From the IMG/VR virus record IMGVR_UViG_3300048625_000009, positions 1-60,533 of that record: DNA of 60,533 bases. One strand, written 5' to 3'. The position numbers and the translations under genes are program-made. The notes beneath the pieces were generated by a model. The model was given only the letters and a program-made list of their open reading frames with translations. It searched no databases and had not been told where the DNA came from. This document shows, in pieces, positions 1 to 60,533 of the stretch. The first letter of the stretch is position 1, and each line of letters opens with the position of its first letter. The DNA comes from a virus (lineage: Duplodnaviria > Caudoviricetes).

Positions 1-280
1 CTGCTGTAATATCATTACGTACCATCACTGGAGTAAGGTACTCTACTTGATAACCGTTACGAACAGCAAACTCTTCAACGTATGATACTAGACCGACATA
101 CAATGTCTTTCTAATCTGGTCATACATGCGCACTTTACCATCCCACAACCGCGCTCTGTATTGTGGAGTGAACTTAGCGCCTGGATATTCGTAGGTAAAG
201 AAGTCTGCCAGTTCTTGTTCGATGCTGGCATCAGAAAAGACTCTTACATAAACTTCATCAAGTTTCTCAATTTTAATCAT
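1..280 (-). CDS. uvsW: UvsW DNA helicase, N-terminal part (runs off window edge)
   Basis: Manual translation from ATG at 280: MIKIEKLDEVYVRVFSDASIEQELADFFTYEYPGAKFTPQYRARLWDGKVRMYD; the F-x-P-x-Y...WDGK motif matches the UvsW N-terminus; lies downstream of uvsY. Confidence 0.9.
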   Translation of the reverse strand, partial: MIKIEKLDEVYVRVFSDASIEQELADFFTYEYPGAKFTPQYRARLWDGKVRMYDQIRKTLYVGLVSYVEEFAVRNGYQVEYLTPVMVRNDITA

Positions 281-896
281 TAGTATATTGATTGTAGTGA
301 TAACCCTTTTCTTTACGAGTTTGGGATATCTTATCATTCCTCAGTTTATATGTATATTCTTTAAGTTGTTCAGGAGTGTCAAATGACATACCAGAAGCAA
401 CCAATTCTTTGTATTTATAATAGTGTGAAGTAGACCAGTTCAACTGTCTCATAGCTTCTTTAGCTGATGGATATGTTTTTCCAAACAAGGTCACTTCAAT
501 TGCATTAGATGTGACTTTACCACGCAATTTAGCTGCCTGTTTAATAGAACCTTGTTTCTGTTTTTCTGTTCTATTGTCTCCAGTTAGCTTTGCTTTAGGC
601 GAAACCTTACCCTTTCTCGATGGTGGAATATTACCACCTTTAGCTATATTCCAACCAATATTCTCCTCTGGTCGATGTAACCACTCAAGATTCTCTGCCT
701 CAACTTTAGTTAAACTGTCATAGAGGATTGTAGCAATAGCACCAGAATCTATGCGGTTCTTAATGTGTGCGTATTTGGTATACTTGGAGTGGGTCTGGAT
801 ACGTTTGCTGAAATCGCTAGTGATTCCTACATATCCTTCTAACATTGGATCTTTTTGGTCTGGATAGTGGATCCAGTATAAGCAGTATTTAGTCAT
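273..896 (-). CDS. Free-standing GIY-YIG-family (Seg-like) homing endonuclease; ORF track start is 932, likely true start 896 (MTKYCLYW)
   Basis: LYWIH...GYVGITSDFSKRIQTH...E...GWN resembles the GIY-YIG catalytic module, followed by a basic NUMOD-like DNA-binding tail; inserted between uvsY and uvsW. Confidence 0.75.
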   Translation of the reverse strand: MTKYCLYWIHYPDQKDPMLEGYVGITSDFSKRIQTHSKYTKYAHIKNRIDSGAIATILYDSLTKVEAENLEWLHRPEENIGWNIAKGGNIPPSRKGKVSPKAKLTGDNRTEKQKQGSIKQAAKLRGKVTSNAIEVTLFGKTYPSAKEAMRQLNWSTSHYYKYKELVASGMSFDTPEQLKEYTYKLRNDKISQTRKEKGYHYNQYTND

Positions 897-901
897 ACTC
901 T

Positions 902-908
902 TATTTAG
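902..908 (-). promoter_or_regulatory. T4-type late promoter core (CTAAATA) for the endonuclease gene
   Basis: Same CCTAAATA context as the promoters at 1936, 17245 and 43387; lies just before ATG 896. Confidence 0.55.
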
Positions 909-928
909 GAAACTGCGATTTTTATCTG

Positions 929-1366
929 TCACATACCAGCAAGAAACTTTTTCCAGTCTATAGCTGCACGTATTTGCCAGTCTCTAGCTTTAATTTGTCC
1001 AAGGATGGACTCCAAAAAGTATATCATTGTTTCAAGATAATCAATCTTGACTTTCATTGTATTTAGATCACTGTCGCCTGTTAAGAATTCATCCATCTCA
1101 TTCTTGAGTGGTTTGACTCCTTGCCACTGTGGCCAATCAAGCGCAGTCAACTCTTCACGAGAGAGTTCTCCGCGATAGTATCTGAATTTGTTTTTGCGTA
1201 GGATGTTGTAGTCAGAACTGAACTTGGTATGTTTCAGTTTTACATTGACCAGAATTTTGATATACTTAGCGTGTAGCTTTGGGGTCGCGGTGGTAGTCTC
1301 ACCGAGGTAGTTGTTGTCGATCTCACAATCGACATCCCACATTTCTTGTAGTTGCTCAATGTTCAT
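929..1366 (-). CDS. uvsY: UvsY recombination mediator
   Basis: PKLHAKY...YYRGEL...IKARDWQIRAAIDWKKFLAG C-terminal motif; size and position typical. Confidence 0.9.
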   Translation of the reverse strand: MNIEQLQEMWDVDCEIDNNYLGETTTATPKLHAKYIKILVNVKLKHTKFSSDYNILRKNKFRYYRGELSREELTALDWPQWQGVKPLKNEMDEFLTGDSDLNTMKVKIDYLETMIYFLESILGQIKARDWQIRAAIDWKKFLAGM

Positions 1367-1411
1367 AATAACTCCATGTTAAAATAGTTCATCTCTGAAC
1401 TAGAACTCAAA

Positions 1412-1930
1412 TTATAAAATCTTAAACCATCCAAATTTAAATGTAACAGAAGCAACTACGTAGTTGACATCGTCATTTGTTGAGGCAAACGTCATTGAAT
1501 CAATAGTCGTTGGAAACACGTCATAGAACTGCATCGTCTGGATAGCTTGGTTGTTACTATCTAGGATCTGAAGTGTAGCATCAGAATAGTTCTTTGATAG
1601 ATCGCTATATGCAATAGTGTCAGTAGCAGCACCATTGATATACTGTTGATAACTCTCTGGGAATCCAAGAGCAACAATCCAGTTATACAGCGTTTTATAG
1701 TTTGTCATATTCTCATCAACCAAAAACTGCACTGTCAGTGGATCGTATTGTAACGTATCACCTGGAACTGGCTGTGTAGAGAATGGTGTAGAAAACGCTG
1801 GCTCTCCAAGGTTAATCCCTGGAAGATTTACCTGCTGGCAATGAAATGTAACATCAGGCAGCTTTGTGATGCTGAACTGAAACCCATTGGGTGACAGAGG
1901 ATTTAAATTGGAAGGAATAGATGTAGCCAT
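1412..1930 (-). CDS. gp3: Tail completion / tube terminator protein gp3
   Basis: NPLSPNGFQFSITKLPDVTFHCQQVNLPGI...FLVDENMTNY motif; located after gp23 as in many non-coliphage T4-likes. Confidence 0.85.
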   Translation of the reverse strand: MATSIPSNLNPLSPNGFQFSITKLPDVTFHCQQVNLPGINLGEPAFSTPFSTQPVPGDTLQYDPLTVQFLVDENMTNYKTLYNWIVALGFPESYQQYINGAATDTIAYSDLSKNYSDATLQILDSNNQAIQTMQFYDVFPTTIDSMTFASTNDDVNYVVASVTFKFGWFKIL

Positions 1931-1935
1931 GTTAT

Positions 1936-1942
1936 TATTTAG
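1936..1942 (-). promoter_or_regulatory. Late promoter core CTAAATA upstream of gp3
   Basis: tatttag on + strand, intergenic, just after the gp23 terminator. Confidence 0.6.
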
Positions 1943-1948
1943 GAAATG

Positions 1949-1973
1949 AAAAAAGGGAGCCGAAGCTCCCTTT
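1949..1973 (-). terminator. Intrinsic terminator after gp23 (cUUCGg tetraloop)
   Basis: Minus strand AAAGGGAGC-TTCG-GCTCCCTTTTTT; perfect stem, UUCG loop and U-tract. Confidence 0.9.
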
Positions 1974-2006
1974 GAAATACCTATCTTACGTAGGTTTCTT
2001 AACCTA

Positions 2007-3326
2007 TTACAGAAGGTTAGTAACTTTAACCTTACGGTAGTAGTAGTTTGCGTTCGCAGTCAAGTTGTCTTGACCAGAAGTGCCGTCATCCAAGTTAACG
2101 AATGGGTTAGCAACTAGACCGTAACGAGTCTTGAAACCAATCTTTGGTTGGAAGCTATTTGGATCAACAGCGCGAACCATTTGCAATGGAACGTATGGGC
2201 AGTAGAACAAACCAGCGTCAAAAGCAGAAGCGCCTTTGTAGCCAACAACGAAGAATTGGCTGTTAGAAACGTTAGAAGTGTATGGGTCAACATAAACTTT
2301 GTACTTACCGTTTAGAACACCAGCGAAAGTAGTAGAAGTGTCATCTACAGTCAATGCGTTCTTACCAGTGATACCAGATTGGTAATCAAGAACACCAGCC
2401 ATCGCTAGAGCAGACGCAACGTCAGCAGAAGTGATGATGATGTTACCACGTCCACGACGTGTTTGTTGACCGATAGCGTTGGCTTCACGTTCGATTTGGA
2501 ACATTAGACCTTTGAACTTTTCAACAGACCAACGACCGTTAGAGTCAACGTCCAAGTCGAAAGTACCAGCAGTAGCAGTACCAACAGCAGCACCAACTTT
2601 AGATGTGTTGTAGATTGTACGGATAACTTCGCGGTTGATTTCAGCCAAGATTTCAGTAGAAAGGATGTTGCTCAATTCGCCTTCAGCGTCAAGACCATGA
2701 ACAGACTTCAAGTCTTGAGCCAATTCGATAGAGTACTCAGCCTTCAAAGCACGAGTCTTAGCAACAACAGATGCCTTCTCGATAGAGAATGCCATTTGTG
2801 CGAAAGAACCGTCACCAGAACCGCCTTGACCTAAACGCTCAGCAGCCACAGTAGAGATACCACGACCAACTGCATCAGCACCGCCTAGAGCAGAACCAGC
2901 AGAAGCGTCAGTACCGTCACCAGTGAAACCAGAGTTTACTTCATTGAACAATGCTTCAGTACCGTTTTGAGTAGTGTAGCGAGACTTCATTGCGAAGATC
3001 AAACCAGTTGGTTGAGTCATTGGTTGAACACCAGCAACGTCATAAGCGATCAATTGTGGCATCGCACGGCGAACCAAAGAGATCAATACTGGATCGAAAC
3101 CAGCAACACCACCAGTAGCACCGCCACCAACAGTACCGATTTGGCCACCAGTGCCGTTAGTTGGAGAACCTTCGAACAATGCTTCAGCTTGCTTTTGCAT
3201 TTCGCGTTCTTGGTTTTCCAATAGAACAGCAGTAACTTCCTTACGGTAGTTGTCCTTGAATGGCACAGAACCTTCATGGTTCAATACTGGTGCCCATTTT
3301 TCCATTAATTGTTGACGTGTTGTCAT
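2007..3326 (-). CDS. gp23: Major capsid protein gp23
   Basis: FDPVLISLVRRAMPQLIAYDVAGVQPMTQPTGLIFA, AKTRALKAEYSIELAQDLK and FQPKIGFKTRYG are hallmark gp23 motifs. Confidence 0.98.
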   Translation of the reverse strand: MTTRQQLMEKWAPVLNHEGSVPFKDNYRKEVTAVLLENQEREMQKQAEALFEGSPTNGTGGQIGTVGGGATGGVAGFDPVLISLVRRAMPQLIAYDVAGVQPMTQPTGLIFAMKSRYTTQNGTEALFNEVNSGFTGDGTDASAGSALGGADAVGRGISTVAAERLGQGGSGDGSFAQMAFSIEKASVVAKTRALKAEYSIELAQDLKSVHGLDAEGELSNILSTEILAEINREVIRTIYNTSKVGAAVGTATAGTFDLDVDSNGRWSVEKFKGLMFQIEREANAIGQQTRRGRGNIIITSADVASALAMAGVLDYQSGITGKNALTVDDTSTTFAGVLNGKYKVYVDPYTSNVSNSQFFVVGYKGASAFDAGLFYCPYVPLQMVRAVDPNSFQPKIGFKTRYGLVANPFVNLDDGTSGQDNLTANANYYYRKVKVTNLL

Positions 3327-3343
3327 TTTTATTTTCCTTAGAT

Positions 3344-4372
3344 TTATTTGTTGAGAACTGACAAGTAAGCAGACATTGCTGGATCCATTGCTTTAACAGC
3401 GACAGTTTCAGACAACATTTCTACTGGTGCATCAGTAACTACAGATTGCTCTGCGATTGTTTTAGTAGTGAAGTAGTTTTCACGAATAGTCTTTAGCTTT
3501 TGTTCAAAAGACGCTACATCTTCAAAAGATAATTCTTCAACCAAGCCCAAGAATTTCTCAGTCTCAGTATCAGTCAAACCTTCAGAGATAGACTTAACCA
3601 ACTCAGCTTGCTTGGCTTCTGTTAGGCTCTTAGTGAGATTAACGTTAGCTTCTACTTGCTCATTCAATTTTGCTTCGAGTTCAGCAACAGTGTTTTCCAT
3701 TTCACCAAGAACGTCGTAACGCTCTTCTGGAATTTCAACATAGTGCTCTTCGAATAGGTCTTTCATACCAAGGATAAAACTCTCCATGATTTCAGACTTC
3801 ATACCACGCTCAAGGGCGATTTCATTCTGTGCAATCCACTGCTCGGCAATATAACCGAGGTATCCATCAACTTGTTCAACAATTCCCTGTGTATTCTGCT
3901 CAACTTGCTCAGCAAGTTTAGCTTCGAATTCTTCTTCGATACGTGCAATTTCTTCATTAACACGTGTCATGACAGCAGCTTCGAAAATAGTAGTAGCTTT
4001 AGTTCTGAAGTCTTCAGAAAGCTCTTCACCATTCATAAGTGCGTCGATATCTTCTTGTACACCTTTAACTGCATTACCCTTACGGATAGGAGTTTGGTCA
4101 CCAGCATGTGCCTTAGCAGTAACTACGTTTGGCTTCTTAGATGTAGCATCAGCTGCATCATCTTCATTGTCAACGTTGTTACGAGCATGATCTGGGTTTG
4201 GTGTTTCACCACCGTTTGGCACATTTAACTTTGCGTCGCGGATTGGTGTTTGATCGCCAGAGTGTGCGCCACCAGTAGTAGAATCACTACCACCTTCTGC
4301 GCCTGCAAACTTAGCTTCATTTAATTTTTTAGACTCTGCCAAGATAGTGGCAATTTTTTGTTCGATTGACAT
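3344..4372 (-). CDS. gp22: Prohead core scaffold protein gp22
   Basis: Acidic coiled coil, LSEDFRTKATTIFEAAV...VDGYLGYIAEQW; lies between gp21 and gp23. Confidence 0.93.
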   Translation of the reverse strand: MSIEQKIATILAESKKLNEAKFAGAEGGSDSTTGGAHSGDQTPIRDAKLNVPNGGETPNPDHARNNVDNEDDAADATSKKPNVVTAKAHAGDQTPIRKGNAVKGVQEDIDALMNGEELSEDFRTKATTIFEAAVMTRVNEEIARIEEEFEAKLAEQVEQNTQGIVEQVDGYLGYIAEQWIAQNEIALERGMKSEIMESFILGMKDLFEEHYVEIPEERYDVLGEMENTVAELEAKLNEQVEANVNLTKSLTEAKQAELVKSISEGLTDTETEKFLGLVEELSFEDVASFEQKLKTIRENYFTTKTIAEQSVVTDAPVEMLSETVAVKAMDPAMSAYLSVLNK

Positions 4373-4401
4373 CGTTTTCTCCTGTAACTGGATAGTTCTG
4401 T

Positions 4402-4418
4402 TATTTATTTATTATTTA
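4402..4418 (-). promoter_or_regulatory. Late promoter(s) upstream of gp22 (tandem TAAATA)
   Basis: ttatttatttattattta on + strand contains three TAAATA cores on the minus strand. Confidence 0.55.
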
Positions 4419-5069
4419 TCTGATTTTACTCAGAAAGTGTTGGAAAGCCTGAATCTTTGCTTCCTCTAGATTTCTAGAAGAAGTTTTCTTTACGAAAGAT
4501 CTTACCTCTTCGATATGTTGTTCCACAAACTTTCCATCAACAAAAATCCATTCTTTGTTCTCCATGATACCACGAACAAACGCATCTGGTGCAGATGGGT
4601 CAGCTACGATATCAGCAGCAGTAGATAACATAAAGTCATCCTGAACAATATTGATTCCCTCATTACTCATCTTGAGAGAACCCATGGCTCTTGAAGAAAC
4701 ACCAAGGTTTGCGCCACCATCTAGAAGACCTCTAGCAATCTGACCCATTGGAGTTTCTAAAATCTTTGCTTTACCGATCCAGTTAGTACCTTCTTTACGT
4801 AGGTCAACGATCAGGTGAGATACACGATCCAAGTTAATGGATGGAGTATCTGGGTGTCCAAGTTCACCGTAAGCACGATTAGCTTGAACAGATTCTTTAA
4901 GGTAACGACCAACTTCACGATCCATTGTATGCTCTGGATACATACGACCGTTACGATTTTTTAATTGTGACTGAAGAAAGATACCTTCGATAAAGTATTG
5001 CTTACCTTTACCTAATTTTTCTTCAACAATAAGTTTAGTCTCTTCGACTGTTTCTCTAATTAGTTTCAT
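4416..5069 (-). CDS. gp21: Prohead protease gp21
   Basis: IEGIFLQ...NRNGRMYP, GELGHP, LGVSSRAMGSL and DIVADPSAPDA motifs. Confidence 0.97.
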   Translation of the reverse strand: MKLIRETVEETKLIVEEKLGKGKQYFIEGIFLQSQLKNRNGRMYPEHTMDREVGRYLKESVQANRAYGELGHPDTPSINLDRVSHLIVDLRKEGTNWIGKAKILETPMGQIARGLLDGGANLGVSSRAMGSLKMSNEGINIVQDDFMLSTAADIVADPSAPDAFVRGIMENKEWIFVDGKFVEQHIEEVRSFVKKTSSRNLEEAKIQAFQHFLSKIR

Positions 5070-5070
5070 G

Positions 5071-5535
5071 TTAGACCTTATCTGGAGAACCGCTTAGAGT
5101 AGTAGAAGCACCAACACGGGTTTCATCATCGTAGGCACCATAAGTAGCAGTCTCAACTTTAGTAGACCAGCCAGCGATTTTACGTAGAACCAAATAACCA
5201 GTAACTGGTTTTGCTACATCGTTTGTTACAACAATGTCTGATGTGTTGTTAGTTCCATCAGAAATACCGATAGAGTTTAGATCTAACATTGGCGCGTTTT
5301 CTGGGGCGCAGGCAATAACATTTTTGCTATTACGCACAATACGCAAACCAGAACCTAACTCACCAGTAGAAACAAACTTAACAATATTAACTGTTGGAGT
5401 GCCACCAGATGTTAATTCTTGAGTAGCAGCACCTAGTGTATTAAGAGCTAGTGTACCAGACTCAGCAGCAACTGTGTCAAAGTGCACAATAACTTCTTGG
5501 TTAGTATTCTTAACTGTTGTGAAAATTACAGCCAT
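5071..5535 (-). CDS. Hypothetical head-region protein
   Basis: Clean ORF with RBS, tightly packed in the head operon, structural-type composition. Confidence 0.7.
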   Translation of the reverse strand: MAVIFTTVKNTNQEVIVHFDTVAAESGTLALNTLGAATQELTSGGTPTVNIVKFVSTGELGSGLRIVRNSKNVIACAPENAPMLDLNSIGISDGTNNTSDIVVTNDVAKPVTGYLVLRKIAGWSTKVETATYGAYDDETRVGASTTLSGSPDKV

Positions 5536-5537
5536 CT

Positions 5538-6080
5538 TTATTCCTCTATTTGTTCAAGCACAGATAGAAAGTTCTCTTTGGACTCTCTCATGTACTCAAT
5601 AATCTCTGTTTGATTACCTAATAAGTTATTTAGGCGCTCTTGCGTTTGCTCACTAATTGCTACAATGCTTTCATCAGCGAGCACATAATGCAGTTTACCT
5701 TCAACAATTCTATCAAGTTTATTTAGAGCACGAATGTCTTGAACAACTGGATCAACACTAAACATATTGGAAGAAGCAAGTTGAATATATGTTTCGATTA
5801 ACGTATCTGTGACTTTAACATCGTGGTATTCTTTGATGATACTTGCGACTTTAGCGTCTGATATTTCTTCGTATAGTTCTTTAGAGACTTGTTCTTCGAT
5901 TTTCTGTGCGGCGTATTCTTGTTTGATGTATTGTCTTGCTTCTTCCAGAGACTTGAAATCTGTGGATTCGCCATCAACCATTACTTGGTCATTGGCCATC
6001 TCAATTAAGTGACCATAAGAACGGATGCTGATAGCATCTTCTGTTCTTAGCTGTTTGGCGAATTCGTAGTAACGCATCAC
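5538..6080 (-). CDS. Hypothetical head-region protein
   Basis: Translationally coupled ORF in the head operon. Confidence 0.65.
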   Translation of the reverse strand: MMRYYEFAKQLRTEDAISIRSYGHLIEMANDQVMVDGESTDFKSLEEARQYIKQEYAAQKIEEQVSKELYEEISDAKVASIIKEYHDVKVTDTLIETYIQLASSNMFSVDPVVQDIRALNKLDRIVEGKLHYVLADESIVAISEQTQERLNNLLGNQTEIIEYMRESKENFLSVLEQIEE

Positions 6081-6538
6081 ATCTCGTTTTCGTGATCGTT
6101 TTTGTCGCTTGCTTTTTGTTTAGCAGCTGCTGCATTACCGCCACGGCTCTTAATAATCTTAGCAGTCTTAACTATCGCCTTCTTACCTTGAGCTTCTTGT
6201 TTACGGGTGCCATCGTAACGTGTAGCGACAGACTTAGTGAAATTTTTATTCATACGAGTTTGTAAACCCGCATTAGTTGAATTTGATGCTTCAATTAAAT
6301 TGAATTCAGATTGTTCTTCCTCAGAAAGAGAATCCCATTCTTCTTGCGTGAATTCAACTGATTCTTCAACATTCAGTTCTGGCTCTACTGCATTGAACAT
6401 ATTCTGTGCTACTTGTACACGAAGGTCATCGAGTTTAGCAGAGATCTTTTCTGCCATTGCAGACTGAAACGCAGACTCTGTTGCCATTGCGTCTTTTTGT
6501 AACATTGCTGTTACTAGTTGTTTTACTGATTCATTCAT
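6077..6538 (-). CDS. Prohead core protein (gp67/gp68-like position); true start MNESVKQL at 6538, not 6832
   Basis: AGGA RBS before ATG right after the gp20 stop; AFQSAMAEKISAKLDDLRVQVAQNMF plus acidic and basic segments. Confidence 0.65.
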   Translation of the reverse strand: MNESVKQLVTAMLQKDAMATESAFQSAMAEKISAKLDDLRVQVAQNMFNAVEPELNVEESVEFTQEEWDSLSEEEQSEFNLIEASNSTNAGLQTRMNKNFTKSVATRYDGTRKQEAQGKKAIVKTAKIIKSRGGNAAAAKQKASDKNDHENEM

Positions 6539-6539
6539 T

Positions 6540-8132
6540 TTATTTTCCTTTAGATTTGTCTTCTGGTTCAGGAGGTTGGTTATCGTCCATTTGCGGGGCG
6601 TTGTAAGCCATATAGTTATCAGAAGCAGCTTGTCCAACTGCAGCCAATGTACCATCAAACTGCGCATTCGCCATATGATAATCTTCTTCAGAGTCCATTT
6701 CTTTCTGCATCTCTTCGATGAGTTCTTCATCTTGGAACAGAACGTTCTCTTTGATCCACTGCATAGAGTAGAACTTACCAATGTACGGTTCGATTTGTTG
6801 TAGAGCACCAAGACGAGCCATAAGGATTTCATTATCCTTTAGTTCAGCATAGTGGTTATCTTCAACGAAATCATAACGGATGTCTTGTTTTAAATCATCC
6901 CACTCATCGGCGCGCATAATATTCTTAGAGATAAGTTGGACACCCAACGCATCAGTAAAGAAGTTAGCGAAACGTTTACGTAAACGAGCAACAAACTTAT
7001 GGAACTTAATTTCATCACGAGAGATTTCAGTGGCACGACCAATTGAGAAACCTTGTTGTTCTTGCATACGACCAACAGGTACGTTTAATGCATGGAACAA
7101 TTTGTTCTGGAAGTATTCGATATCTTGGATGTCACCAAGATTCTGACCACCTGGAAGTGTAGTAATCTCAGTACCCTTACCACCCTCGCGGCGTGGCATC
7201 CAAAAGTCTTCCATCATTGACATATGTTTGCGGTCATCACGAACTTCACCAGTAGTAGCATCGTAAACGATCTTATTACGGAACTTGTTCATAATGTCAG
7301 TTACATACTGTTCGGCTTTAACCTTAGGTAAGTTACCAACGTCAATGTAGAAAATTCTACGTTCAGGGGCACGACTAATACGATAGATGACCATTGAGTC
7401 TTCGATCATCTTTAGTTGGTTTACTGGTTTGATGGCTTTGTGTAAGTATGACAACATCATACTTGTATTAGCATCTAAGAAACCAGATGGAACATAAACA
7501 ACTGAGTCTAGGGAGAGTTTAACACCCTGTGTTGTTTGCTCCGTAATTCCTTTGTCATTGAACAGGTAGTATTCTTCAATCTGTTTAATAACTTCAACAC
7601 CCTTTGGTGTTCTTTCTTTGATTACGTTCTTGATACGACGAATTTTACGTGGATCAATATAACGTAGTTCTGCAATACCATTCTTAGGATTCTTTTCATC
7701 CAAAAGGATCTGGTAGTACAAACGACCGTCAACATACCATGTACGGAAAATGTCATGGCCACGGTCATCTAGTTTGATAAGTTTCAATACATTATTGAAC
7801 TCATCGCGCATCTTTTTCTTGATAGATTCAGAGATGCTAACATCATCTAAATTGATGTTTACAGACTTACCTTTTTCATCAACGATAATTGCTTCGTTTA
7901 CGATATCTTCAATAGCTGAATCACAATCGCTGTACTGAGCAACTTCACGATAACGACGGAGAAGGTCATTCTCATTCTTAATGACCCCATCCAAATCCAT
8001 AACCATACCGTAGTACCCACCAGCATTAATACCAGTGTTTACTACGGTGGCACCGTCCTGTGCCGTTGGGGAGACCACGCTCCCTATTGGCAACTCTTTT
8101 TTACGGCTTATTTCAAATCCAAATAATTGCAT
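6540..8132 (-). CDS. gp20: Portal vertex protein gp20
   Basis: WYVDGRLYY, IYRISRAPERRIFYIDVGNLPK and EDFWMPRREGGKGTEITTLPGG motifs. Confidence 0.98.
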   Translation of the reverse strand: MQLFGFEISRKKELPIGSVVSPTAQDGATVVNTGINAGGYYGMVMDLDGVIKNENDLLRRYREVAQYSDCDSAIEDIVNEAIIVDEKGKSVNINLDDVSISESIKKKMRDEFNNVLKLIKLDDRGHDIFRTWYVDGRLYYQILLDEKNPKNGIAELRYIDPRKIRRIKNVIKERTPKGVEVIKQIEEYYLFNDKGITEQTTQGVKLSLDSVVYVPSGFLDANTSMMLSYLHKAIKPVNQLKMIEDSMVIYRISRAPERRIFYIDVGNLPKVKAEQYVTDIMNKFRNKIVYDATTGEVRDDRKHMSMMEDFWMPRREGGKGTEITTLPGGQNLGDIQDIEYFQNKLFHALNVPVGRMQEQQGFSIGRATEISRDEIKFHKFVARLRKRFANFFTDALGVQLISKNIMRADEWDDLKQDIRYDFVEDNHYAELKDNEILMARLGALQQIEPYIGKFYSMQWIKENVLFQDEELIEEMQKEMDSEEDYHMANAQFDGTLAAVGQAASDNYMAYNAPQMDDNQPPEPEDKSKGK

Positions 8133-8150
8133 TATATAACCTTCAGTTTA

Positions 8151-8738
8151 TTATAGAGGGATAGAACCAACTGGAGTATCAACGCTAACGTTAACACCGA
8201 AGCCAGAAGAAGCACCAGTACCAGAAGTGAAGAAGTTGTATGTGAATTCCACATCAAACTGTTCAATTGCGTTCTGTTGTTCGTAGTCTAAACCGATAGC
8301 ACCGATAGATGTTGGGAAAGCATCAAAGAACTTATAAGTCTTGATGATAGCGCCAGAGCGATCTAATTGGTGAATAGACAAGTCAACTTGATAGTCAGAA
8401 GGATTGACCTTACCATTAGTAGTGTCGTAGTTCTGGATACCAGATTGCCATTGTTCCAATGCGTTACGGATACCAAAAGTAGTATCGTTATAGATTGTTA
8501 CAGACCATGGTTGGAATGTACGTTCACCAGCAAAGTTAACTGGGCGTCCTTTAAACAAGACTGGAATAGTCTCGATAGTTGACGCTGGTAACTGAGCAGC
8601 TTTACACAAGAACTGTGCACGTTGTCCAGCTACCGCACCCAATGTAACGAAGGATGGGAATGTTAGTTCGGCACGGAATTGGTTAGGACGAGCGCCCCCG
8701 CCAATCATCTGTGACTTAAAATCAGCAATATTTGCCAT
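8151..8738 (-). CDS. gp19: Tail tube protein gp19
   Basis: GGARPNQF...FLCKAAQLPAS...AGERTFQPWSVTIYND motifs. Confidence 0.95.
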   Translation of the reverse strand: MANIADFKSQMIGGGARPNQFRAELTFPSFVTLGAVAGQRAQFLCKAAQLPASTIETIPVLFKGRPVNFAGERTFQPWSVTIYNDTTFGIRNALEQWQSGIQNYDTTNGKVNPSDYQVDLSIHQLDRSGAIIKTYKFFDAFPTSIGAIGLDYEQQNAIEQFDVEFTYNFFTSGTGASSGFGVNVSVDTPVGSIPL

Positions 8739-8760
8739 TTTGTATCTCCTTATTCTTTCT

Positions 8761-8767
8761 TATTTAT
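8761..8767 (-). promoter_or_regulatory. Late promoter core ATAAATA upstream of gp19
   Basis: Intergenic tatttat followed (minus sense) by AAGGAG RBS. Confidence 0.55.
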
Positions 8768-8774
8768 TCTCTAA

Positions 8775-10943
8775 TTAAGCACCTAATTCGCTGAAGCTAA
8801 TGCTAGAACGAGCAGCCACGAAGTTTAGAGTAATAAAGTTGATAGAACGGTTTGGCTTAACGTAGATGTCAGCAACAAAGTTGTTAGAGTCAATTACTTG
8901 ACCAGTGTTGTTAGACTCATCACACTTAACAGCGAAATCAGTAATACCACGACGACCTTGGATGTCACGTAGGAATGGCTCGATCAAGTTCTTGAACTGA
9001 GCGCGAGTGAACGGATCGTTGAATTCAAACAACTGATACTTAGCAGCAGTAGCGATAGCTTTTTCCATAACGATGAACAAGCGACGAACGTTGATACGAT
9101 CGAATGCAGATGGCTTTGCCAACAATGTCTTGTCACCGAATAGAACAGTACCTTCGCCTGGGAATGTTACAACTGGGTTTACACCAGCTTTGTACAGAAC
9201 ATCACGATCTGCTTTAGTTGGGTTGTGTGCCAATTTAACAACGTTCTTGATCTGACCACGTGTTAGACCAGATGGAGAGAACCATGGGTCATTAGTGTAA
9301 TCAGTACGTGCGCATAGACCAGCAGTATCACCGTTCAATGGAACCCAACGGTATTTATCGTTGTAACGGTCATATTGATACTTGTAACCAGAGTCAAGTA
9401 CAGCGTAAGAAGTAGAAGGTAATACGTTACGGTAAGCAACGATCTTATCTGTAGCAGCAGAACCACCACCGATAATAACTTCACCAGTATCTACGTCTTG
9501 TGGAGATGCGAATACCACGCAGTCTAGACGAGTTTCAGCAACATTACCGATAACGTAATCAACAACAGTAGCATCAGCCTTGCCCATTAGAACTAGAGAG
9601 ATATCATATTGAGCATCATCAGCAAACAAAGAGTAAGCTGTTTCTAATTGGCCATCAGTAGCAGTAAGGTTATCAACACCACCAGAAAGCGCACGAGTCA
9701 CTGCAGAACCGATAGTAACGAATGATTTACCAGCAGAAGATGTACCCCAGTTGGTGCCACCAGCAGTATGATCCATCCAATAGATGTATTGTGAACCATT
9801 ATTGATAGCGTCTTTGTAATAGTTGTTAGTACCATCAGACTTCTTAACATCAGAAGCCTTAGAAACAAACGCGAATTTTTCTAGAACAGTTCCTGGTGTT
9901 CCTGTCCATAGACCGTTATCGTCAACAACAACAACGTGCAGTTCATCATTAGAACCACCAAGACCATCAGCATAAGAAGATGTGCTTGGAGCAGAATCAA
10001 AGTTAGCTTTGTATGCCCACGCACCGAAAGATGCAGAGTCAGCCATAGAAACTGTTAGAGAGTTTCCTAGAGAACCTGGAAAACGAGCAGCCCACTCACC
10101 GTTAACACCTTCGCCATTAGCAAAAGACATTAAATAGTCATTAGTATTATTGATCTTAACACCACCAACAGCAATTAAAGCTGTATACACAGCAGTAGTA
10201 CCAGAAGCAGGTGGAGCAATTGTTACTGTAGGAGCAGTAGAGTAACCTGTACCAGCATTAGTAATAGTTAAACCAACGATAGTAGAAGCAGAAATTGTTA
10301 CTGTACCAGCAACGAAACCATTACCGCCACCAACAGTTACTGTAGGAGCAGAAGTGTATCCAGAACCAGCTGTATCGATAACGATAGCGCTGATAGATCC
10401 ACCAGATTGGGTTACATGAGCAGTTGGGGCAACACCACCAGCAAGTTGCGGAGCAGAAAATGTGACGATAGATCCATCAGAATATCCAGAACCACCTTGA
10501 GAAACTGTAACACCAGTTACGCCTCCACCAGACAAACGAGCAGTAGCAGTAGCTTGAATACCAGAAACATCATCAGGTGCTGTAATGGAAACTGCTGGAA
10601 CAGAAGTATATCCAGAGCCTACATTACCTTGAGCGAAACCAGTAATAGTACCAGTTTGAATAGCAACAGCGTTGCGTTGTGTGCCAGTGTCAGCGCGGCT
10701 GATCAAAAGGCTATTTGTATAAGACAGGAAGTTCGCTGCAGTAAAAAAGGCTTGGGCATTGGCGTCTTGTGGCTTACCGAAGATACGAACTAATTCGTTC
10801 TCGGAAGTAACAGATGTAGGAGCCAAAACTGGACCCCATGCAAACGCACCAGCGAATGCTCCACGTGAGCTAGACACGGCTGGAACGATTGCTGAAAAAT
10901 CTTTTTCTACGACTGCAACGCCTGGAGATAATTGGAAAGGCAT
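8775..10943 (-). CDS. gp18: Tail sheath protein gp18 with inserted GxGY-P beta-repeat domains
   Basis: MPFQLSPGVAVVEKD N-terminus, DSGYKYQYDRYND, PWFSPSG and FDRINVRRLF motifs. Confidence 0.97.
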   Translation of the reverse strand: MPFQLSPGVAVVEKDFSAIVPAVSSSRGAFAGAFAWGPVLAPTSVTSENELVRIFGKPQDANAQAFFTAANFLSYTNSLLISRADTGTQRNAVAIQTGTITGFAQGNVGSGYTSVPAVSITAPDDVSGIQATATARLSGGGVTGVTVSQGGSGYSDGSIVTFSAPQLAGGVAPTAHVTQSGGSISAIVIDTAGSGYTSAPTVTVGGGNGFVAGTVTISASTIVGLTITNAGTGYSTAPTVTIAPPASGTTAVYTALIAVGGVKINNTNDYLMSFANGEGVNGEWAARFPGSLGNSLTVSMADSASFGAWAYKANFDSAPSTSSYADGLGGSNDELHVVVVDDNGLWTGTPGTVLEKFAFVSKASDVKKSDGTNNYYKDAINNGSQYIYWMDHTAGGTNWGTSSAGKSFVTIGSAVTRALSGGVDNLTATDGQLETAYSLFADDAQYDISLVLMGKADATVVDYVIGNVAETRLDCVVFASPQDVDTGEVIIGGGSAATDKIVAYRNVLPSTSYAVLDSGYKYQYDRYNDKYRWVPLNGDTAGLCARTDYTNDPWFSPSGLTRGQIKNVVKLAHNPTKADRDVLYKAGVNPVVTFPGEGTVLFGDKTLLAKPSAFDRINVRRLFIVMEKAIATAAKYQLFEFNDPFTRAQFKNLIEPFLRDIQGRRGITDFAVKCDESNNTGQVIDSNNFVADIYVKPNRSINFITLNFVAARSSISFSELGA

Positions 10944-10998
10944 TGTAATTCTCCTTGTTAATAAGTTTTACTTTAGACAGAAAATCGTGTCTACATTT

Positions 10999-11005
10999 TA
11001 TTTAG
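10999..11005 (-). promoter_or_regulatory. Late promoter core CTAAATA upstream of gp18
   Basis: Intergenic tatttag; a short inverted repeat tagaca/tgtcta lies in the leader. Confidence 0.55.
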
Positions 11006-11023
11006 TTTTTACAAGTTTTCAAC

Positions 11024-12604
11024 TCAGAAATTCAAAGGCTCGGCATCACCGTCCCCATTATCATAGAATCCGAATGGCGTCAGTTCCTCTTCGATAGCTT
11101 GCATTTGTTTCTTATACATAATCTCTCGGAGGTTTACATTATTTAGCTCTTTAAAATACGGGTTAGTTGTTAGCCAACCAAAGAGAACCAACGGCATTAC
11201 CAAATCATCGTGATAGCCTTCATCTGCTGCGTAAGAACCCTTAACCTCAATAAATGTTGAGATTTCAGAGATTGTATCAGCATCGTTAACAATCAGCTTA
11301 TTTTCTTCGACCATAGCTTTGAAGTTGTGACATCCAATGCGTTTGACCTTTTTATCAGTGTTAACACCCAGTTGAGTTTTACCTCCACCGAAGCCACCAC
11401 CAATTACCTGTCCATTAGTGTGGCGGTTTACCATTAGAATGTTCTCATATTCGAGTTCACTATAAAGTATGTGCGCAACTTGTTCACTAATGTTAGTTTC
11501 AATTAAGATATAAGCCTCATTGTATTCCTTACCAATCTTGTATAAAACGTTAGGATACAACAGCGGGCTAATCTCGTTATTTCTGTACTTACCAACAATA
11601 CGGTAAGGTACTTCTGTTATGTCGATAATCTGGAAAGCAGAGTGATCTCCACCAACACCTTTAGCGACGTCAGCAATAATACAATATGTATGCCCAGCAG
11701 ATGGACGTACATAGATGTCTAAACCATCTTTCTGATAGATTAGTGGATCCACAGACATCTTAGCAATAACATCGGCGTTGACCAATGTTAAACTAGAACC
11801 CAAGAACTTACATGCAACCTCTTGGTTGTACTTTAGTTCACCAAGCATCATCTTCTGTTCTTGTGCCCACTTCTCATCACGACCTGGAATTTCCCAGTAA
11901 GGAATGAATAGAGGGACAAATCCGTTACGACCTTTCTCAGCATCATTCCAGAATTTCCAGAAGTGATTATAACCAAGTGGCGTAGAAGATAGAAGAATCT
12001 TTGTTGTTTGACCCGCAGAAATAGTAGGGTAAACAGAAGTGAAGAACTGTTCAGCAACAGTGTTTGGAATAATCGCAGCTTCGTCAACATACAATAAGTT
12101 AACAGACTTACCACGAATACCAGAAGCAGATGTTGCTGCAGTGAATACTTTAGAACCATTTTCTAGTTCAATGTCACCTTTGTTCCAAGTAGTAACACCT
12201 TGTTGGAGCCATATTGGAAGAGCCTCATACATAGTCTGATAACGATCCAAAACTTCACGAGCAGCAGTGGCTTTGTTTGCCAAAATAGCTACGTTCTTGT
12301 TTGCTTGGAATAGAGTGTACCAAAGGATATAGGCAGCTGATGTAGTCGTCTTACCTTGCTGACGACCTTCCATAAGAATAACACGACGGTTATTATGGAT
12401 GACATTGATTTTGTTTTTCTGACAATCATACAGAGCGAACTTAATCAGACCATGATCTAGAGAAACGATGTAACAGTAATTTTCAATAAAGTAGATAGGG
12501 TCTTGGGAGCACTTCATATACTCCTGAACTTGTTCAGATGTATAGTTTACCTGAACTCCAGCTGCCTTTAAGTTACCATTTGAATTATAATTTTCTGATG
12601 CCAT
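11024..12604 (-). CDS. gp17: Terminase large subunit gp17
   Basis: Walker A GRQQGKT, Walker B LLYVDEAA, STPLGYNHF, nuclease ADVAKG and HDDLVM motifs. Confidence 0.97.
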   Translation of the reverse strand: MASENYNSNGNLKAAGVQVNYTSEQVQEYMKCSQDPIYFIENYCYIVSLDHGLIKFALYDCQKNKINVIHNNRRVILMEGRQQGKTTTSAAYILWYTLFQANKNVAILANKATAAREVLDRYQTMYEALPIWLQQGVTTWNKGDIELENGSKVFTAATSASGIRGKSVNLLYVDEAAIIPNTVAEQFFTSVYPTISAGQTTKILLSSTPLGYNHFWKFWNDAEKGRNGFVPLFIPYWEIPGRDEKWAQEQKMMLGELKYNQEVACKFLGSSLTLVNADVIAKMSVDPLIYQKDGLDIYVRPSAGHTYCIIADVAKGVGGDHSAFQIIDITEVPYRIVGKYRNNEISPLLYPNVLYKIGKEYNEAYILIETNISEQVAHILYSELEYENILMVNRHTNGQVIGGGFGGGKTQLGVNTDKKVKRIGCHNFKAMVEENKLIVNDADTISEISTFIEVKGSYAADEGYHDDLVMPLVLFGWLTTNPYFKELNNVNLREIMYKKQMQAIEEELTPFGFYDNGDGDAEPLNF

Positions 12605-13347
12605 TAAAAGTTATTCATCCAGTTTTCACTGGAAACAGTAGCGTTAGTTGTATCACCTGTCGCTACGAATGTTTGATTCGGATTAGCGAAGTTCTCGTTG
12701 TTGCCGATATTTGCGTTAACTTGGGAGATAACATTTTTATCAGTAACTGGACCATATAAATTCAACTTCATTTCAAAGTTTAATGTATGTGTCACAAAAC
12801 GACGATCTTGGAAAGATCCATCGTATTCATCATCGACTTGAACACTATTTAGAATGATAGGTACATCAGTCTGAATCCCCATCTCTGGAATAGCATTAAT
12901 CGTTAAAGTGTAATCTGGAGTAAATGTTGGAAGGATCTGTTCAATAATTTGGAGACCATCTTCCTGTGTTTTTGTCAAAATGTATAATGACATATCTAAT
13001 GTGTATGGCACTGGAGTATATACTGCAGACTGACTTGATCCAGTACCAGACTTAACTTGTTGCATACGATTAGTTTTACGATGCGCATCATATCTGTAAC
13101 CAGTAATCTCGAAAGACATTCTTGGTAGAGTTGTATATGTATTGTTTTCTAGGTTTGGATCAGAGTCCAAACGAACAATCCATTTTTCCTTTGGTGCGTA
13201 GGCTAAAGGAATTTGTAGTCTTTGAGCAGTTGTGCCATTAACAGAGTCGCCAACTTTTCGATCAATGTAGATGTCACTAAACAAGCGACCAAATGCTACA
13301 ATGCTTTTGCGAATGATGCCGTGGTAATAGATGTTTCCGTTAAGCAT
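12604..13347 (-). CDS. gp15: Tail sheath stabiliser / tail completion gp15
   Basis: IRKSIVAFGRLF, IPLAYAPKEKW, LPRMSFE and QIIEQILPTFTP motifs. Confidence 0.93.
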   Translation of the reverse strand: MLNGNIYYHGIIRKSIVAFGRLFSDIYIDRKVGDSVNGTTAQRLQIPLAYAPKEKWIVRLDSDPNLENNTYTTLPRMSFEITGYRYDAHRKTNRMQQVKSGTGSSQSAVYTPVPYTLDMSLYILTKTQEDGLQIIEQILPTFTPDYTLTINAIPEMGIQTDVPIILNSVQVDDEYDGSFQDRRFVTHTLNFEMKLNLYGPVTDKNVISQVNANIGNNENFANPNQTFVATGDTTNATVSSENWMNNF

Positions 13348-14246
13348 TATTTAATCTCACCGAATGGATTAGACTCATCGAAGTTGATAACTGTTGACGC
13401 TTCTTGTTTAAATTTATTGTTATCGCCATAGCTCTCTGTTTTGTCGATATCTATTTCAACTTCACATGTAGCTTGTGCTCCAATGCCATCACCATTGATA
13501 GTTATTAGAGGTGGTGTCTGATAACCAGTTCCTGCATTTGTGATTGTGATAGAGGTGATAACCCCATTAGTGATAACAGGTGTTAACACTGCTCCGAAGC
13601 CAGCTGCGCTCACTAAAGAGATAGTTGCTGATGTATAACCAGATCCACCATTAACAATAGTTGTCTTTACTACTTCACCATGAGGGTTTCGAGTAGTATT
13701 TGTATTAAATGTTTTCAATGTTTCGAATGTATCAATAGCAGCAATGCCAGTATCGATACTTTCAGAAGCATATTGGAATAGTTCTACTTGGAGTTTGTAA
13801 ACGTATAGCTTACCGAGTTGGTAGAATGGGTCTTGATGCTGAACAAACTTAATTTCAAACAACCCCTTTGATAATGGGAAATAGATTAAGTCGCCTTCAT
13901 TTGGACGATTAGGTAACTGAGTCACTCCATATCGACCAACGAACATATCCCAACGTCTACGAGATACAACTAAGGTAGCAGACTGTTCGACCATAAGACC
14001 AAACTTCTGAATAAATGCTCCCTGCCCACCGAATGAATCTACATTCTCGAAATACATTTCAATAGGGAATGCAGACTTAAATTCACTAAGACGATCTTCA
14101 CCTAGAATGTTATCCTTTGACACTAATGTTCTTGGGATGTACATAACCTCGTTCCCATACATACGTAACGATTCGATGATTAGATCTTCTACAAGGTACT
14201 GCTCATTGCGAGTACCGTGTGTAAAGTAAACATTAGTTGTTGACAT
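13347..14246 (-). CDS. gp14: Neck protein gp14
   Basis: EQYLVEDLIIESLRMYG, RPNEGDLIYFP, PFYQLGKLYVY and C-terminal ESNPFG motifs. Confidence 0.93.
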   Translation of the reverse strand: MSTTNVYFTHGTRNEQYLVEDLIIESLRMYGNEVMYIPRTLVSKDNILGEDRLSEFKSAFPIEMYFENVDSFGGQGAFIQKFGLMVEQSATLVVSRRRWDMFVGRYGVTQLPNRPNEGDLIYFPLSKGLFEIKFVQHQDPFYQLGKLYVYKLQVELFQYASESIDTGIAAIDTFETLKTFNTNTTRNPHGEVVKTTIVNGGSGYTSATISLVSAAGFGAVLTPVITNGVITSITITNAGTGYQTPPLITINGDGIGAQATCEVEIDIDKTESYGDNNKFKQEASTVINFDESNPFGEIK

Positions 14247-14247
14247 C

Positions 14248-15204
14248 TTAGCCCATTATGAAGTTTAGTGGTGCTGACTTGTTTTGTAAGTCATCTTCTA
14301 ACTCTCGAATCTCTTGCGTAGCTTCTAAGTATAGCTTATCACCATCAAGTGTAACACCACCTGGAAGTTGAATGCCAGAGAATTTCTTAATGTTAATCGC
14401 CCATTGTTTCTTGAACTGCGCTGTGACATATCGTTTCAGCCATGCTTCATTCCAGATTTTAGTCCACTGAGTAGGGTCCATTGCACGATAACACTTGATG
14501 ATAATATAATCACCGAATGCTACATCAGACTGCCAGTTGATATCAAGATACATACGATCTTGTAAACGGTTAAAACGGAAATTGTCTTTACCATTTAGAG
14601 TCCAGTCTAGTAAGTCTAGATGCTGCATAACAGTAGTGTAGTAAATGATAGATGTAGATGTTAAATCGTACAAGTCATTCAAACGTAATTGGTACTGTAA
14701 ATCAAAAATGTTCTTAGAAGATGATGCTTGCCCGATAGAAAGAACATCTGTAATACCATAGACATAGTCTGGAATATTGATGTAACGATTATCATATTCA
14801 CGTGGAGTGATAGAAACTGTAGTTGCAGTAACTGTTGTTCCTTGAATAGCCTCGCCTGGAATAAACGTACCAACAATATTTTTAACAAGCAATAGTGTTC
14901 CAGCAGACATGCGCTGAGATTCGCGTGTTACTGTAGCCTTAGCTCCAGAAGTTGCTCCAGTGATATGTTCTTCGAGAGCAAATTGATCTGCAACCGCAGT
15001 AGTAAGGATAATTTCTGATGCGCGAATTTGTTGCTTTAGATAAATTTCTTCGACACCTTCGTAATGATACAGACGCCAGTAGTCTAGACACTCATCAATA
15101 CGGTCTTCTAACTGATCGTCGTCTACGTTAATTTCCAATACTGGAGCACCAAGTGCTCTCAAGCAGTATTGTTTTAGAGATTCTCTAGATGTTGGGATAG
15201 CCAT
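14248..15204 (-). CDS. gp13: Neck protein gp13
   Basis: LKQYCLRALGAPVLEINV and KKFSGIQLPGGVTLDG motifs. Confidence 0.93.
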   Translation of the reverse strand: MAIPTSRESLKQYCLRALGAPVLEINVDDDQLEDRIDECLDYWRLYHYEGVEEIYLKQQIRASEIILTTAVADQFALEEHITGATSGAKATVTRESQRMSAGTLLLVKNIVGTFIPGEAIQGTTVTATTVSITPREYDNRYINIPDYVYGITDVLSIGQASSSKNIFDLQYQLRLNDLYDLTSTSIIYYTTVMQHLDLLDWTLNGKDNFRFNRLQDRMYLDINWQSDVAFGDYIIIKCYRAMDPTQWTKIWNEAWLKRYVTAQFKKQWAINIKKFSGIQLPGGVTLDGDKLYLEATQEIRELEDDLQNKSAPLNFIMG

Positions 15205-15214
15205 TTGTTATACC

Positions 15215-17224
15215 TTAAGCAGTGAATAGTGTTGGAACACCTTTAATAACAGCTGTACCAGAAGAAACAGTTGCTTGTAATAAGACATTGCTGCCAGAAA
15301 TTGTTACACTAAATGCCGTGTTAGTGGTAGCAGTTTGCAATTCACTATCTGTTAGGTAGTTTGATGACATTGTGGCAGTTGTGCCATCATGTACAACTAA
15401 GAATTTCATAATTTTATATGCAGATCCATTTTTAACTTGAACAGTAAACTCACCAGAAGTATATGTAGCTTTAGGGAATGAGAATACAGTCTGTGCAGAA
15501 GATCCAGATGTAGTGAAAGAAAAAGAATCTCTAGTAGCAATATCTTGATGATTAAAACCTTTTGATTTATAGTAACCATAGGTTCCAGAGAATACTCCAC
15601 TAGTTTCAGTACCATCTACATAAAATTCCATTTGATTGGAATCATTACCCAATACTAAAGCAGCGTTTTTATCACTACCTTTAAAGTAGTGCATACGCAG
15701 ACCAACATCTTTACCGTCATCAGAAGTTAGTACACCACCATCTGTAGAATGTAATTCTAAAATAGAGTCTGAATAACTTGAATTTGTAGATGTAACAGTA
15801 GTAGTTGTACCTTGAATCGTAATGTTACCTGTGACAGTTAAGTTACCAGATAGCAGAGTTGTTCCAGCAGCATTTCCAAGATTAAGAGTAGTAGCAGCAC
15901 CAAAGGCATTAACTGTAGTAGCTATTGTATTCCATAAATTCTGAGTAGTCTGCGTGCCAACAATAGTTGGATTCCCGAGCGTTAATGTTCCGCTAGTTCC
16001 ACCAAGACGAACTGTAGTAGCAGCGCTACCCACATTAAGTGTAGTAACTACTGAATTGAAAATAGATCCAGTTGTTCCAGTAGTAGTTGTAATCGTAGGC
16101 GTCTTCATCTGTAAAGCGCCTGTAGAGCTGATAAATCTCCACTTTTCATTCGCGGCTAAAAATCCACCAGTACCTAAAATAATATCACCGACTGCTGAGT
16201 TGCCACCAGTTGCTAATACTAAGTTACCATTTAATCCAGATCCACCTACAGGTTGTACAAAGAAATATCCATCATTGTTGCCTGTTATTGTATAATTACT
16301 ATCACTAAAATTAGATCCAGTAATACCCATATCAGCCCAACCAGCTGTATCTGAACCATTATCTGCATATGCAACAAGATCAGATGAACCTGCTGAGTTT
16401 GAGTTAGTCATTGCTAACTGAGCATATGTACTACCACCAGCTTTAAAAACACCTGCAGGCGCTGTAAGAGGTGATGTAGAAGCGTTAGTTCCAACGTATA
16501 ATACGCTGCCGACTGCTAGCGATTTTACAATAGAAGCACCACCAGCAATAGTTAATGCGCCATTTGTTCCAGTAGTGGCATCAGCAGTGCCACTAATAGC
16601 AATAGATGTTAGACCCGCAATAGTAGATGACGAGCTTCCAAGATCAATAACTGTTGACCCGATAGTAACGTTAGCAGTCGCCCATGTAGGAGCATAACCA
16701 GCACCAGCAGACTTCAAGAATGTTCCAGAAGCACCAGCTGTAATGAATGTAGATAAACCAGTATCAGCCTGAATAATCAACTGTCCAGCAGAACCACCAG
16801 CAATGTTCGTTGCTGTAGCAGCAAGAGTAGATGTACCAGCAGAGATAGAAGAAGCTGCAACCCAAGTAGGGGCACCAGTACCACCAGAAGTTAAAATCTG
16901 ACCAGATGTACCAGCAGCAGAAAGAGCTAAACCACCAGATGTAGAATAAGCTACAGCACCAGCGGTAGCTGTGAGAGAAGAACCAGTACCACCATATGCT
17001 AAACCAACAGCATTACCCTGCCAAGCAGAGCCAGTACTAAATGTTTTGTTTAGCGCTGTTTGTGATGAGATATTATTAAGCATGGTGGCACCGCCACCTG
17101 CAGTAGTTCCATCATGTAGACGAATCGTTTTAAGATCGGTGTCAACAGAAATTTCACCAATAGCGCCTGTAAACGCATTGTTCTGTGTTGTTGTACCTCG
17201 TCTAAATTGTACTTGTGTTGACAT
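15215..17224 (-). CDS. Tail fibre protein with Mtd-N-like anchoring domain
   Basis: N-terminal QVQFRRGTT...GEISVDTD...LHDGTTAGG; Gly/Ser/Thr-rich shaft. Confidence 0.75.
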   Translation of the reverse strand: MSTQVQFRRGTTTQNNAFTGAIGEISVDTDLKTIRLHDGTTAGGGATMLNNISSQTALNKTFSTGSAWQGNAVGLAYGGTGSSLTATAGAVAYSTSGGLALSAAGTSGQILTSGGTGAPTWVAASSISAGTSTLAATATNIAGGSAGQLIIQADTGLSTFITAGASGTFLKSAGAGYAPTWATANVTIGSTVIDLGSSSSTIAGLTSIAISGTADATTGTNGALTIAGGASIVKSLAVGSVLYVGTNASTSPLTAPAGVFKAGGSTYAQLAMTNSNSAGSSDLVAYADNGSDTAGWADMGITGSNFSDSNYTITGNNDGYFFVQPVGGSGLNGNLVLATGGNSAVGDIILGTGGFLAANEKWRFISSTGALQMKTPTITTTTGTTGSIFNSVVTTLNVGSAATTVRLGGTSGTLTLGNPTIVGTQTTQNLWNTIATTVNAFGAATTLNLGNAAGTTLLSGNLTVTGNITIQGTTTTVTSTNSSYSDSILELHSTDGGVLTSDDGKDVGLRMHYFKGSDKNAALVLGNDSNQMEFYVDGTETSGVFSGTYGYYKSKGFNHQDIATRDSFSFTTSGSSAQTVFSFPKATYTSGEFTVQVKNGSAYKIMKFLVVHDGTTATMSSNYLTDSELQTATTNTAFSVTISGSNVLLQATVSSGTAVIKGVPTLFTA

Positions 17225-17244
17225 AGTTTTCCTCTAATTCGATA

Positions 17245-17251
17245 TATTTAG
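17245..17251 (-). promoter_or_regulatory. Late promoter core CTAAATA
   Basis: tatttag overlapping the upstream stop codon, before the fibre gene RBS. Confidence 0.55.
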
Positions 17252-20130
17252 GCTTGGGCTTCAGACCAGAATAGGTTGATGTTAATGTTTGATGCTCCAC
17301 CACTCGACGCGATGTTTTTAACAACAACAGCTAAAACGTCTGGACCGTCTGGATAGTTTGAATAACCACCAATAGCTGAGTTCGTTAATTCTTTAAGTTC
17401 TGATAAGTCAATCTCAGCAAAACCAGCTGGTTGTCCAAGTGTTGAGAAGTTTTGTTCACCTGGAGTTGCTGCAGTAGAAGTACTGGTAGATACTTGGGCA
17501 AAGGATGGCTGTGAGCCTAGACCAACAGTGTTAACTGCAGTCCATGTTAATGTAGACGCATCAATATTTCCAGGGTTTAGAATACCATAAACCTGAACTG
17601 GAACGTCTGACTGAATCTGTAAGTTTTGTAGTAACAACTGTGATCGGTTAATTAGATCTCGATCTCCAAAATTACCAGCAATTGAGTTTGACACTGATGG
17701 GGCTAAACGTAGGAAGAATGCAGTTTTGGACTGTCCACCAGATAGTGTAATACCTGTTGCAGCGTAGTTAAAGTAGTAACCACGATCTGAGTCGAAATTA
17801 CCATCCATGATGTAAGAAGATCCCCAGTGGTTAATAATTGGAGAACATGTACATGTGATAAGAGTTACTGAGTTATATCCATTACCAACTGCATGAACTG
17901 CCGCTGCACCACCAGAGAATGATTTAGTAGAACCACCTACAAACATAGAGAAAGACGCTCCACGTGTTAGACCAGTTAATGTATTACCAGACTTGCCTGT
18001 ATATTGAATATACTCACTATCAATTAAAACTACACCACCTGTAGATGGGAAACGAGAAGCATCAAATAATGTCATTGATGTTACAGAGTTATTCATTGCA
18101 ACTGCAAGTCGATCTCTAGCTGATTCATTGATGGCTTGATAACGAACAGCAGTATTACCTGTACGCATATATGCTTCATCGTTTACGTTGTTCTGTTTCA
18201 TACGATGAACCAGAATCATATTACCGTCACCACCACGACACATAAAGTCGATAAAACCTGCACCATACCAAGAGAACGAGATACCAAGCATCTGCATCTT
18301 GTTTAGGTTAATGTTATAACCTGAAATACCAGTACCATCAATTTTATCAAAGTTGAATTGAGACTGTGGGATACGTTGATCTAGAACCTGTGCAATTTTA
18401 ATACCAGCAGAGTTATTGACACCACGATACTCTGGGTTAATTGACATTGTATTATCGTCTGTGATAGAACCAACACGATATGTCATACCACGAATAACGA
18501 TAGTATCACCAACCTTCAATTGTTGAGTGAAACGACAAGATGTACCTGTTACTGACTGAGACCCTGCAGTAACAGAAACGAAACCAGATAATTGATATGT
18601 GGCAGAACGTTTAACGACTGCAAGTTCTTGCCCATCAAATTCCCAGAAAATGCCGTTTTGATCATCGAATGGACCGCAACGAGTAGAAGCTCCAACCCAA
18701 TTTTTAACAGTAACACGTGGAAGGTTGGTAATAACAGCAGTTGTACTAGCAAGCTGAGTGATAGCATTAACTGTGAATGTAGATTCGTTAACAACAGTAC
18801 CTACACCATACGTGCCATTATAACCAGCGGTAACAACACCTGCAATCTGAATAGTAGCACCAGCTTGTAATCCATGGTCAATCTCAGTCGAGACTGTAAT
18901 AACAGAACCCACACTAGTACCTGCAGCAGAAATCTGATCCAAGTTCATAACTGGGTTGAACAAAACACCAGAAGTCCAGAGCATGCCTTTACCAGATTGG
19001 TAACGCATGTATTTCTTTGTTTGACGAGAAACAGAAGCTCCATGTGATGGTAAGAATGTGCCGATGTTAACACCACCATCAAATGGACGATGTTGAACAT
19101 AAGCATCTGATCGAGTATAAGTCTTGGCAATAATACCAGAGTTTGCTACTGCGCCACCAACTCGTGCCGTAAATGTGAATGTAGTTGAAGATGGTACAGT
19201 CTCAACGAAAAAGTTACCACCCATCAAATTATGGTTAGTTTCAGAAGAAGTAACTACGTTAACAAGAGGGCATCCAGCAACTAAACCATGTGGAGCAGAA
19301 CATGTAACTGTAATCTTAGAAGGGGAATTAGTATCAGAAACATATCCAGTAATTGGAAGGTCAGCCCCAGCATAGAAGCCACCACGACGAGCATATGTTG
19401 ACTGATTGTAAACAGTTGTGCCGTTAACACCAACGATACCTTTAGCAAAAAATGTAAATGTAGTAGTGTCAGGAACTGTTGCAACAACGAACGCTCCTTC
19501 AGAACGAGCAGCATTTGATACGCCTGCAGTACCAAAGATAATTACTGGCTGCGCGATAGAAAGTCCGTGTGGTTGAGAACATGTAACCGTCATAATAGAA
19601 GGATTACCGCCGTCAGATGTAATATTAGTCATGAACAAATCAAGACCTGGTTTTTCGTAAATACCTGGAATTCCGCGGATGTCAGAATAGTTCTGCCACT
19701 TAGTTGGCTGAAGACCATACTCAAAGTCAGCATCAATCATTGCCATTGGCTGAGCGACACGTTGGCGTTCAATAGCATCAACACCGAATGCATATGGGCG
19801 AATAATGTTACCGATCTGTTTTGGAGCGTCAGTGTAAATCGCGATCTTATCAGAAGACAGCATAGAAGCAGTATCAGCAGCGAATGTTACAGTACTTGCG
19901 CCTACTTGTTCAGAATACTGCGACGTATCACCCATGAATGTTGTATCATCTGGGTTATATGAGATAGAACCATTCTTAGTTGGGTCACCAATCGCATAGA
20001 TGTTTGTCTGTTGCGTCTTGTTTGCAATAATCAAAAGTTGAGTCAGGTCAACTTTTCCAGGGAATTTTAAAGTACCTTGCCCTGCAGCGTTTGGGGAAAA
20101 TATGTATTTTTCAATTAACTGACGTGCCAT
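17248..20130 (-). CDS. Large virion structural protein (960 aa), beta-rich with three TVTxxxxHGL repeats
   Basis: Long ORF in fibre cluster; repeats TVTCSQPHGL, TVTCSAPHGL, TVSTEIDHGL each followed by G-x-F/Y-x-V...TFT. Confidence 0.7.
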   Translation of the reverse strand: MARQLIEKYIFSPNAAGQGTLKFPGKVDLTQLLIIANKTQQTNIYAIGDPTKNGSISYNPDDTTFMGDTSQYSEQVGASTVTFAADTASMLSSDKIAIYTDAPKQIGNIIRPYAFGVDAIERQRVAQPMAMIDADFEYGLQPTKWQNYSDIRGIPGIYEKPGLDLFMTNITSDGGNPSIMTVTCSQPHGLSIAQPVIIFGTAGVSNAARSEGAFVVATVPDTTTFTFFAKGIVGVNGTTVYNQSTYARRGGFYAGADLPITGYVSDTNSPSKITVTCSAPHGLVAGCPLVNVVTSSETNHNLMGGNFFVETVPSSTTFTFTARVGGAVANSGIIAKTYTRSDAYVQHRPFDGGVNIGTFLPSHGASVSRQTKKYMRYQSGKGMLWTSGVLFNPVMNLDQISAAGTSVGSVITVSTEIDHGLQAGATIQIAGVVTAGYNGTYGVGTVVNESTFTVNAITQLASTTAVITNLPRVTVKNWVGASTRCGPFDDQNGIFWEFDGQELAVVKRSATYQLSGFVSVTAGSQSVTGTSCRFTQQLKVGDTIVIRGMTYRVGSITDDNTMSINPEYRGVNNSAGIKIAQVLDQRIPQSQFNFDKIDGTGISGYNINLNKMQMLGISFSWYGAGFIDFMCRGGDGNMILVHRMKQNNVNDEAYMRTGNTAVRYQAINESARDRLAVAMNNSVTSMTLFDASRFPSTGGVVLIDSEYIQYTGKSGNTLTGLTRGASFSMFVGGSTKSFSGGAAAVHAVGNGYNSVTLITCTCSPIINHWGSSYIMDGNFDSDRGYYFNYAATGITLSGGQSKTAFFLRLAPSVSNSIAGNFGDRDLINRSQLLLQNLQIQSDVPVQVYGILNPGNIDASTLTWTAVNTVGLGSQPSFAQVSTSTSTAATPGEQNFSTLGQPAGFAEIDLSELKELTNSAIGGYSNYPDGPDVLAVVVKNIASSGGASNININLFWSEAQA

Positions 20131-20139
20131 TGTATATCC

Positions 20140-20754
20140 TTAGAAGCCGAAAATAATAGAATAACCAAGATAGTCTGATTTGACAGATTGGTCAATGTTG
20201 TTTAACGAGATAATACCCGTAAAGCTCAATACACCTAAGTCATAGATGTTGTTTGATACACCTGTTACTAATCCTTCATCTTCTGATACTGTGATAACAC
20301 CGTCAGTGATTAAACCCATATCATATTGTGATGAAGCGAAAACAGCAGATGCCACAACAGCATTAGAGTCAGCGTTGACCCATTGCGTGCCATTGTATGT
20401 AAGAACCTGTTGTGTTTTTGGAGTTGCTAGATTAACGTCAGATAGAGTTGATAACTGACCAGCATTTGGATTAGACCATTGAATGCCAGATCCTGTGGAC
20501 ATTAAAACTTGCCCAGAGTTACCAACACTATTGTTAATGGTTAAGGTTCCTGATAGTACAGGAGATGAGATTGTTTTGTTCGTCAGAGTCTGAGTTGATG
20601 AACTTGACCCGAGATGTTGAATTGTATTGGAAGAATCTGTGAAATACAGTTTACCATCAGCATAGTTTAATGCTAACTCACCGTATACTAAATCATCAGT
20701 AGTTGGTACTTTTGATCCAACTGATGATTTCTTGAGTATAATTTTATTACTCAT
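20140..20754 (-). CDS. Short tail-fibre-like structural protein
   Basis: N-terminal IILKKSSV...P...GELALNYADGKLYF fibre-anchoring motif; QTLTNKT, GQVL and LSDV shaft motifs. Confidence 0.7.
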   Translation of the reverse strand: MSNKIILKKSSVGSKVPTTDDLVYGELALNYADGKLYFTDSSNTIQHLGSSSSTQTLTNKTISSPVLSGTLTINNSVGNSGQVLMSTGSGIQWSNPNAGQLSTLSDVNLATPKTQQVLTYNGTQWVNADSNAVVASAVFASSQYDMGLITDGVITVSEDEGLVTGVSNNIYDLGVLSFTGIISLNNIDQSVKSDYLGYSIIFGF

Positions 20755-20776
20755 TCATCTTCCTAAAAAGGTTAAA

Positions 20777-20796
20777 GCTGGGGTAAAAACCCCAGC
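20777..20796 (-). terminator. GC-rich hairpin (terminator or 5' leader stem)
   Basis: GCTGGGGT-TTTT-ACCCCAGC followed by a short TTT on the minus strand; late core TAAATA at 20807-20812 lies just upstream. Confidence 0.55.
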
Positions 20797-20815
20797 GGAC
20801 TAAGTTTATTTAGTC

Positions 20816-22849
20816 TTAATATGTGCCACCGTCAATATTGAATCCATCAAGATTAGAACTAGAAGCACCAGAGCCAATAATGTCTGTACCAACATAAACT
20901 TTCTTCGCTACAGATAGACCACCAGACAGAACAACAGCAGCAGTTCCAAGAGGACCAGCGTCTGTTGTATTGGTAAATGTTACTAATCCAGAAGCAGAAA
21001 GAGTTGTAGCAGCTACTGAACCAGCGAATGAAGAAGATGTGATTGTCTTATTGCTTAGTGCTTCAGTACCAGCTAATGTTGCTAATGTACCAGTAGTAGG
21101 TAATGTAACACTAGTTACATCAGTTACTGTTAGTGTAGTAGCATACGCACCAGCAGTAGTAAGGTTACCGCCAAGAGTAATTGTCTTAGAACCGTTATTA
21201 ACACCAGTACCACCATAAGTTGGTCCAATGATAGTACCTTGCCAAACACCAGTACCGATAGTACCTAATGTAGTTATAGATGATTGACCCACATATGTTG
21301 ATGCAATGTCAATGCTATCTGCATTAACAGTGATTCTGTTTGATGTACCAACAACAGCGAGTACACCAGATGTTAGTGTTAAACCATCACCAGCGACAGT
21401 AGATTTTAATTGTAGGTTATCAGAAGTGATTTCCAAACCACCTGAAGATGCTACATTAACTTCTAGTGTGTAACCATTTTTAGAAAGACCATTACCAGCA
21501 ATTAGTGTACCAGACGCTGAGAATAATGTGAACGTTAAAGCAGTAGAACCAACAGTTACTGTACCATCAGTTGTTAGTACAAAACCACAGTCACTGTTAA
21601 CAGTACCTTGTTCAACGAAAGTAAATACACCAGATGTAACTTCATTCGGCGCATCAAAGTCTGTGGCACGAGTCCATGCGCCGTCAGCAACTACATAGAT
21701 ACCATTCTGAGAACCAGTGCTTTGGTCTTTAACAAGAACTCGGTCTCCAACAGAAAGATCAATACCATCAATATTTTGTGTATTACTTAATGTAATGTCA
21801 CCTGTAGTAGCAACACGAACTGATTGTTTAACATCTAAACCAGAACGAGCAGCGTCAACATAGTATTTTGTAGCAGCATCAGAGTCTGATACAGGTTCTG
21901 CTACGTTAGTGATACGAGAAGCAGAAACGTTAACTGTACCAGTACCATTAGGGTCTAGAACAATATTACCGTTTGTATCTGTAGAAGAAATTGTGTTACC
22001 AGTAACACGGATATTACCAACGTCTACTTGAGTAAGACCTGCGATAGTAGTAGAAGAACTACCAAGAGCAACTGTAGTTGTACCAAATGTTACAGAACTA
22101 TTAACAAGAGAAGAATTTCCGATGTTAGATAGTGTATTAGAAGAACCACTAATAGACTTATTAGTTAAAGTCTGAGAACCAGTTAATGTAGCGACTGTGG
22201 AGTCAATGTCGAAAGTTACTGTATTTGCAGTAACAGTAGAAGTGATACCAGTACCACCAACAAAACCAAGTGTCTCGCTTAAAAGAGAGATACCATCAGT
22301 GCCAGTGTCGCCAGTAATGTTTAGTGTTGTTGCGATATTAGCAGTAGAAACTGCAGTGATTAAACCCTTACCATTTACTGTGATAATAGGGATTGCAGTG
22401 GCAGAACCGAATTGACCAGTATTACTGTTAACAGTTGCTAATGTGATAGCTTGGCTATAATTAGCAGATCCATCAAACGAACCAGAAGCAGTAGCATCAC
22501 CAGTTAAAGCGATAGTACGAGCAGTTGCTAATTTAGTTGATGTAGCCGCATTACCAGTTAAATCTGCAGTGATTGTACCAGCAGTAAAGTTACCAGAAGC
22601 ATCTCTCTTAACTAGAGTAGATGCAGTGTTTAGATTGGTCGCTGCAGTTACCATGTCGGTAAAGAACTTACCACCGATAACTACGTGAGAAGCAGCATTT
22701 CCTGCAGTCTCTGAGCCCATACCAATGTATAAACGATCACCACCGTTGGAACCGTTATCTGCTAATGCTGAGTAGGCTAGTTCTCCAGCACCAAGGGTAC
22801 TTGGGTTCCCTGATACTGAAGAACGTTTAATTCTAATAATTGATGCCAT
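20816..22849 (-). CDS. Tail fibre protein
   Basis: IIRIKRSS...LGAGELAYS N-terminus; RDASGNF, LATARTI, DAATKYYVD and DVKQSVRVATT..GDRVLVKDQ..NGIY fibre motifs. Confidence 0.85.
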   Translation of the reverse strand: MASIIRIKRSSVSGNPSTLGAGELAYSALADNGSNGGDRLYIGMGSETAGNAASHVVIGGKFFTDMVTAATNLNTASTLVKRDASGNFTAGTITADLTGNAATSTKLATARTIALTGDATASGSFDGSANYSQAITLATVNSNTGQFGSATAIPIITVNGKGLITAVSTANIATTLNITGDTGTDGISLLSETLGFVGGTGITSTVTANTVTFDIDSTVATLTGSQTLTNKSISGSSNTLSNIGNSSLVNSSVTFGTTTVALGSSSTTIAGLTQVDVGNIRVTGNTISSTDTNGNIVLDPNGTGTVNVSASRITNVAEPVSDSDAATKYYVDAARSGLDVKQSVRVATTGDITLSNTQNIDGIDLSVGDRVLVKDQSTGSQNGIYVVADGAWTRATDFDAPNEVTSGVFTFVEQGTVNSDCGFVLTTDGTVTVGSTALTFTLFSASGTLIAGNGLSKNGYTLEVNVASSGGLEITSDNLQLKSTVAGDGLTLTSGVLAVVGTSNRITVNADSIDIASTYVGQSSITTLGTIGTGVWQGTIIGPTYGGTGVNNGSKTITLGGNLTTAGAYATTLTVTDVTSVTLPTTGTLATLAGTEALSNKTITSSSFAGSVAATTLSASGLVTFTNTTDAGPLGTAAVVLSGGLSVAKKVYVGTDIIGSGASSSNLDGFNIDGGTY

Positions 22850-22863
22850 CTTTTATTTCTCCA

Positions 22864-23109
22864 TTAAAATTCTCCACCTTCCATGTCTTGTGCATCTAAG
22901 GTGGTTGTGGATGTCCACTTGTTTGTTATTGTTTTGTATACCAAAATAGACCCGTCAATCCTATTTGTAGCATCAACATCTGCGATATTCGATATTGATT
23001 CAACTACAGAAGGGTTGGCCACGTTTGATGAAGAAAGTGTAAGAACACCCTCAGAGACTGCTACCTGAAGTGCTTCATCTGGAGTTACAATAGCTATTGT
23101 ATCTGTCAT
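22864..23109 (-). CDS. Small structural protein of the fibre cluster
   Basis: Ends in EGGEF, similar to the DGGTY end of the neighbouring fibre; IADVD..GSILVY motif. Confidence 0.6.
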   Translation of the reverse strand: MTDTIAIVTPDEALQVAVSEGVLTLSSSNVANPSVVESISNIADVDATNRIDGSILVYKTITNKWTSTTTLDAQDMEGGEF

Positions 23110-23112
23110 TGT

Positions 23113-23448
23113 TTAAATCTGTGTTATTTGTGGGTTAACAGTTACGATACCCTCGACCACTCTAGTTTTTGTGCCAGATGGTGATGTGATTTCTACGTCA
23201 TATAACCAGCGTCCCGCAGGAATAGCTGATGATTGGTCTGAATCAAGTTGGAGGCGAACTTTTCCGTTCGCTGCATCGTAGATAGATGCGGTGAAGTTAT
23301 AGGCTACAGATGAGCTATACGACTTTCTCATTTGAGACTTAGCCGTATATCCTGTTAAATTTAGCGCTTGCCCATTCGTAGCAGCAACAGTGATGATATT
23401 ACTGTAGTTAGCACCAGCGTCTACGAAAAGATTGCTAATTGTCGCCAT
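23113..23448 (-). CDS. Conserved T4-like virion protein (fibre adaptor-like)
   Basis: NLFVDAGANY...NLTGYTAKSQMRKSY...GRWLYDVEI...RVVEGIVTVNP pattern seen in large myophage structural clusters. Confidence 0.7.
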   Translation of the reverse strand: MATISNLFVDAGANYSNIITVAATNGQALNLTGYTAKSQMRKSYSSSVAYNFTASIYDAANGKVRLQLDSDQSSAIPAGRWLYDVEITSPSGTKTRVVEGIVTVNPQITQI

Positions 23449-23478
23449 CGTTTAATCCTAAAATGATTCTTATCATCT

Positions 23479-23486
23479 TATTTATA
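23479..23486 (-). promoter_or_regulatory. Consensus T4 late promoter TATAAATA
   Basis: Exact tatttata on + strand, intergenic, upstream of 23448. Confidence 0.75.
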
Positions 23487-23503
23487 AAGGATGGAATTTG
23501 CAA

Positions 23504-24892
23504 TTAAACTGCAAGGATAGGAATTATCTTTTTAGCTTTTCTAGTCTTTTCAGGTTTCCCGTTAACCCACCAGAAAATGTCTTTTCTGTCCTGTCTCAGA
23601 GGACCATCGATGTACATAGGGACGAATCCAGTGGCTGTTTCAATCGCTGTCGCAAACACTACAATGTTATCGCTGTATGCGTTATTGCAAGAAGCCTCCC
23701 AGAGATCTCCAGAAAGGAACATACAAGCGCCTTTACAGATATGGATAACTGGACACTTAGGGCATTCTTCTCTATCTTTCCAGTGCGTAGAAGTATCTAA
23801 TCTTACAGCATCTAGATCAGAAACATGGCCAATTTTATGCGAAACACCAGCTGGGTTGTTAGAAACAGCACTCACGTTCTGGCAGGTTAGTACGTTTCCA
23901 TTTAAGTCTACTGCCATAGAACCAGACTTATCCATACCACACTTCTGTGGTAGTGATTCGATCCTTCTCCCAGAATAGATACCGTTCAAGAAACCTTTAA
24001 CTTTATCACCAATAGCCATGAAACGAGTAACCTTAGTTTCTCTAAGTTCATTATATGCTAAGTTTCTAAATTTGATTTCCTCTTCTTCATCTTGAAGAGA
24101 GTTTGTCATACCACCTTCGTCGTATGCGTCTACGAAACCACCTTCGCCAATAGTCACGTACTGGATCCAGTCTTCCCCAACATTGTCTCGAATGAAGTTG
24201 ACAAAATATCTTTCAATGTCAGCGCGACTAACGTTCTTATTGTTAATCATTGCATTGAATGAGAACTTATTTTGAGGCGCGAGAATCTTAAATGCATGAA
24301 GAATAGCTTCTTTAGATTTTGCATCTTCTAGGGGATCTGGTCCACGAACGTGTTGACCTGGACCATCGTGGGAAAAACCAATCCAGAAGCCGTGTTTGTC
24401 TAGCCACTCAATCTTATCCATATCCAACAAACTACCGTTAGTGATAACTGAGCGAGTTGAGTTTGGATACTTTTCTACAATAGCCTCTACTAATGGTTTC
24501 ATCGTTTTCCAATAAACGAAAGGCTCGCCACCCCAGAATTCAAAATGTGTACCTAGTCCCTGACCATCATCGCCGCCTTGATACCAAGTAGACATATTTT
24601 CTACGAATGGTAGAACGTCATCTGGATTAGTAGAATCTGCATGTGGGACAAAACGTTGTGAGCAATAATCACACTCAAAATTACAAGAAAGACCGAGCTG
24701 GACTTTAATTGTCTTTAGATCTTTTTTAGAGTGTTCTATCTTTGCGGGCTCAGCGACTGGTGGAGAAGTTATCGTGCCATTTAGAATATGGGTTCCATCT
24801 TGCCACTTTAGAGTGCTAAGAGAACTATCATATATCATGACTCTTTCTTCTTGATTGACTGGGTTCCATGCTTTAATTTCAAACGTTGCCAT
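23504..24892 (-). CDS. Radical SAM enzyme with C-terminal SPASM domain (peptide/protein maturase type)
   Basis: CNFECDYC (Cx3Cx2C), FWGGEP, ITNGSLL, SHDGP; SPASM cysteines KCG...GNVLTC...CPKCPVIHICKGAC...C. Confidence 0.92.
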   Translation of the reverse strand: MATFEIKAWNPVNQEERVMIYDSSLSTLKWQDGTHILNGTITSPPVAEPAKIEHSKKDLKTIKVQLGLSCNFECDYCSQRFVPHADSTNPDDVLPFVENMSTWYQGGDDGQGLGTHFEFWGGEPFVYWKTMKPLVEAIVEKYPNSTRSVITNGSLLDMDKIEWLDKHGFWIGFSHDGPGQHVRGPDPLEDAKSKEAILHAFKILAPQNKFSFNAMINNKNVSRADIERYFVNFIRDNVGEDWIQYVTIGEGGFVDAYDEGGMTNSLQDEEEEIKFRNLAYNELRETKVTRFMAIGDKVKGFLNGIYSGRRIESLPQKCGMDKSGSMAVDLNGNVLTCQNVSAVSNNPAGVSHKIGHVSDLDAVRLDTSTHWKDREECPKCPVIHICKGACMFLSGDLWEASCNNAYSDNIVVFATAIETATGFVPMYIDGPLRQDRKDIFWWVNGKPEKTRKAKKIIPILAV

Positions 24893-24900
24893 TATTTACC

Positions 24901-25950
24901 TCAATTTTGTGGGGGTTGTGCGTATATATTTTTGTATCCATCAAGTAAAAATAACCATGTTGGATCAGTAGCTAAGAAAGAAGAAATACGTTTTTCTTTA
25001 TTTTTAGCGTAGTGGGTTTCACCAAACATCTCATCTAGTACCTGACGCATTTGCCATCTATGTGTATTCGGATCACCTTTAATTTTCGTGAAAGGTTCTT
25101 TCGTATTGATAGCCCATTCTTGAAATTTTGTAGAATTGAAAAACCCATGAACTCTAGAAGCCACCTGTGGGGGTACTTGAGTTTTATGTTCATAAATTGC
25201 AGTATACCAGTCTAAGTTGAAAATACAGTACCATCTTAGATCGTTAACTGTTTCTATTTTCTTAGGTGATGTCTTTATGATTGGATCTAAAAATTCTAGT
25301 AACTCTGTATTTATGTGTTTCTCATACGGTTCATATATGGTTTCTGGAGTACCCAGTGTATGATGAAACATAGCAGTGTTGCCAGTAGCGAAAAAGTTAT
25401 CTGTTGGACCAAACAGCTGATTTCCACACATACCACTCACAAAAATTGAATCATCATCTATCTGGTAGTTGAATTCATTGATTGTAGGTTTTTGTATAAA
25501 GCAATCAAACTCGTGTTTAATTCTTCTGTCGAACATATTACCAGATTCAATAATCGAGTTGTATGTGCCATATACTCTAATCTGTTCAGGGTCATTAGCA
25601 AAATGACGAAGCAAGAACAGTATATAAGTGCTATCTATACCACCACTCCACATAACATTTATTTTCTTACCTAATGATAGCAGTTCTTTCGCTCTAATCT
25701 CAGAAATATCAAAAAATGATTTATTATATCCATCTATCTTAGATGGCATAGGATGCAGGTCTGGGGTAATATTGAGGAAGTGTGGTAGGTGATTGGTTCT
25801 ATCGTAAACTACGTTGAACCTATTCATCCCAAACTTTTCATACTGATTGAAAAGTGCGGCGTTGTAAGAAGCTGAATAATAATCACTGAATATATGGTTG
25901 TTGCTACGAATAACGTCGCAAACTTTATGGGTGTTATAGTATAAAATCAT
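24901..25950 (-). CDS. PP-loop (N-type) ATP pyrophosphatase, asparagine-synthetase-C-like
   Basis: VMWSGGIDST PP-loop; FVSGMCGNQLFG resembles the Asn synthetase SGxGADELFG motif; no glutaminase domain. Confidence 0.7.
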   Translation of the reverse strand: MILYYNTHKVCDVIRSNNHIFSDYYSASYNAALFNQYEKFGMNRFNVVYDRTNHLPHFLNITPDLHPMPSKIDGYNKSFFDISEIRAKELLSLGKKINVMWSGGIDSTYILFLLRHFANDPEQIRVYGTYNSIIESGNMFDRRIKHEFDCFIQKPTINEFNYQIDDDSIFVSGMCGNQLFGPTDNFFATGNTAMFHHTLGTPETIYEPYEKHINTELLEFLDPIIKTSPKKIETVNDLRWYCIFNLDWYTAIYEHKTQVPPQVASRVHGFFNSTKFQEWAINTKEPFTKIKGDPNTHRWQMRQVLDEMFGETHYAKNKEKRISSFLATDPTWLFLLDGYKNIYAQPPQN

Positions 25951-25965
25951 AATGTCCTCGAAATG

Positions 25966-25991
25966 AAAAAGGGGATGACTTGCATCCCCTT
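25966..25991 (-). terminator. Intrinsic terminator after the dctP-like gene
   Basis: Minus strand AAGGGGATG-CAAGT-CATCCCCTTTTT. Confidence 0.85.
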
Positions 25992-26010
25992 ACATAATCT
26001 ACTTAGTCAC

Positions 26011-26955
26011 TTAGTGTAACTGAATTTTCTGAACTAGACCTGGAGTGAAATAGTCAGCAAACTTGTCATACACTGCAGAAGTTGCTTGGACGAATTTAGT
26101 CTTTTCTTCTTCAGACATAGTCACCAACTGAACACCCTTTGCTTGGAAGTCAGCGATAATCCCTGGAACATCAGCAACAGACTCACGACGTTCTTGGCGT
26201 GCAGCAACGAAAGCAGCATCAGAAAGAATCTGTTGAGTTTCTTCGTCGAACTGTGACATCCAATCTTTGTTAACGATAATGCTAGTCAACAAGAGGTTGT
26301 GATTAGTTTCATTGATGTATCCAAACGCTTCAGTTTGGTTTAATGGGAATACACGAACGTATGTAGACTCACCACCATCAACTAGACCAGCCTTGCCAGC
26401 TTCAGTCAAGTGTTCAATATCGATAGATTGGTTTGGAGTAGCACCTAGTGTAGAGAAAATTTCCATACATACTGGGCTCTTGCTAGTGCGGATGTCCATA
26501 CCTTGGAAGTCTTCAACTTTAGTGATAGCCTTCTTAGCTGGAACAATTTTGTAACCACCAGAGTATGTGAATGCTAGACCTTGGACATTGCTTTTAGCAG
26601 CAACACCAGCTAATAATCCTTTACCGATTTCACCTTCTAAAACACGATCGACGTGGTCATGGTCAGAGAATAAGAATGGAAGATCTAATGCATGAAGATC
26701 TTTATTATAGTCGCCTAGCCAGTTAGAATAAATGTGGCTCATTTCAATAGCACCAGTATCGATCAAGTTCAATAGATCGTGCTTAGTGATAGCCTTGCCA
26801 CTGTTATATTTGCTAGAATAATCTGTTAAAGAAAGAACTTCGATGACAAAAGCACCGTTTGTTTTCTGATTAACTTCTTTAGCGAATCGTTCTGCTACTT
26901 TCAAAAACAAACCGATTGGTTCGTGGGCGATAACCCATTTTACATGTTTAGTCAT
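26011..26955 (-). CDS. dctP: TRAP transporter substrate-binding protein, DctP family; likely start MTKHVKW at 26955
   Basis: FAKEVNQKTNG, GAIEM, ALDLPFLFSD, DFQGMDIRT, LGATP, GLVDGGE, ETNH and IIVNKDW..FDEETQQIL match the DctP fold; AAGGA RBS before 26955. Confidence 0.85.
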   Translation of the reverse strand: MTKHVKWVIAHEPIGLFLKVAERFAKEVNQKTNGAFVIEVLSLTDYSSKYNSGKAITKHDLLNLIDTGAIEMSHIYSNWLGDYNKDLHALDLPFLFSDHDHVDRVLEGEIGKGLLAGVAAKSNVQGLAFTYSGGYKIVPAKKAITKVEDFQGMDIRTSKSPVCMEIFSTLGATPNQSIDIEHLTEAGKAGLVDGGESTYVRVFPLNQTEAFGYINETNHNLLLTSIIVNKDWMSQFDEETQQILSDAAFVAARQERRESVADVPGIIADFQAKGVQLVTMSEEEKTKFVQATSAVYDKFADYFTPGLVQKIQLH

Positions 26956-26956
26956 T

Positions 26957-27268
26957 TTAGTTTCCTTGTAAGACTGTTTTAACGAAAACCCAAGTTTCTG
27001 TTTTAGTGTCAAAATTTATAACTTTTTTCAACACTGGAATTTTATTTTCTATAATTTTATTTATAGTTTCTTCTGGAATATCCTCAGTATTTATAACATC
27101 GGACTTTAGTATCACCATCCCTCTATAACCATATTCTTCACAAGTTGATTTATAATGGAAATAGTCTTTTATTGTGTGTAAATTACCATAATCAGAGGGG
27201 TTTCCAAAGTCGTCATACTTTGGAAACTCATTTACTTCTATCAAAACTTCATTAATATATGGGGTCAT
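26957..27268 (-). CDS. Hypothetical protein
   Basis: ORF packed 1-2 nt from both neighbours. Confidence 0.6.
   Translation of the reverse strand: MTPYINEVLIEVNEFPKYDDFGNPSDYGNLHTIKDYFHYKSTCEEYGYRGMVILKSDVINTEDIPEETINKIIENKIPVLKKVINFDTKTETWVFVKTVLQGN
27088..27095 (-). promoter_or_regulatory. Consensus late promoter TATAAATA inside the 103-aa ORF, about 130 nt upstream of dctP
   Basis: Exact T4 late consensus; intragenic, so it could be chance in AT-rich DNA. Confidence 0.4.
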
Positions 27269-27270
27269 TT

Positions 27271-28125
27271 TTAAGATAGAGTTCTATTAAATGAAGCAAC
27301 GCCAGTGTAAGAATACCATCCAAATTTAACTCTAACCTGTTCTCCAGAATTCATACCATCTGTGCTAACGAGAACACTTCCAATACCATTAGTTAATGGG
27401 ATTCTGGTTTTGTTAACACTGCCATATATTGGATCGACGAAAACGTCTGTGATATCAGGATTATTAACTTCTACTTGTAAAGAAATTTGATCACCAGCTG
27501 CAGTAGTTGGCTCAGAAGCAGTAATAGAAATAGTCGCCATCATTTGAGTGGCAAATTTAGTACCTTCAGTGAATGGTACAACATTAGTGCTAGTTGCGGC
27601 AGGACCACCAACAGTTGTAATGACTCCGCTATCTTCTGCAGTAGAATATGTTAATAAAACTAAATCTGTGATAGAACTTGTCTTAGAAGGAACAAAAATC
27701 TTTAATGGGCAAGAAAGAGTTTGATTTTTTTCCACAAACAAGTTTGGTCTATCTTGGAAAGATGACGTGTACACATTAACAATATCTGATTGTTTTACAG
27801 TATAAGTTCCCTCTTTATTTGCAATATCTGCTAGAGTAGAGTCTTTAACTGTCCACAAACTTTGGTCTGAAAAATTACCTGCAGATTTGATAACATCAAA
27901 TGGGATAGTAATATCAATAACTGTAGTTCCACCAGTGATACAATTTAATTTATACTCAATACTATCTCCAGAGATATTAATCCAGTTTTCCATTTCTATA
28001 TTGGATAGTGAAACTGGTGTATCTGAAGGAATTTCCTCTTCAGAGATAGTTGGTTGTTCTATTTCAATATTAGCATATTGAAGAATCTGTTTAGTGGAAA
28101 CATCGAATGGTTTAATTTTTAACAT
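27271..28125 (-). CDS. Hypothetical protein, beta-rich C-terminus (possible fibre partner or chaperone)
   Basis: AGGA RBS, directly downstream of the Cys-tipped fibre; C-terminal Ig-like alternating pattern. Confidence 0.65.
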   Translation of the reverse strand: MLKIKPFDVSTKQILQYANIEIEQPTISEEEIPSDTPVSLSNIEMENWINISGDSIEYKLNCITGGTTVIDITIPFDVIKSAGNFSDQSLWTVKDSTLADIANKEGTYTVKQSDIVNVYTSSFQDRPNLFVEKNQTLSCPLKIFVPSKTSSITDLVLLTYSTAEDSGVITTVGGPAATSTNVVPFTEGTKFATQMMATISITASEPTTAAGDQISLQVEVNNPDITDVFVDPIYGSVNKTRIPLTNGIGSVLVSTDGMNSGEQVRVKFGWYSYTGVASFNRTLS

Positions 28126-28141
28126 ATGTTATGTTCCTAGA

Positions 28142-29341
28142 TTAGCAGTTGCAAGCGCAGTTGCAATTGTATGTATACTGGATACTGTAGTAGGTTCTAT
28201 ATTGATGAACACCACCGCCCGTATCAAATACTTCGCCACCTGCTGGTCCAACAATCTGGTTACACTGAATATTACCGCAATTATAACGGCGACCAGAGTC
28301 ACGAGCCGCTGCTTGTTCAGCAGTAACATAACCAGTAGCTAAGTATGGCTTGCTAGAAACGTTACCCCATGCAACTGCGTTGGCAGAACCAGCAGTAGTA
28401 GCATAAGTTGCGTTAGTTGCAGTAGCAGCGTTACCACCGATGTTTGTTACAATAACAGCACCAGTAGAACCTTGAACAGAAGTAACAGGAACAGAAACAA
28501 TAACAGCACCAGTGTTACCTTGAACAGATGTTACGTTTGCGTTAATAGTTGGGTTACCAGAAACACCGTTTCCGTTATCGACTGTGATACCAGCACCAGC
28601 AGTAATAGTACGTCCAGTAGCAGTACCAGCACCAGTAAGAGCAACCATACCAGTGGAAACGCCAGAAACAGCAGATAACTGGGCATTATACGCTTGAACA
28701 TCTGTACCGATAGCTAGACCAAGAGTAGAGCGAGCATTTGATGCAGCTGCAGAACCCATCAAACCACGCATATAAGATGTCGCAGTATAAGTACCAGCAG
28801 TACCAGAACCAGTGAAATATGGAGCAGTATCAGCAGCAGATGTTAAACTCGCTAAAGCAGCTAGTTCAGCGTCATAAGCCTGCACATCTGTACCGATGGC
28901 TAGACCAAGAGAGGTACGAGCACCAGCAGCAGTAGTAGCACCAGTACCACCAGAGCCAATGGCTAACTGAGTAGTAAGAGTGATAGAACCACTAGTAATA
29001 GCAGCAGCGCCACTAAATGTACCAGAGAATGTAGTACCAGTAATTACGTTACCCGTAAAGTTACCACTAGAGTCACGAGTAACAACAGAACTCTTATCTG
29101 TGGCAACTGGTAGACCAGAAGATGTATTTAAACCGTCGATTAAATCAGCGTCTAGACCAGATCCAGTTCCATCGACAGTAACCAACTTAGCCAGAACGTC
29201 TGCTGCAGTGTAGCTAGCTGCAGTCTGTGCTAATTGGAGTTGTGTATTTAAGTTATTAAAGTTTGCATCGACTTCGGAGTTAGTAAGAGGACTACCCTTA
29301 CCAGCACGAGTCGTAATTGTTGCAGCGCTAACTGATGACAT
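28142..29341 (-). CDS. Tail fibre protein with C-terminal Cys-rich tip (…NCGNIQC…NCNCACNC)
   Basis: [17 protein letters not shown] anchor, [35 protein letters not shown] and VTSVQGxTGAV fibre motifs; all six Cys in the last 45 aa. Confidence 0.85.
28449..28534. repeat. Direct repeat, 2 x ~38 nt at 48-nt spacing (VTSVQGxTGAVIV)
   Basis: acaataacagcaccagt..ccttgaacaga occurs at 28449 and 28497. Confidence 0.8.
28698..28911. repeat. Direct repeat encoding [12 protein letters not shown] twice
   Basis: acatctgtaccgatRgctagaccaagag occurs at ~28698 and ~28884. Confidence 0.8.
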
Positions 29342-29358
29342 TGTGTTTTTCCTTTAGT

Positions 29359-29595
29359 TCAGTCTTTATTTAAGACTTGAAGAATTAACGATTTGATCTC
29401 TTGTAATTCGTTCTTTAGATTATTTATCTCATCTGTATGTTGAGAAATCGCGTTTTCACGATCCTCAGCATGTCTACGACGAGTCATATACTCTTCATAT
29501 TCAGTTCTATTTGTATTTATGATGGCTCCAGTAGAGGGATCTCTAACTAAGCCATCATGTCCTACGACTTTTAAAAACTTATCCATTATGGGCAA
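29359..29595 (-). CDS. Small conserved T4-like protein with C-terminal coiled coil
   Basis: KVVGHDGLVRDPSTGAIINT motif; typically follows the giant DUF4815-type gene. Confidence 0.75.
   Translation of the reverse strand: MPIMDKFLKVVGHDGLVRDPSTGAIINTNRTEYEEYMTRRRHAEDRENAISQHTDEINNLKNELQEIKSLILQVLNKD
29367..29372 (-). promoter_or_regulatory. Late promoter core TAAATA upstream of the Cys-tipped fibre
   Basis: tattta about 26 nt before ATG 29341, with AAGGA RBS. Confidence 0.5.
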
Positions 29596-32500
29596 GCGAT
29601 AACTCTAAAGTCTTTAATCACAGGGACTGCAGAGCTATTTGTAGAATACATAACAATCTTAACAACCATTCCATCGAAAGGTGTTAGTCCAGTTAGCGTA
29701 TAGTCAATATCGGAGAATGTTGGGTTTCCATTTTCTACCTTATTAATGGTAGAGTCAGGAACGATCTGAGTATATTTAGTTGTCGCTAACTGCTTAGTAT
29801 CACCAACGCTAGTCTTATAGTAAACTTCGATACTTGCTTCATTCGGGATATTTGCAGATAAGCGAATACGCAGGTATGAAGACGAGTTAGCAAACTTAAT
29901 AGGTGTAGTTACATAGCTGGATAGATGAGAACCACCCTCTGGAGAGATATCATCAAAGAACAATTCACGAATAGAAACTGTAGTTCCAGTAGCAGCAGAT
30001 TCAGCAGAACCAGAGAATCCTGATAGAGTGATAGTCGCTGTAGTACCATCATCTGTAAAACCAGTAACTAGGTAAGTTCCATTATTAGCAGAAGTAGTAG
30101 CAGACGCGATAGTGATATAACGACCAATACCCAGACCAGACATTAAGTTACGAACTGTAGCGTTTGTAGAAGTGAATCCAGTAGCAGTGAATGTATAAGC
30201 GCCAGTAGCACCAGTAAACATAGCCTTAACGTCTAGGGCAGCTACGTTAGTATTTGCTTCTGTTGGTTGGTTAATCTTATTAGAAATAGCAACCAAGCTA
30301 GTACGAGCAGTATCAATAACTGGAGAAACCGCATCATTAACAGTTGAAATCAGAGCAGAGAATGTTACTGACTTAGATCCAGATAGAGCAGAGTTGTTTT
30401 CGTTAATTTCAGAAGCGATAACACGAGTGCTATCAAAGTAGTTATCCTGCTTAACCAAACATGGAGTAAATGCAGTATCTGCAACGTAAGGAGTTTGAGT
30501 TCCATCGATAGACTTACCAGAAGTAGTCTTGATAGAGAAACTTGTCTTAGTATCAGAGAAAGTCTGCATCTGAACAGTTGGGTTAATCACATCGAATGTG
30601 ACGTTACGTGTAGCCATTACTGCAGAACCACCGCCATAACCGTTACCAGTTGCAGATGTAGTAGTTGTAATAGTGTAGCAATCAGCATCTACGTTAGAGA
30701 TAACATGATCTCCATTGAGTTCAGAAGCTGGGATACCATTGATAGCGGCAGCAACACCTTTAATTGTTACACGAGATCCAGAGAACATGCAGTGGTCATA
30801 GTGCCAAACGCGAACTGTATTAGTTCCAGAAACCATTTGGAATGGATCTGTATCTAGAGTATCATACTGTAGAACGTCGTTGACAAATTCAATATCACCA
30901 ACAACACTAGTATCAAACTTTGCGCGGTAGATAGTAAACTTAATGTCTTGGTTCTGATCTGCAGTCCATGTAGAAGCATTCTGAGACTTGAACATAACAC
31001 CAGCATAAGGCTGCTCAGAGATAGTTCTTCCAGAAGTTCCTGGGATAGTATCACCTACGTTAGAGATCCAAACTTTGTAGTTGTTAGAGTCTGACTGCAG
31101 AACAAAACAATATTCAGAATTGTCCTGTACATAAACAGGAGTCTGGAAATTAAATCTTGTTGGTGTATCATATGTTGGATACGCAGCACCATCAGGTAGT
31201 GTAACCTGATTAGAAGATAAGCTAACAGAAGTTGGGTTCAATGTAACACGGCTGAACGGAAGAACGTTCTGCCCTGGACTACCGTTAATCATATCACGGA
31301 TTTCTAGTGTAACAGGAATACGATCATCTTTTGTAGCAAAGAAAATATCAACGCCAGTTAAGAACGCTCCACCTTTTTGCTGAACCAAGAATGATTGAGC
31401 TAGTGGATCATACCATCCAGTGTCAGAAATAACTCTGTTACCTGCGTCGCGGTAGATAGTTTGACGAGCAGATGGATCATCATTTGGACCGATGATTTCT
31501 TTAGAAAGTTCAGCGTTACGTACAGCGTTAATAGTTGCTTGCTTAGTCTCTAAAATACCTTCAGCGCGATATAAACCACGACCACGAGAAGTCCATTGAC
31601 CAGTAGATGTAGAAGCATCAATCAGTTTTAGTTCACGTGAACCTGTACGGAAACGAATAGAATCTGTATTAGGGATGTTGAACAAGAAATTCAACTCACC
31701 GTTTTTATTTGTGATAAGAGTGGTTGGAGTTGTTACAGAAACAACAGTACCAGTAGCACCAGAAACAGATCCAGAGAATGTTTGGTTATTGACAAATGTT
31801 CCAAGAACATTTGCTAGTTCTAAAGTTAGAGCGCCTGTGTCTGGATCAGTATACTTACCGATAACAACGCCAGAAGCTGTGTTTAGTGCATTAGAAATAA
31901 CATCACCACGGTTTAGACAGACTTCAGAATCGCCATTGATACGACGTTTAGTTTCAGAACCAGAACCACCAACGTTAGTAGAGATATCGAATGTACCAGC
32001 AGTAGCTGTGTATACTAGCTTGACTGATGGAACAATATATGAATTAACATCGATGTCATCAAAGTATGCATAGAATCTTGTAGATGGCTTTAGACCTTTA
32101 GTCTGAACTAATACATTACGTGAACGGATATAAGGGATAATAGCTGTAGATACAGTACGATCTGCCACTTGTTCATAATCTGTTTTTACAGAGATATTAG
32201 TTTTTACACCAGAACGAGATTGACCAACTGCAGTGGCTAGAGTTTCTATCTGGATAACACGATGTGCCCAACCATTAGCTGCTGGTCCAGTACCAAACTG
32301 AGCATCAACCGTGCTAGGAGCCATAGTAGTGCCATTACCACCGCGCTTATCGCTAACGATAGTTTTAGTTCCTGTAGAAACTGGCTGTCCGATCCACTCA
32401 TCTTGCCAAGCACCCCAAACAGTACCAAGAATACCAGCCTTTGCTGCTAGGTCTTTAATAGTGTTATAGTTACCTTCCACTTGCTGAACAATGTCAGGCA

Positions 32501-35500
32501 TACGTGTAGTTTCAAACCAATCGTCAGAAGGTGGATTGATTGCAACGTTACCCAAGAAAGTATAGATCGCGAATGGGTTAATGTTCTCTAAACGAGACGC
32601 ATAGTCTTGTTTAATCAATACTGGAGTATCAATAATTGGAAGAGTGATAATATCACCGCTCAACTGATAGTTAGATGCAGCGCGTTGCCCATTGTTGGAG
32701 TTTTTCTCTAACAAGTTTACGTTGTATGTAGTATAGAATGGACGTAACTGGTTCTGCGCCATATCAATAGAGCAGAAATAGTCCTTAGACTTTGTATTAC
32801 CGATGTTATTACCACTAAAGTTATCAACAACGAAACCATTCTTCATACGATCAAGACCAGTAGAGTCTGTAATCTTCATAGACTGAGTTTCTTGTTCTAG
32901 TAAAGATAGAGATGTGTAGTACTCTAAGTTGTTGATACGCGATTCTAGTTTTCCAATATCACGCATTGTATAACGCTTGTTTTCAATCTTCTTAATGGCA
33001 ATGTGATCAGAAGAAGTGCCAAATGTGTATGGCTCAAGTGTCAAGTTATATAAAATCATTGCCAGTGCTGGATCTTGTGGATCGCCTGGATCGATAGATG
33101 GAACACCAGTAACATCAAAGAACTTACCATTGAAGTCCAATGCAATCTTGTCTTTACGAGCTAGGTAATAGCTGTAGTCAGATGTTACGTTTTCTCCACG
33201 CTTTGGAATACCAGTAACAGAAGAACCAGTAGAAACGAAATTCTTAGTAGAACCAGCAGACTTGTTCGCTACACGTGGACGGAAATCGATCGCATCACGT
33301 AGTGTAGAAGGAATCTGGTTATAGTCAATGTTGCTATAAGAGTTAACATCGAAATAATCACCAACACCATGTTCGAAGTATTCGTAAGTAACTTGTACTG
33401 GGTTAGATGGAGTAGTGAACGATGGCTTCAGATTCAAACGACCCCAATCATAGAAAGTATTACGTTGACCATTATCAAAGTCAAAACGATCTGCGATATC
33501 AAGAGTGAATAGATTAGAAGCTAATGTAGCATTAGTTGATTGGAACGCAGTACCAGCGGCAGTCTTAATGCTAGTGATACGGTAAACGTCAGCCTTATCG
33601 AGATAAACGATAGCTTGTTGCGCTAGAGCAGCAGTGTTAAACTGCTCCGTCACAGTAGTAAGAGTCTTGGTCTTTTCGTAGCCAGAACCATTACGGCTAA
33701 CAGCTGCAATAACAGTCATAGAGTGACCAGATTGACCAGAAGGTAGAGTAATAGTAGCAGTAGAGCCAGAAACTACAATAGAAACTGGTTGAATTACAGC
33801 ACCACCAGATGTAGCATCATTATCTACAACGATGTAATTTGTTACGCCAGAAGCAGAAGCAAATGTACCAGAAGTGCTTAGAGATAGTGTTACACCAGTA
33901 GCATTCTGTGTAAACTTTTGGTAACACAAGTAAGTTGTATTATTGATACCACCAGTACCTGCTCCGCGCATAGAACGAACAGCGTAGTTAGACAGTGGAT
34001 ATACTAAACTAGAATTTTGTGGCTCTAACAACTGAGTAGTTGCTAGAGAATATGCCTTGCCAGTTCCAGTGAATGCACCAGAAACAATAGCAGCAGCATT
34101 CTGAGAAGATGGAGTGCCAGTAATACGAACCATTACACCATCAATAACGATGTAATCGCCAGAAGTTAAGTCTGTTTGGAACGATGTACCAACACCAGTA
34201 AGAGCAGTTCCTGATCCAGAAACAGATCCGATTAGTGTCTTAGATACTGGGTTAATATCAGAACTGAAACTTAGGTTTGAGTCACCACCTGTACCAGCAT
34301 AGTAGAAAGATTTAACATTACGGTTAAAATCTTTACCTGAATTCATTTGAATATCAAATAAACCTAGCTTGTAAACAGCAGTAGAACCATAAGAAGCACC
34401 ACTGTGCCATTCCATAAAACGTACGCGAGCAGTACCAATTTGAGCACCGACAGCAGTACCAACACCAGAAGCAGTAACTTGATCACGTAAAGAGATTGTA
34501 TCGAATGTGTCGATTGGAGGTAAGTTATTTACGTTTGTTACAAGAACATAGTTACCAACAGTAGGTTGGATAATAGAATTAGTTGCTTGATCATAGTCGC
34601 GAGCCTTTGAGACTGCCACGTAAGTAGTAGAATCTTTTTGGATCTCATAACCACGAACATATGCTTTTCCTGGTTCTAAACCGATAGCTAGTTTAGCTTC
34701 ATCGCCATCTTTATAGATACCACGGTTATATGCTGGTGTAGAATTAAACTCCCACTTGATACCAGTAGAACCTGGACCATCATATGCAGTACCAGTAGTA
34801 TGAACTGGAGCAGTAGTAACAGATGTTCCACCTAGCTTAGCAACATAAGTGTTACCAGCATTTGATACAATGTCACCTGTTAAATATGCAGTGTTCTGTG
34901 TCCATGCACCACGATCGTTATTACGATGTTCACGGATGTCGATTGAGAATTCACGAACAGTATAGTCACCAGATTCATCATAAGTACGACGAGCTAGTTC
35001 ATCACCTAAGATTGAATACGCAGTTGAGTCGACGATTGTTTTAATCTTACCTTGATCTACACGAATCAATTCAATAAAGTCTTGATCAGAAGTAGAATCA
35101 ACTGATAACTTAGTTAATGTTAAATCAATGTAATAGCGATGAGCGCCTGGAGCAGCAAAGTTATAGCTGTTCTGTGCGTTATCGAGTAATGTTTCATCTT
35201 CTTCTGGAGTGATAATAGACTCAGCAACAGATAAACCGATACGATAAGAAGGAGTGTTTGTATACTTGTCTAGAACAATAGTTTGTTCTTCAACCAAACA
35301 GAAGTGTTTGTTAACATAGTAGACACCGCGCTTAACTGTTGCTAGTGAACCTTTACCAACTGCGTCAGAACTGGCAGCTTGGAAAGAGTATGCACCATCA
35401 GTTGTAGTGATAACTTCTCCGTTAGAGAAAGTTTGAGTAGTATTGTTAGAACCAGTAGTAGTGTATCGTACATACAGAGTAGTTGGATCTGTATTCTCAG

Positions 35501-35855
35501 CATCTTGGGCTACAACAACTTGAGCAGTAACACCAGAAGAACCTACAACTGTCATACCCGTTAAATGGGAGACAAATGTCTGAACTGCTACGCCGTTATA
35601 GATTGATTGCAGCTTAACATAATCTGCGCCTTTGTTTGGCTGTGTTACTGTTTCAATAGATGCTTGACCTGGAATTACCATTGCACCTTGTTTGAAAATC
35701 GCGTCGCCATGGCGAGAAATTTGATTCTGCAGAATGGTCTGCATCTGAGTAAGTTCACGAGCCTGAACCGCAAACGATGGACGATACAGAATACGATAGA
35801 ACTTTTTGTTCTCATCGTAATCATCATTATACGGTTCGGTATTGAAATCGATCAT
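29586..35855 (-). CDS. Giant virion structural protein (DUF4815/VrlC-like, 2089 aa)
   Basis: PYNDDYDENKKFYRILYRPSFAVQARELTQMQTILQNQI N-terminus; APGAHR, RYTMRDIGKLESRI..LEYYTSLSLLE and DPLAQSF motifs. Confidence 0.85.
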   Translation of the reverse strand: MIDFNTEPYNDDYDENKKFYRILYRPSFAVQARELTQMQTILQNQISRHGDAIFKQGAMVIPGQASIETVTQPNKGADYVKLQSIYNGVAVQTFVSHLTGMTVVGSSGVTAQVVVAQDAENTDPTTLYVRYTTTGSNNTTQTFSNGEVITTTDGAYSFQAASSDAVGKGSLATVKRGVYYVNKHFCLVEEQTIVLDKYTNTPSYRIGLSVAESIITPEEDETLLDNAQNSYNFAAPGAHRYYIDLTLTKLSVDSTSDQDFIELIRVDQGKIKTIVDSTAYSILGDELARRTYDESGDYTVREFSIDIREHRNNDRGAWTQNTAYLTGDIVSNAGNTYVAKLGGTSVTTAPVHTTGTAYDGPGSTGIKWEFNSTPAYNRGIYKDGDEAKLAIGLEPGKAYVRGYEIQKDSTTYVAVSKARDYDQATNSIIQPTVGNYVLVTNVNNLPPIDTFDTISLRDQVTASGVGTAVGAQIGTARVRFMEWHSGASYGSTAVYKLGLFDIQMNSGKDFNRNVKSFYYAGTGGDSNLSFSSDINPVSKTLIGSVSGSGTALTGVGTSFQTDLTSGDYIVIDGVMVRITGTPSSQNAAAIVSGAFTGTGKAYSLATTQLLEPQNSSLVYPLSNYAVRSMRGAGTGGINNTTYLCYQKFTQNATGVTLSLSTSGTFASASGVTNYIVVDNDATSGGAVIQPVSIVVSGSTATITLPSGQSGHSMTVIAAVSRNGSGYEKTKTLTTVTEQFNTAALAQQAIVYLDKADVYRITSIKTAAGTAFQSTNATLASNLFTLDIADRFDFDNGQRNTFYDWGRLNLKPSFTTPSNPVQVTYEYFEHGVGDYFDVNSYSNIDYNQIPSTLRDAIDFRPRVANKSAGSTKNFVSTGSSVTGIPKRGENVTSDYSYYLARKDKIALDFNGKFFDVTGVPSIDPGDPQDPALAMILYNLTLEPYTFGTSSDHIAIKKIENKRYTMRDIGKLESRINNLEYYTSLSLLEQETQSMKITDSTGLDRMKNGFVVDNFSGNNIGNTKSKDYFCSIDMAQNQLRPFYTTYNVNLLEKNSNNGQRAASNYQLSGDIITLPIIDTPVLIKQDYASRLENINPFAIYTFLGNVAINPPSDDWFETTRMPDIVQQVEGNYNTIKDLAAKAGILGTVWGAWQDEWIGQPVSTGTKTIVSDKRGGNGTTMAPSTVDAQFGTGPAANGWAHRVIQIETLATAVGQSRSGVKTNISVKTDYEQVADRTVSTAIIPYIRSRNVLVQTKGLKPSTRFYAYFDDIDVNSYIVPSVKLVYTATAGTFDISTNVGGSGSETKRRINGDSEVCLNRGDVISNALNTASGVVIGKYTDPDTGALTLELANVLGTFVNNQTFSGSVSGATGTVVSVTTPTTLITNKNGELNFLFNIPNTDSIRFRTGSRELKLIDASTSTGQWTSRGRGLYRAEGILETKQATINAVRNAELSKEIIGPNDDPSARQTIYRDAGNRVISDTGWYDPLAQSFLVQQKGGAFLTGVDIFFATKDDRIPVTLEIRDMINGSPGQNVLPFSRVTLNPTSVSLSSNQVTLPDGAAYPTYDTPTRFNFQTPVYVQDNSEYCFVLQSDSNNYKVWISNVGDTIPGTSGRTISEQPYAGVMFKSQNASTWTADQNQDIKFTIYRAKFDTSVVGDIEFVNDVLQYDTLDTDPFQMVSGTNTVRVWHYDHCMFSGSRVTIKGVAAAINGIPASELNGDHVISNVDADCYTITTTTSATGNGYGGGSAVMATRNVTFDVINPTVQMQTFSDTKTSFSIKTTSGKSIDGTQTPYVADTAFTPCLVKQDNYFDSTRVIASEINENNSALSGSKSVTFSALISTVNDAVSPVIDTARTSLVAISNKINQPTEANTNVAALDVKAMFTGATGAYTFTATGFTSTNATVRNLMSGLGIGRYITIASATTSANNGTYLVTGFTDDGTTATITLSGFSGSAESAATGTTVSIRELFFDDISPEGGSHLSSYVTTPIKFANSSSYLRIRLSANIPNEASIEVYYKTSVGDTKQLATTKYTQIVPDSTINKVENGNPTFSDIDYTLTGLTPFDGMVVKIVMYSTNSSAVPVIKDFRVIACP

Positions 35856-35884
35856 TCTTATACTCTTCTTTAAATGTTATTCTT

Positions 35885-35891
35885 TATTTAT
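35885..35891 (-). promoter_or_regulatory. Late promoter core ATAAATA upstream of the giant gene
   Basis: Intergenic tatttat adjacent to the gp8 stop. Confidence 0.55.
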
Positions 35892-38467
35892 TAGAATTTT
35901 ATAACAGTTCTTAATGTAACTGTTTGGTCTGCTGTAGGCGTAAACGCTTGTTTGTTATCAATAAACAATATGTGGCCAGAATACTTATCCGCAGTAGGAG
36001 CAGTGACACCAGAAGCAGTAAATGTAGTACCTGTTGGGTTAATAAAAACTGTACCAACAGCTGGTGCCATATTATCTAGAGATTGTAACAACATACCAGT
36101 TGTAGTCAATGAAACTATACGGAAACGTCTTGCATTATCTCCTACAGTCAATAACATGTCCTGTTTAAATGCAGCAGTATCTACAAAACCTGTTACAACA
36201 TAACATGCAGACGCAAGCGCAGTTTTTAGGTTACCATACTGTCCAAACTGACGAGGGTTTTTAATAATACCGAGCTGGCGGAAATCATTGTTAACGCTAA
36301 AGCCTTGATTTGTATCTTTGGAGATATTAGTGTAGAACATTAATGTTCTCGCGAACATACCTGTAATTGGATCTTTACCATGTCCACCAAATGGTGCGCG
36401 AACCGCGCGAGCCTTTGCGCCGTAACCACCGCCAGAAATAGTTACAGTAGCCCAACGATAACCAGTTCCATATCCATCAACTACCAATTTTTTAATTGAT
36501 CCACCTTCAACAACAGCGTGTGCAGTAGCACCTACACCATCACCATCAATAGTAACTGTAGGCGCACCACCATACCCAAAGCCACCAGAGATAACTGGAT
36601 ATGCCATGATACGTCCATCGGGTGTTAACAGTTCAGTATTAGCCTGCATTGTGTTAATATCACCTGGACTCAAATCAGCTGTAATAGAAGCATTCGTTCC
36701 GTCACCCTGTACAGTTAAGTTAGCATATGTATAACCAACACCACCATTATCAATCTGAACACCAGTGATTTGTCCATTAGAAATAACTGGAATTAGTTTA
36801 GCTTCTGATTTTAGACCAACAAAATATCCTGTTGCTCCTGCGCCGCCAGAAACTGGTTGAATTTGAATATTTGGTAAAGTTGAGTAGCCAGAACCATACT
36901 TTAGCGCGACTGTTCCAGTAGCTGGTGAACCAACATAAGTTAATGTTGCAGTACCATTAACAACAGCACCAGATGTATGTGTTGGCGCAGTTCCGCTAGT
37001 AGTTCCTGCAGTTGTTACTGTGTATAAACGACTAGAATAGAAAATCTGCTCACCGACTGTATATGCTGTAGTAGCAGTCCATTGTGTTCCAAACTTTGCC
37101 GTTGGAATAGAAGTATATGATTGTCCAGCATCAGAAACATAAACTTTCTGTACGCCAGTTCCGTTCATAACTGCAGCACCTACGAATCCAGAACCACCAC
37201 CATTAGAAAGTGATACAGATGGAGCAGAAGTATAGCCAGAGCCTGGACTAGTCATGTTAATTTCTAGAACAGAACCGTTTAATGTAACACCAGTAACAGC
37301 ACCATCAGTTAAATTAACGGCACCAGTTACACGAGTACCAATATATTTTAATGCTGCTGTACCATTTGATACTATACCAGATTTATGACTTGGCGCAGGA
37401 GAAGCTAATGTACCTGATACAGTTGCTTCATATAGATTATTATTATATTCTACTTTTTGCCCAAGTAAAATACCAACACCATCTGTCCATGAGTTTGCGC
37501 CAGCAAAAGGAGGATCGATCGTGATTGTAGCACCAGAACTATATCCACTTCCAGGTGCTGAAATTTGAACGTTCTGTAACAATAGTGGATCAGATTCGCG
37601 ATATCCATCACCAGCAACTGAGATAGAAGCAAATGTATAATTCTGACCATTGTTTTCTAAAACTACGTTTAGAATCTCTCCGTTAGAATAGAACTGCGAA
37701 CGGATAGAGTTAACAACTGGCATATAAACGTCAGTTAAGAATTTATTACGCAAGGCAATTGGAATACTATACAAGTATTTCCACATATACCCGTCTGGCA
37801 TAATAACTGGGTCTACAACAGTACCGATTGGTTTGTAAGTAGAAATAGCATTGTTGTTATTGTCTAGACACTTGTATACGTTATACTCGTCTGTCATAAC
37901 AACACAGTTAATGTCTTCTAAACGCTGAGCGCCAGAATATGCGATAGCCACAGAAGCTGTAGCTGCAGCACCTTCTCCACCACCACCAGTAATTTCTACT
38001 GCAGGAACAGATGTATAACCTCTGCCACGAGAGACCATATCAATAGAAACAATAACACCATCTTGTAGTGTTGGAACGGCAATTGCACCAGAACCACCAC
38101 CACCAGAAATTGTGATAGAAGGTGGGTCTGAGTAACCATATCCACCTGTAATTAAGTTAATACCTTGAACTTCATCGCTGTACTGATCATCGTACATATC
38201 CCAGATTTGACCTGTAACCCAGTCTACGCGTGGGATAACGAACGCAACGTCTGTACTCTTAATTTCTTTAAGAGTGATCATTTCGTTACGTGTTTGTAAC
38301 TCATAATCAAAACTATCAATTGGATACGGAGGAGTTGTATCGTCCGTCCAACTAACAGTTCTTCCTAAGAAATAGTAGTAACGTGCATTTCGGTTCTGGA
38401 TCTCATCGTACAGAGCCTCTGCAATAGAGTTATGTAGAGGAGACTTCAGTAAAGAAGATGAGCTCAT
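35891..38467 (-). CDS. gp8: Baseplate wedge protein gp8 with many inserted domains
   Basis: YYFLGR..W, IPRVDW, YNVYKCLDN, DGYMWKYLY, GGHGKD and NDFRQLGIIKNP motifs. Confidence 0.88.
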   Translation of the reverse strand: MSSSSLLKSPLHNSIAEALYDEIQNRNARYYYFLGRTVSWTDDTTPPYPIDSFDYELQTRNEMITLKEIKSTDVAFVIPRVDWVTGQIWDMYDDQYSDEVQGINLITGGYGYSDPPSITISGGGGSGAIAVPTLQDGVIVSIDMVSRGRGYTSVPAVEITGGGGEGAAATASVAIAYSGAQRLEDINCVVMTDEYNVYKCLDNNNNAISTYKPIGTVVDPVIMPDGYMWKYLYSIPIALRNKFLTDVYMPVVNSIRSQFYSNGEILNVVLENNGQNYTFASISVAGDGYRESDPLLLQNVQISAPGSGYSSGATITIDPPFAGANSWTDGVGILLGQKVEYNNNLYEATVSGTLASPAPSHKSGIVSNGTAALKYIGTRVTGAVNLTDGAVTGVTLNGSVLEINMTSPGSGYTSAPSVSLSNGGGSGFVGAAVMNGTGVQKVYVSDAGQSYTSIPTAKFGTQWTATTAYTVGEQIFYSSRLYTVTTAGTTSGTAPTHTSGAVVNGTATLTYVGSPATGTVALKYGSGYSTLPNIQIQPVSGGAGATGYFVGLKSEAKLIPVISNGQITGVQIDNGGVGYTYANLTVQGDGTNASITADLSPGDINTMQANTELLTPDGRIMAYPVISGGFGYGGAPTVTIDGDGVGATAHAVVEGGSIKKLVVDGYGTGYRWATVTISGGGYGAKARAVRAPFGGHGKDPITGMFARTLMFYTNISKDTNQGFSVNNDFRQLGIIKNPRQFGQYGNLKTALASACYVVTGFVDTAAFKQDMLLTVGDNARRFRIVSLTTTGMLLQSLDNMAPAVGTVFINPTGTTFTASGVTAPTADKYSGHILFIDNKQAFTPTADQTVTLRTVIKF

Positions 38468-38483
38468 TGAATTTACCTAAAAA

Positions 38484-38936
38484 TTAGCTTACTGTAACAA
38501 CCCAAGTGATAGCGATAGAGTCGCCAGCAGCCTTGTTAACAACTGGGAAAGTTGTACGGCATAACATTGTACCAACTGAGTTTGCATTAAAAATGCCTGC
38601 TTCAGTAATAGCGCCAGTACCTGTACCAGCTGGGAAAGTAGCTGTAGCAGTAACTTGGTTAGATGAAGATGAGAAAGAAGCCAATGCTACACGACCAGCC
38701 TCAACACCTAGAGTAGTATTACCTACAGCTGGAGTTGCAGTACCAGTACCGATAGCCATATAACCCATAACTGTTGGGATAGCTGAACCCTGCATACGAG
38801 CAGCGATATAAGTCTTACCTGCAGAAACAACTAAGTTTTTAACTTTGTGTTCTTCTTTTACATTACCAGCTGCGTCCAATAGTTGGATCTTTACTTCACC
38901 TGTAGCTAGTAAGTCTTCTTGTTGTTGAAATTCCAT
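38484..38936 (-). CDS. Structural protein (baseplate / fibre attachment)
   Basis: KNLVVSAGK...MAIGTG...AITEAGIFNA...TWVVT pattern common in myophage tail genes. Confidence 0.7.
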   Translation of the reverse strand: MEFQQQEDLLATGEVKIQLLDAAGNVKEEHKVKNLVVSAGKTYIAARMQGSAIPTVMGYMAIGTGTATPAVGNTTLGVEAGRVALASFSSSSNQVTATATFPAGTGTGAITEAGIFNANSVGTMLCRTTFPVVNKAAGDSIAITWVVTVS

Positions 38937-38948
38937 ATAATTCTCCTG

Positions 38949-41156
38949 TTAGATTGTAATTGCCTCGCCGACGTATAACCCACTATCATTTAAGAAGAAG
39001 CCAGCCTCTCCGTATGGGTTAAGTTCAAGTAAACCGCCAGAGTCTACTGCTGCGGCATTATCGTCGCCACCATAGTATGTCGGATCTATGGTGGTCGTAT
39101 AAACAAATGCTGGTGTCGTTCTATTTAGGTCTGTAGGACTTGTTGCGTCAGTGTCTGACATAACAACTTGTTCTAGATCTTGGTCATTTCCATTATTTAA
39201 GTAGTGATTAGCTTCGAGTAATTTGCTAAAATCGAATACATCCGCACCAATTCTAGAAGCGCCACCAGCATATCCGATAGCCTGTTCAACCATTGTAGTG
39301 GTTTCATTATCATACGCTAAGTCATGATTTAAATGGGTTGCATCAAGTAGTTTAGTCTGATCGAAAAATGGAACGGTACGAGATCCATTAGTTCCCTCTG
39401 TATCTAAAGTGAATACAGATTCAGAATCTAGAGTAGTTCCATCATTAATAACGTGGTTTAAAGTTAATGCCTTTACAGTATCGAAATATGGCATCGTTCT
39501 TGTAGAGTCAGTTACATCTCCACCATCAGCTAAAGAAATAGTCTGTTGTTCTATATCACCATCATAATTTAGGTTAGTTCCATCGATCGGTTTTGCTAAT
39601 GTAAGATAAGGCATTGTTCTGGAACCATCCAGAGTCAATCCTAGTTCTTGCATTGTTACAAAGTGTCCTTCTACTACGCCCTCGAAGTTAGATGTCTGAT
39701 CATCAAAATATTTACCAAAATCTTTGATTTCAGTTAAGTTCGCAATAGTAATTTCATCTGGCACAGTAACTGCAAGGATCTTTACTAAAGACTCTAACTG
39801 CTCGCTGATATCAAATTCATTACGAATATCATACTCACCAAAGATGGCCATACCAGCAGGATGAATTAGATTCTTAACTGCAGTTTTATAAGAATCTAAT
39901 GCTTCATCGATCTTAATGACATAAGAGTATGCTTGATAATAACGACTATCTTGAATGAAAATAGCATCATCTAAGAAACCATCATTGTTAACATAATAAC
40001 CTGGATATTTTGCTAGTGGTCCTAGAGAACATTTAATGATCGCTGGATCATTATTCGTAACAGTAGAGTCTACGCTAGAGATACCAAACTCGCGCATAAC
40101 CAAACCAGCAAATGTTCCATCTAATGCGGGTCCACCAGTTTCTCCAACACCAGCCATGTTGTAGTCTGCTGTATTCAGTGTACCAGATTCAGCAAATCCA
40201 TCTAGTTTTTCACTAATGTTAAGAGTGGAGAGTATATGTCCTCCAGGCTGCACTGTATCAATACGTTGAATGACAGTACCAGCTGTACCAGAAACATCTT
40301 GTCCTGACTTAGCAGAAATTGTTGTAGTAAAATCTGTAGTGTAACCAACACCGTACTTAATGAATTGTCCCTGTGCGATACCACCATTGGAATCTACACG
40401 AGAAATTTTCATGATGGAACCATATCCATCAAAGTTTTTAATGTTGTATAGATCACCAACTTTAAAGCCAGATCCAGGTTTTTGAATCTCTAGCTGAGAA
40501 GTTGTAGCTAATATTTCACCAGTGAAATAGATACCAGCAACATCATCACGATAACGAAGTCTATCACCAACAGAGATATTACCAAAGAAGCGACGATCAA
40601 TGTAATATTCATAAACATTATCAGAAACTTTAACTACACGATCTACTTCGACCTCAACATACTGACGTCTATCAACTAAAACACGAATAATTCTGTTTGG
40701 TGTAACAACATCTACTAACTTACCAATAGGGTCATTTGGATGACCAGTAAGGACTCTGATGAATACAGAAACGTCTTGATTCCACTTACCGTCAGAAGCA
40801 CGCAGCATCTGTTTAGCTGGATATTCAACTGTAACTTCCTTGTTGAAAAGGATACGGAATAACAGCTTGAATGATGCTTCAGAACCTTTAGCACCATAAT
40901 GATCCTTGATGTGTTCCATCAAGAAACGAGGCTCTACCGTTGTATACGGTAACTTAGAAGCAAGTTCACTTTTAAAATGGCCAATGAAAGAATCTAATGT
41001 CTTATCGAGATCTCTTAAATTAGTTAAGTCTTGCTGTGTTGATTCAAGAAAGTTATAATACGCTTGCAAGAATGCTACAAACGTAGGATAATCTGACCTT
41101 ACGAATTCAGGTAGCTGGGACGCTACCAGAGATGATAACTTTGGCTTGGTAAGCAT
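38949..41156 (-). CDS. gp7: Baseplate wedge initiator gp7-like
   Basis: SQLPEFVRSDYPTFVAFLQAYY, KGSEASFKLLFRILF, IQDSRYYQAYSYVIK and HPAGM motifs; follows gp6. Confidence 0.8.
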   Translation of the reverse strand: MLTKPKLSSLVASQLPEFVRSDYPTFVAFLQAYYNFLESTQQDLTNLRDLDKTLDSFIGHFKSELASKLPYTTVEPRFLMEHIKDHYGAKGSEASFKLLFRILFNKEVTVEYPAKQMLRASDGKWNQDVSVFIRVLTGHPNDPIGKLVDVVTPNRIIRVLVDRRQYVEVEVDRVVKVSDNVYEYYIDRRFFGNISVGDRLRYRDDVAGIYFTGEILATTSQLEIQKPGSGFKVGDLYNIKNFDGYGSIMKISRVDSNGGIAQGQFIKYGVGYTTDFTTTISAKSGQDVSGTAGTVIQRIDTVQPGGHILSTLNISEKLDGFAESGTLNTADYNMAGVGETGGPALDGTFAGLVMREFGISSVDSTVTNNDPAIIKCSLGPLAKYPGYYVNNDGFLDDAIFIQDSRYYQAYSYVIKIDEALDSYKTAVKNLIHPAGMAIFGEYDIRNEFDISEQLESLVKILAVTVPDEITIANLTEIKDFGKYFDDQTSNFEGVVEGHFVTMQELGLTLDGSRTMPYLTLAKPIDGTNLNYDGDIEQQTISLADGGDVTDSTRTMPYFDTVKALTLNHVINDGTTLDSESVFTLDTEGTNGSRTVPFFDQTKLLDATHLNHDLAYDNETTTMVEQAIGYAGGASRIGADVFDFSKLLEANHYLNNGNDQDLEQVVMSDTDATSPTDLNRTTPAFVYTTTIDPTYYGGDDNAAAVDSGGLLELNPYGEAGFFLNDSGLYVGEAITI

Positions 41157-42988
41157 TATGAGCGACTAGAAGTAAACTGATAATTGTATCCACCACGTAA
41201 ATCACCAGAAGCTGTCTTATCAGCAATAGCGGTAATCTTTAAGTGGTCATTTGCAATTTCTGCTACTTGAGTAAGAGCAGAAACTACGTCGTTAGATTGT
41301 GGGGCGATAGAAAGTTCAAAGTCAACATCAGCTAGAGCTGTAATGTGCAAGTTCTTAATATCAACGATACCCTTCGTATAATCAATAGTACCAATCTGGT
41401 CATTCACAATAACTTTTACAGCGTTTGTACCTAAACGATATAATCTAACATAACGAACACCATCATCATCCAAATAGTGTACTTGGTCAGAGCCAGCGAT
41501 ATAAAATCCTGTGCTGGAGAAAGACTCTTCGGCAACACCAGAGTAATAAATTGGGTTAATCATATTTAACAGATACTGAGCAGACACGTTATAACGCGGT
41601 GTCATTCTACGACGAAGTAATACTGTTGTAATGTTATTAACGATAGATGGATCAGTTTCATCAATAAGTTTACTTAACTTAGAGAAACGGAATACGCCAT
41701 CGAATGTTTGCAGGTCAGAATCATTATACGAAATAACAGTCTGACGTACTAGGGTTGCTATCTCTGCTGCAGTCTTTGTAGTATCCTGTTCATTATAATA
41801 AACAGTAACATTAAGGGCGATGTTAATGTATTCTGGATCTACAATCTCAGGAATAACAGAAACGACGTTACGGTTGCTAAGAATAGATGAAGTGATAGCA
41901 GCTTTTTGAACAGTAGTCAGTTTAGTTGCGTCTTTTGGTTTGATGCAAATGAATGTCTTACCGTATACTGGAGGGTTATTATCCTCACCACCCCACACAG
42001 AAACAGATTTTGCTTCTGGTACGTTAGCATAGATTAGGGCTTTGTAGTCATCTGGTGTCACTGCACGGTTTTGTGCAGCATAAAATTTTGGAGCATTAAA
42101 TCGAATAGAGTCATTCGATTCTTTATCTGCGCCAAGAGATGCCACACCTGTAGTTGTGACGCTAACTTGAGCGCCACCAAGGATAGTCGCGCCATTATAT
42201 GTGAACGCTCGAGCGCCGTTGGCAGCAGTTAAACTAGAAACAAAATAATCTAAATGTACCACGTTACCAGCATCAAGGGCACGACCGATATTACCATCGC
42301 CAAAATTGATCTCATATAGACCATCATCGATCTCTTTAACCCAATATGCTTTAGTGGTAGAAGTAACGTTAACAACTGTATCTGTATTACTCCAAGTTTC
42401 GTACATAGATGATGTAGAATTTTCTTGGATTCTAACTTTTAGAGTAGAGATGTCTACGTTAGCATTAGGAATAAGATAACGCATACCATCAGCAACTGTA
42501 TAGTTAAATGATAGTGGCTTACCTTCGATAATCTCTACATTCTGGAATGTATAACCACCAGCAGCAAGAGTTGCTGTCATAGACCCTGTGTTATAGAACG
42601 TATATTGAATTCCGTCAACCGTAGTAGTAAATCCTTGATATGCAGGCATTGTAACTGCAGTAGGAGAACTAGAACCAACAGAAACATTAACTGTAACGAT
42701 AGCTTTAGCACAAGTAGCAGAGCGTGGTGTATATCCAAGCATCTTAGAAAGTGAAACTACGCTGTTACGTTTGCGCGCTGAATCTAAAAACATCTCATTA
42801 ATCGCCATGTTATTATACAAAGCATTGTAGTGAGTGTTATATGCCAGAACGTCCAATAGAACAGACATAGCAGAACCTTCAAAGTCATAGTCTTGAAACT
42901 CTGACTGTCCTTTTAGAAAGTTCTTTAAGTTAGACTTGATGTTATCGAAGTCTAACTCTGTTACGTTGATTTTCTTATTATTTGCCAT
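41156..42988 (-). CDS. gp6: Baseplate wedge protein gp6
   Basis: LDFDNIKSNL...FQDYDFEGS..LLDVLAYNTHY and AQNRAVT..DY motifs. Confidence 0.95.
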   Translation of the reverse strand: MANNKKINVTELDFDNIKSNLKNFLKGQSEFQDYDFEGSAMSVLLDVLAYNTHYNALYNNMAINEMFLDSARKRNSVVSLSKMLGYTPRSATCAKAIVTVNVSVGSSSPTAVTMPAYQGFTTTVDGIQYTFYNTGSMTATLAAGGYTFQNVEIIEGKPLSFNYTVADGMRYLIPNANVDISTLKVRIQENSTSSMYETWSNTDTVVNVTSTTKAYWVKEIDDGLYEINFGDGNIGRALDAGNVVHLDYFVSSLTAANGARAFTYNGATILGGAQVSVTTTGVASLGADKESNDSIRFNAPKFYAAQNRAVTPDDYKALIYANVPEAKSVSVWGGEDNNPPVYGKTFICIKPKDATKLTTVQKAAITSSILSNRNVVSVIPEIVDPEYINIALNVTVYYNEQDTTKTAAEIATLVRQTVISYNDSDLQTFDGVFRFSKLSKLIDETDPSIVNNITTVLLRRRMTPRYNVSAQYLLNMINPIYYSGVAEESFSSTGFYIAGSDQVHYLDDDGVRYVRLYRLGTNAVKVIVNDQIGTIDYTKGIVDIKNLHITALADVDFELSIAPQSNDVVSALTQVAEIANDHLKITAIADKTASGDLRGGYNYQFTSSRS

Positions 42989-43380
42989 TATCGGGTTCTC
43001 TCTAGCACTAAATCAAGAGTCAGTGGTTGGTTTGTGTTTATAATTTGAAACTCTATAGTCACACTAACATCATATTCGTCTTCAGAAACAACTACAATAA
43101 CGTCCATTACTTGGACACGTGGTTCAAAGTTATCAATAGTGTCTATAATTGCTCTTCTGAGCATGACTTCGAGCATAGGTGTAACTGGCTCGAATAGTAA
43201 TCTTTTAATTGGGCTACCAATTTCGCTATGGAATGGTCGCTCATAGTTGGCAGTTAGAATCAAATTTTTAAGACTAGTCTTAACTGCATTCTCATCGAAC
43301 CTGCGTGATACATCACCTGTCACTGGATGTGGAGTGAAGTTAAAGTCTAAGTCGGAGAAGATTCTTGTATTTCTTGCCAT
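42988..43380 (-). CDS. gp25: Baseplate wedge protein gp25
   Basis: SDLDFNF..HP, AVKTSLKNLILT..YERPF and FEPRV motifs. Confidence 0.93.
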   Translation of the reverse strand: MARNTRIFSDLDFNFTPHPVTGDVSRRFDENAVKTSLKNLILTANYERPFHSEIGSPIKRLLFEPVTPMLEVMLRRAIIDTIDNFEPRVQVMDVIVVVSEDEYDVSVTIEFQIINTNQPLTLDLVLERTR

Positions 43381-43386
43381 ATTGTT

Positions 43387-43393
43387 TATTTAG
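43387..43393 (-). promoter_or_regulatory. Late promoter core CTAAATA upstream of gp25
   Basis: Intergenic tatttag. Confidence 0.55.
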
Positions 43394-43394
43394 G

Positions 43395-43688
43395 TTATTC
43401 TATGAAAGTCTTTGCATTTCCATCAGAAATTGCATCTCCGTCGGCAATTAAATCATCAACTCTTGCAGCTAGATGTCCTTCGAAATAAGTCTTTGCAGCG
43501 CCAGTCGAGATCTTTCGCTTAATGTCTGTATGTTGTGGAGATGGACCGTGATCATCAAACTGGTCGCCAATCACACCAATAATTTTCCCACCAACATAAC
43601 TTTTAGAGCACTGCATAACAGTAAGAGCAGATGGAGGATATCCATCCTGTCCCTTACTCATAGCTCCCTTATAAGTTACAGCTGTCAT
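43395..43688 (-). CDS. PAAR-type spike tip protein (gp5.4-like)
   Basis: 97 aa, immediately after gp5; GD..H, H and LAARVDD PAAR-like motifs. Confidence 0.8.
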   Translation of the reverse strand: MTAVTYKGAMSKGQDGYPPSALTVMQCSKSYVGGKIIGVIGDQFDDHGPSPQHTDIKRKISTGAAKTYFEGHLAARVDDLIADGDAISDGNAKTFIE

Positions 43689-46600
43689 ACCTTCTTAGCT
43701 TTTGGTGGGATTGAATCTAGTAAGATGAATCCAGATGGGATACCCTTGGCATCTCGTTTATAGACTGAATCATTTACCATAGTAAACGCCATCTTACGAT
43801 TCCCTTGTGGTTTGTAACCAGTATGAATCCAAACAGACTCTGGTGCGCGATACTCTAGAATCAATTGATCATATGTGATTAACTTTTCTAGTTGTTGGAT
43901 AAGAACGTATGTCTTATTGTTACGGTCTGGTAGCATCAAAGCGATATCGAAACAGTGACCTTTACAGTGATCAGAGAATGGTGACTCAGTTGGAACAACA
44001 CCCTTTAGGCGATAACCAGAAGAAATCTTCCATTGTTTGTTATAACCACCGATACCACCTGGAAGTGCCTCGAGATACGGCTCAAGAATGTTCTGAGCAG
44101 ACATCGCCAAGTTACATACAATTTCCTGAACTGTATAAACACGTTCTGGAGAATTTGGTCCATCTTTAAGCATTTGGTCGACCAACTTATGCTTACCATT
44201 CACACCACCATCCATACACATACCAAGAGTAAAGTTCTTAGAGATTGTGTAATCGTTAGTGAAGTTCTTAGTGCCGTAGATAATCTTACAGTCAACTGGA
44301 ACTTGTTTACCAGATCCACCAGATGGTGTACCAGCTTCTTCAGATGCAACTGGAGCTGGAGCATTAGGAACACCAGCGATAGCTTGAGCATTGGCAGCAG
44401 CACGTCCTTCTGGTGTATCGAAGTCTTCTGGAGTTTCATTTGCAGCAAGTTCCTCAGTCTTACGTTCTGGAGGAATTAGGTAAGGAACCACTGAGTTTAT
44501 TGGATCTCCAACTGGTGGTGGTGTTAATTCTACTGGAGATACATCTGTCGCGCTCGCAGCACCGTTACCAAATTGTCCTTCTGCGTAATCAGCAGATAGA
44601 GTTCCACCTGCGAGAAAGTCCATAGATCCAGCAGATTCTACATTAACAGTATTACCTTTAGTGCTTACAGCACCAGTACCCATCATAGTTAAGTCTGCGT
44701 CTGCTAAAACAGAAACATCATTAGCCTGAACTTTAAATGTTCCACCAGCTTTAACTAAAATATCACCACCTGCAGCAAGGTACATATCGTTGGCAACACC
44801 AACGTCTAAGTTGTTACCAACTCTGATAGTAGCATTCTGAGCGACTTCAATGTTAGCATCAGTTCGTGCAAATACGTTAAGGTTACCATCAACTGTAATG
44901 TTGCATTCACCTGAAACATGAATACATCCATTACGTTCCATCAAAGTGAAACTATCACCAACGATGTAGTTGATCACAGAACCATTCGGATCAATCTCTT
45001 GGTATGTTCCTGCTCTGTGGTATGTATGGATACGTTCTTGGCCAGGTGTATCGTCAAACTCTTGTACGTGACCAGATTCAGTTTCGAATACTTTGTTGTA
45101 TGGGTACTGAGCGCCAAAAGATGGCATTGGCTGATCCCATGAACCAGAACCATTAGCCTTTGGAATACCTTTAACGATATTCGCATCTTTTCTCTCAACA
45201 ATAGTTCCATCAATGATACCACGAGCGAGACGGTTAGTATCTGGTTCGTTCAAGTATTCTTTTAGTGGATACTTGTTATTTGGATCTCGGAAGCCTGTGT
45301 TGTCTGTTCCGCGCTTGATAGAATCAGCGGAAGGTCCAGGTGTTCCGTCAAAGTTAGCAGGTGGTGCAGCAACAGGAGCACCAGCATCTTTGTCAACTGC
45401 ATTACCAGCAGCTTGACCATAAAAATATTCGTAGTATGATGTTTTCTTCGCAGTAATGTCTGGTGAGTTAACACCGACAGCTTTTTTAGCAGCTAAGAAA
45501 TAACCTGGATGTTCTGTGGCTTTTACACTCTTTGATACTCGATCTTTGATATAGAGCGCAGCAACCATGGCAGAGACATTAATGTCTGTATCTAATGAGT
45601 CTGGATTATTGACAATATCAATATTCAATCCAGCTTCGTTGGCAAGTTTCTGATAGCGAGCATAGTTGGCTTTACCTGTCAGCTGGATAAACCCACGCCC
45701 AAAGTATTTACCGCCGTCATCGTCAGTCATGTTTCCTAAGAAACCCTTGCCGCGCTTTGTTGGACCATATGCCCATGAGAAGAATTGTGCGCGAGTAATA
45801 CCTTTCTTAGAGGCATCAGAGTATTTTGCGATATCTTCATCTGTCGCGAATGAATATATCTGCTTCATACGAGAAGCAGAATAATTGTATGATTCTAGCT
45901 GTGGAATCCAACGTGTCTCACCACCAGCAATACCCAGTAAGGCACACTTTTGTTCTTTAGTTGTCAGTCCAACTTTATCACAAGCCGCGATTAAAGCCTT
46001 GATACCAGCAGAAGACTTAGACGCATCTGGTGATTCTTTTGGTGGTGGAATGGTAGGAATAGAAGTATTAGTAGGTGTCTGCGCTGGTGCACCTTGTTGT
46101 GACTCTGCTGAACGAACTGGAGTGCCATCAGATGTTGTTACTGGCATGCCAGTGGCAGATGTTAGAACGCCTTCTAACTTACTTTGATTAACAGCTTCTA
46201 AGTTAGTCGCTGGATCTTTAAATGTAATAATGTTTTCAGCGTAACCAGTAACAGCTTCGCTAATAGTAATCTGATTCAGACTATCAATCGTAACAATAGT
46301 ACAGTTATCAGAAAGACCGAAACCAACAACCTTCATATTGGCTTTTAGACCAGATGTTAAATCTTTTCTTCCAGCCTCAGTATCAATAAACGTTAGCTGT
46401 TTACCTGTCGTTGGACCAGTGATAGTTCTTAGAACGATATCTCTAGTTTTTGTTACTGCGTCAAACGGTGTCGCGCTATCATCATCTTCAATAGACTTAG
46501 GTGCTGTTGGAATACCACCAATAGTACCAAGCATAATAGGTTGCTGTTGAGCACCATCAGCGAACATAATAATAACAGTGGAACCTTCAACTGGTCCAAT

Positions 46601-46780
46601 CGGAGTCATACCGATACCGTTCATCGCAGCAGATGTAACTGGTTGAACTGGAGTAGCCCATGGAAGCTGCTCAGTTGGTAGCTGAGACTTGTCGTGTGTA
46701 TGAAGACCTACGATACGAACTTGGCATCGACCAAGTTGTAATGGATCTTGTCTATTTTCAACTACGCCTGTATAAAACAT
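43685..46780 (-). CDS. gp5: Baseplate hub/spike gp5: OB-fold, GH19-like glycosidase, beta-helix, C-terminal M15-like peptidase
   Basis: GVVENRQDPLQLGRCQVRI N-terminus; YFGRGFIQLTGKANY; YPYNKVFETESGHVQEFDDTPGQERI; SSGYR..SDH..G...D...WIH. Confidence 0.9.
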   Translation of the reverse strand: MFYTGVVENRQDPLQLGRCQVRIVGLHTHDKSQLPTEQLPWATPVQPVTSAAMNGIGMTPIGPVEGSTVIIMFADGAQQQPIMLGTIGGIPTAPKSIEDDDSATPFDAVTKTRDIVLRTITGPTTGKQLTFIDTEAGRKDLTSGLKANMKVVGFGLSDNCTIVTIDSLNQITISEAVTGYAENIITFKDPATNLEAVNQSKLEGVLTSATGMPVTTSDGTPVRSAESQQGAPAQTPTNTSIPTIPPPKESPDASKSSAGIKALIAACDKVGLTTKEQKCALLGIAGGETRWIPQLESYNYSASRMKQIYSFATDEDIAKYSDASKKGITRAQFFSWAYGPTKRGKGFLGNMTDDDGGKYFGRGFIQLTGKANYARYQKLANEAGLNIDIVNNPDSLDTDINVSAMVAALYIKDRVSKSVKATEHPGYFLAAKKAVGVNSPDITAKKTSYYEYFYGQAAGNAVDKDAGAPVAAPPANFDGTPGPSADSIKRGTDNTGFRDPNNKYPLKEYLNEPDTNRLARGIIDGTIVERKDANIVKGIPKANGSGSWDQPMPSFGAQYPYNKVFETESGHVQEFDDTPGQERIHTYHRAGTYQEIDPNGSVINYIVGDSFTLMERNGCIHVSGECNITVDGNLNVFARTDANIEVAQNATIRVGNNLDVGVANDMYLAAGGDILVKAGGTFKVQANDVSVLADADLTMMGTGAVSTKGNTVNVESAGSMDFLAGGTLSADYAEGQFGNGAASATDVSPVELTPPPVGDPINSVVPYLIPPERKTEELAANETPEDFDTPEGRAAANAQAIAGVPNAPAPVASEEAGTPSGGSGKQVPVDCKIIYGTKNFTNDYTISKNFTLGMCMDGGVNGKHKLVDQMLKDGPNSPERVYTVQEIVCNLAMSAQNILEPYLEALPGGIGGYNKQWKISSGYRLKGVVPTESPFSDHCKGHCFDIALMLPDRNNKTYVLIQQLEKLITYDQLILEYRAPESVWIHTGYKPQGNRKMAFTMVNDSVYKRDAKGIPSGFILLDSIPPKAKKV

Positions 46781-48063
46781 TATTTGTTGTTCCCGTCAAC
46801 ACTCATGAGTAATGAGTCTTTAATTAGTTCCATATTACATTCGTGCATTTCACGAGTAATATAGTGATTCACTGCTGCAATCAGGTAGTAACCTGAGAAC
46901 ATCTTATCTGTTACGTCTGTATCATCAGTAGAGATAGGTTCCATCTTATTTAATGTAACCTTAACCTTCTGTCCAACTGTATAGTCACAACGACCTGGAA
47001 CCGTGATTTGAATTTTGTTCGCTTCTGCTGCTAACATCAAAGAAGCGCGTTTCTGTGAATTTCTATAATTAGAAGCATCACCAAAACCACTAAAGTTAGA
47101 TGTCATTCTAGGATAATTCACGATTTTAGAATTTGATCTAAAGATAGCATTATTAGAAACTACGTTGAATTTGTTCAAGTGTTTTTCGTTGTTAAACCCG
47201 TCAAACATATTGAAATTTTTAACGTTGTATGCTTTCTTAGTTAGGTCATACGATACTAACTTAGATGAAAAGAATCCATTCTTGATTCGTTCGAGATAAT
47301 CAAAACCCTTTGGAATGCTTATTGTTCCAATACGTTTATAATCTTCAGAAACATTCTTAGCATCACCACCATTTACTTTGGTGTCACGAGTATACTTGTC
47401 CATAACAAACTCTTGATAAACTTCGCCATCATATAATGTCTCTAAGCTAGTGAAGTAGAATCCATCGCGATTTTCATAGAATACAAAACTTGGAGAACCT
47501 GACTTGTTTTCTGCCAACTGAGTTGCATGGTTAATAGCTTCAACAGGTGACCAGAAATTTGAAATAAATTTAGCGATCTTAGATGTTGGTTCAGAGATAA
47601 ATCGTTTCGTAGTCTGAAGACCATTCACTTGATCTTGAAGTAGGCTCTGGATAATCACTTCTGGTTTATCACCATAAACACGACTAATCTTTTTATTCAA
47701 ATCAACAATAGCTTCATTGGAAATAAAATGTAGTTGGTAAACCATATTTCTATCGCCAAGCATCTCTCTATCTGTCATCTTATAGATGTAGAACTTAGCC
47801 TTGATGTTACCATTCTGTAGAGATGGTGTGTTAATTTCAATCTCAACTTCTTCTTCTCCAGCAAATGGGAATAAGTTGATAAGGTCTAGCGATTCTTTTA
47901 GAATTAAACTACCTGTAATGAATGGCGAGAACAAGTCTTCAAAAATTTGAATGTTGATAACCTGCGCAGTAATATCTTGAGCAAGACCGCTGCGTGTTAC
48001 GATTTTAATTTTGGAGATATTTACATCACCAGCAAATCTAACTGCTTGTTCTGACGATTGCAT
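46780..48063 (-). CDS. Baseplate hub protein (gp27-like position)
   Basis: IFEDLFSPFITG, FYENRDGFYF, VPG..VGQ and SGYYLIAAVNH pattern of hub proteins; lies between gp53 and gp5. Confidence 0.65.
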   Translation of the reverse strand: MQSSEQAVRFAGDVNISKIKIVTRSGLAQDITAQVINIQIFEDLFSPFITGSLILKESLDLINLFPFAGEEEVEIEINTPSLQNGNIKAKFYIYKMTDREMLGDRNMVYQLHFISNEAIVDLNKKISRVYGDKPEVIIQSLLQDQVNGLQTTKRFISEPTSKIAKFISNFWSPVEAINHATQLAENKSGSPSFVFYENRDGFYFTSLETLYDGEVYQEFVMDKYTRDTKVNGGDAKNVSEDYKRIGTISIPKGFDYLERIKNGFFSSKLVSYDLTKKAYNVKNFNMFDGFNNEKHLNKFNVVSNNAIFRSNSKIVNYPRMTSNFSGFGDASNYRNSQKRASLMLAAEANKIQITVPGRCDYTVGQKVKVTLNKMEPISTDDTDVTDKMFSGYYLIAAVNHYITREMHECNMELIKDSLLMSVDGNNK

Positions 48064-48818
48064 TATAATTGTTCTTTAAAGTTCTTCAGTACAATAGAAA
48101 TCAAATTCTTAGAAATCAATTTTATTCTACGTTTAGATTCATTGACTATTTCTTCATATTGTCTATTAGAAACCGATACTGCGCCACTTGCAGTTTGATT
48201 GACAATATAACCATTAGCATCTTCATAGTGGTGTACAGCATCAGCGTCTACGCCATATTTGTCTTGTACGAACTGATCTAATGCCAACTGTGTTAGTGGA
48301 AAATCTGCTTTGTAGTCATACATATCGTTCGTTAACATAACGATCCAATGATACTGAGCATTACCGTAAACTTTCTCAGCAATAATCTCTGGAGTCTCTC
48401 CATCAATGATATCGTATTCATCATACATTGTGATATTTGAAAGAACATCACGACGGAAACGAATATTACGAGAGATGTCAGTCATCAAGAAGGCTTTAGT
48501 TTCTTTCTTGATAATACCATATGGTGGAGTGATAACTACTGTCGGAGTTAGAGTGTATCCAACACCATTGGTTAGCATGATAATATTAGTGATAACACCA
48601 TTAGTAATAACTGCTTTGGCAGAAGCAGTCACACCAGTATTTTCTGGTTCAGAGAATGTAACTGATGCTGATGTATATCCAGATCCAGGGTTTGTGATTG
48701 TTACTGAACCAACTCCACCTGCCGTAAGGTTAGCGATAGCAGTGGCTTGTGTTCCATCTGCTTTCTTGGAGTTAATATCAAAGTCGTATAAGACTTTCGG
48801 GAAATCCTTAAAGTACAT
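48063..48818 (-). CDS. gp53: Baseplate wedge protein gp53 with inserted GxGY-P domain
   Basis: YFKDFP..Y, GETPEIIAEKVYG..YHWIVMLTN and NESKRRIKL motifs. Confidence 0.9.
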   Translation of the reverse strand: MYFKDFPKVLYDFDINSKKADGTQATAIANLTAGGVGSVTITNPGSGYTSASVTFSEPENTGVTASAKAVITNGVITNIIMLTNGVGYTLTPTVVITPPYGIIKKETKAFLMTDISRNIRFRRDVLSNITMYDEYDIIDGETPEIIAEKVYGNAQYHWIVMLTNDMYDYKADFPLTQLALDQFVQDKYGVDADAVHHYEDANGYIVNQTASGAVSVSNRQYEEIVNESKRRIKLISKNLISIVLKNFKEQL

Positions 48819-48819
48819 T

Positions 48820-49953
48820 TTATAGACCGTCCTTAATTTTATCTTTTGTCAACAGAGCCAATTCGCGGAATGATAGTGTCAAATTGATTTGTGTTGGCTG
48901 TCCATCCGAGAATGTTGTGAACAATCCATTTGGTGTATAGTTTACATTGACTTCAGTTAATACACAAGACGTATGGCGGTGTAGATTCTTATTCTCTTTA
49001 CCATTCGAGTAGTACATAATGTCAAACTCAGAAGGATAGATGTAAACGAAATTATTGGCATCCTTAAATTCTGGATGCATGTGGTATTTAAATTCTTGAA
49101 TGATATTCATTACATTCTGTGCCTCAGTAGAACTACGAGGAAAGAATTGGTACTCGAATGAGAATGTTCTAAAGTCAACACCTTTGAACACTTGTTCTTT
49201 TTTAGGGTTTGCTGCCAAGCCCAATGCAGCGGAGTTTGCTCCTTGGTTTGGACCTTTAGATAACGCTAGGTTAGTAATAACAGCTTGTGCTACGCCAGTG
49301 ACGTTACTATTTTTACCAAGAGATGATACTGCCTTTACAATTTCAGTTCCAGCCACATTAGCCATAGCCAATGAAGACGTATCATCTTCAGACCATTGAA
49401 CTCCATAGTGAACAGATAACTGATTTGGAATGTGAAGAGCGATGGCAGTCTTCAATCTACGCTGAGAACGTTTGGCATCTGGAGCCATAGAAGCAGCCAC
49501 ACCGACACCAACTGTAGCGATACCTGCTACCGCAGCACCTTGCATAGATCCTTTTTTGCCATTGAGAATAGTACCAGCAGCAATACCTTGAATGACTGAA
49601 GTTACACCATTAGAAGCAACTAAACCAGCTGTAGACATATTTTGCCCAATAAGGTCACCACGATCTCTTGGAGAATAGTCTTTTACTGTCTTAACACCAG
49701 TATCTTTGAATAGTTTGGAATCAGTTGCTACGTTGATATAGAACATAGCGTAGTTACCACCGTAACGACCATCTGCAGCCATTAAGTCCTCTGGATAAGA
49801 GTGACTGCTAATGTCATATTTACCATCTTCAAACGGCGATGATGTTCCTCTAGCCGTATAAAGGTTAGCAGGATTTTCTAATGATTTGGCATAGCTATTT
49901 GCTGCGTCTACTTTAGACTGTAGAGCTGCCGTTGCGTCTGTGAAGAGTGACAT
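48820..49953 (-). CDS. gp48: Baseplate tail-tube cap gp48
   Basis: NPKKEQVFKGVDFRTFSFEYQFFPRS..EA and CVLTEVNVNYTP motifs. Confidence 0.88.
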   Translation of the reverse strand: MSLFTDATAALQSKVDAANSYAKSLENPANLYTARGTSSPFEDGKYDISSHSYPEDLMAADGRYGGNYAMFYINVATDSKLFKDTGVKTVKDYSPRDRGDLIGQNMSTAGLVASNGVTSVIQGIAAGTILNGKKGSMQGAAVAGIATVGVGVAASMAPDAKRSQRRLKTAIALHIPNQLSVHYGVQWSEDDTSSLAMANVAGTEIVKAVSSLGKNSNVTGVAQAVITNLALSKGPNQGANSAALGLAANPKKEQVFKGVDFRTFSFEYQFFPRSSTEAQNVMNIIQEFKYHMHPEFKDANNFVYIYPSEFDIMYYSNGKENKNLHRHTSCVLTEVNVNYTPNGLFTTFSDGQPTQINLTLSFRELALLTKDKIKDGL

Positions 49954-49960
49954 ATTTTCT

Positions 49961-49984
49961 CTAAATAAAGGTGGTGTTATTTAT
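49961..49984. promoter_or_regulatory. Overlapping divergent late promoters (CTAAATA on +, ATAAATA on -)
   Basis: ctaaata at 49961-49967 faces gp4; tatttat at 49978-49984 faces gp48; located at the strand switch. Confidence 0.65.
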
Positions 49985-50001
49985 TCCCTAATTAGTTATT
50001 T

Positions 50002-50448
50002 ATGTTCCATAAAAGAAAGTTCGTTCCAGTCTTTGCAGAAAAGTACACTGGAGATCCATCAAATATCATTATGAGGTCTTCATGGGAGACTCAATTTGCA
50101 AATTGGTGTGACAAGAACCCTAAAGTGATTAAATGGAGTTCTGAAGAGACTATCATCCCATATCGCTGCCCGACTGATAACAAGATCCACCGTTATTTCG
50201 TAGACTTCAAGATTCAGGTAGCCACAACAGGCGATACGCTAAAGACATATCTGGTCGAAGTTAAACCTGCCCAGCAGTGCCAACCACCTGTGTATCCAGG
50301 TCGAAACACTAAAAAGTATCTGACTGAATCTTATACCTATATCAAAAACCAAGCTAAGTGGGAGGCAGCGAAACAGTACTGCCTCGATCGTAAGTGGGAA
50401 TTTAAGATTATTACTGAGTATGAACTTGGGCTGAAGAAGCCTAAATAA
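50002..50448 (+). CDS. gp4: Head completion nuclease gp4
   Basis: KYTGDP..I..RSSWE, WSSEE..IPY, HRYFVDF, EVKP and NQAKWEAA motifs. Confidence 0.95.
   Translation: MFHKRKFVPVFAEKYTGDPSNIIMRSSWETQFANWCDKNPKVIKWSSEETIIPYRCPTDNKIHRYFVDFKIQVATTGDTLKTYLVEVKPAQQCQPPVYPGRNTKKYLTESYTYIKNQAKWEAAKQYCLDRKWEFKIITEYELGLKKPK
50441..50447 (+). promoter_or_regulatory. Late promoter core CTAAATA upstream of gp2
   Basis: Overlaps the gp4 stop, a few nt before ATG 50453. Confidence 0.55.
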
Positions 50449-50452
50449 GATT

Positions 50453-51055
50453 ATGGCTAAAAAACCACCAATGCAAGACGTCTTCGAACGTAACCAATTT
50501 GACCTTCTAACAGCTGTTAAAAGATCGAGAAGCTGGTTCGATAAACAGGTCCACGAGATGGCTAAGCAACAACTCACCCCTAAGAAAGTGTTAAATGGAG
50601 ACGTAAGTGCTCTGACAACACAACTAATTCCAGGGAATTTGTACATGTATGCTTATGATCCAAAGACCAAAGAAGACCTTCCATACTATGATAGATTCCC
50701 TCTAGTTTTCCCATTCAGAAAAACAACTGATGGGTTCTATGGTTTGAATATGCACTACTTGCCATATGTCCTACGTATGCAGTTACTCGATAACCTTCTA
50801 GCGTTTAAATCAAACTCTAGATTAGACGAGACAACTCGATTGAAATATTCGTGGGCTATGATTGATGGTGTCTCTAAATTCAAAGCAGCCCAACCATGTG
50901 TCAAACAGTATTTAACTGGACACGTAAGAAGCCAATACAGAAAAGTCGATTCCAGCGACTGGGCTACTGCTATGTTACTACCTGTCGAACAATTCGTCGG
51001 TGCCAGCAAGCAGAAAGTCTGGGATGAGTCCAGAAGAAAAATTAGAAAACTATAA
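50453..51055 (+). CDS. gp2: DNA end protector protein gp2
   Basis: YDPKTKEDLPYYDRFPL, GLNMHYLP and CVKQYL motifs. Confidence 0.93.
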   Translation: MAKKPPMQDVFERNQFDLLTAVKRSRSWFDKQVHEMAKQQLTPKKVLNGDVSALTTQLIPGNLYMYAYDPKTKEDLPYYDRFPLVFPFRKTTDGFYGLNMHYLPYVLRMQLLDNLLAFKSNSRLDETTRLKYSWAMIDGVSKFKAAQPCVKQYLTGHVRSQYRKVDSSDWATAMLLPVEQFVGASKQKVWDESRRKIRKL

Positions 51056-51723
51056 TGGCAACTATCAAAGAATTCACAGCAGCTGTAAAGAGTAACGGAT
51101 TAGCTAGAACTAACCGTTACGCAGTCGTATTCTCTTTACCAAAGGGTATGTCTGAGAGAGCAGTGACTCAAACTGCGTTAATGTTTTGCGAACAAATTCA
51201 ACTTCCAGGTACTAATTTCTCCACAACACAGAACAGATCATTCGGTGAATTTAGAGAAACACCATACGAGAAATTGTATGAACATATCAACTTATCATTC
51301 TATGTTGATAAAGATATGCAGATCAAGAAATTGTTCGATGATTGGAACAATTGTATCTACAATCCAAAAACTCGCGTGTTCAATTACTATGATCAGTACA
51401 TAACCGACATCAAGATCGAAGTTCATGATATGACTGACCAGAAGAAATATACAATTGAACTTCATGAATGTTATCCAAAAAGCATTGGAGCTGTTCAATT
51501 AGATTATGCGTCAAAAGACGTTATGAAGTTATCAGTTTCCATGGCGTACAAGTGGTTCGAGACTTCTACTGAACCACTAGCAATACCAGATGGCATTCCT
51601 AGAAATGCTCTAACAGATAGACTAATGAACTTTGCTGTTGGAACTGCTGGTGCTTATGCAGTAACAAAATTGCCTGCGCTACAAAAGAAAATATCAGGCT
51701 TTACCTCAAAACTAAAATTCTAA
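51055..51723 (+). CDS. gp54: Baseplate tail-tube initiator gp54 (gp19-like fold)
   Basis: GLARTNRY, CEQIQLPG, FYVD and ECYPKSI tube-family motifs. Confidence 0.8.
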   Translation: MATIKEFTAAVKSNGLARTNRYAVVFSLPKGMSERAVTQTALMFCEQIQLPGTNFSTTQNRSFGEFRETPYEKLYEHINLSFYVDKDMQIKKLFDDWNNCIYNPKTRVFNYYDQYITDIKIEVHDMTDQKKYTIELHECYPKSIGAVQLDYASKDVMKLSVSMAYKWFETSTEPLAIPDGIPRNALTDRLMNFAVGTAGAYAVTKLPALQKKISGFTSKLKF

Positions 51724-51736
51724 AAGGGTGATCACT

Positions 51737-52177
51737 ATGGCAGACGAAGAAAAGAAAATCAGCGCAAGCGAACAGAAAAAAGAAGATTGGATGAACTCCA
51801 AGTGGCGTCCGATGATGGGTTGGATGTACATGGCTATTTGTACAGCAGACTTTATGTTGTTCCCTATTCTATGGTCTTTAGCACAAACGATTCTAAAGCA
51901 GCCTATTAGCCAATGGCAACCACTAACACTACAAGGTGCTGGTTTATTCCACGTGGCCATGGGTGCAGTATTAGGTATCTCAGCAATGGGTCGTACACAA
52001 GAAAAGATCGCAGGAGCAAATAATGGCGGAGCCAACACACCAAGCACAACTGCAACACCTAGCGTATCTGCGCCAAGTGCAATCCCAAAACCAATATTAT
52101 CAACCCCAGCTGCAACAGCAGCACCAGTTGGTCTCGACCCAAGTGATCCACCAACTAGAAACACTAGAAACGACTAA
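51737..52177 (+). CDS. Holin-like membrane protein (3TM / GTA-holin family); likely start MADEEKK
   Basis: WMNSKWRPMMGW, two hydrophobic helices and LGISAMGRTQEK motif; Pro/Thr-rich tail. Confidence 0.7.
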   Translation: MADEEKKISASEQKKEDWMNSKWRPMMGWMYMAICTADFMLFPILWSLAQTILKQPISQWQPLTLQGAGLFHVAMGAVLGISAMGRTQEKIAGANNGGANTPSTTATPSVSAPSAIPKPILSTPAATAAPVGLDPSDPPTRNTRND

Positions 52178-52182
52178 ACAAT

Positions 52183-52599
52183 ATGAAACTTGATGATTCT
52201 TTGTCAGAAATCTTCGATGTCGCTCCGATGTCGAAGACTGAAGTGATCTCGAAAGACGGTGAAGTAATTCCAGAGTCTAACGATAGGATTGAAACTGATT
52301 ATGATGTAACACGAAATAATCTTCGCGAGTTACTTGCTACAGGACAAGCAGCGCTAACGCATGCATTAGAAGTAGCTAAACAATCTGAGCACCCACGCGC
52401 CTTCGAGGTAGTGGGTAACTTAATGAAACAACTAGCTGATGTGAACCAACAATTGATGGACATTCACCAGCAAAAAGCCAAGTTAGATGCCCCAAAGGGT
52501 ATCGCAAAAACTGGTGGTGATAAAGTGACCAACAATGCTATCTTCGTGGGTAGCACTGCTGAATTAAACAAAATGATCAAGAAAATGCAAGGAGAATAA
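52183..52599 (+). CDS. gp16: Terminase small subunit gp16
   Basis: DYDVTRNNL, A..SEHPRAFEV and NNAIFVGSTAEL are gp16 motifs. Confidence 0.9.
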   Translation: MKLDDSLSEIFDVAPMSKTEVISKDGEVIPESNDRIETDYDVTRNNLRELLATGQAALTHALEVAKQSEHPRAFEVVGNLMKQLADVNQQLMDIHQQKAKLDAPKGIAKTGGDKVTNNAIFVGSTAELNKMIKKMQGE

Positions 52600-52601
52600 T
52601 T

Positions 52602-53324
52602 ATGGCTTTACCAATTATGGCAACACCAACGTACAGTTTGGTGATACCTTCTAGTGGAGTGAGTGTTAAGTATAGACCATTTCTGGTCAAAGAAGAAAAG
52701 GCTCTTCTAATCGCGCAACAGTCTGAAGATATTAACGTTATGGTCGACAGCCTGAAGGGTGTCATCAAGAGTTGCGTTATGGATAAGATTGATGTAGACA
52801 AATTAGCAATATTCGATATCGAGTATATTTTTACTCAGATTCGCGCTAAGTCTGTTGGTGAAATTGTTGAACTCTTGTTTCCATGCGATGTTGATCATGG
52901 TGAAGACAATGATAAAGCTAAGATTAAAATTTCTATCGACATCTCTAAGCTAGAAGTCGAGAAGCCAGAAGGGCATACAAACAAGATCGAATTGTTCGAT
53001 GATGTTGGTATTGTAATGAAGTATCCTTCTATGAAAGTTCTAGCTAGACTAGAACAATTGGATACTGAAAACATTGATGCCATCTTTGACGTGATTGCAG
53101 ATTGTATTGATATCATCTATCAAGGTGATGACCTTCACTATGCTTCTGAACAATCCAAAGAAGAACTGTTGCAGTTCTTGGGTAACTTGACAACAGAACA
53201 ATTTAAGAACCTACAGACATTCTTCACTACTATGCCTAAGATTAGAAAAGTAGTTGAGTATGACTGCCCAATTTGTGGTAAGCACCACACAGCAGCCTTG
53301 GAGGGCATGCAAAGTTTTTTTTAA
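52602..53324 (+). CDS. gp26: Baseplate hub assembly protein gp26 (probable tail assembly chaperone)
   Basis: MALP...YRPFLVKEEKALL, FDIEYIFTQIRAKSVGE, MKYP, FFTTMPK and final GMQSFF motifs. Confidence 0.88.
   Translation: MALPIMATPTYSLVIPSSGVSVKYRPFLVKEEKALLIAQQSEDINVMVDSLKGVIKSCVMDKIDVDKLAIFDIEYIFTQIRAKSVGEIVELLFPCDVDHGEDNDKAKIKISIDISKLEVEKPEGHTNKIELFDDVGIVMKYPSMKVLARLEQLDTENIDAIFDVIADCIDIIYQGDDLHYASEQSKEELLQFLGNLTTEQFKNLQTFFTTMPKIRKVVEYDCPICGKHHTAALEGMQSFF
53315..53322 (+). other. Putative -1 ribosomal frameshift slippery site (T TTT TTT, 8-T run) at the gp26 stop
   Basis: AGT TTT TTT TAA; the -1 frame is open from here through gp51. Confidence 0.6.
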
Positions 53325-53506
53325 TTAACCTGTGTCATGAGAGTTTAGTAAATTACTATAAAATGAACTTCGCTCTGATGCAGTACCACAAATATTCTTT
53401 GGAAGAATTAGAAACAATGATTCCGTTTGAGCGTGAAATTTATGTCCATATGTTAATTCAGTATCTAGAAGAAGAAAAACAAAGATTAGAATCTAAGAAG
53501 AGATAA
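53321..53506 (+). CDS. gp51: gp51-like baseplate hub assembly ORF (not in ORF track); first ATG 53363, frame open from the slippery site
   Basis: Manual translation LINLCHESLVNYYKMNFALMQYHKYSLEELETMIPFEREIYVHMLIQYLEEEKQRLESKKR*. Confidence 0.8.
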   Translation, partial: LINLCHESLVNYYKMNFALMQYHKYSLEELETMIPFEREIYVHMLIQYLEEEKQRLESKKR

Positions 53507-53508
53507 AA

Positions 53509-55092
53509 ATGCCAAAAAGAACAGGTAACAGCTCAGTCAACTCAAGCATTAGACAAGGCACCAAATCAGCAGAAGAAGGTTTTGGTGGGATTCTTGCTGC
53601 ACAAGAGGCTTCTCTCGGTGAGTTGGTCTCTATTAAGAACCTGTTGGAATTGTCTAGATCGCAAGAGAAAAATAAAGCAATGGTGTCTGGTGGTGCTGAT
53701 ATGGCAGACATTCAAGACAAGATTCTCTCTACATTAGGTGACCAACTAAAGTCTACTAAACGTAGAGAGAAAACATACGATGAATGGGTTCGCGAGTGGA
53801 GAGCAGAATCATCTAATATTGCTGAGATGGCTAAACTTATGAATACACAAGGTAATGTATTTGAACAGATGCGTGATTCTTTTAGAGGTACTGTTAACAG
53901 CGTTAAAGACAAAGTTGGTATTAAGAACGGTGGGCTTGGGCGTACTGTTATGGGCGCACTAAATGTCGGTGGTATATTTAATAAGTCTATTGAGAAAAGT
54001 AAATTTAAAGAAAAGCAGCGCCTTCTTGGTGGTGATACTAGTGACGCAAACGCTGAACAAGCATATCAAGCCTCTAAACAAATTAAAGCACATGACGCTA
54101 AAATAGAAAAATTTAAAGCTGCTACTGGTTTATCTCATGAACAAATGATGAATACTGAAGCTGGCAGTAAACTACTAGCTACACGTAATGAATTAACTGA
54201 TAGCTATTCTGCCACAGATAAAGCATCACATGTTTTTGATTCTACTATTAAAGGTAGATCTGTAGATGAAGGTGCTGCTCAAGAATATCAGATGGAAGCA
54301 GCTAAAGATAAAGAGCGCGAATTAAAACTTCTAGAAGATATTAGTTCTAAGTTAGGTAACAAAGCGACTCCAGAGAAAGTCAAAACAGAAGGATCTTCTG
54401 AAGGTGGCGGTCTAATGGATATGATTACTGGATTCTTGGGCGAAGGGTTCATGACTGCTCTTAAGTCAATGTTTAGCCCAATGAATATTCTTAAATCTCT
54501 TGGTAAAGTATTTGCTATTGGTATGATTGTTGGTGCACTATTCGAAGGTATCACAGATGGCTTCGATGAGTATATGAAAACAGGCAGTATTGGTAAAGCA
54601 CTAATTGCTGGACTAGCTGGTATCGTAGACTTCTTAACATTCGGTCTATTTGATAAAGACGCTATCAAAGAAGTTATTGGTGACTTTGGCGCATGGATTG
54701 GTGAACATGTTGTTGATCCATTTATGAACTTTTTTAAGACTGCTAAAGATGGTTTGATGTCTGCTCTAGGTAGTATCGGTGTCCCAAAAATGACGCTGTT
54801 TAAGAATCCTCTTACTGGAAACGATGTAACAGTTGGTCCATTCTATCCATTTAAGAGTGAAGGTGGTTCTACTTCACCAGAAGCACCTGCTCCAACTTCT
54901 GCTTCTACAGTTGATCAAAAGTCTGCTGATAATGCTGCGTCTGCTGTTCCTCAATCTCAAGCTGGTGGAACTACTGTTGTTAATGCTCCAACTAATAACA
55001 ACACTACTCAGAATCAAAATATCCGTGCTCCGATTCGCAATCAGGATTCGTCAGCTACACGGTATGTTGATAGTCGACAACGATACGCATAA
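53509..55092 (+). CDS. Probable tape measure / hub protein (gp29-like)
   Basis: 527 aa helical protein with Gly-rich hydrophobic segments and TTVVNAPTNNNT tail; follows gp26/gp51; length near T4 gp29. Confidence 0.6.
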   Translation: MPKRTGNSSVNSSIRQGTKSAEEGFGGILAAQEASLGELVSIKNLLELSRSQEKNKAMVSGGADMADIQDKILSTLGDQLKSTKRREKTYDEWVREWRAESSNIAEMAKLMNTQGNVFEQMRDSFRGTVNSVKDKVGIKNGGLGRTVMGALNVGGIFNKSIEKSKFKEKQRLLGGDTSDANAEQAYQASKQIKAHDAKIEKFKAATGLSHEQMMNTEAGSKLLATRNELTDSYSATDKASHVFDSTIKGRSVDEGAAQEYQMEAAKDKERELKLLEDISSKLGNKATPEKVKTEGSSEGGGLMDMITGFLGEGFMTALKSMFSPMNILKSLGKVFAIGMIVGALFEGITDGFDEYMKTGSIGKALIAGLAGIVDFLTFGLFDKDAIKEVIGDFGAWIGEHVVDPFMNFFKTAKDGLMSALGSIGVPKMTLFKNPLTGNDVTVGPFYPFKSEGGSTSPEAPAPTSASTVDQKSADNAASAVPQSQAGGTTVVNAPTNNNTTQNQNIRAPIRNQDSSATRYVDSRQRYA

Positions 55093-55093
55093 T

Positions 55094-55119
55094 AAAAAAG
55101 GGAGCGCAAGGCTCCCTTT
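55094..55119. terminator. Terminator between the convergent tape-measure and gp32 genes
   Basis: AAAGGGAGC-GCAAG-GCTCCCTTT; long U-tract on minus strand, short on plus. Confidence 0.85.
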
Positions 55120-55138
55120 AATCATTTCTCAGAATGGT

Positions 55139-56050
55139 TTAATCGTCGTTGGCGATTTTCTGGAAATATGACATCACATCTTCATCATCGTCTTGATTAG
55201 AGACAGCAGACTTTGGTTGTGGTGCAGCTTTAGCAGTAAATGCTGGTGCTGGAGCAGAACGTGGTTCGTCAGCAATTTCAGCAGCACTCTTAGGCGCGAA
55301 AGAATCACCAGACAAAACTTCATTCAACTTCTTCTTCAACTCGTCGTAAGACTTGAAGTTCTTACGATCTGTGAATTCAGATAGCTTGTGCTGAGCATTG
55401 ACAACAGCTAACAACTTGTCTTCGTCGTCAGAAACAACAGAAGGCTCCATAAAAGCAGATTCGTCATAGTTAGCATAGCCATCCTTCTTACGCATACGCA
55501 TCTTGAAGTTGGCACCTTCCCACAAATCAAACACATTTACTGGCTTCTCGTCCTCGAAAGTAGGACGTGCTTTGTCCATAATCTTGTCGAAGATCTTTTT
55601 ACCGAACTTAAACAAGAAGACTTTACCTTCGTTTTCTGGGTGCTTTGGATCAGACACAACCAAGACGTTAGCAGTGAAACTTAGCTTACGCTTTTGCTTA
55701 CGTGCAATTTCTTTGTTGGCTTCAGAACCAGAGTTCCATAGCGTAGTATTCAGTTCACCGACAGGGTCATTCTCACCAAGAGTGGTCAGAGAATTTTCGA
55801 TGTACCATTTACCAGTTGAACCTTGGAAACCGTGAGAGAAGATACGAACCCATGGGAGTTCATCGCCTTCAACACGTGGGAGGAAACGCAAAGTGGCAGT
55901 ACCATTGCCAGCTTTATCACCTTCGAGGCGCCAGTAGCGATCGTCGTTGTATGACTTGGTTTCAGTTTGAGGGTTTGCTACTTTTTCGAATGCGTTAGAA
56001 ATAGCACCGAAATCAGAGTTGCGCATAGCACGTAGTTTTTGAATATCCAT
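55139..56050 (-). CDS. gp32: Single-stranded DNA-binding protein gp32
   Basis: DKAGNG.A..RFLP, HGFQ..GKWYIEN, DPKHPENEGKVF.FKFGKKIFDK motifs and acidic tail. Confidence 0.97.
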   Translation of the reverse strand: MDIQKLRAMRNSDFGAISNAFEKVANPQTETKSYNDDRYWRLEGDKAGNGTATLRFLPRVEGDELPWVRIFSHGFQGSTGKWYIENSLTTLGENDPVGELNTTLWNSGSEANKEIARKQKRKLSFTANVLVVSDPKHPENEGKVFLFKFGKKIFDKIMDKARPTFEDEKPVNVFDLWEGANFKMRMRKKDGYANYDESAFMEPSVVSDDEDKLLAVVNAQHKLSEFTDRKNFKSYDELKKKLNEVLSGDSFAPKSAAEIADEPRSAPAPAFTAKAAPQPKSAVSNQDDDEDVMSYFQKIANDD

Positions 56051-56066
56051 ATATTTTCCTTAGTAT

Positions 56067-56282
56067 TTACTTTGTATTAGTATTGTGTTGTATAGAAATC
56101 TGATCATCTAGTTCAAATTCGTCATCGAAATCATCGATGTTGATATCATAATCTTCTTCAACATAACTATTTAGCGTTCTCATACCACCAGTTTTTTTAC
56201 CGCTGCTATGCTTGGCAGGTTTCCCTGAACGCCCACCAAATTCATCATCGAATCTCTTCGACTGTGTATAAGTCTTGCCCAT
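56067..56282 (-). CDS. Small hypothetical protein (basic N-terminus, acidic C-terminus); likely start MGKTY
   Basis: ORF fills the gp59-gp32 gap. Confidence 0.55.
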   Translation of the reverse strand: MGKTYTQSKRFDDEFGGRSGKPAKHSSGKKTGGMRTLNSYVEEDYDINIDDFDDEFELDDQISIQHNTNTK

Positions 56283-56286
56283 CTTA

Positions 56287-56898
56287 TTACTCTGCAATTT
56301 CTTCCATGAAGTGTGTGAAAACTTTACTAGCCTTAATCTTATTATACTTTACGAATCCAGTCAACTTTTTAATTCGTAATAGTTCATCGCTCCATATATG
56401 TTTAACAGAGGAGTTTTGACTCCAATGTTCTACAATAGGGTGATAATCCTCTAAGATGTTTAGCGTTTCTATACTTATCTGTCCTCCGATGAATAACTTC
56501 AGCGCGACTGGATATTCATCGTTGACAAAATTTAAGACTGAACTGGTTGGCAGTCTATTCACTTCTATGTAGGTTAGTAATTTAGCCAAATCATCAATAA
56601 AAATCTGAGAGACAGATTGTTTACGTCTGTTCCACTCAACTAGATTATCTTCAGCTTCTTTACCTTCATAAATTGCATTACCATTACCATACGCGAAGTT
56701 TGCAACAAAGAACTGAATAATATCTTTATCTGTTGCAAACTTAGCAGCAAGTTTCTCAAAAATATATCTGTCATTCCTAGCATTGAATGCTTCACGAGTG
56801 CCCTTAACGTTACCTCGATTCTCGAAGACGTTAAACTTCTCAGTCGTAAAGTGTAATTTAATTGCTAGGTAATAACGGTATGCTTTAAATCCGTCCAC
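56287..56898 (-). CDS. gp59: Helicase loader gp59; likely GTG start at 56898
   Basis: YRYYLAIKLHFT, F..RNDRYIFEKL, FFVANF and ISIETL motifs; AGGA upstream of GTG. Confidence 0.88.
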   Translation of the reverse strand: MDGFKAYRYYLAIKLHFTTEKFNVFENRGNVKGTREAFNARNDRYIFEKLAAKFATDKDIIQFFVANFAYGNGNAIYEGKEAEDNLVEWNRRKQSVSQIFIDDLAKLLTYIEVNRLPTSSVLNFVNDEYPVALKLFIGGQISIETLNILEDYHPIVEHWSQNSSVKHIWSDELLRIKKLTGFVKYNKIKASKVFTHFMEEIAE

Positions 56899-57070
56899 TT
56901 CGATGTTTCCTACAAAGTTCTTTCGCTTCCACTGGGACATCGGGAGATATCTCTGCAATGGAACAATCAATTCTAATGGTTCTATTATCTGCGTTCTTGG
57001 CCAATGAAATAATCAAAACCATCATGGCAATGAGAACAACAGAAGGCAGCAAGAAAATAAATTTAGACAT
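56885..57070 (-). CDS. Small membrane-anchored protein
   Basis: N-terminal hydrophobic helix, then IDCSIAEISPD...LCR. Confidence 0.6.
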   Translation of the reverse strand: MSKFIFLLPSVVLIAMMVLIISLAKNADNRTIRIDCSIAEISPDVPVEAKELCRKHRSGRI

Positions 57071-57278
57071 CTAGTTTAGCTTGTTTTGGTAAATAATTCA
57101 ACTCACGAAAATCCATCTCGATCTTATCTTTCAATGACTTGTTGATAAGCGATGATACATCCGCAGGTTCCAGAAAGTTTTCTTTACAGTAATAAAGAAC
57201 AGCATCCATGTAATTAAGACGTTTATCTCGAACGATTGATTCAATATGTAGAGAGAATTCGTTGGCTGTCTTAAACAT
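57063..57278 (-). CDS. gp33: Late transcription co-activator gp33; likely start MFKTANEF
   Basis: FSLHIE..V.....YMDAVL.YC...I...LKDKIE...LNYL motif. Confidence 0.85.
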   Translation of the reverse strand: MFKTANEFSLHIESIVRDKRLNYMDAVLYYCKENFLEPADVSSLINKSLKDKIEMDFRELNYLPKQAKLDV

Positions 57279-57495
57279 TGGCTTGTCGCTGTATGTAGTA
57301 GTTAGTGTTTCTAATTTCTTGACAAAGTTGTCCATATTCTTTATGCTTTTGTTTGTAGAGTTTCCAGATAGGCGTATCGGTACGTTCTGGATCCATCTTA
57401 CGTTCAAATTTGTCTAAGAACATAGTGAAGAATTTATCCATCTTCATGCGCTCAGAGAGCAGGGTATTGTATTTAGTAATCAAGTCCATATCCAT
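57271..57495 (-). CDS. Hypothetical protein (start 57495 or 57489)
   Basis: GGAG RBS before ATG 57495; coupled to gp33. Confidence 0.6.
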   Translation of the reverse strand: MDMDLITKYNTLLSERMKMDKFFTMFLDKFERKMDPERTDTPIWKLYKQKHKEYGQLCQEIRNTNYYIQRQANV

Positions 57496-57524
57496 ATTAT
57501 ACTCCAGTTTATATTGCAAGGCAA
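57496..57524 (-). promoter_or_regulatory. Sigma70-like promoter TTGCCT-N17-TATAAT
   Basis: Read directly from the minus strand; spacer is 17 nt. Confidence 0.65.
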
Positions 57525-57527
57525 GGT

Positions 57528-57773
57528 TTATTTTAGATTCATGATATGAGAGAGGACAATCTTAGACTCTTCATAATCAGACATAGCTAAGGCTTCTTCG
57601 ATGTAATCTTCTGCCTTCTTTTGGATACGTTCTCTTCGAGACATTCTAGTTTGTCTTTGAATTTCTTCCAATAAGAACTCATCTAAACGATCCATATCAG
57701 AACCCTGTACATATACATTCTGCCAAGTACCATCTGGCATTAGGCGAATCTTTAGAAGTTTTTTCGGTTCCAT
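57528..57773 (-). CDS. Hypothetical protein
   Basis: Coupled ORF with GAGG RBS. Confidence 0.6.
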   Translation of the reverse strand: MEPKKLLKIRLMPDGTWQNVYVQGSDMDRLDEFLLEEIQRQTRMSRRERIQKKAEDYIEEALAMSDYEESKIVLSHIMNLK

Positions 57774-58117
57774 TAGCCTCTCCTCATTGTTGCAATATCG
57801 TGAGCTTCTTCATCACTAAACACTGGCACTGCATTGCTTTTATGCATTGTACCAATACCTTTAATCTTATCACCCGTGTAGACTGGATTAGGACGCCAGC
57901 TGGCATTACCACCTGTGGTAGAACGACTCGGCAGCTTAGGGGTCTCCCGACCAGCAGGTATGCCAAGTGAGTATGAAAGACCAGCATCCTTAGCGACTGC
58001 TAGAGGCTTCTTTGGCTCATACTTCTTAAGTAGATCAGCCCATGATTTATCCAACTCGCGTTGTTTAGCGTTTGGTTTACGTTTCTTGGACTTCATTGGA
58101 GTGGTATGGTAAATCAT
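57773..58117 (-). CDS. Conserved T4-like hypothetical protein
   Basis: YTG..IKGIGTMHKSNAVPVF motif recurrent in T4-like phages. Confidence 0.7.
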   Translation of the reverse strand: MIYHTTPMKSKKRKPNAKQRELDKSWADLLKKYEPKKPLAVAKDAGLSYSLGIPAGRETPKLPSRSTTGGNASWRPNPVYTGDKIKGIGTMHKSNAVPVFSDEEAHDIATMRRG

Positions 58118-58806
58118 ACTACAAACCCTGTTGTGTCTTTCTTAGCACGACCCTTAGCTTTTAAGCCAACGATAACACCCTTTGGATCGAGGAAACGCAG
58201 ATCTGTTTCATCACCATTGATAACTGCACGACCAAGATAATTCTCTGGCACAGAGTGGAAAACTGCAGCAACGTTCATGCCATTAGACAGAGCGATACGA
58301 ACATCCATGTCATTACCATCAGCTTTGGAGAAAGTCAAGTGGTAGTTAGGGATGTGTTTGACTTTGCGGTTATTGACTTTAGTGTAGTCATAAAATTGAA
58401 CGTCAGGGAACATCTGGAAAATGTTTTTACCATCAGCAACTTCGTACTTCTCCCATGCTAAGTCAGAAGTACCATTCAGACGAAAGACTGGAACCAAGTC
58501 TTTCTTTTCAGCCTTCTTGATGGTTTTTGTGATTTCTACCACCAACTCATTGAGAAACTCTTGACGATTTTCGAAAAATGCCTTAGTCTTACGGATACGT
58601 GCTTGTTGAATCACGTTAGTAGACTCACCTTTCTTGAAGATACCACCACGACCAGCAGTGTTCAAACAAGCAGTTGTACAACCTGCAGTACGCTTTGGAC
58701 AGACTTCTTTACCAGACAAATCAGCTGGAGCGAAGTGGAGGACAGAAGACAAATAACCCTTTTTTTCACCTTTAAGCAACTTGGGGTTTCCAACAGTCAG
58801 TAGCAT
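58114..58806 (-). CDS. GP88-like protein (Cys-cluster protein)
   Basis: NPKLLK, APA....VCP....CTTACL..AGRG, RLNGTSD, FYDYTK, YHLTFS and GDETDLRFLD motifs. Confidence 0.75.
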   Translation of the reverse strand: MLLTVGNPKLLKGEKKGYLSSVLHFAPADLSGKEVCPKRTAGCTTACLNTAGRGGIFKKGESTNVIQQARIRKTKAFFENRQEFLNELVVEITKTIKKAEKKDLVPVFRLNGTSDLAWEKYEVADGKNIFQMFPDVQFYDYTKVNNRKVKHIPNYHLTFSKADGNDMDVRIALSNGMNVAAVFHSVPENYLGRAVINGDETDLRFLDPKGVIVGLKAKGRAKKDTTGFVV

Positions 58807-58836
58807 CTCAGTTCCTTTTCTCGATTCATTAGATAT

Positions 58837-58865
58837 ATTATCGCTGAATCATGGATTAAAGACAA
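58837..58865 (-). promoter_or_regulatory. Sigma70-like early promoter TTGTCT-N17-GATAAT
   Basis: Intergenic, 17-nt spacer, followed by AAGGA RBS and ATG 58806. Confidence 0.65.
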
Positions 58866-58904
58866 CAACTTTCTGGAGAGTCGTAAGTTGTTGATTCTAC
58901 AAGG

Positions 58905-58934
58905 AAAAATACCCCTCAGAAACTGAAGGGTATT
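58905..58934 (-). terminator. Intrinsic terminator
   Basis: Minus strand AATACCCTTCAG-TTT-CTGAGGGGTATTTTT. Confidence 0.75.
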
Positions 58935-58951
58935 AGTAGAAAACGAAAGTA

Positions 58952-59164
58952 TTACTTTTTAACCGTTACAGCGTAAGCGATACAGATGTTATCATGAGAG
59001 TTACCATAAGCACAACGTACTGCCAACGGATCGATACCCTTTGCCACAGCAGAGTCGATGTTATGCTCCATTGATTTCAGAGCAGTGTAGTTATAGAAGC
59101 CAACAGCCCCTACAATAGCCAATACGGCAGTCAACAGTGAAAGTGTCCAAACATTTTCATTCAT
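58952..59164 (-). CDS. Small membrane protein; likely start MNENV
   Basis: N-terminal TM helix, GIDPLAVRCAY motif; AAGGA RBS. Confidence 0.65.
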   Translation of the reverse strand: MNENVWTLSLLTAVLAIVGAVGFYNYTALKSMEHNIDSAVAKGIDPLAVRCAYGNSHDNICIAYAVTVKK

Positions 59165-59174
59165 AGTAAATTCC

Positions 59175-59732
59175 TTAAGAAAGTTCCTTAACGTCATCGC
59201 AGATTCCTAGCTTTTTAGCTTCGGATGGGCTTAACCAGATATCCTGTGGTGGCAAGAGCACATCACGAATTTGTTTTTCTGAAAGACCAGTACACTTTTT
59301 ATAGTGAGCAGTCATCTTCTTGGTTGTAAGGTCGAATTCTTTAACTGTGGCAAACAATTCGTGTTCTTTACCAAACGCACCCCATGAGTACTGATGAGAA
59401 AGAATAGAAGTATTTGGTGTAAGAATTCGCATACCTTTATCACCAGCGATAAAAATCATAAGTCCTGCTGAAGCAATCTGACCAAGACCGATTGTTCTTA
59501 CTGGAATAGATGAACCACGCATAACATCAATTAACGCAAATGCTGCGTTCAAATCACCACCTGGAGATGTAATAATCAAGTTTAGCAACTCTGGCTTTTC
59601 TTCACCGAAGTTAGCTTCAAAGATCCACTCAACAGCACCCTTAACTGTATTCAGTGAAATTTCTTCCATCATCAGGTAGAATGCATGGCGTGAGCTTTCT
59701 TCCTTTAGTTGGAGATTCATTTTTTGCATCAT
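59175..59732 (-). CDS. clpP: ClpP-like serine protease; likely start near 59732
   Basis: IITSPGGD, GQIASAG (catalytic Ser), ILSHQ (His), DIWLSPSEAKKLGICD motifs. Confidence 0.88.
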   Translation of the reverse strand: MMQKMNLQLKEESSRHAFYLMMEEISLNTVKGAVEWIFEANFGEEKPELLNLIITSPGGDLNAAFALIDVMRGSSIPVRTIGLGQIASAGLMIFIAGDKGMRILTPNTSILSHQYSWGAFGKEHELFATVKEFDLTTKKMTAHYKKCTGLSEKQIRDVLLPPQDIWLSPSEAKKLGICDDVKELS

Positions 59733-59733
59733 A

Positions 59734-60249
59734 TTATCTTTCGCTTTCTTTATAAAATATATGTCTACCAATTACGGTAGTTCTTTCTAAACCACGCCAA
59801 CGAGGGTGAACGTAATCAGCATGATAGAACAGAGCACCATTGGTGATGTCTGGTGTAGTTTCGTAGTTAGCGAAAACTCGAAGTGCAACTTCTAATGCAT
59901 CTTCATAAACAGTCTGATTCTTAATAGTCTTGCCATGTTGACAGAACCAAGAGAACTGACAAGTTGATCTTACTCTTTGTTTCACTACAGAGCAAATATC
60001 TTTTGGATAACGTGGGTCTTGCAGACGATTCATTGTAACTAAAGCAACAGCAACTTTACCATCTTCTGGTTCAAACCCAGCTTCATGATAAATGTTCTCT
60101 GCAAGGCATCGAACTTGATGTTGTGATTCTAAAGTTAACTGAGACATTTTAACACTAAGGTTAATGGTCTCTGTATAAGTTGTTTTTATTAAGACAACCA
60201 AACTTAAAACTAATAATATGAGCGGAATGTATATACGGTATGAGCGCAT
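59734..60249 (-). CDS. SleB/Hydrolase_2-family cell-wall hydrolase with N-terminal TM anchor
   Basis: CLAENIYHEA..E, AVALVTMNR, CQFSW, GALFYHADYV.P.W and IGRHIFY motifs. Confidence 0.9.
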   Translation of the reverse strand: MRSYRIYIPLILLVLSLVVLIKTTYTETINLSVKMSQLTLESQHQVRCLAENIYHEAGFEPEDGKVAVALVTMNRLQDPRYPKDICSVVKQRVRSTCQFSWFCQHGKTIKNQTVYEDALEVALRVFANYETTPDITNGALFYHADYVHPRWRGLERTTVIGRHIFYKESER

Positions 60250-60269
60250 AGTTATCTCCTTAAATGGTT

Positions 60270-60299
60270 AAAAGTCAAAGGGTGTGTGAACCCTCTGAC
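60270..60299 (-). terminator. Probable intrinsic terminator
   Basis: Minus strand GTCAGAGGGT...ACCCTTTGAC-TTTT. Confidence 0.6.
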
Positions 60300-60309
60300 C
60301 AATCCCTTA

Positions 60310-60533
60310 TCAGGTGGACTTTTTGCTAGTCTTTTCTAGTGTAGCTTGGGGGATCTGAGAAACGAATCCATTTAACTGAGTTGCCTTTGCGACAATATCG
60401 GATTCGGTTGGATATGTTGGCATGGATGGGTGTTCTGGTGGAACAGCACCTGCATTTCGAGCACTTTCTACTCGAACCTGCCAATCATTGGACACTTGCT
60501 CTTTCTTACCGTAGTATTCTTCAACAAGCATAT
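60310..60533 (-). CDS. Hypothetical protein, C-terminal part (5' end outside window)
   Basis: Frame open to the window edge; YPTESDIVAKATQLNGFVS motif. Confidence 0.6.
   Translation of the reverse strand, partial: MLVEEYYGKKEQVSNDWQVRVESARNAGAVPPEHPSMPTYPTESDIVAKATQLNGFVSQIPQATLEKTSKKST

What the first reader, a model, noticed from the sequence alone, without database searches (positions are those of the whole stretch)
23504..29341. Candidate RiPP-like maturation system for a phage tail-fibre tip: Cys-tipped fibre, radical SAM/SPASM, PP-loop ATPase and DctP
Seen: six co-oriented genes sit in the middle of the late fibre cluster, between late promoter cores at 29367 and 23479. In order they are a fibre ending NCNCACNC, 284-aa and 103-aa unknowns, a DctP-like protein, a PP-loop ATPase and a radical SAM enzyme with a full SPASM cysteine set. 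Established: SPASM radical SAM enzymes mostly modify peptides or proteins (sactipeptide and ranthipeptide thioether synthases such as CteB, PapB and NxxcB; QhpD; anaerobic sulfatase maturases), usually with a Cys-rich substrate encoded nearby. Asn-synthetase-like ATPases include lasso cyclases. Inference: no free short precursor peptide is visible, so the core peptide may be fused to a virion fibre. The phage would then crosslink or otherwise chemically tailor its receptor-binding tip. I do not know of a characterised example.
Basis: partly seen in the sequence, partly recalled or inferred. Interest (0 to 1): 0.92.

Follow-up and report, generated by a model that had tools for sequence, protein, structure and literature searches.

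The report
Phage fibre Cys-tail with dedicated rSAM
A phage tail fibre that ends in an Asn-Cys repeat sits next to a radical SAM enzyme that almost always accompanies such tails, so phages probably tailor their fibre tips chemically, which has not been described.

Summary
The fibre ends in NCNCACNC. The radical SAM (rSAM) enzyme has CX3CX2C plus a seven-Cys SPASM set. DctP and a PP-loop ATPase are present. The fibre-rSAM link holds up. In 163 loci anchored on this rSAM clade, 132 carry a same-strand protein with an (x-Cys)3+ repeat containing Asn-Cys, usually at the very C-terminus. Of the 31 others, 25 are cut off upstream, and the remaining 6 have variant tails, truncation or a probably broken gene. 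The loci comprise 80 viral contigs, 80 bacterial contigs, phages RSP15 and JWF, and the window. The tail occurs on three unrelated carrier families, in T4-like myoviruses, in RSP15 and in JWF-like prophages. In JWF it lies exactly at a Hint self-cleavage junction. An Ig-like 284-aa protein family is the next most constant partner (100 of 163 loci). The p103-DctP-PP-loop trio is separable in both directions, so the six-gene system is not supported. The chemistry is unproven: thioether cross-linking is inferred. Some NCNCNC-tailed proteins lack the rSAM. Seven literature searches found no description of this pairing.

The parts
28142..29341 (-). Tail fibre, 399 aa. The first ~300 residues are conserved, residues ~300-390 are hypervariable, and the terminal NCxCNC is invariant.
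   Evidence: N394 C395 N398 C399 invariant and C397 nearly invariant in 24 homologues.
28145..28168 (-). Codons of the C-terminal NCNCACNC tail, the proposed substrate motif.
   Evidence: It is the only such motif in the 60.5-kb record.
27271..28125 (-). p284, a tandem Ig-like (invasin/intimin-like) protein. It is the second most constant partner of the rSAM.
   Evidence: The family is present in 100 of 163 loci. The model has pLDDT 83. The best Foldseek hits are InvE, titin Ig domains and intimin. RSP15 ORF047 is a member (hhalign 99.5%).
26957..27268 (-). p103, a small protein of unknown function and the first gene of the separable trio.
26011..26955 (-). DctP-family solute-binding protein without a signal peptide, the second gene of the trio.
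   Evidence: Pfam DctP 1.9e-50, NF037995 125 bits against a cut-off of 50, best PDB hit 4xfe at 8e-26. The N-terminus has no hydrophobic leader.
25969..25991 (-). Terminator-like hairpin followed by a T run, in the gap between DctP and the PP-loop gene.
24901..25950 (-). PP-loop ATPase with an asparagine-synthetase-like fold and no glutaminase domain, the third gene of the trio.
   Evidence: SGGIDS motif. The model has pLDDT 84. The best Foldseek hits are asparagine synthetase, carbapenam synthetase and beta-lactam synthetase, E about 4e-4, TM 0.35-0.38.
23504..24892 (-). Radical SAM / SPASM enzyme of a phage and prophage clade (phrog_1802).
   Evidence: (phrog_1802 at 1.3e-64).
23479..23486 (-). 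Exact TATAAATA upstream of the next gene (p111).
   Evidence: The motif is not enriched in the window (4 found, 4.49 expected).

Best explanation
The core is a three-gene fibre-tip module. Its parts are a tail fibre whose hypervariable distal part ends in an invariant Asn-Cys repeat tail, an Ig-like 284-aa protein encoded directly behind it, and a dedicated SPASM radical SAM enzyme. I infer that the enzyme modifies the exposed C-terminal Cys/Asn tail of the fibre after translation, inside the infected cell and before virion assembly. The most likely reaction is formation of sulfur-to-carbon (thioether) links between the Cys thiols and neighbouring Asn, Asp or Ala residues, within a chain or between the chains of the fibre. 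The result would be a chemically fixed cap that does not depend on disulfides. p284 is probably a fibre-tip partner (an adhesin or assembly factor), not an enzyme. The p103-DctP-PP-loop trio is a separate mobile cassette that lies inside the module in this genome. Shown: gene identities, the conserved motif, and the genomic coupling. Inferred: that the tail is the substrate, the type of reaction, and the role of p284.
For: (1) Coupling seen from the enzyme side. 163 loci hold this rSAM clade: 80 of 102 viral relatives, 80 of 166 bacterial-contig relatives, RSP15 and JWF, and the window. In 132 of them a same-strand ORF carries an (xC)3+ repeat containing NC. Of the 31 others, 25 have under 3.2 kb upstream. 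The remaining six are L001 (ends NCQCGN), L006 and L011 (end NCRNCNC), L073 (a Cys-rich family member downstream), L076 (only 256 bp downstream) and L103 (a fibre homologue with an aberrant C-terminus). Of 2398 same-strand ORFs in these loci, 139 carry the repeat and 137 of those contain NC.
(2) Independence. The tail sits on three carrier families unrelated outside the tail: JWF-type fibres (51 of 52 members), window-type fibres (35 of 37) and small Cys-rich proteins (34 of 35). These occur in T4-like myoviruses, in RSP15 and in lambda-like JWF-type prophages of Limnohabitans, Polynucleobacter and other Burkholderiales.
(3) The tail is terminal. The repeat ends at the last residue in 67 of 137 ORFs and within 8 residues of it in 116. 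In JWF gp028 the repeat's last Cys is residue 1 of a Hint domain (PF05203 47.5 bits, starting at residue 308), so self-cleavage would again leave the tail terminal.
(4) Selection acts on the protein. Codons are mixed (TGC 283, TGT 214, AAC 190, AAT 141) and only 76 of 381 neighbouring hexamers are identical. The tail is invariant next to a hypervariable region.
(5) Coupling seen from the tail side. 118 viral stretches match NCNCNC-stop, and 56 of them have the rSAM 14-3939 bp downstream on the same strand. Among the 65 with a frame of at least 80 codons and at least 1.4 kb downstream, that is 56.
(6) Enzyme type. The nearest solved relatives by profile are peptide- or protein-modifying SPASM enzymes: TigE (8vpo, 3e-18), CteB (5wgg, 1e-12) and anSME (1e-9). 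It has the seven-Cys SPASM set, as described for CteB, SuiB and TigE (passage in PMC10878394).
(7) Minimal pairs exist: a Cys-rich protein directly beside the rSAM, without p284 or the trio, e.g. L140.
(8) From recalled knowledge, not from any call: Asn and Asp are known thioether acceptors of NxxcB, PapB and QhpD.
Against: No chemistry was observed; the reaction type rests on analogy. The enzyme reaches no NCBIfam equivalog cut-off (best: anSME 52.9 bits against 349, PapB 49.8 against 340). No RiPP recognition domain was detected, and only about 60 residues precede the cluster motif. At least nine NCNCNC-tailed proteins of 144-203 codons have no rSAM within 1.4-11 kb. One of them lies in a contig rated 100% complete that has no rSAM at all, with a positive control that worked. 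The tail can therefore exist without this enzyme. Many loci are close kin, so the counts overstate the number of independent events. Both locus sets were capped at the best 80.
Confidence: 0.6

Rival explanations
1. The enzyme does act on the Cys tail, but the reaction is not cross-linking. Possibilities include oxidation of Cys to formylglycine as in anaerobic sulfatase maturases, a carbon-carbon link, epimerisation, or another side-chain change. In many relatives this would be combined with hydroxylation by the neighbouring 2OG-Fe(II) oxygenases.
For: anSME is the top NCBIfam hit (2.8e-14) and aligns over the whole core and SPASM region (query 72-383). The best solved relative, TigE, makes a C-C bond, not a thioether. 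2OG-Fe(II) oxygenases, including an Asp/Asn beta-hydroxylase family, lie in 84 of 163 loci, which suggests multi-step tailoring of Asn or Asp.
Against: All hits are far below family cut-offs. The tail shown lacks the sulfatase CxPxR motif (the motif itself is recalled). Seven auxiliary Cys, like the RiPP enzymes named in the passage, rather than the fuller ligation I recall for anSME.
Confidence: 0.2
2. One reading: the asparagine-synthetase-like PP-loop ATPase, the cytoplasmic DctP and p103 also work on the fibre tip. For example, they might adenylate the free C-terminal carboxylate of the last Cys, or an Asp side chain, to amidate, cyclise or ligate it.
For: The trio abuts the rSAM in 24 of the 163 rSAM-anchored loci, and a PP-loop homologue lies in 38. 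Distant PP-loop homologues (22-29% identity) follow the rSAM in other contexts, including a Polynucleobacter prophage (L143). PP-loop genes and 2OG-oxygenase genes almost exclude each other near the rSAM (both in 1 locus, PP-loop only in 37, 2OG only in 83, neither in 42), as alternative accessory enzymes would. The fold resembles carboxylate-adenylating enzymes. Both complete genomes tested hold both the rSAM and the PP-loop gene.
Against: The trio is separable both ways. Fibre-p284-rSAM is directly followed by p111 in L004, L005, L016, L017, L022-L024, L027 and L030. Of 48 loci with a PP-loop gene of 41-69% identity, 17 show no rSAM, and 6 of those have about 7 kb on both sides (L282, L292, L294, L295, L309, L321). 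In L294 and L282 the trio sits beside ribonucleotide reductase, glutaredoxin, NifU and IscA-like genes. In complete genome G013 the two genes lie at 129 kb and 3.4 kb. Of 29 more distant PP-loop loci, only 2 hold the rSAM. The mutual exclusion may simply follow lineage.
Confidence: 0.15
3. The Asn-Cys tail is a self-sufficient structural element, such as a metal-binding or disulfide cap on the axis of the fibre. This would be comparable in idea to the His-x-His iron sites I recall for the T4 gp37 tip. The radical SAM enzyme would then act on something else, and its adjacency would reflect shared inheritance within a recombining fibre cassette.
For: NCNCNC tails occur without the enzyme, including in a complete genome. 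Several fibre homologues have His-rich runs just before the tail (e.g. ...DPHHHH..NCTNCNCNC). An alternating x-Cys pattern would put all Cys on one face of a strand (inference).
Against: The enzyme keeps a Cys-tailed neighbour across three unrelated carrier families and several phage architectures. This includes minimal two-gene pairs 14-229 bp apart, which shared inheritance alone does not explain. No other conserved candidate substrate was found: p284 has only three invariant glycines.
Confidence: 0.1

Closest known systems
QhpD acting on QhpC (quinohemoprotein amine dehydrogenase gamma subunit)
   Same: A SPASM radical SAM enzyme that modifies a Cys-bearing subunit of a functional protein rather than a secreted peptide, with acidic residues as acceptors (recalled). 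TIGR03906 is among the hits (2.4e-11).
   Different: The score is 43 bits against a cut-off of 453. The substrate here is a virion fibre or fibre-tip protein with a terminal Asn/Asp/Ala-Cys repeat. The system is encoded by phages and prophages.
Ranthipeptide and sactipeptide maturases (PapB, NxxcB, CteB)
   Same: Radical SAM core plus seven-Cys SPASM. The substrates have repeated Cys with Asn or Asp nearby and are encoded next to the enzyme. CteB is the second-best solved relative (1e-12).
   Different: No RiPP recognition domain was detected, and there is no leader-core peptide. Carriers are 81 to 1082 aa, mostly fibres. The repeat period is two residues. NCBIfam scores are far below cut-offs (PapB 49.8 against 340, SCIFF maturase 33.9 against 425).
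Anaerobic sulfatase-maturating enzyme (anSME)
   Same: It acts on a Cys of a full-length protein, lacks a recognition domain, and is the top NCBIfam hit, aligning across the core and SPASM region.
   Different: 52.9 bits against a cut-off of 349. The tail has no sulfatase motif, and there is no sulfatase nearby.
TigE / TvgB-type cyclopropylglycine synthases
   Same: The best solved relative by profile (8vpo, 3e-18). Their substrates are repeat motifs (the repeat nature of those substrates is recalled).
   Different: The match covers only the N-terminal half (query 30-218). Their substrates are Val- or Ile-containing repeats, not Cys repeats.
Radical SAM cassettes in the host recognition cluster of pelagimyophages (PMC7029224, passages read)
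   Same: T4-like aquatic myoviruses with VrlC followed by tail fibres. Radical SAM gene cassettes were noted inside this cluster.
   Different: In the passages I read, the paper reports only their presence. It gives no substrate, Cys tail or function. I did not check whether those genes belong to this clade.

Membership tests
Radical SAM superfamily | CX3CX2C cluster motif and a Pfam PF04055 match above the cut-off | tested here: met
   C70, C74 and C77 are invariant in 11 diverse homologues. PF04055 scores 31.4 bits against 29.5.
SPASM subfamily | C-terminal CX9-15GX4C ... CX2CX5CX3C ... C motif for two auxiliary clusters | tested here: met
   C318, G332, C337, C377, C380, C386, C390 and C402 are invariant. 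TIGR04085 scores 31.7 bits against 27.
Ranthipeptide/sactipeptide maturases (PapB, CteB/SCIFF) | Score above the equivalog cut-off | tested here: not met
   PapB 49.8 against 340, SCIFF maturase 33.9 against 425, CcpM 44.4 against 500.
Ranthipeptide/sactipeptide maturases | N-terminal RiPP recognition (PqqD-like) domain | tested here: inconclusive
   There is no PqqD-type Pfam hit. Only about 60 residues precede the cluster motif. The enzyme's fold was not modelled.
Ranthipeptide/sactipeptide maturases | Short leader-core precursor peptide | tested here: not met
   The carriers are fibres or proteins of 81-1082 aa. The window has no room for a free peptide gene.
Ranthipeptide/sactipeptide maturases | Thioether product | not testable with these tools
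   This needs mass spectrometry.
Anaerobic sulfatase maturase | Equivalog score and a sulfatase C/S-x-P/A-x-R substrate motif (motif recalled) | tested here: not met
   TIGR03942 scores 52.9 against 349.45. The tail NCNCACNC has no such motif.
QhpD | Equivalog score | tested here: not met
   TIGR03906 scores 43 against 453, and only residues 44-179 match.
TRAP transporter DctP solute-binding protein | Family profile match | tested here: met
   PF03480 scores 172 bits against 23.4. NF037995 scores 125 against 50, but TIGR00787 scores 131.7, below its cut-off of 175.
TRAP transporter DctP solute-binding protein | Export signal and DctQM membrane partners | tested here: not met
   There is no hydrophobic N-terminal leader with either possible start. 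No DctM was found in the record, which is only 37% complete.
PP-loop ATP pyrophosphatase superfamily | SGGxDS motif | tested here: met
   SGGIDS in the window; S102 G103 G104 D106 S107 are invariant in 23 sequences. The profile matches PDB PP-loop enzymes only around the motif.
Asparagine synthetase B-like adenylating enzymes (includes lasso cyclases) | Synthetase-domain fold, and an N-terminal glutaminase domain for true AsnB | tested here: inconclusive
   The top Foldseek hits are asparagine synthetase, carbapenam synthetase and beta-lactam synthetase, but with E about 4e-4 and TM 0.35-0.38. The protein has 349 aa and the targets 473-515, which leaves no room for a glutaminase domain. Lasso cyclases were not compared.
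Hint/intein-like self-cleaving domain (JWF gp028 only) | Pfam Hint match starting at a Cys | tested here: met
   PF05203 scores 47.5 bits against 32.1 over residues 308-344. Residue 308 is the last Cys of the repeat.

The most novel reading that the evidence does not exclude
Phages of several unrelated architectures use a dedicated SPASM radical SAM enzyme to install covalent sulfur-to-carbon cross-links in an Asn-Cys repeat at the very end of their receptor-binding fibres. Many relatives add 2OG-oxygenases. This would make a RiPP-like, enzyme-made cap on a virion protein. It would be a new class of virion maturation and a new, widespread substrate class for SPASM enzymes (2956 homologues at E <= 1e-10).
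Probability: 0.45. Interest if true: 0.92.

Novelty: new variant of a known kind. Interest (0 to 1): 0.85.

Why it matters
Enzymatic maturation of a phage receptor-binding fibre by RiPP-type chemistry has not been described, as far as my seven searches could show. If true, it adds a covalent, genetically portable element to fibre tips. It also gives SPASM enzymology a large new substrate class with a two-residue repeat. It would explain the unexplained radical SAM cassettes noted in the host-recognition clusters of aquatic T4-like phages. It is directly testable, because cultured phages carry the module, for example Achromobacter phages JWF and 2-1. It also matters for fibre engineering and for structure prediction of fibre tips, which would otherwise miss the modification.

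Tried and rejected
- Complex prediction, with three copies of fibre residues 290-399 plus p284, returned no verdict (score 0.00). The p284-fibre contact remains untested.
- A single-sequence search of the rSAM against PDB found nothing at 1e-6. The profile search did find relatives.
- The p284 profile had no PDB sequence match. Only the fold search gave Ig-like hits.
- Pfam and NCBIfam have no family for the small Cys-rich proteins or for the ~300-aa variants.
- The protein atlas returned only unnamed viral clusters for the PP-loop protein.
- A direct BLASTP of window p284 against RSP15 ORF047 was not significant. The profile comparison was.
- I considered that the tail is a DNA-level hexanucleotide repeat made by slippage. 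I rejected this because codons are mixed.
- I considered that the PP-loop enzyme is an Fe-S-dependent thiolase, because of the NifU/IscA neighbours in L294. I rejected this because it has no invariant Cys.
- The idea of T4 late promoters bracketing the genes is not supported.
- Seven literature searches found no paper linking a radical SAM enzyme to a fibre Cys tail. The JWF and RSP15 genome papers did not turn up in these searches. Supplements were closed.

Full report
**What is in the window**

The region 23504-29341 holds six tightly packed minus-strand genes.
- Fibre (399 aa): it ends in [11 protein letters not shown] and hits tail-fibre PHROGs.
- p284 (284 aa) and p103 (103 aa): neither has a family hit.
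- DctP-family protein: Pfam 1.9e-50. Its probable start is the ATG at 26955, and it has no export signal.
- PP-loop protein: it carries SGGIDS, which is invariant among 23 homologues.
- Radical SAM enzyme: it has CX3CX2C and a complete seven-Cys SPASM pattern, all invariant in 11 diverse homologues.

The surroundings are the structural region of a T4-like myovirus. They include the major head protein, scaffold, sheath, terminase and baseplate. A 2089-aa VrlC-like protein and a small virion protein lie just upstream of the fibre. The record equals the window and is rated 37% complete.

Only the site at 23479 is an exact TATAAATA. The site near 29367 is not, and the motif is not enriched: 4 found against 4.49 expected.

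**Relatives of the enzyme**

- Named phages (tblastn): Ralstonia phage RSP15 has a 44% identical homologue, and Achromobacter phages JWF and 2-1 have 40-42% identical ones. In both RSP15 and JWF the gene lies just behind tail-fibre genes.
  - RSP15 ORF048, annotated as a side tail fibre, ends in NCQCGN.
  - JWF gp028 contains NCNCDCNCNCSC followed at once by a Hint domain. The first residue of that domain is the last Cys of the repeat.
- Viral contigs: a scan found 102 relatives, of which the best 80 were kept.
- Bacterial genomes: a profile scan found 166 relatives, of which the best 80 were kept. Most come from freshwater Burkholderiales such as Limnohabitans and Polynucleobacter. There the gene sits in JWF-like prophages. 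One example locus holds a tail J protein, the fibre, lysis-type genes and a recombinase.
- The wider family has 2956 members at E <= 1e-10. None carries an informative name.

**Test of the coupling, from the enzyme side**

I scanned all 163 loci for ORFs with three or more consecutive x-Cys pairs. After clustering 2398 same-strand ORFs, 139 carried the repeat, and 137 of those contained Asn-Cys. They lie in 132 loci: 118 motif ORFs are upstream of the rSAM and 19 downstream, with a median gap of about 1 kb.

The 31 loci without the strict motif break down as follows.
- 25 have less than 3.2 kb upstream. One of them (L148) still shows the motif in the unpruned scan.
- L001 ends in NCQCGN.
- L006 and L011 end in NCRNCNC.
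- L073 has a Cys-rich family member downstream.
- L076 has only 256 bp downstream.
- L103 has a fibre homologue with an aberrant C-terminus.

I therefore found no clear case of this enzyme without a Cys-repeat neighbour.

The tail rides on three carrier families that are unrelated outside the tail:
- JWF-type fibres (51 of 52 members carry it);
- window-type fibres (35 of 37);
- small Cys-rich proteins of 126-367 aa (34 of 35).

A few further families also carry it, including three tandem 81-87-aa proteins in L033 and L045. The window fibre shares an NCGNIQCN stretch with the small Cys-rich proteins, but the similarity is weak (E 0.003).

**Nature of the tail**

- Position: the repeat ends at the last residue in 67 of 137 motif ORFs and within 8 residues of it in 116. 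The 19 with long extensions are either Hint fusions or ~300-aa variants with a C-terminal extension.
- Conservation: in 24 window-type fibres the first ~300 residues are conserved and the next ~90 are hypervariable. The terminal NCxCNC is invariant.
- Codons: usage is mixed, and only 76 of 381 adjacent hexamers are identical. The repeat is therefore kept at the protein level and is not a product of DNA slippage.

**Test from the tail side**

- 56 have the rSAM 14-3939 bp downstream on the same strand.
- Of the 62 without it, 37 have open frames under 40 codons before the match. I treat these as chance matches or unknown short ORFs.
- 16 have real frames but under 1.3 kb of downstream DNA.
- 9 are real proteins of 144-203 codons with 1.4-11 kb of downstream DNA and no rSAM.

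One of those nine lies in a contig rated 100% complete that has no rSAM anywhere. The same search found the gene in three positive-control contigs. These exceptions belong to other protein families, for example DUF6712. The enzyme therefore implies the tail, but the tail does not always imply the enzyme.

**Other partners**

- p284 family: present in 100 of 163 loci, nearly always directly behind the Cys-tailed protein. RSP15 ORF047 is a member (hhalign 99.5%). The model (pLDDT 83) is a chain of Ig-like domains resembling invasin, intimin and titin. Only three glycines are invariant. It therefore looks like a structural or adhesive partner, not an enzyme or a substrate.
- 2OG-Fe(II) oxygenases: three Pfam types, including an Asp/Asn beta-hydroxylase family, plus two HxD...H-type clusters without a Pfam hit. 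They lie in 84 loci, often between p284 and the rSAM.
- PP-loop homologues: present in 38 loci. PP-loop and 2OG-type genes occur together in only 1 locus.

**The trio is a separate cassette**

In most close relatives the gene order is fibre, p284, rSAM, then p103-DctP-PP-loop. In the window the trio lies between p284 and the rSAM instead. Four lines of evidence separate it from the core.
- It is missing from many relatives whose rSAM is followed directly by p111.
- A scan anchored on the PP-loop protein returned 77 loci, 33 with the rSAM and 44 without. Among the 48 closer homologues, 17 lack the rSAM, and 6 of those have about 7 kb on both sides.
- In L294 and L282 the trio sits beside ribonucleotide reductase, glutaredoxin, NifU and IscA-like genes.
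- In a complete genome with terminal repeats, the rSAM is at 129 kb and the PP-loop gene at 3.4 kb.

The PP-loop model (pLDDT 84) is closest to the synthetase domains of asparagine synthetase, carbapenam synthetase and beta-lactam synthetase, with weak scores. A role in activating the terminal carboxylate of the tail remains possible, but nothing here requires it.

**Mechanism**

The nearest solved relatives are all peptide- or protein-modifying SPASM enzymes: TigE, CteB and anSME. No curated family cut-off is reached, so the reaction cannot be read from homology.

I favour thioether formation for two reasons. The substrates are Cys repeats flanked by Asn, Asp or Ala. From recalled knowledge, Asn and Asp are the acceptors used by NxxcB, PapB and QhpD. 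This is inference. The Hint junction in JWF and the strict terminal position suggest that a free or activated C-terminus matters.

**Literature**

Seven searches found nothing on this pairing. A pelagimyophage paper notes radical SAM cassettes in the host recognition cluster without interpreting them (passages read).

**Verdict**

The fibre-rSAM coupling is robust, widespread and apparently undescribed. The six-gene model shrinks to a three-gene core, plus optional oxygenases in relatives. The chemistry awaits mass spectrometry.

Noticed in passing
window 25969-25991 (- strand): A 9-bp GC-rich hairpin followed by a T run sits in the 60-base gap between DctP and the PP-loop gene. It could end or attenuate the transcript that starts at the fibre, leaving the PP-loop and rSAM genes to read-through or to their own start.
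   Followed up: no
L294 5771-8735; also L282 and L283: In some related phages the p103-DctP-PP-loop trio lies among ribonucleotide reductase, glutaredoxin, NifU-like and IscA-like genes, far from any fibre. What a cytoplasmic TRAP-type binding protein does beside an asparagine-synthetase-like enzyme is unknown.
   Followed up: partly
L222 2672-3226; L216 4896-5450; L227 11273-11881; L242; L260: Proteins of 184-203 aa from other phage families (one is DUF6712) also end in NCNCNC but have no rSAM nearby. One lies in a complete 89.7-kb genome with no rSAM at all.
   Followed up: partly
L033 3431-4214; L045 4799-5608: Three tandem genes for 81-87-aa proteins each end in NCNC(A/N)CNC or NCNCNC. They are followed by two p284-family genes, three 2OG oxygenases and the rSAM. 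Among the loci seen, this layout is the closest to a RiPP gene cluster.
   Followed up: no
L058 2328-3227; L079 7021-8034; L080 3249-4196 and relatives: In another phage group the Cys-rich protein lies downstream of the rSAM. After the repeat it carries a ~170-aa extension with a hydrophobic end. It sits among DNA-repair-type genes, next to an Asp/Asn beta-hydroxylase, and not in a fibre cluster.
   Followed up: no
L002 6844-8295 (JWF gp028); L118 5229-6359: The Cys repeat is fused directly to a Hint (intein-like) domain. The mature fibre would therefore end in the repeat, possibly through a thioester intermediate.
   Followed up: partly
L009, L012, L014, L018, L028 fibre C-termini: Several fibre homologues have His-rich runs (such as DPHHHH) just before the Cys tail. 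These recall metal-binding His motifs in other fibre tips.
   Followed up: no
163 rSAM-anchored loci: PP-loop genes and 2OG-oxygenase-type genes near the rSAM almost never occur together (1 locus with both, 37 with PP-loop only, 83 with 2OG only). This could mean alternative accessory chemistry, or it could simply follow lineage.
   Followed up: partly
viral contigs L163-L278: 37 of the 118 NCNCNC-stop matches close open frames of only 6-37 codons. That is more than my rough estimate of about 3-4 chance matches for random sequence. They may reflect AT-rich composition or unrecognised short ORFs.
   Followed up: no
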